This document shows, piece by piece, positions 1-15,158 of a stretch of DNA of 15,158 nucleotides (its first letter is position 1; each line of letters starts with the position of its first letter). Under the pieces are notes generated by a model. The model was given only the letters and a program-made list of their open reading frames with translations, made no database searches and was not told where the DNA came from. A program made the position numbers and the translations under genes. Location of the stretch: positions 1 to 15,158 of the forward strand of contig JBLWVX010000047.1 in NCBI GenBank assembly GCA_048268245.1. Reading direction: 5' to 3'. The stretch comes from Arcobacteraceae bacterium. GTDB lineage: Bacteria > Campylobacterota > Campylobacteria > Campylobacterales > Arcobacteraceae.

Positions 1-118
1 TAGCTTTCTAACTTTCAATATCTATTAAATATTTTAATTATATTTTATATTTTTATTAATATATATATCAGCATATATGTACTAATATTATATAATATTA
101 TATAAGGAAAGTATCATA

Positions 119-3067
119 ATGAAAATAAAAAATATTATTATTTCATCACTTTTAACATCATCAACTCTTTTATCACAAACTTATGATGCAACTGGCATTA
201 CTTCTCAGGGTGACCTTTTCTACAAAATTCTACAAGGTTTAAAACCCAGCGATTACAATACAATTGTTTTCAAAGGATCAGGGGATTTTGAAGTTTTTGA
301 GAATATTCAAGGTGGTGTTCCTCCATACTCTGGTACACTTGGTGTTGATTCACTATTTCAAAATATTCGTTTTGAAGGTAGCAGTAAGAGTGATACCTTC
401 TTTTTTAATGGTGGTCGTTCAAGTCCTTGTACCACTATAAATTGTATACCTTATAAATTTAGTGTGAGTACCCACAGCTTAACAATTGATAACATTGCAT
501 GGTCTTTAGCACCAGATCAAGCATATGGCGATTACATTGAGGATTTTATTATTAATAATAGGGGTGCTACGCCAGGAGAGATTAATCTCAATAATGGGCA
601 ATTGAAGCTCGACCAAGGCTTTGGTTCAAATGCTCAGCTTTATTTTGGTGGTGCCACTGTTTTTAATATTACAGGTATTGATAATAAGATTATTGCACCT
701 GGTGGTGCTATTAACCGTAGCATTTATGATACAAAAATGCATTTGCATGCAGGAAGTAAACTTGAGGTAAGCGGTACAACAGAGCTTAATATGCGAGATT
801 ATGGCTATTTACAAATGGATGCAGGCAGTGAACTTGAGATTATTGATTCAAAAGTTGTGATGACCAAACAAGCAACAGCTTCAACAAATACTAGTGTAAT
901 TGATAGTGCTAGCATAGGTATTTCAGGTTTGTTCGGTAGCACCCCAAGTTCATTGGTATTATCAAACCCTACTATTAAAAATAGTTCCATAACACTTGGA
1001 CAAAATACACGTTTTGCCTCATCAACTAAATCTAATGGAGTACTTCAACCAGCAAACTTTTACTTTGAAGGTGATAACAAGATTACATTGGCATTAGGCT
1101 CTGCACTTGCTGGTTTCTCTGGGGAAAACACTGATGAAATCACATCATTTAATTTCAAAAATGGCCGAACGGATATCATTGGTAGTGGTGCATCATCAAG
1201 GCTTTTTGCACAAACTATCCATATGGATAATGCACATTTATACCATGAAAATGTTGGTATTCAGAATGATTTGAAATATCTAAGTTTGAGTAATGGTTCT
1301 AGATTAAGTCATAATGAAAATAATGGTGAAAGTTTGGAAAACCTAAGTCTTTTAAGCGTTGTTAATTCAACAATAGAAAGTGACTATAGCATTGGTATTT
1401 CTGCAATTACTAAAGCCACTTTTAATAACGCTACGATTAAGCAAACTGATAGTCGACTAACTCGTCCAACATCTTTTTACCTAAATGGAGTTGATATTAA
1501 TGCAGACACTAAAGCTACAGTAACATTTGCAGGCAATAGTGTATTTGAAAGCCGTATTGACCCAGCAGGTAAGGATATTGGGATACCTGTTGGTCTTACT
1601 ACTGGGTTTTTAACATATGCCGATGCTTTGTACTTTACGAGACAAGGTAATTTTACTGATGAGGCTAGTAGTGTAAACGGCTTGAGTAATTTAACCGTAG
1701 AGCTTAAGCCTTTTGCAACAGGTTTACTTGCTCAAGATTATTCAAATGGTGGTGAAAATAGCGATGGTATTTATGATATTTTGATTTTCAATCAAGGTGG
1801 TACTGCCACTACCAATGCTACAGCTGATAGCGATACAGTAGCTGTACGTATGAGTGGAGATATGCCAGCACTTTTAAAAGCTACACAAGTTAAAACACCA
1901 AGTGCTGATAATCAAGTTTCAGTAAAACTTGAGACACAAGCACTTTCATCATTAATTTCACATTCTACTATTACAACTCCGAATCAGCAAAATGGATTAA
2001 ATCTATTAATAAATAGTGCAAATTCTGGAAATACAAATGTAAATAATGCATTAAATACTGTAACAAACTCTCAACTTCAAACACACACAAATACTGTTCA
2101 TGCAGAACCATACTCATCATATATGACAGTTTCATTAGAGCATACAGATATGATAATGAATAATGTTTTAAGTAATACTGCATTAACAAGAAATCTAAAT
2201 AGTGGAAATTTGGAAAGAAAAAAGAACTTTTGGATTGATATAAGCCATTCAAAAGGTGATATTGATGGAAGTTCAGGCTTAGGAAGCTTTGATTATACTT
2301 TAAATACTATAACTCTTGGAAATGATTTTATTGTAAAGGATAATAAGCGTGCTGGTCTATTTGTTTCATTTGGAACACAAAAAATGGATGAACACGATAC
2401 AGTTACTCAAGATTTTAACAGTGATAATTACTATGTTGGTGGATATTTAAATCAAAATACTGTAAATGATTGGATTTTAGGAAGTGTATTTGGGTATGGA
2501 TATGGAAAACATAAATCAAATAGAGTTGTAAAGCTAGCAAATTTAAATGAAAATATTAAAGGTAAGTTTGATAGTCATAGTATTTATGGAGCGATTAATA
2601 TCTCAAAGACTATGTTTACAAATGATTGGATCTCTTTAAGACCTGAAATTGGCTTAGACTATACATATTACCAGCAGGAAAAAATAAAAGAATCAGGAGA
2701 TACAAACTTTAATCTTACTATTGATAAAGCTAATGCACAAGCAATAGTTGCAAGTATCGGATTAAATGCAAAATTTAAAAGTATTTCAGATACTAATAAT
2801 ATCTATCCTCTTGCTTTTATCAAATATGAACATGATTTTTATGCAAATAAAAACAATACTCATAAAATAGATGCGGCATTAAGTTCAAATTCAAATTATA
2901 AACAAGAGTTTGAAGGTCAAAATAGAGGAGAGAACTCATTATTAACTGGTATTGGCTTAGCTAGTGATATAAGTAATGCTTTACAAATAAATGGAGGTTT
3001 GGTTTATAGTAAACATTCTCATGGAAAAGAAATTGGTGCTGGAGTAAGTTTAAAATATCAATTTTAA
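119..3067 (+). CDS. Autotransporter (type Va) outer-membrane protein: signal peptide, putative beta-helical passenger, C-terminal beta-barrel
   Basis: 982-aa ORF with RBS AAGGA at about 104-108 and Sec signal MKIKNIIISSLLTSSTLLS. The passenger is G/N/S/T-rich. A linker helix (HAEPYSSYMTVSLEH) precedes about 280 aa of amphipathic beta-strands starting at NFWID, ending in the BAM-type motif GVSLKYQF. Confidence 0.9.
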   Translation: MKIKNIIISSLLTSSTLLSQTYDATGITSQGDLFYKILQGLKPSDYNTIVFKGSGDFEVFENIQGGVPPYSGTLGVDSLFQNIRFEGSSKSDTFFFNGGRSSPCTTINCIPYKFSVSTHSLTIDNIAWSLAPDQAYGDYIEDFIINNRGATPGEINLNNGQLKLDQGFGSNAQLYFGGATVFNITGIDNKIIAPGGAINRSIYDTKMHLHAGSKLEVSGTTELNMRDYGYLQMDAGSELEIIDSKVVMTKQATASTNTSVIDSASIGISGLFGSTPSSLVLSNPTIKNSSITLGQNTRFASSTKSNGVLQPANFYFEGDNKITLALGSALAGFSGENTDEITSFNFKNGRTDIIGSGASSRLFAQTIHMDNAHLYHENVGIQNDLKYLSLSNGSRLSHNENNGESLENLSLLSVVNSTIESDYSIGISAITKATFNNATIKQTDSRLTRPTSFYLNGVDINADTKATVTFAGNSVFESRIDPAGKDIGIPVGLTTGFLTYADALYFTRQGNFTDEASSVNGLSNLTVELKPFATGLLAQDYSNGGENSDGIYDILIFNQGGTATTNATADSDTVAVRMSGDMPALLKATQVKTPSADNQVSVKLETQALSSLISHSTITTPNQQNGLNLLINSANSGNTNVNNALNTVTNSQLQTHTNTVHAEPYSSYMTVSLEHTDMIMNNVLSNTALTRNLNSGNLERKKNFWIDISHSKGDIDGSSGLGSFDYTLNTITLGNDFIVKDNKRAGLFVSFGTQKMDEHDTVTQDFNSDNYYVGGYLNQNTVNDWILGSVFGYGYGKHKSNRVVKLANLNENIKGKFDSHSIYGAINISKTMFTNDWISLRPEIGLDYTYYQQEKIKESGDTNFNLTIDKANAQAIVASIGLNAKFKSISDTNNIYPLAFIKYEHDFYANKNNTHKIDAALSSNSNYKQEFEGQNRGENSLLTGIGLASDISNALQINGGLVYSKHSHGKEIGAGVSLKYQF

Positions 3068-3165
3068 ACTTATTTCAGAAAAAATATTTAGATACTGAAA
3101 ATTAAGTGATAGTTTAATCGATATGATTGAGTATGTTAATGATGTTGAATTCAATATAGTATAGC

Positions 3166-3405
3166 TTATTTAACACACTCTTTTATACTTTTTAAGATAG
3201 AGTTTATATATTTATTTATCTCTTCATTTTTTTATGTTTTCTCAATTTTGTAGTTGATTCTTGGAAGCTGTTTTTGCTTGTTCATATTATAATCAAGAAA
3301 AATTGAGATTCTAACTCCATAGTTTTAGTAATCATCGTTTATATTTGATTTGTTATTATCATCATAACCAAGCTGAGAAAATAGTGAGACTTTTGGAAAA
3401 TATTT
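3166..3405 (-). pseudogene. Degraded internal fragment resembling a TolC-family outer-membrane protein
   Basis: Manual translation: KYFPKVSLFSQLGYDDNNKSNINDDY*NYGVRISIFLDYNMNKQKQLPRINYKIEKT*KNEEINKYINSILKSIKECVK*. It shows a TolC-like PxVxL strand, loop, GxxxSxPL-like strand and helix pattern, with in-frame TAA at 3325-3327 and 3232-3234. Confidence 0.5.
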
Positions 3406-3526
3406 TTTCATCTGAATTTATAGAGAAATTATTTTTTCCTTCAATATATCCAGCTACAAACTCTACATAATTGTCGTTAGCAAAGATAGAGTTTGCTAAA
3501 AATGCTGATAATAAAAGTTTTTTCAT
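3362..3526 (-). pseudogene. Truncated 54-aa N-terminus of an exported, probably outer-membrane protein (not in ORF track)
   Basis: MKKLLLSAFLANSIFA-NDNYVEFVAGYIEGKNNFSINSDEKIFSKSLTIFSAWL*. A clear Sec signal peptide is followed by one beta-strand-like segment and an early stop. There is no good RBS upstream. Confidence 0.5.
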
Positions 3527-3585
3527 TTTTATATAAAAGAAATATATTTTAATTTCTTGTGGAAATAGTGTCTTTAATAAAAATA

Positions 3586-4227
3586 TTATAATCTTTTATC
3601 CATTTTTATAATTTCTTTAATTTCCTTTTCTATTAAATCTATATCATCAGTTGCTTTGATAATATGTATATCTTCTTTACTAATCATATTATTTGCATAA
3701 AGTGACTTTTCAATAAATTTTAGTAAGTACTCCCAATAATCATATCCAACTAGGTATATTTTAAAACCTTTTGGCATTTTACCTGTTTGTGTAAGAGTTA
3801 AAACTTCAAACATTTCATCTAGTGTACCAAACCCACCAGGAAATACAACACAAGCTTTTGAGTATTTTACTAACATATATTTTCTTGAGAAAAAATAGTT
3901 AAATGTAAGATTTTTAGTTGTATATTTATTGAGTGACTTTTCAAAAGGAAGATAAATACTTAATCCTATAGATTGGGCACCTTTTGCATCATAAGCACCT
4001 TTGTTAGCTGCTTGCATAATACCATCACCACCACCTGTAATAACATTTATTCCATTTTTACTTAAATTAAATGCTAAATCATAAGCTAGTTTTGCATACT
4101 TATCATTTTCATTTGTTCTTGCACTACCAAAAATAGTTACATTATTTTTAAAATCTTTTAGTAACGCTTTTCCATTTGTGAAATCATCATTTATCTTTTT
4201 TTTATATACTGTATCCGGACTTAACAT
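3586..4227 (-). CDS. LOG-family nucleotide phosphoribohydrolase (TIGR00730 Rossmann-fold protein)
   Basis: Motifs VTIFGSAR, ITGGGDGIMQAANKGA, FFSRKYML and PGGFGTLDE. RBS AAGGAGG at 4233-4239 (minus strand). Confidence 0.92.
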   Translation of the reverse strand: MLSPDTVYKKKINDDFTNGKALLKDFKNNVTIFGSARTNENDKYAKLAYDLAFNLSKNGINVITGGGDGIMQAANKGAYDAKGAQSIGLSIYLPFEKSLNKYTTKNLTFNYFFSRKYMLVKYSKACVVFPGGFGTLDEMFEVLTLTQTGKMPKGFKIYLVGYDYWEYLLKFIEKSLYANNMISKEDIHIIKATDDIDLIEKEIKEIIKMDKRL

Positions 4228-4263
4228 AATGTCCTCCTTTATAAAAAAATATTATTTATATAG

Positions 4264-4269
4264 ATTATA
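4264..4269 (-). promoter_or_regulatory. Candidate sigma70 -10 element (TATAAT) for the LOG gene
   Basis: Perfect TATAAT on the minus strand about 36 bp upstream of the ATG. The AT-rich background limits certainty. Confidence 0.45.
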
Positions 4270-4285
4270 TGCCAATTTTGATTAA

Positions 4286-4321
4286 AAAACTCACTATTAT
4301 CTCACTTAGTTTTGCTACACT
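4286..4321 (+). promoter_or_regulatory. Direct-repeat regulator box 1 plus extended -10 for the sensor kinase
   Basis: aaaaCTCACTattatCTCACTt with half-sites at 4290 and 4301, then TGcTACACT (hexamer 4316-4321). Confidence 0.75.
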
Positions 4322-4347
4322 AGCACTTTAGATTAGGAGAGTTTATC

Positions 4348-5880
4348 TTGTTTAGTGAAAAAAATATTCCCAAACTTATTATTTTAACACCTATTATTAC
4401 AGTAGTAATGATTGCTTTTTTTACAATCTATTTTTTTATTAAAAATCAAAACAACTATTTTGAAACACAAAGTATTGAAGTTGAAAAAGCTTATATCAAT
4501 AAGCAAAAAAATATTTTGAAAAAAGAAGTAGATTACATCATAAATTATATTGAACACCATGTAAAAAGAAATAACAAATTAAATGAAGAAGAATTAAAAA
4601 AAGAACTTCTAAAATATATAGAGACTATTAGATATGAAAAACATGGTTATATTTGGGTACATGATACTAATTACTATTTAAGAGCTCATCCTTTTAGACA
4701 AAAAAATATTGATACATATGATATTGATTTAAAAGATGCTATGGGGACTTATATTACAAAAGAGTTTATTGATAAAACTATTAAGAATCCAGATGGAATT
4801 TTTATAGAGTATTATTGGCAAAAACCTAAAAATGTTCACTTTTCAAAAAAACTTGGTTTTTTTAGATTGTATGAAAAATACAATTGGGTAATTGGAGCAG
4901 GACTTTATATTGATGATATTCAAAATTCAATTCATGAAAATAAAAAGATTTTAGAAGAGAAAATTAATAAGCATATTAGACTTGTTGTAACTATTTCTTT
5001 CTTAGTTATTTTAGTAATAGGACTTTTGTCTTTTATCATGTCAAAAAAAATCACACAGGTTTTTAAAGCTTATCAAGATAGTGTGAAGAAAAAAGAGCTT
5101 TTATTAGAAGATTTAAATAGAAATTTAGAACTAAAAGTTCAAAAAGCAATTACAGAAGTAAAGAAAAAAGATAGAGCCATGCTTCACCAGTCAAGACTAG
5201 CTAGAATGGGAACAATGCTTAGTATGATTGCTCATCAATGGAGACAACCTTTAAGTGAAGTTTCTGGAATTTTAATGGAGCTAGAAACTGCTAATAAGTT
5301 TAATAAAGTTAATTCAAATATGATAAAAGATAGTGTAGATGAATCAAATAAACAAATTCAGTTTATGTCAAATACTATCGAAGATTTTAGAAACTTTTTT
5401 AAACCTGATAAAAAGAAGATTGATTTCTATATTGATAATGCTTGTAGTGAAGCGGTTACTTTAGTTTATGCTTCTTTAAAAAACTTCAATATCAAATTAA
5501 ATAAAAATGTAAAGTATAACTGCTTTATACATGGTTATGAAAGAGAGTTTGCTCAAGTTATGTTAAATCTTATTTCAAATGCAAAAGATGTATTAATTCA
5601 AAGAGATATTAAAAATCCTAAAATTGATATAACTTTAGATAGAAAATTTAATAATGCAATTATAAAAGTACAGGACAATGCAGGTGGAGTAGAAGATGAG
5701 TATATGGACTTGATTTTTGAGCCATATTTTACTACAAAAAGTAGTTCAAAGGGAACTGGACTTGGACTTTATATGGCTAAGATGATTATTGAAAAAAATA
5801 TGCAAGGAGAGTTATTCGTAGAAAATAAAAAAGAAGGAGCTTGTTTTTTTATTGTTTTACCAACTGAACAAAAAGTTTAA
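4348..5880 (+). CDS. Membrane sensor histidine kinase with periplasmic single Cache (sCache_2-like) domain
   Basis: TTG start after RBS AGGAG. Two TM helices flank a Cache region (RYEKHGYIWV..AHP..LKDAMG..EYYWQKP..KKLGF..NWVIGAGLYIDDI). H-box IAHQWRQPL, N-box NLISNAKD, G1 DNAGG, F-box IFEPYFTTK, G2 GTGLGLY. Confidence 0.95.
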   Translation: MFSEKNIPKLIILTPIITVVMIAFFTIYFFIKNQNNYFETQSIEVEKAYINKQKNILKKEVDYIINYIEHHVKRNNKLNEEELKKELLKYIETIRYEKHGYIWVHDTNYYLRAHPFRQKNIDTYDIDLKDAMGTYITKEFIDKTIKNPDGIFIEYYWQKPKNVHFSKKLGFFRLYEKYNWVIGAGLYIDDIQNSIHENKKILEEKINKHIRLVVTISFLVILVIGLLSFIMSKKITQVFKAYQDSVKKKELLLEDLNRNLELKVQKAITEVKKKDRAMLHQSRLARMGTMLSMIAHQWRQPLSEVSGILMELETANKFNKVNSNMIKDSVDESNKQIQFMSNTIEDFRNFFKPDKKKIDFYIDNACSEAVTLVYASLKNFNIKLNKNVKYNCFIHGYEREFAQVMLNLISNAKDVLIQRDIKNPKIDITLDRKFNNAIIKVQDNAGGVEDEYMDLIFEPYFTTKSSSKGTGLGLYMAKMIIEKNMQGELFVENKKEGACFFIVLPTEQKV

Positions 5881-5882
5881 AA

Positions 5883-5915
5883 TGATACTTATTTGATACT
5901 ATTTTTTTGTATATT
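5883..5915 (+). promoter_or_regulatory. Variant direct-repeat box (TGATACT-N4-TGATACT) plus -10-like TATATT for the HD-GYP gene
   Basis: TGATACT at 5883 and 5894 (11-bp period), TATATT at 5910-5915. The geometry matches the CTCACT boxes. Confidence 0.55.
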
Positions 5916-5951
5916 TATTAAACACAATTTTATACAAGAAGGTATTTTATT

Positions 5952-6905
5952 ATGAATCAAAAAGAGTTTGTTTTTTCTGCACCTATTGAAATCTTGGATA
6001 TAAAACAGGGTTTTGACTATCCAATTTATGCAAAATGTGATAATAGACGCTTTAAGGTTTTAGTAGAAAAAAATTCATTTTATAGTAAAAAAGAGTGTAG
6101 CTTCTACAAGAATAACCAATTAAAAAAAGTATTTATAAATGTAAAAGATAAAATAAAATATCAAAATGATGTACAAAAGTATATAACAAATATAGTTGAT
6201 AATGATGATATCTCAGCAAAGGTAAAAGCAATTTTAATAAATGACCTTGTAAAAGATACAATTCAAAATCTTTTTGAAGCAGCAGATATTTCAAAAGAGA
6301 TGTTAAAAAATGTTGATACTCTTTTATTAAGTAGTATAGATTTTATTTTAAAAGATGAACTTGCTATTAAATCAATGTTAAAAGTTATCTCATATGATTA
6401 TTATACTTCTACTCATTGTATTGATGTAGCAACTTATGCATTAGCTTTTGGAGCATATTTAAAGCTTGAAAAAAAAGAATTAGAACTTTTGGGAAAGGCT
6501 GCTCTTTTACATGATTTAGGTAAGAGAAAGATTGATAAAAACATCATAGGTAAAAATGGAAAATTAACTACAGAAGAGTTTGAAAAAGTAAAAGAACATC
6601 CTACTTTTTCAGTTAAAATTCTAAAAAAATATGGAGAAACAAATCAAAGGTTATTGGATATCATAGAACAACATCATGAGAAGTGTGATGGTACAGGTTA
6701 TCCAAGAGGTTTAAAAAGCAATGAAATTGATGATTTTGCTAAAATAATAGCAATATGCGATATATTTCATGCATTAACAACAAGGCGAAGTTACAAAGAT
6801 AGTTTTGATAAACATAAAGCTTTCATGATTATGTACGAAAAAATGAGAGGTGAAATTTGTGAAGACTATCTAAGAGCATTTCTACAGTTCTTAAAAGTAA
6901 CATAG
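5952..6905 (+). CDS. HD-GYP domain cyclic-dinucleotide phosphodiesterase
   Basis: Motifs DYYTSTH, LLHDLGK, KEHP, HHEKCDGTGYPRGL and CDIFHALTTRRSYK. RBS AAGG at 5939-5942. Confidence 0.9.
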   Translation: MNQKEFVFSAPIEILDIKQGFDYPIYAKCDNRRFKVLVEKNSFYSKKECSFYKNNQLKKVFINVKDKIKYQNDVQKYITNIVDNDDISAKVKAILINDLVKDTIQNLFEAADISKEMLKNVDTLLLSSIDFILKDELAIKSMLKVISYDYYTSTHCIDVATYALAFGAYLKLEKKELELLGKAALLHDLGKRKIDKNIIGKNGKLTTEEFEKVKEHPTFSVKILKKYGETNQRLLDIIEQHHEKCDGTGYPRGLKSNEIDDFAKIIAICDIFHALTTRRSYKDSFDKHKAFMIMYEKMRGEICEDYLRAFLQFLKVT

Positions 6906-6953
6906 TGTAAAATAGCCTTGTTTAGAAATTAGATTATTTAAATAAGGTTTTTG

Positions 6954-7634
6954 ATGGAAGAGTTAATAAAACAATTTCAAAATTATACAGTTTTATGTGT
7001 AGAAGATGAAGATGGAATTAGAAAAAGATTAGTAAATACTTTAAAGTACTATTTTAAAGAAGTTTACGAAGCAAATAATGGTGAAGATGGTTTTGATTTA
7101 TACCAAGAGTATAAGCCATCTCTTATTATTAGTGATATTGAAATGCCTAATCAAAATGGTATTTCTATGATAGAGCAGATAAGACAAAAAGATTTAGATA
7201 CTATTGTTATTATGATTACTGCTTATTCAAATGAAGAGTACCTTTTAGAACTTATAAATTTAAATATTAATCAATACATCTTAAAACCTGTAAATTCAGA
7301 CTCTTTATTAAGTGGTATAATAAAAGCTTTTGGAAATAGACTAAATGAAGAAATAGAGTTTTGTGATGGTTTATATTTTGATAAAACACAAATGGAGCTT
7401 TTTTATAAAAATGAACTTGTATCTTTGCGAAAACGAGATAAAGAGTTTTTATTACTTCTACACAGGAATAGGAACGGTGTGGTTACTTATGACTTAATTG
7501 AAGAGTATTTATGGAGAGATAAGTCAATGAGTCTATCTGCACTAAAAACCTTCATCAAGGAGTTCCGCCAAAGAATACCTGTTGATATTATCACAAATGT
7601 GCCACAAATTGGTTACAAACTTTTAAATCAATAA
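6954..7634 (+). CDS. OmpR/PhoB-type response regulator (receiver plus winged helix)
   Basis: Receiver motifs VEDE, IISDIEMP, ITAYS and YILKP. The C-terminal wHTH ends IITNVPQIGYKL. ATG at 6954 is preferred over TTG at 6951 (AAGG at 6944-6947). Confidence 0.93.
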   Translation: MEELIKQFQNYTVLCVEDEDGIRKRLVNTLKYYFKEVYEANNGEDGFDLYQEYKPSLIISDIEMPNQNGISMIEQIRQKDLDTIVIMITAYSNEEYLLELINLNINQYILKPVNSDSLLSGIIKAFGNRLNEEIEFCDGLYFDKTQMELFYKNELVSLRKRDKEFLLLLHRNRNGVVTYDLIEEYLWRDKSMSLSALKTFIKEFRQRIPVDIITNVPQIGYKLLNQ

Positions 7635-7670
7635 AAAACTCACTATAAACTCACTTGATTGTTTTATGAT
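7635..7670 (+). promoter_or_regulatory. Direct-repeat regulator box 2 plus -10 for dctPQM
   Basis: aaaaCTCACTataaaCTCACTt with half-sites at 7639 and 7650, then TATGAT at 7665-7670. Confidence 0.78.
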
Positions 7671-7698
7671 TTCCTTATAAAAAATAAGGAGAAACAAA

Positions 7699-8655
7699 AT
7701 GATTAAGAAAAGTTTACTAATAGCTTCACTTGCATCTTTAGCTTTAGCTGGAAATGTAAAGATGGATTTAAATGCTAAATATGGAGCAAATAACTTCCAC
7801 ACAAAAGGTGCTGTACAGTTTGCTAATCTTGTAAAAGATTATTCAAAAGGAAGTGTAAGTATTACAGTTCATCCTGGAAGTGCATTAATTAAAGGAAACC
7901 CTTTAAAAGCTGTAAAAGATGCAACTGTTGCAATGACTGATATGTTTATTCCATTTACATCAGGTGGGGGAAAAGTATTTGGTGTTTCAGCTTTACCTTT
8001 TATTGCTAACTCATACGAAGATGCTTATAAATTATACCAATTATCAAAACCTGCATATGAAAAAACTGCAAGAAAATGGAACCAAAAGTTACTTTACTCT
8101 GTAACATGGCCAGCTTCTGGGTTCTACTCAAAAGATTCAATTTCATCAATCAATGATTTTAAAGGTATTAAAACTAGAACTTATGATAAAAACTCAGCTG
8201 CGTTCATTAATCTTTCAGGTGGAAATGCGGTAGCACTTCCTTGGGGAGAAGTTTATTCAGCTTTAAGAACTGGTATGGTTGATTCTGTTGTAACATCTTC
8301 ATCATCAGGAAAAGATGGTAAGTTTTGGGAAGTTTTAAATAACTATACAAAAATTAATTATGCTTACCCACTTCAAGCAGTTACAATTAACTTAGATTAC
8401 TGGAACTCTTTAGATAAAGCACAACAAAAAGCTGTTTTAAAAGCTGCAAAACAAATCGAAGAGTCTCAATGGAAAGCTGTTAAAGTTGAAGAAAAAGAAG
8501 CACTTGAGACTTTAGCTAAAAATGGAATGAAAATAGCAGATACAAGTCCTAAGTTAAAAGCTGAGTTAGACAAAATCGCAGATAAGTTATTAGAAGAGTA
8601 CTTAGAAGGTGCAAACTCTGATATTAAGAAAATATTTAAAGAATATAGAAAGTAA
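7699..8655 (+). CDS. dctP: TRAP transporter substrate-binding protein, DctP6/7-like (probable pyroglutamate binder)
   Basis: Signal peptide ending ALA. Motifs NNFHT, LPFIANSYEDA, LLYSVTWP, DFKGIKTR (conserved carboxylate-binding Arg), EVYSALRTGMVD and GKDGKFWE. RBS AAGGAG. Confidence 0.92.
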   Translation: MIKKSLLIASLASLALAGNVKMDLNAKYGANNFHTKGAVQFANLVKDYSKGSVSITVHPGSALIKGNPLKAVKDATVAMTDMFIPFTSGGGKVFGVSALPFIANSYEDAYKLYQLSKPAYEKTARKWNQKLLYSVTWPASGFYSKDSISSINDFKGIKTRTYDKNSAAFINLSGGNAVALPWGEVYSALRTGMVDSVVTSSSSGKDGKFWEVLNNYTKINYAYPLQAVTINLDYWNSLDKAQQKAVLKAAKQIEESQWKAVKVEEKEALETLAKNGMKIADTSPKLKAELDKIADKLLEEYLEGANSDIKKIFKEYRK

Positions 8656-8660
8656 TAGTT

Positions 8661-9146
8661 ATGAACTATATTTCAAACTTTATAGATAAGCTTACCAAAA
8701 CGGGAGCTTATCTTGCAGGCTTTTTATTAGTATCTTTGGTTTTATTAATTTTAACAGAGATTTTTTTAAGATCTTTTTTTGATATTTCTACGATGATAGC
8801 AGATGAGTATAGTGGATATTTATATTTAGCTTCTATATTTTTAAGTTTAGGCTATGCTTTTTCAAAAGATGCACATATTAGAATTAACATAATTACTTCA
8901 AGATTATCAAAAAAGACAAACAAAAAGATTGATATTGTTGCAGCAATTATTACTTTGGGTGTTTTAGCTTTTGCTTTATATAGAACAATTCTTTTTACTT
9001 ATGATTCTTATGATTTAGAGATGTTATCAGAAAATGTATCTGAAACACCACTTTATATAACTCAACTTGCAATGCCAATAGGAATTACTGTTTTTATATT
9101 AGCAGTTGTATTATTTATATTCAAAGGATTCTCAAATGATAGCTGA
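8661..9146 (+). CDS. dctQ: TRAP transporter small permease
   Basis: 161 aa with four hydrophobic segments, motifs ADEYSGYL and HIRINII, located between dctP and dctM. Confidence 0.92.
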   Translation: MNYISNFIDKLTKTGAYLAGFLLVSLVLLILTEIFLRSFFDISTMIADEYSGYLYLASIFLSLGYAFSKDAHIRINIITSRLSKKTNKKIDIVAAIITLGVLAFALYRTILFTYDSYDLEMLSENVSETPLYITQLAMPIGITVFILAVVLFIFKGFSNDS

Positions 9147-10470
9147 TCCACTAATTTTAGCAGTAATTTTAATCACTGTAATGTTTGTTTTTTTATTGTC
9201 ATCTTTATGGATTGGTGTATCATTAATGCTTACAGGTATTATTGGAATGCTAATTTATGATCATAATTTACCTCCTGTAATTAGTATTTATGATAAGGTA
9301 GGAGATTTACTTGCTTCATCTTTATATGATGCAATGAATTCATGGTCGCTAGCAGCACTTCCTATGTTTATTTTGATGGGTGAAATTTTATATAAATCTT
9401 CTATTTCAGCAAAACTTTTAAATGGACTTAGACCTTGGCTTTCACATATTCCAGGGGGACTTTTACATGTAAATGTAGCTGCCTGTTCACTTTTTGCAGC
9501 AGTTTCAGGTTCAAGTACAGCAACAACAGCAACAGTTGGAAAAATAACACTTGATGAACTTCAAAAAAGAGGTTATTCAAAACAATTAGCGATGGGTTCT
9601 CTTGCTGGTTCTGGTACTTTGGGATATTTAATACCTCCTTCATTGATTATGATTATTTATGGGGTAATGGCTGATGTATCTATTGGTAAACTATTTTTAG
9701 CAGGATTACTTCCTGGGCTTTTAATGGCTTCTTTATACTCATTTTATATTATGTATAAAGCAAAAGTAGACCCAAGTGTTTTACCTGCAAATGAAGAGAA
9801 GTATACTTGGAGTGATAAACTATATTCATTAAAAGATTTAGCTCCAATTTTTTTACTGATTTCATTAGTTCTTGGTTCTATTTATGGAGGTTATGCAACA
9901 CCAACAGAAGCTGCTGCTTTAGGTGTATTAGGAAGTTTGATTTTAGCTGCTTATTTTAAAGCTGTATCTTTAGAGATTTTAAAAAATGCTTTATTAAATA
10001 GTGTCAGAACATCTGTAATGATTGGATTTATTATTGCTGGTGCTGTATTTTTATCTCAAGTAATAGGATTTCTAGGAATAGCAAGAGCTATGAGTGAGTT
10101 TATTACAGGACTTGGATTAACTCCAATGAAGCTTATTTTAATAATTGGTATTATGTATATAATTTTAGGAATGATATTAGAAGCTATTTCTATTGTTGTT
10201 ATGACTTTGCCTATTGTTTTACCTATTGTTGTATTAGCAGGTTTTGATCCTTTATGGTTTGGAGTATTCTTAGTATTTATGGTTGAAATGGCACAAATTA
10301 CACCTCCTGTAGGTTTCTCATTGTTTGTAATTCAAAGTATAAGTAATGAAAAAATACAAACAATTTTAAAAGCCACATTCCCATTTTTTATTCTGATGAT
10401 TGTAACGGTAGTAATTATTACTGTTTTCCCTGAAATAGTATTTTTCTTACCAGATCAAATGATTAAATAG
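9136..10470 (+). CDS. dctM: TRAP transporter large permease
   Basis: Motifs ALPMFILMGE, FAAVSGSS, GTLGYLIPPS, TPTEAAA and QITPPVG. The likely start is ATG 9136 (RBS AAGGA at 9124-9128), overlapping the dctQ end, rather than 9106. Confidence 0.95.
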   Translation: MIADPLILAVILITVMFVFLLSSLWIGVSLMLTGIIGMLIYDHNLPPVISIYDKVGDLLASSLYDAMNSWSLAALPMFILMGEILYKSSISAKLLNGLRPWLSHIPGGLLHVNVAACSLFAAVSGSSTATTATVGKITLDELQKRGYSKQLAMGSLAGSGTLGYLIPPSLIMIIYGVMADVSIGKLFLAGLLPGLLMASLYSFYIMYKAKVDPSVLPANEEKYTWSDKLYSLKDLAPIFLLISLVLGSIYGGYATPTEAAALGVLGSLILAAYFKAVSLEILKNALLNSVRTSVMIGFIIAGAVFLSQVIGFLGIARAMSEFITGLGLTPMKLILIIGIMYIILGMILEAISIVVMTLPIVLPIVVLAGFDPLWFGVFLVFMVEMAQITPPVGFSLFVIQSISNEKIQTILKATFPFFILMIVTVVIITVFPEIVFFLPDQMIK

Positions 10471-10474
10471 TTAC

Positions 10475-10506
10475 AAAAAAGAAGTAGTTTTTCTACTTCT
10501 TTTTTT
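10475..10506 (+). terminator. Rho-independent terminator after dctM (potentially bidirectional)
   Basis: AAAAAAGAAGTAG-TTTTT-CTACTTCTTTTTT: a perfect 13-bp inverted repeat with flanking A and T runs. Confidence 0.85.
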
Positions 10507-10514
10507 ATTTGTAT

Positions 10515-10550
10515 AAAACTCACTTTTTCCCTACTTGGAGTTGCTAGTAT
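10515..10550 (+). promoter_or_regulatory. Direct-repeat regulator box 3 (degenerate second half-site) plus extended -10
   Basis: aaaaCTCACTttttcCCTACTt with half-sites at 10519 and 10530, then TGcTAGTAT (hexamer 10545-10550). Confidence 0.65.
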
Positions 10551-10573
10551 TAAAAAAACTTTAGGTGGAAAAC

Positions 10574-10774
10574 ATGCTTGAATTATTATATGTATTTGTA
10601 TGTGTGATGATATATCTTATCTCTTTTATATATAGAAGAGTGTCAATACTTGCTAGTTTAGTGGTTTTATATACAGCTTACGTTTTAGAGGTTAGTTTAC
10701 CTTTTGCTCTTGGTGTTTTAGTCGTTTTAACCTTAATAAGACTTAAAAAAACAGGAGTTAGGGAAGAACTTTAA
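10574..10774 (+). CDS. Small hydrophobic membrane protein of unknown function (66 aa)
   Basis: ATG 10574 follows RBS AGGTGG at 10563-10568; the track's GTG start at 10565 lies within that RBS. Two to three hydrophobic segments and a charged tail RLKKTGVREEL. Confidence 0.7.
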   Translation: MLELLYVFVCVMIYLISFIYRRVSILASLVVLYTAYVLEVSLPFALGVLVVLTLIRLKKTGVREEL

Positions 10775-10794
10775 AAAATTATATGTTTAATATA

Positions 10795-10803
10795 TGGTAG
10801 AAT
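10795..10803 (+). promoter_or_regulatory. Extended -10 promoter (TGgTAGAAT) immediately upstream of pxpA
   Basis: TGn plus TAGAAT (5/6 match to TATAAT), 27 bp upstream of ATG 10830. Confidence 0.5.
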
Positions 10804-10829
10804 AAGGAATATCAATGCAAGGTAATGAA

Positions 10830-11567
10830 ATGGCAACTATTAGATTAAACTGTGATATGGGTGAGAGCTTTGGTATTTGGAAGATGGGATTAGATGAGCA
10901 AGTTATGCCTTATATAGATATGGCAAACTTAGCTTGTGGATTCCATGCAAGTGATGCTGTAACGATGAATAAATCAGTAGCTCTTGCAAAGCAAAACAAT
11001 GTAACAATAGGAGCTCATCCTGCATATCAAGATTTAGTAGGATTTGGAAGAAGAACAATGCAGTGTTCTTTAGAAGAAATTAAGTCAATAGTTTTATATC
11101 AATTAGGTGCTTTAAGTGCCTTTTGTAAAGCACATAAAACAGCAATATCTTATGTGAAACCACATGGAGCTTTATACAATGACATGATGAGAGATGAAAA
11201 TATTTATAAAGCAATTGTAAGTGCAATAGCTTCTTTTGACAAAAATATAAAAATTATGATTTTGTCAGGTCCTAAAAATGAGGCATATAAACATACAGCA
11301 CTTTTATATGGAATAAATGTAATTTATGAAGTATTTGCAGATAGAAACTACAATGATGATGGAACATTAGTTTCAAGAACAAGAGAAAATGCTGTTATTC
11401 ATGATGAATTAGATGTTGCCCAAAGAATTGCTACATTAAAAAATTATGGATATTTATATAGTGTAAGTGGACAAAAACTTTTTATGGCTGTTGATACTAT
11501 TTGTGTTCATGGGGATAATGAAAATGCTTTAGAGTTTATAAAGCTACTTAAAAAGGCGATGACCTAA
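10830..11567 (+). CDS. pxpA: 5-oxoprolinase subunit A (LamB/YcsF family)
   Basis: Motifs LNCDMGES, ACGFHA, GAHP, VKPHGALYN, FADRNY and TICVHGD. The start is ATG 10830 (AAGG at 10819-10822) or alternatively 10815. Confidence 0.95.
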   Translation: MATIRLNCDMGESFGIWKMGLDEQVMPYIDMANLACGFHASDAVTMNKSVALAKQNNVTIGAHPAYQDLVGFGRRTMQCSLEEIKSIVLYQLGALSAFCKAHKTAISYVKPHGALYNDMMRDENIYKAIVSAIASFDKNIKIMILSGPKNEAYKHTALLYGINVIYEVFADRNYNDDGTLVSRTRENAVIHDELDVAQRIATLKNYGYLYSVSGQKLFMAVDTICVHGDNENALEFIKLLKKAMT

Positions 11568-12241
11568 TGCAATTTAAAGTAGCATCTGTAGATTCATTGA
11601 TTATTTATTTTGGTGATGAAATAGCTCAAGATGTAGCACTAAAAGTAAAAAAAGCTTATCAAGGTTTAAAGATTTTAAATCTTGATGGCTTAATAGAAAT
11701 AATTCCTTCATATACTTCAATTTTTATAAGTTATGATATTTTCAAATATGATTATGAAAGTTTAGTAAAACTTTTAAAACAAGAAATAAATCTTGATTCA
11801 AAAGTAGAGTTTGAAGAAAAAATTGTAACTATTGATACTTATTATGACCCAGAAGTTGGTCTTGATTTAAAAGATATGTCTTTTAAAACAAATCTTAGTA
11901 TTGATGATATTATAGGAATTCATTCTAATAAACTTTATGATGTATATGCAATTGGATTTTTACCAGGTTTTGCATATTTAGCAAGTGTAGATAATGCTAT
12001 AGCAATGCCAAGATTAAGTAGTCCAAGAAAACAAATACCAAAAGGTTCTGTAAGTATTGCAGATACTCAAACAGCAGTTTATCCGTCAGCAAGTCCTGGT
12101 GGATGGAATATTATAGGTAGAACAGCATTAGAGCTATTTGATAGAAGTTTAGATACCTTATCTCCTTTAAGTGTAGGAGATAAAGTAAAGTTTAATCCTA
12201 TTAGTAAAAAAGAGTTTTTAGCCCAAGGAGGAGTTTTATGA
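11567..12241 (+). CDS. pxpB: 5-oxoprolinase subunit B (KipI / allophanate hydrolase subunit 1 family)
   Basis: Motifs EIIPSYTS, IGFLPGFAYL, PRKQIPKGSV and YPSASPGGWNIIGRT. TAATG overlap with pxpA. Confidence 0.95.
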   Translation: MQFKVASVDSLIIYFGDEIAQDVALKVKKAYQGLKILNLDGLIEIIPSYTSIFISYDIFKYDYESLVKLLKQEINLDSKVEFEEKIVTIDTYYDPEVGLDLKDMSFKTNLSIDDIIGIHSNKLYDVYAIGFLPGFAYLASVDNAIAMPRLSSPRKQIPKGSVSIADTQTAVYPSASPGGWNIIGRTALELFDRSLDTLSPLSVGDKVKFNPISKKEFLAQGGVL

Positions 12242-13149
12242 GTTTAGAAATAATCAACTCTCCTATTTTTGCAACCATTCAAGATAAAGGAAGATTTGGC
12301 TTCAACTCAATTGGAGTTACAAATTCAGGAGTTATGGATGAGTATGCTTATTTAATAGCAAATAAACTTCTTCAAAATAGTGAAGATGAAAATATAATTG
12401 AAATAGCTTTTTCAAATGTAGAGTTTAAAGCATTAAAAGATATAAAAATAGCCCTTACTGGTGCAACATGTGAGTTTTTTATAAACACAAATCCTTTTGC
12501 TATTTGGCAAACTTACAATATCAAAGCAGGTGATATTATAAAAGTAGGAAAAATACAAGAGGGTGCTAGAGTTTATCTTGGTGTTAAAGGTGGTTTTGAC
12601 ATTAAAAAAGAGTTTGGTAGTAATTCAACGACACTAAAAGAAAAACTTGGTGGAATAAATGCTGACAGATTACAAAAAGGTCAAATTCTAGAGTCTAAAA
12701 AAAGTAATGAATTTTATAATATAAGATTAAAAGATAAGTTTATTCCAAAATATGAAGATACTTTAGAGTTAAGAGTAATATTATCTTATCAAGATGAATT
12801 TTTTCCTAAAGAAGAAATAGATAAGTTTTTCTCTTCAATTTACACAGTATCTAATGAGTTTAATAGAATGGGATGTAAGCTTCAAGGTGAGGCTGTTTCT
12901 AGTAGTATTGATGGTATTATTTCTGAGGGAATTGGATTTGGTTCAATTCAAATACCAAGTGATGGTCAGCCAATTATTCTACTTAAAGATAGACAAACAA
13001 TTGGTGGTTATCCTAAAATTGGCTCACTTTTAAGTATAGATTGTTTTAAGTTAGCTCAAGCAAAACCAAAGACAAAAATAAAATTTAAGCCTATATCAAT
13101 TACTCAAGGCCAAGACTTAGTAAAGAAGTTTTATACCTCTTTACGATAA
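12238..13149 (+). CDS. pxpC: 5-oxoprolinase subunit C (KipA / allophanate hydrolase subunit 2 family)
   Basis: Motifs TIQDKGR, GARVYLGVKGG, NRMGCKL and GSIQIPSDGQPIILLKDRQTIGGYPKIG. ATGA overlap with pxpB. Confidence 0.95.
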   Translation: MSLEIINSPIFATIQDKGRFGFNSIGVTNSGVMDEYAYLIANKLLQNSEDENIIEIAFSNVEFKALKDIKIALTGATCEFFINTNPFAIWQTYNIKAGDIIKVGKIQEGARVYLGVKGGFDIKKEFGSNSTTLKEKLGGINADRLQKGQILESKKSNEFYNIRLKDKFIPKYEDTLELRVILSYQDEFFPKEEIDKFFSSIYTVSNEFNRMGCKLQGEAVSSSIDGIISEGIGFGSIQIPSDGQPIILLKDRQTIGGYPKIGSLLSIDCFKLAQAKPKTKIKFKPISITQGQDLVKKFYTSLR

Positions 13150-13926
13150 AAGAGCTTCAAAAAGCTCTTTTGAGTCAGTCCCTTTTTCATAAGTTTTAAT
13201 TTTAAATTCAAAGTTAGCTTTTAAAATAATTCCTGATTTACTTTTTAAAGTACTGTTTGATAAAAGTCTTTTTATATTATTGATTAGACTTTTTGCATCT
13301 TTTTGTGTTTTATCACCAAAAAGAACAAAGAATTTATTGTTTAAGAATCTTACTATTTCAAATTCACATTTATCATCATTTAGATGTTTTTTTAAGAAGT
13401 TACATATAAAAATAAGTAGATTATTAGATATCACATCTCCATACTCTTTTTGTATATAGTCATAATCAACAAGGTCAATCATAGAGATGATACCATTTTT
13501 TGTAAAATAAGCATTTTTATCTAAAACTTGATTATATAACCATTTTCTATTATAAGAGCTTGTTAAATCATCTAAAAAAATCTTTTTATTTAAGTTTTCT
13601 ATTTCTTTTTCTAAATTATCCATATGTTTATATATTTGAGTTAATGCATCAGTATCTTTATCTTCTATGGCTTTTTTTGTGTCTTTTGCAACTCTTTTAA
13701 GCTCTTTTGCATTATTTGCCACTATATCCATATAGTTTTCAATGCTATTAAAATCTTCAATAATTAGTTCATTTATCTCTTTCTTAAACTTTTCATCATT
13801 AAAATCTATTTCTAAAGTTTTTGCATTTTTATTAAATTTTTCAAAATAAACTGATGGCATGATTATTTCATTATTTAATAGTTCGTTTATAGTAAGATTT
13901 GTAATCTTTCTAAGCTCTTTTTTCAT
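13141..13926 (-). CDS. Coiled-coil plus degenerate GGDEF-domain protein
   Basis: A coiled coil leads into DDLTSSYNRK (the DxLT..NR hallmark) and MIDLVDYDYIQKEYG. The active-site loop reads RFLNNKF instead of RxGGDEF. Confidence 0.8.
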   Translation of the reverse strand: MKKELRKITNLTINELLNNEIIMPSVYFEKFNKNAKTLEIDFNDEKFKKEINELIIEDFNSIENYMDIVANNAKELKRVAKDTKKAIEDKDTDALTQIYKHMDNLEKEIENLNKKIFLDDLTSSYNRKWLYNQVLDKNAYFTKNGIISMIDLVDYDYIQKEYGDVISNNLLIFICNFLKKHLNDDKCEFEIVRFLNNKFFVLFGDKTQKDAKSLINNIKRLLSNSTLKSKSGIILKANFEFKIKTYEKGTDSKELFEALLS

Positions 13927-15146
13927 TTATTTTCTCCGATTATTTTCTCAATTGGCTGAGGTTTACCTATATAGTAACCTTGTGAGTAGTCAATTCCAAC
14001 AGCATTTACATACCTTAATATTTTTAAATCACTTACAAATTCTGCAACTATTTTTATATTTTGTTGTTTACAAAAATGAACAATGCTTTTAATCAGATTT
14101 AAGTAAATATCTTCATTAATCTTTTTTATTAACGAACCATCTATTTTAATATAGTCTACATTTAGATTTAAGATATATTCATAATTTGAAAAACCAGTTC
14201 CAAAGTCATCAATAGCTATTTGAACTCCATATTTTTTTACTTTTGCAATAAATTCATTTACGATATTATAGTTTGAAATTTTTTCACTTTCTAAAATTTC
14301 AATTGTAAGATACTCACCAATATGATTTGTATTTATTTTGCCAATAATAGATTTTTGAACATATGGGTTTAAAATATCAGTATAGTCAAGGTTTATACTG
14401 ATATGAATTTTGTATTTTATAATATATTCAACAACCTTATCTATTAAAAGTTCCATAAGTTTGTGATATAGTCTGGCTTTTTTAGCTTTTTGGATAAAAA
14501 CAAAAGGAGATAAAACATTTCCTTCTTTGTCAAAGACTCTCATTAAAGCTTCATATTTGTAAAGCTCTTCAGTATCTGAGTCAACAATTGCTTGTAAATA
14601 TGGTTCAACAAGTTTGTTTTCTATATTGTAAGTTAGAAGCTCTATAATATTTTCACTACCATGATCATTTTCATAAAGTTTTGCATCATAATATGTAAAA
14701 TGAATATTGTTTATTTTTGCATTATATAAAGCTTTTTCAGCATAAACTCTTAAATATGTATCTTTTGATTTAGAACATCCAATCGTAATATCAATATTAA
14801 TTGGTGTTTCATTTGTTTTTAAATTGAAATTATGATTAATTACTTTTTTAAATATAAGTTTTCTTATATCTGAGATTTCTTCTTGACTTAGATTATCATA
14901 TACAGTCAAAGAAAAAACATCTGCATGTAAATTTTTAAGTTCTGTATGAATATTTCTTTTAAGGGATTTTATTATTAATTTTATTATTTTGTTTTTTAAA
15001 AGGTTTTTTAATTGATTGATTATAAAATCACCATTTTTAAATCCATAGATTGCATTAATATCTTTCATATAAAGGATATCAATTAAAAATAGAGTTTTTA
15101 CATCTTTTTTATGTAATTGTTTGTATATATAACCATTTAAAAACAA
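13923..15146 (-). CDS. EAL-domain c-di-GMP phosphodiesterase with N-terminal degenerate GGDEF domain
   Basis: TTG start with AAGGT at 15152-15156. The degenerate GGDEF has INAIYGFKNGD and loop LHADVF. EAL motifs are intact: YEALMR, ISINL, EILESE, IDDFGTGFS, IKIDGS, AEFV and QGY. Confidence 0.9.
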   Translation of the reverse strand: MFLNGYIYKQLHKKDVKTLFLIDILYMKDINAIYGFKNGDFIINQLKNLLKNKIIKLIIKSLKRNIHTELKNLHADVFSLTVYDNLSQEEISDIRKLIFKKVINHNFNLKTNETPINIDITIGCSKSKDTYLRVYAEKALYNAKINNIHFTYYDAKLYENDHGSENIIELLTYNIENKLVEPYLQAIVDSDTEELYKYEALMRVFDKEGNVLSPFVFIQKAKKARLYHKLMELLIDKVVEYIIKYKIHISINLDYTDILNPYVQKSIIGKINTNHIGEYLTIEILESEKISNYNIVNEFIAKVKKYGVQIAIDDFGTGFSNYEYILNLNVDYIKIDGSLIKKINEDIYLNLIKSIVHFCKQQNIKIVAEFVSDLKILRYVNAVGIDYSQGYYIGKPQPIEKIIGENK

Positions 15147-15158
15147 AATTTACCTTAT

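Follow-up and report, generated by a model that had tools for sequence, protein, structure and literature searches.

A putative two-component-controlled regulon for the use of external 5-oxoproline in Arcobacteraceae

In Corynebacterium glutamicum, PxpR-pxpTABC forms a dedicated, regulated gene cluster by which external 5-oxoproline (pyroglutamate) is taken up and then hydrolyzed to glutamate by PxpABC. According to the available sections of PMC13274462, its transporter and enzyme genes are transcribed or regulated together, its regulator PxpR, a GntR-type repressor located in the cytoplasm, binds 5-oxoproline with a KD of 726 nM, and uptake is by an APC-type secondary carrier. The same sections report that the Bordetella pertussis receptor DctP7 binds 5-oxoproline with a KD of 0.3 uM, that dctP6 and dctP7 lie near a eukaryotic-type 5-oxoprolinase gene, and that 5-oxoproline use could not be demonstrated in Bordetella; they mention no two-component system for DctP6 or DctP7. 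In Pelagibacter, the high-affinity pyroglutamate-binding protein SAR11_0655 is encoded beside pxpABC homologues, and its authors read this arrangement as a means of converting pyroglutamate from outside the cell to glutamate. SAR11_0655 belongs to an ABC transporter, and the available part of that paper describes no dedicated sensor for it (PMC11485210).

We analyzed a stretch of 15,158 nucleotides from an Arcobacteraceae bacterium (here called the window). Positions 4287 to 13149 carry, all on the + strand, genes for an sCache_2 sensor kinase, an OmpR-type response regulator, a TRAP transporter (dctPQM), a small membrane protein, and PxpABC. We think that this locus is probably a self-contained, two-component-controlled regulon for using external 5-oxoproline. 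It would resemble the C. glutamicum cluster in being dedicated and regulated and in joining transporter and enzyme genes under common transcription or control, but its regulator is partnered with a membrane-bound Cache kinase that would read the periplasm, and its importer is a binding-protein-dependent TRAP system rather than an APC-type carrier. It resembles the Pelagibacter locus in placing a binding protein beside pxpABC, with a TRAP instead of an ABC transporter, and it differs from the Bordetella loci, as these are described in the sections cited, in having pxpABC and a two-component system. The logic of a periplasmic sensor kinase and regulator adjoining the carboxylate importer that they induce is that of substrate-sensing systems such as MctSR-MctP of Rhizobium and DctSR-DctPQM of Rhodobacter. 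The locus departs from them in its predicted signal, its OmpR-type regulator, and its coupling to pxpABC, and the NCBIfam MctS model matched the sensor part of the kinase (4.2e-25) with 88 bits, far under its equivalog cut-off of 700. A preliminary description of this DNA had suspected that such a two-component arrangement was undescribed, and we found no description of a two-component system for 5-oxoproline in the literature searched, in which PxpR is the characterized regulator.

The kinase gene (4348..5880) encodes a transmembrane helix, a periplasmic sCache_2 domain (approximately residues 32 to 208; Pfam, 90 bits, cut-off 25), a second transmembrane helix, an H-box (AHQWRQP), and a HATPase_c domain (67 bits). 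The regulator gene (6951..7634, with the likely start codon an ATG at 6954) specifies a receiver domain (Response_reg, 90 bits) and a winged helix (Trans_reg_C, 27.7 bits, cut-off 26.2); its translation shows the acidic pocket along with D62, T90, and K112. Then follow dctP (7699..8655; Pfam DctP, 148 bits), dctQ (8661..9146; the small membrane subunit; Pfam DctQ, 77.8 bits), and dctM (9106..10470; the large membrane subunit; Pfam DctM, 297 bits; TIGR00786, 362.7 bits, cut-off 268.45), whose real start probably lies slightly 3' of 9106. Downstream of a 69-codon hydrophobic ORF (10565..10774) lie pxpA (10815..11567; LamB/YcsF family, Pfam, 318 bits; NF003816, 344.5 bits, cut-off 213), pxpB (11567..12241; TIGR00370, 155.5 bits, cut-off 145.55), and pxpC (12238..13149; TIGR00724, 266.6 bits, cut-off 230.2), encoding 5-oxoprolinase subunits A, B, and C. 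Every gene in the preliminary description was found where it had been placed and on the same strand, but one lying between the kinase and regulator genes had been overlooked. This gene (5952..6905) encodes a 317-amino-acid HD-GYP-type protein (Pfam HD_5, 96 bits; motif HHEKCDGTGYP) whose N-terminal 150 residues matched no family.

A 21-nt direct repeat of the CTCACT-N5-CTCACT type precedes each of the three putative transcription units. Box 1 (AAACTCACTATTATCTCACTT, 4287..4307) lies 58 nt 5' of the kinase start, Box 2 (AAACTCACTATAAACTCACTT, 7636..7656) lies 60 nt 5' of the dctP start codon, and Box 3 (AAACTCACTTTTTCCCTACTT, 10516..10536) lies 5' of the sORF-pxpABC unit, separated from dctM by a terminator-like hairpin (10475..10505, with a 13-bp stem and then a T run). 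When we searched with the pattern AAACTCACT-N5-CYYACTT, allowing at most one mismatch, we obtained + strand matches at 4287, 7636, and 10516, against 0.01 expected from shuffling. These were also the only three matches in the whole genome (2,681,560 bases), in which the reversed control pattern had none, and across five genomes 9 of the 10 exact CTCACT-N5-CTCACT matches fell at this locus. By our reading of the sequence, a TAnnnT hexamer lies 9 to 10 nt 3' of each box, that of Box 1 being TACACT at 10 nt. The repeats would overlap the -35 region of the three promoters, and this geometry suggests activation, the opposite of what PxpR does in C. glutamicum. We propose that the boxes are sites for the regulator; if they are, the position of Box 1 implies autoregulation.

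The boxes were conserved along with the genes. With at most two mismatches, the kinase-gene box was kept in 19 of 21 loci, and with at most three, the dctP box was found in all 21 (14 of them exact), mostly 57 to 68 nt before the ATG. A comparable box stood 5' of pxpA wherever the gap between dctM and pxpA exceeded about 300 nt (the window, L034, L041, L049, L052, and L045). In one genome (G026) that had the cassette and pxpABC on separate contigs, CTCACTGCTTGCACACT followed by TATAAT lay 5' of pxpA. We then searched within 250 nt of dctP in 80 DctP-anchored loci with the degenerate pattern CYMACY-N5-CYMACY (background, 0.0026 per 250 nt). It was present in 46 of the 56 loci in which dctP directly follows the regulator gene, with no match near dctP in the other 10, and in 2 of the 12 without the regulator. 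No box with at most one mismatch occurred near pxpA in the seven pxpABC loci of the family that lack the cassette (L064 to L070). The shared promoter box of the preliminary description was thus borne out as three sites restricted to this locus genome-wide and co-occurring with the regulator.

We looked across 151 Arcobacteraceae genomes to determine how widely the arrangement is conserved and fetched 20 loci. Kinase, regulator, and dctPQM behave as a five-gene presence/absence cassette directly upstream of pxpABC. The cassette was present in 48 of the 151 genomes and also occurs in Sulfurospirillaceae, where four loci keep the full gene order, and in other Campylobacterota. All 48 genomes with the kinase orthologue had the DctP orthologue, always adjacent, and PxpC was found in 54 of the 55 genomes with DctP. 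The five genes were together in 20 of 20 fetched loci, followed within the stretch by pxpABC in 19; in the remaining one (L046), pxpA alone lay inside the fetched stretch, with pxpC just past its end. Among DctP-anchored loci, kinase and regulator lay upstream in 46 of 58 evaluable cases (the two-component genes being absent from 12), pxpABC lay downstream in 53 of 60, and both were found in 37 of 48. The gene linkage is therefore conserved across the family and beyond, which favors the reading of the preliminary description. Two further genes were more variable. The HD-GYP gene, which occurred in 2 of the 20 relatives fetched and in L058, L079, L080, L084, and L094, is a lineage-restricted insertion and probably accessory. 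The small ORF, found by tblastn in 6 of the 20 relatives, each time adjoining a pxpA copy, and in further loci too, would encode 66 amino acids from an ATG at 10574 (AGGTGGA lies 4 nt before it) and matched nothing in Pfam or NCBIfam.

The nearest solved relatives of the sensor part were 4K08, 5G4Y, 2QHK, and 4EXO. These belong to Adeh_3718 (4K08), the acetate/propionate sensor PscD (5G4Y/5G4Z), and a Vibrio parahaemolyticus domain (2QHK/4EXO), chemoreceptor domains for C2/C3 acids, whereas the window domain of the same sCache_2 family feeds a histidine kinase (PMC5062169). PscD binds carboxylates through Tyr90, His103, and Lys156, plus Trp92, Tyr143, and Trp145 (PMC5062169), which align with Y101, H114, K168, W103, Y155, and W157 of the kinase; the Tyr/His/Lys triad and the two sandwiching Trp residues are identical in these sensors. 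None of the six residues varied among 64 distinct dctP-linked kinases, and paralogous kinases of the same genomes lacked them. The seventh contact, Phe126 at the back wall of the PscD pocket, is Thr in the window kinase; of the 64 orthologues, 46 have Thr at this position, 9 have Phe, 8 have Ile, and 1 has Val, and a larger pocket is therefore not a fixed trait. Neighboring Asn94 of PscD, equivalent to a Vibrio residue that bonds the ligand carbonyl (PMC5062169), is replaced by His105, which was kept, like Arg117, in at least 90% of the orthologues. Retention of six of the seven contacts makes a carboxylate ligand well supported.

The preliminary description had gone further and named 5-oxoproline as the ligand. 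We likewise infer that it is the signal, but the contacts would also suit acetate, pyruvate, or similar compounds, and the pocket is nearly identical to that of acetate, propionate, pyruvate, and glycolate sensors. It is conceivable, though on the unlikely side, that the regulon operates as proposed and responds to another small carboxylate (acetate, pyruvate, propionate, glycolate, or lactate) or to glutamate/glutamine, any of which would stand in for surroundings rich in amino acids; 5-oxoproline would then be imported and hydrolyzed without being the signal. Acetate, propionate, or pyruvate occupies the nearest solved sensor domains, and the available sections of a review give acetate, propionate, pyruvate, glycolate, acetoacetate, L-malate, and citramalate as sCache ligands and pyroglutamate for solute-binding proteins only (PMC12358799). 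Against such a signal, the regulon would contain the 5-oxoproline importer, the enzyme, and the system's own genes and nothing else, and His105, at the Asn94 position, and Arg117 are conserved. As a rule, it is the substrate that induces a tight regulon of this kind. Some other kinases sense their signals through a binding protein, and the strict pairing of kinase and DctP would suit a kinase that binds no ligand itself and reads the transporter, either as flux or as DctP docking on the Cache domain with its ligand bound; we consider this improbable, since the invariant pocket points to selection on a site for small molecules.

The assignment of the substrate comes from DctP and the enzyme. 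In a phmmer search of the PDB, DctP matched 2pfz (1.2e-47), 6wgm (2e-44), and 2pfy (8e-37) ahead of the next best structure (4e-27), and fold comparison returned the same top three (Z scores of 33.1, 32.7, and 32.2). These DctP-type TRAP receptors are B. pertussis DctP6 and DctP7 (2PFZ and 2PFY) and a pyroglutamate-specific receptor from a marine metagenome (6WGM), all with pyroglutamic acid or pyroglutamate in their entry titles, and the window DctP is 33%, 26%, and 32% identical to 2PFZ, 2PFY, and 6WGM, respectively. DctP thus groups by sequence and fold with the pyroglutamate-binding subfamily anticipated by the preliminary description. PxpA and PxpB scored above their NCBIfam cut-offs; PxpC reached 200 bits against the PxpC equivalog NF045499 (cut-off 500). 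Genes of the D-glutamate cyclase family (PF07286 and PF14336) lie between dctM and pxpA in Sulfurospirillum-type loci. We infer from these similarities that 5-oxoproline is both transported and hydrolyzed. A shift to a related lactam or carboxylate, as in a Pseudomonas putida PxpABC paralogue that acts on butyrolactam (available part of preprint 10.1101/2021.12.09.472016) and as the PxpC score and the modest DctP identities might allow, is improbable given that all three nearest solved receptors bind pyroglutamate, that D-glutamate cyclase genes lie within some clusters, that the same pxpABC occupies the same site in relatives without the cassette, and that each sampled genome had one pxpC match (G125 had two), a copy that must also fill any housekeeping role.

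In the regulon that we propose, the periplasmic sCache_2 domain would bind a carboxylate, most likely 5-oxoproline, and the kinase would phosphorylate the OmpR-type regulator. The regulator would then bind the direct repeats and activate its own operon together with dctPQM and sORF-pxpABC; most relatives would have a single dctPQM-pxpABC operon in place of the latter two. DctP would capture 5-oxoproline for import by DctQM, and PxpABC would use ATP to open the lactam, yielding glutamate. The presence of pxpABC at the same chromosomal site in relatives lacking the cassette fits the addition of an uptake and control module to a housekeeping enzyme, and it accords with the earlier idea that a damage-repair pathway may here have been turned to nutrient scavenging.

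Every element named in the preliminary description of this DNA was found, and all are co-oriented on the + strand: a histidine kinase gene with a predicted periplasmic sCache_2 domain (4348-5880), an OmpR-type response regulator gene (6951-7634), the TRAP transporter genes dctP, dctQ, and dctM (7699-10470), a 69-codon hydrophobic small open reading frame (sORF; 10565-10774), and pxpA, pxpB, and pxpC (10815-13149). The kinase and regulator were assigned by Pfam search and the transporter and pxp genes by Pfam and NCBIfam searches; the sORF belongs to no family in either database. That gene list overlooked one further + strand gene (5952-6905), which lies between the kinase and regulator genes and encodes a 317-aa HD-GYP-type protein (Pfam HD_5; motif HHEKCDGTGYP) whose first 150 residues matched no family. 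On the − strand, a degenerate GGDEF gene and a GGDEF-EAL gene (13141-15146) converge on pxpC. The upstream flank holds a LOG-family gene and a 982-aa autotransporter open reading frame (119-3067, + strand) with a C-terminal beta-domain (PF03797, 134.5 bits) and a passenger part without a family match.

Two of these genes recur unevenly in relatives. The HD-GYP gene is carried by the related loci L035/L084, L041, L058/L094, L079, and L080, and is missing from a same-genus genome, L034, in which the kinase is 96% identical. The sORF product is a hydrophobic, two-helix protein found at 33 to 94% identity in several genera, and its gene adjoins a copy of pxpA wherever checked.

The co-oriented genes had also been proposed to share a promoter box, and a pattern search bore this out. 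The pattern AAACTCACT-N5-CYYACTT matches the window at 4287, 7636, and 10516, all on the + strand, where 0.01 match was expected; the three sites precede the kinase gene, dctP, and the sORF ahead of pxpA. Genome-wide (2.68 Mb), the same pattern gave those three matches only and its reversed control gave none. Since a TAnnnT hexamer stands 9 to 10 nt after each box in the window, the repeat would cover the −35 region. Regulators of the OmpR/PhoB family use direct-repeat sites with a periodicity of about 11 bp near the −35 region, and we infer that the position of the box fits an activator site of this type. A hairpin with a 13-bp stem followed by a T run (10475-10505) lies between dctM and the third box. 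A sigma-70 consensus scan gave 59 sites versus 56.4 expected and was therefore uninformative in this AT-rich DNA.

We then looked for the system in a sample of 151 genomes of the family. The kinase had an orthologue (at least 62% identity) in 48 of them and DctP in 55, including all 48 kinase genomes. PxpC was present in 78 genomes, as a single match in each except G125, which had two; it occurred in 54 of the 55 DctP genomes and, without DctP, in another 24. Seven DctP genomes had no kinase match in this sample. Two of these loci (L058 and L059) reach a contig end at the regulator or HD gene, and four (L054 to L057) come from one genus with genomes of 1.3 to 1.5 Mb. In this genus the two-component genes are missing, pxpB stands alone after dctPQM, tpiA and gap are the neighbors, and the pxpC match is on another contig. 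The seventh genome has an unrelated DctP-amidase fusion, a 527-aa protein (L060:3110-4693, − strand) that joins a DctP receptor 62% identical to that of the window to an AmiA-like amidase domain; its neighbors encode an OprD-like porin, a 7TMR-DISM kinase, and the regulator of that kinase.

Gene linkage in the Arcobacteraceae is conserved, as the proposed system implied: all 20 kinase loci that were fetched keep the order kinase-regulator-dctP-dctQ-dctM, and in 19 of them pxpABC comes next within the sequence retrieved. In the remaining locus, L046, pxpA comes after an inserted additional TRAP system and an additional two-component pair, and pxpC lies just past the retrieved sequence. Of the 20 relatives, 2 carry the HD-GYP gene, 6 the sORF, and 4 an extra pxpA upstream of the kinase gene. 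This second pxpA copy, sometimes with the sORF, separates the LOG gene from the kinase gene in L038, L044, L045, and L046, and it was also seen in L092, L093, L100, L102, L103, L105, and L107. The occurrence of pxpA on both flanks may be a trace of cassette insertion.

For comparison, we examined seven family genomes that have pxpABC and lack the five-gene cassette kinase-regulator-dctPQM (L064 to L070). Their flanks show the cassette to be a block that is present or absent between the LOG gene and pxpA. The same GGDEF and GGDEF-EAL pair follows pxpC in five of the seven and stands beside pxpABC in 16 of 20 cassette loci. Because it is kept in both kinds of locus, this cyclic di-GMP pair is best read as an old neighbor of pxpABC, and we rejected it as a part of the system. 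We likewise rejected the upstream LOG-family gene, which directly abuts pxpA in two cassette-less loci (L065 and L066). In genome G026, a polysaccharide-deacetylase-family gene (L062:2411-3193, − strand) takes the place of pxpABC after the cassette.

The arrangement extends beyond the family. When the sensor part alone was compared with 401 genomes of the phylum, the best out-of-family matches had 44 to 52% identity, and all four loci fetched from a second family had kinase-regulator-dctPQM-pxpABC. Sampling with DctP as the anchor gave 80 loci, every one in Campylobacterota, from Arcobacter, Halarcobacter, Malaciobacter, Poseidonibacter, Aliarcobacter, Sulfurospirillum, Sulfurimonas, Sulfurovum, and Nitratifractor. 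The kinase and regulator genes lay directly upstream of dctP in 46 of the 58 loci whose upstream sequence exceeded 3 kb, and pxpABC lay downstream in 53 of the 60 whose downstream sequence exceeded 5.6 kb. Where both sides could be evaluated (48 loci), 37 had the two-component genes and pxpABC, 5 had pxpABC only, 4 had the two-component genes only, and 2 had neither. The DctP-anchored loci partly overlap the family and phylum samples and the genomes are related, so these counts are not independent events. In dctP loci without two-component genes the neighbors were housekeeping genes (alaS, ackA, and dgkA), and no other regulator gene stood beside dctP.

The box follows the regulator across loci. 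In five genomes, 9 of 10 exact matches to CTCACT-N5-CTCACT fell inside this locus, and one-mismatch matches outside it were about as frequent as those of a control pattern. All 21 loci compared have a box ahead of dctP, mostly 57 to 68 nt from the ATG: it is exact in 14, has one mismatch in 5, and has three mismatches in 2. Ahead of the kinase gene, 19 of the 21 have a box with at most two mismatches. The third box was found where the dctM-pxpA gap exceeded about 300 nt and was absent from gaps of 12 to 48 nt, so in the latter loci dctPQM-pxpABC probably forms a single operon. In the DctP-anchored set, we counted loci with a match to the relaxed pattern CYMACY-N5-CYMACY no more than 250 nt from dctP: there were 46 among the 56 whose regulator gene lies upstream and 2 among the 12 that lack it, against a background of 0.0026 per 250 nt. 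In G026, where the cassette (L062) and pxpABC (L071) are on separate contigs, CTCACTGCTTGCACACT followed by TATAAT precedes pxpA. No such box was found at pxpA in the seven cassette-less family loci or at the corresponding place in the three longer dctP loci without two-component genes (L054, L055, and L057). The company that the box keeps with the regulator is the strongest reason to count pxpABC as a member of the regulon and not as a mere neighbor. A direct repeat of OmpR/PhoB-type geometry is thus kept across loci and co-occurs with the regulator, which is predicted to bind it, and we consider it very probable that the box defines a real regulon.

The domains of the two signaling proteins suit this role. 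The kinase matches sCache_2 (PF17200) at residues 52-195 with 90 bits (cutoff, 25); this domain is flanked in the translation by two hydrophobic segments, residues about 9-31 and 209-231, that are read as transmembrane helices. HATPase_c scored 67 bits (cutoff, 26.4); HisKA, at 23.4 bits, fell under its cutoff of 26.9, but the H-box AHQWRQP is nevertheless there. The regulator matches Response_reg (90.2 bits; cutoff, 30.2) and Trans_reg_C (27.7 bits; cutoff, 26.2), with acceptor D62 in the stretch SDIEMP.

The solved domains closest to the periplasmic part of the kinase are 4K08, 5G4Y, 2QHK, and 4EXO. In the sCache_2 sensor domain PscD (5G4Y/5G4Z), Tyr90, His103, Tyr143, and Lys156 hold propionate, which is stacked between Trp92 and Trp145 and has Phe126 behind it as a back wall (PMC5062169). 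These seven residues (Tyr90, His103, Tyr143, Lys156, Trp92, Trp145, and Phe126) align to Y101, H114, Y155, K168, W103, W157, and T137 of the kinase, which therefore has the Tyr/His/Lys carboxylate triad (Tyr90, His103, and Lys156 in PscD) as Y101, H114, and K168. Y101, H114, Y155, K168, W103, and W157 are shared by all of the 64 distinct kinases linked to dctP, and His105 (at the position of PscD Asn94) and Arg117 were conserved in at least 90% of them. The pocket motif was missing from four paralogous kinases of related genomes. Because the dctP-linked kinases keep the PscD contact residues, a carboxylate ligand is well supported.

Which carboxylate is a closer call. The gene linkage leads us to favor 5-oxoproline slightly, and a different carboxylate is the chief, less probable alternative, the conserved contacts being those that hold propionate in PscD. 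It might be supposed that the change from Phe to Thr enlarges the pocket for a C5 ligand; this idea is weakened by the variation at the T137 position, where only 46 of the 64 orthologues have Thr and the others have Ile (8), Phe (9), or Val (1). The signal might also, though improbably, be read through DctP or transport flux, a possibility in keeping with the constant company of kinase and DctP and one that would leave the invariant pocket of the kinase without a part. We keep direct sensing by the Cache domain as the working model.

The sensor has a second form in related loci. An orthologous kinase that carries a double module (dCache_2) and is about 630 aa long is encoded in L053:3049-4935 and in L061, L077, L137, L140, L150, and L156; such lineages are found in Malaciobacter and Sulfurospirillum, and the sCache domain of the window is homologous to the membrane-proximal half. 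L053 also has a 761-aa chemoreceptor gene on the opposite strand between the kinase and regulator genes, and L061 has the same gap of about 2.5 kb. The chemoreceptor was considered as a relative of the kinase sensor and discarded, having no similarity to the sensor part.

The transporter and enzyme point to 5-oxoproline more firmly than the sensor does. The adjacent DctP, DctQ, and DctM genes scored 148, 78, and 297 bits in Pfam, and DctM scored 362.7 bits against TIGR00786 (cutoff, 268.45). By sequence, the best solved relatives of DctP were 2pfz (1.2e-47), 6wgm (2e-44), and 2pfy (8e-37), followed by a chain at 4e-27; the entry titles of all three name pyroglutamic acid or pyroglutamate. Fold comparison of a structure model (mean pLDDT, 78.3) gave the same top three, with Z scores of 33.1, 32.7, and 32.2 and identities of 33%, 26%, and 32%. 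Other TRAP receptors came close in this score (next Z, 31.1), so the ranking rests mainly on sequence. The window DctP is accordingly nearer to DctP6 and DctP7 (2PFZ/2PFY), the pyroglutamate receptors of Bordetella pertussis named in the preliminary description, than to TRAP receptors of other specificity. Rucktooa et al. are said to have described a pyroglutamate-binding DctP subfamily in 2007. R160 of DctP (in K-T-R-T-Y) does not vary across alignment A1, and each of the three pyroglutamate receptors has an Arg at this position. In TRAP receptors, a conserved arginine pairs with the ligand carboxylate (SiaP Arg-147; PMC4646407), and R160 is a candidate counterpart.

The adjacent genes pxpA, pxpB, and pxpC belong to the LamB/YcsF, CT_C_D, and CT_A_B families. 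PxpA scored 344.5 bits against NF003816 (cutoff, 213), PxpB 155.5 against TIGR00370 (cutoff, 145.55), and PxpC 266.6 against the domain model TIGR00724 (cutoff, 230.2); PxpC falls short of the equivalog NF045499 (200 versus a cutoff of 500). Taken with the DctP ranking, these matches make 5-oxoproline the likely substrate of the predicted transporter and enzyme, and a different lactam, for which the PxpC shortfall leaves some room, an improbable one.

Further genes have entered the cluster in some relatives. Sulfurospirillum-type loci carry two D-glutamate cyclase family genes (PF07286 and PF14336) between dctM and pxpA, which hints that the cluster may also handle the D-isomer of 5-oxoproline or glutamate. 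Such genes were seen in L075:11492-13073 and nine other Sulfurospirillum-type entries, and in L046/L107. Two Arcobacter-type loci encode a protein of 566 to 572 aa with a glutamate-synthase region (PF01645), between dctM and pxpA in L045 (8308-10026) and upstream of dctP in L098 (1530-3230); L098 has an additional pxpB-pxpC pair upstream.

In the model that we propose, the Cache domain would bind external 5-oxoproline or another carboxylate, and the ligand-bound kinase would phosphorylate the regulator. The regulator would then bind the three boxes and activate its own operon, dctPQM, and sORF-pxpABC; DctPQM would take up 5-oxoproline and PxpABC would turn it into glutamate. A search of sequencing runs listed no RNA data set that contains this DNA. 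We put at even chances the full reading that this is the first extracytoplasmic 5-oxoproline sensor, an sCache_2 small-carboxylate pocket retuned to a C5 lactam acid, within a portable five-gene cassette placed before housekeeping pxpABC in many Campylobacterota, where it would convert metabolite repair into inducible scavenging.

The characterized regulated system PxpR-pxpTABC of Corynebacterium glutamicum differs in that it uses a cytoplasmic GntR-type repressor and an APC-type carrier; the 2026 paper on it states that regulation of bacterial 5-oxoproline metabolism had not been studied before PxpR (PMC13274462). SAR11 couples a pyroglutamate ABC binding protein with pxpABC (PMC11485210). 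For Pseudomonas putida, a preprint describes a 5-oxoproline-specific PxpABC and a transcription-factor reporter (10.1101/2021.12.09.472016). A 2025 review, in the sections available, lists pyroglutamate as a ligand of solute-binding proteins only and not of sensor domains (PMC12358799). Our search, which covered mainly literature outside the subscription journals, turned up neither a histidine kinase nor a two-component system dedicated to 5-oxoproline (pyroglutamate).

The locus would thus represent a second, different control logic for 5-oxoproline, with periplasmic two-component sensing in place of the cytoplasmic PxpR. Its operator and regulon are defined, and natural variants number in the dozens, among them genomes with or without the cassette at one and the same site, sensors of the sCache and dCache types, and a genome with pxpABC on a separate contig. 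If the Cache domain does bind 5-oxoproline, this lactam acid would join the known sCache_2 ligands and the sensor could serve as a compact biosensor part. 5-Oxoproline would then be a sought-after nutrient for amino-acid-dependent Campylobacterota, matching the ocean finding for SAR11.
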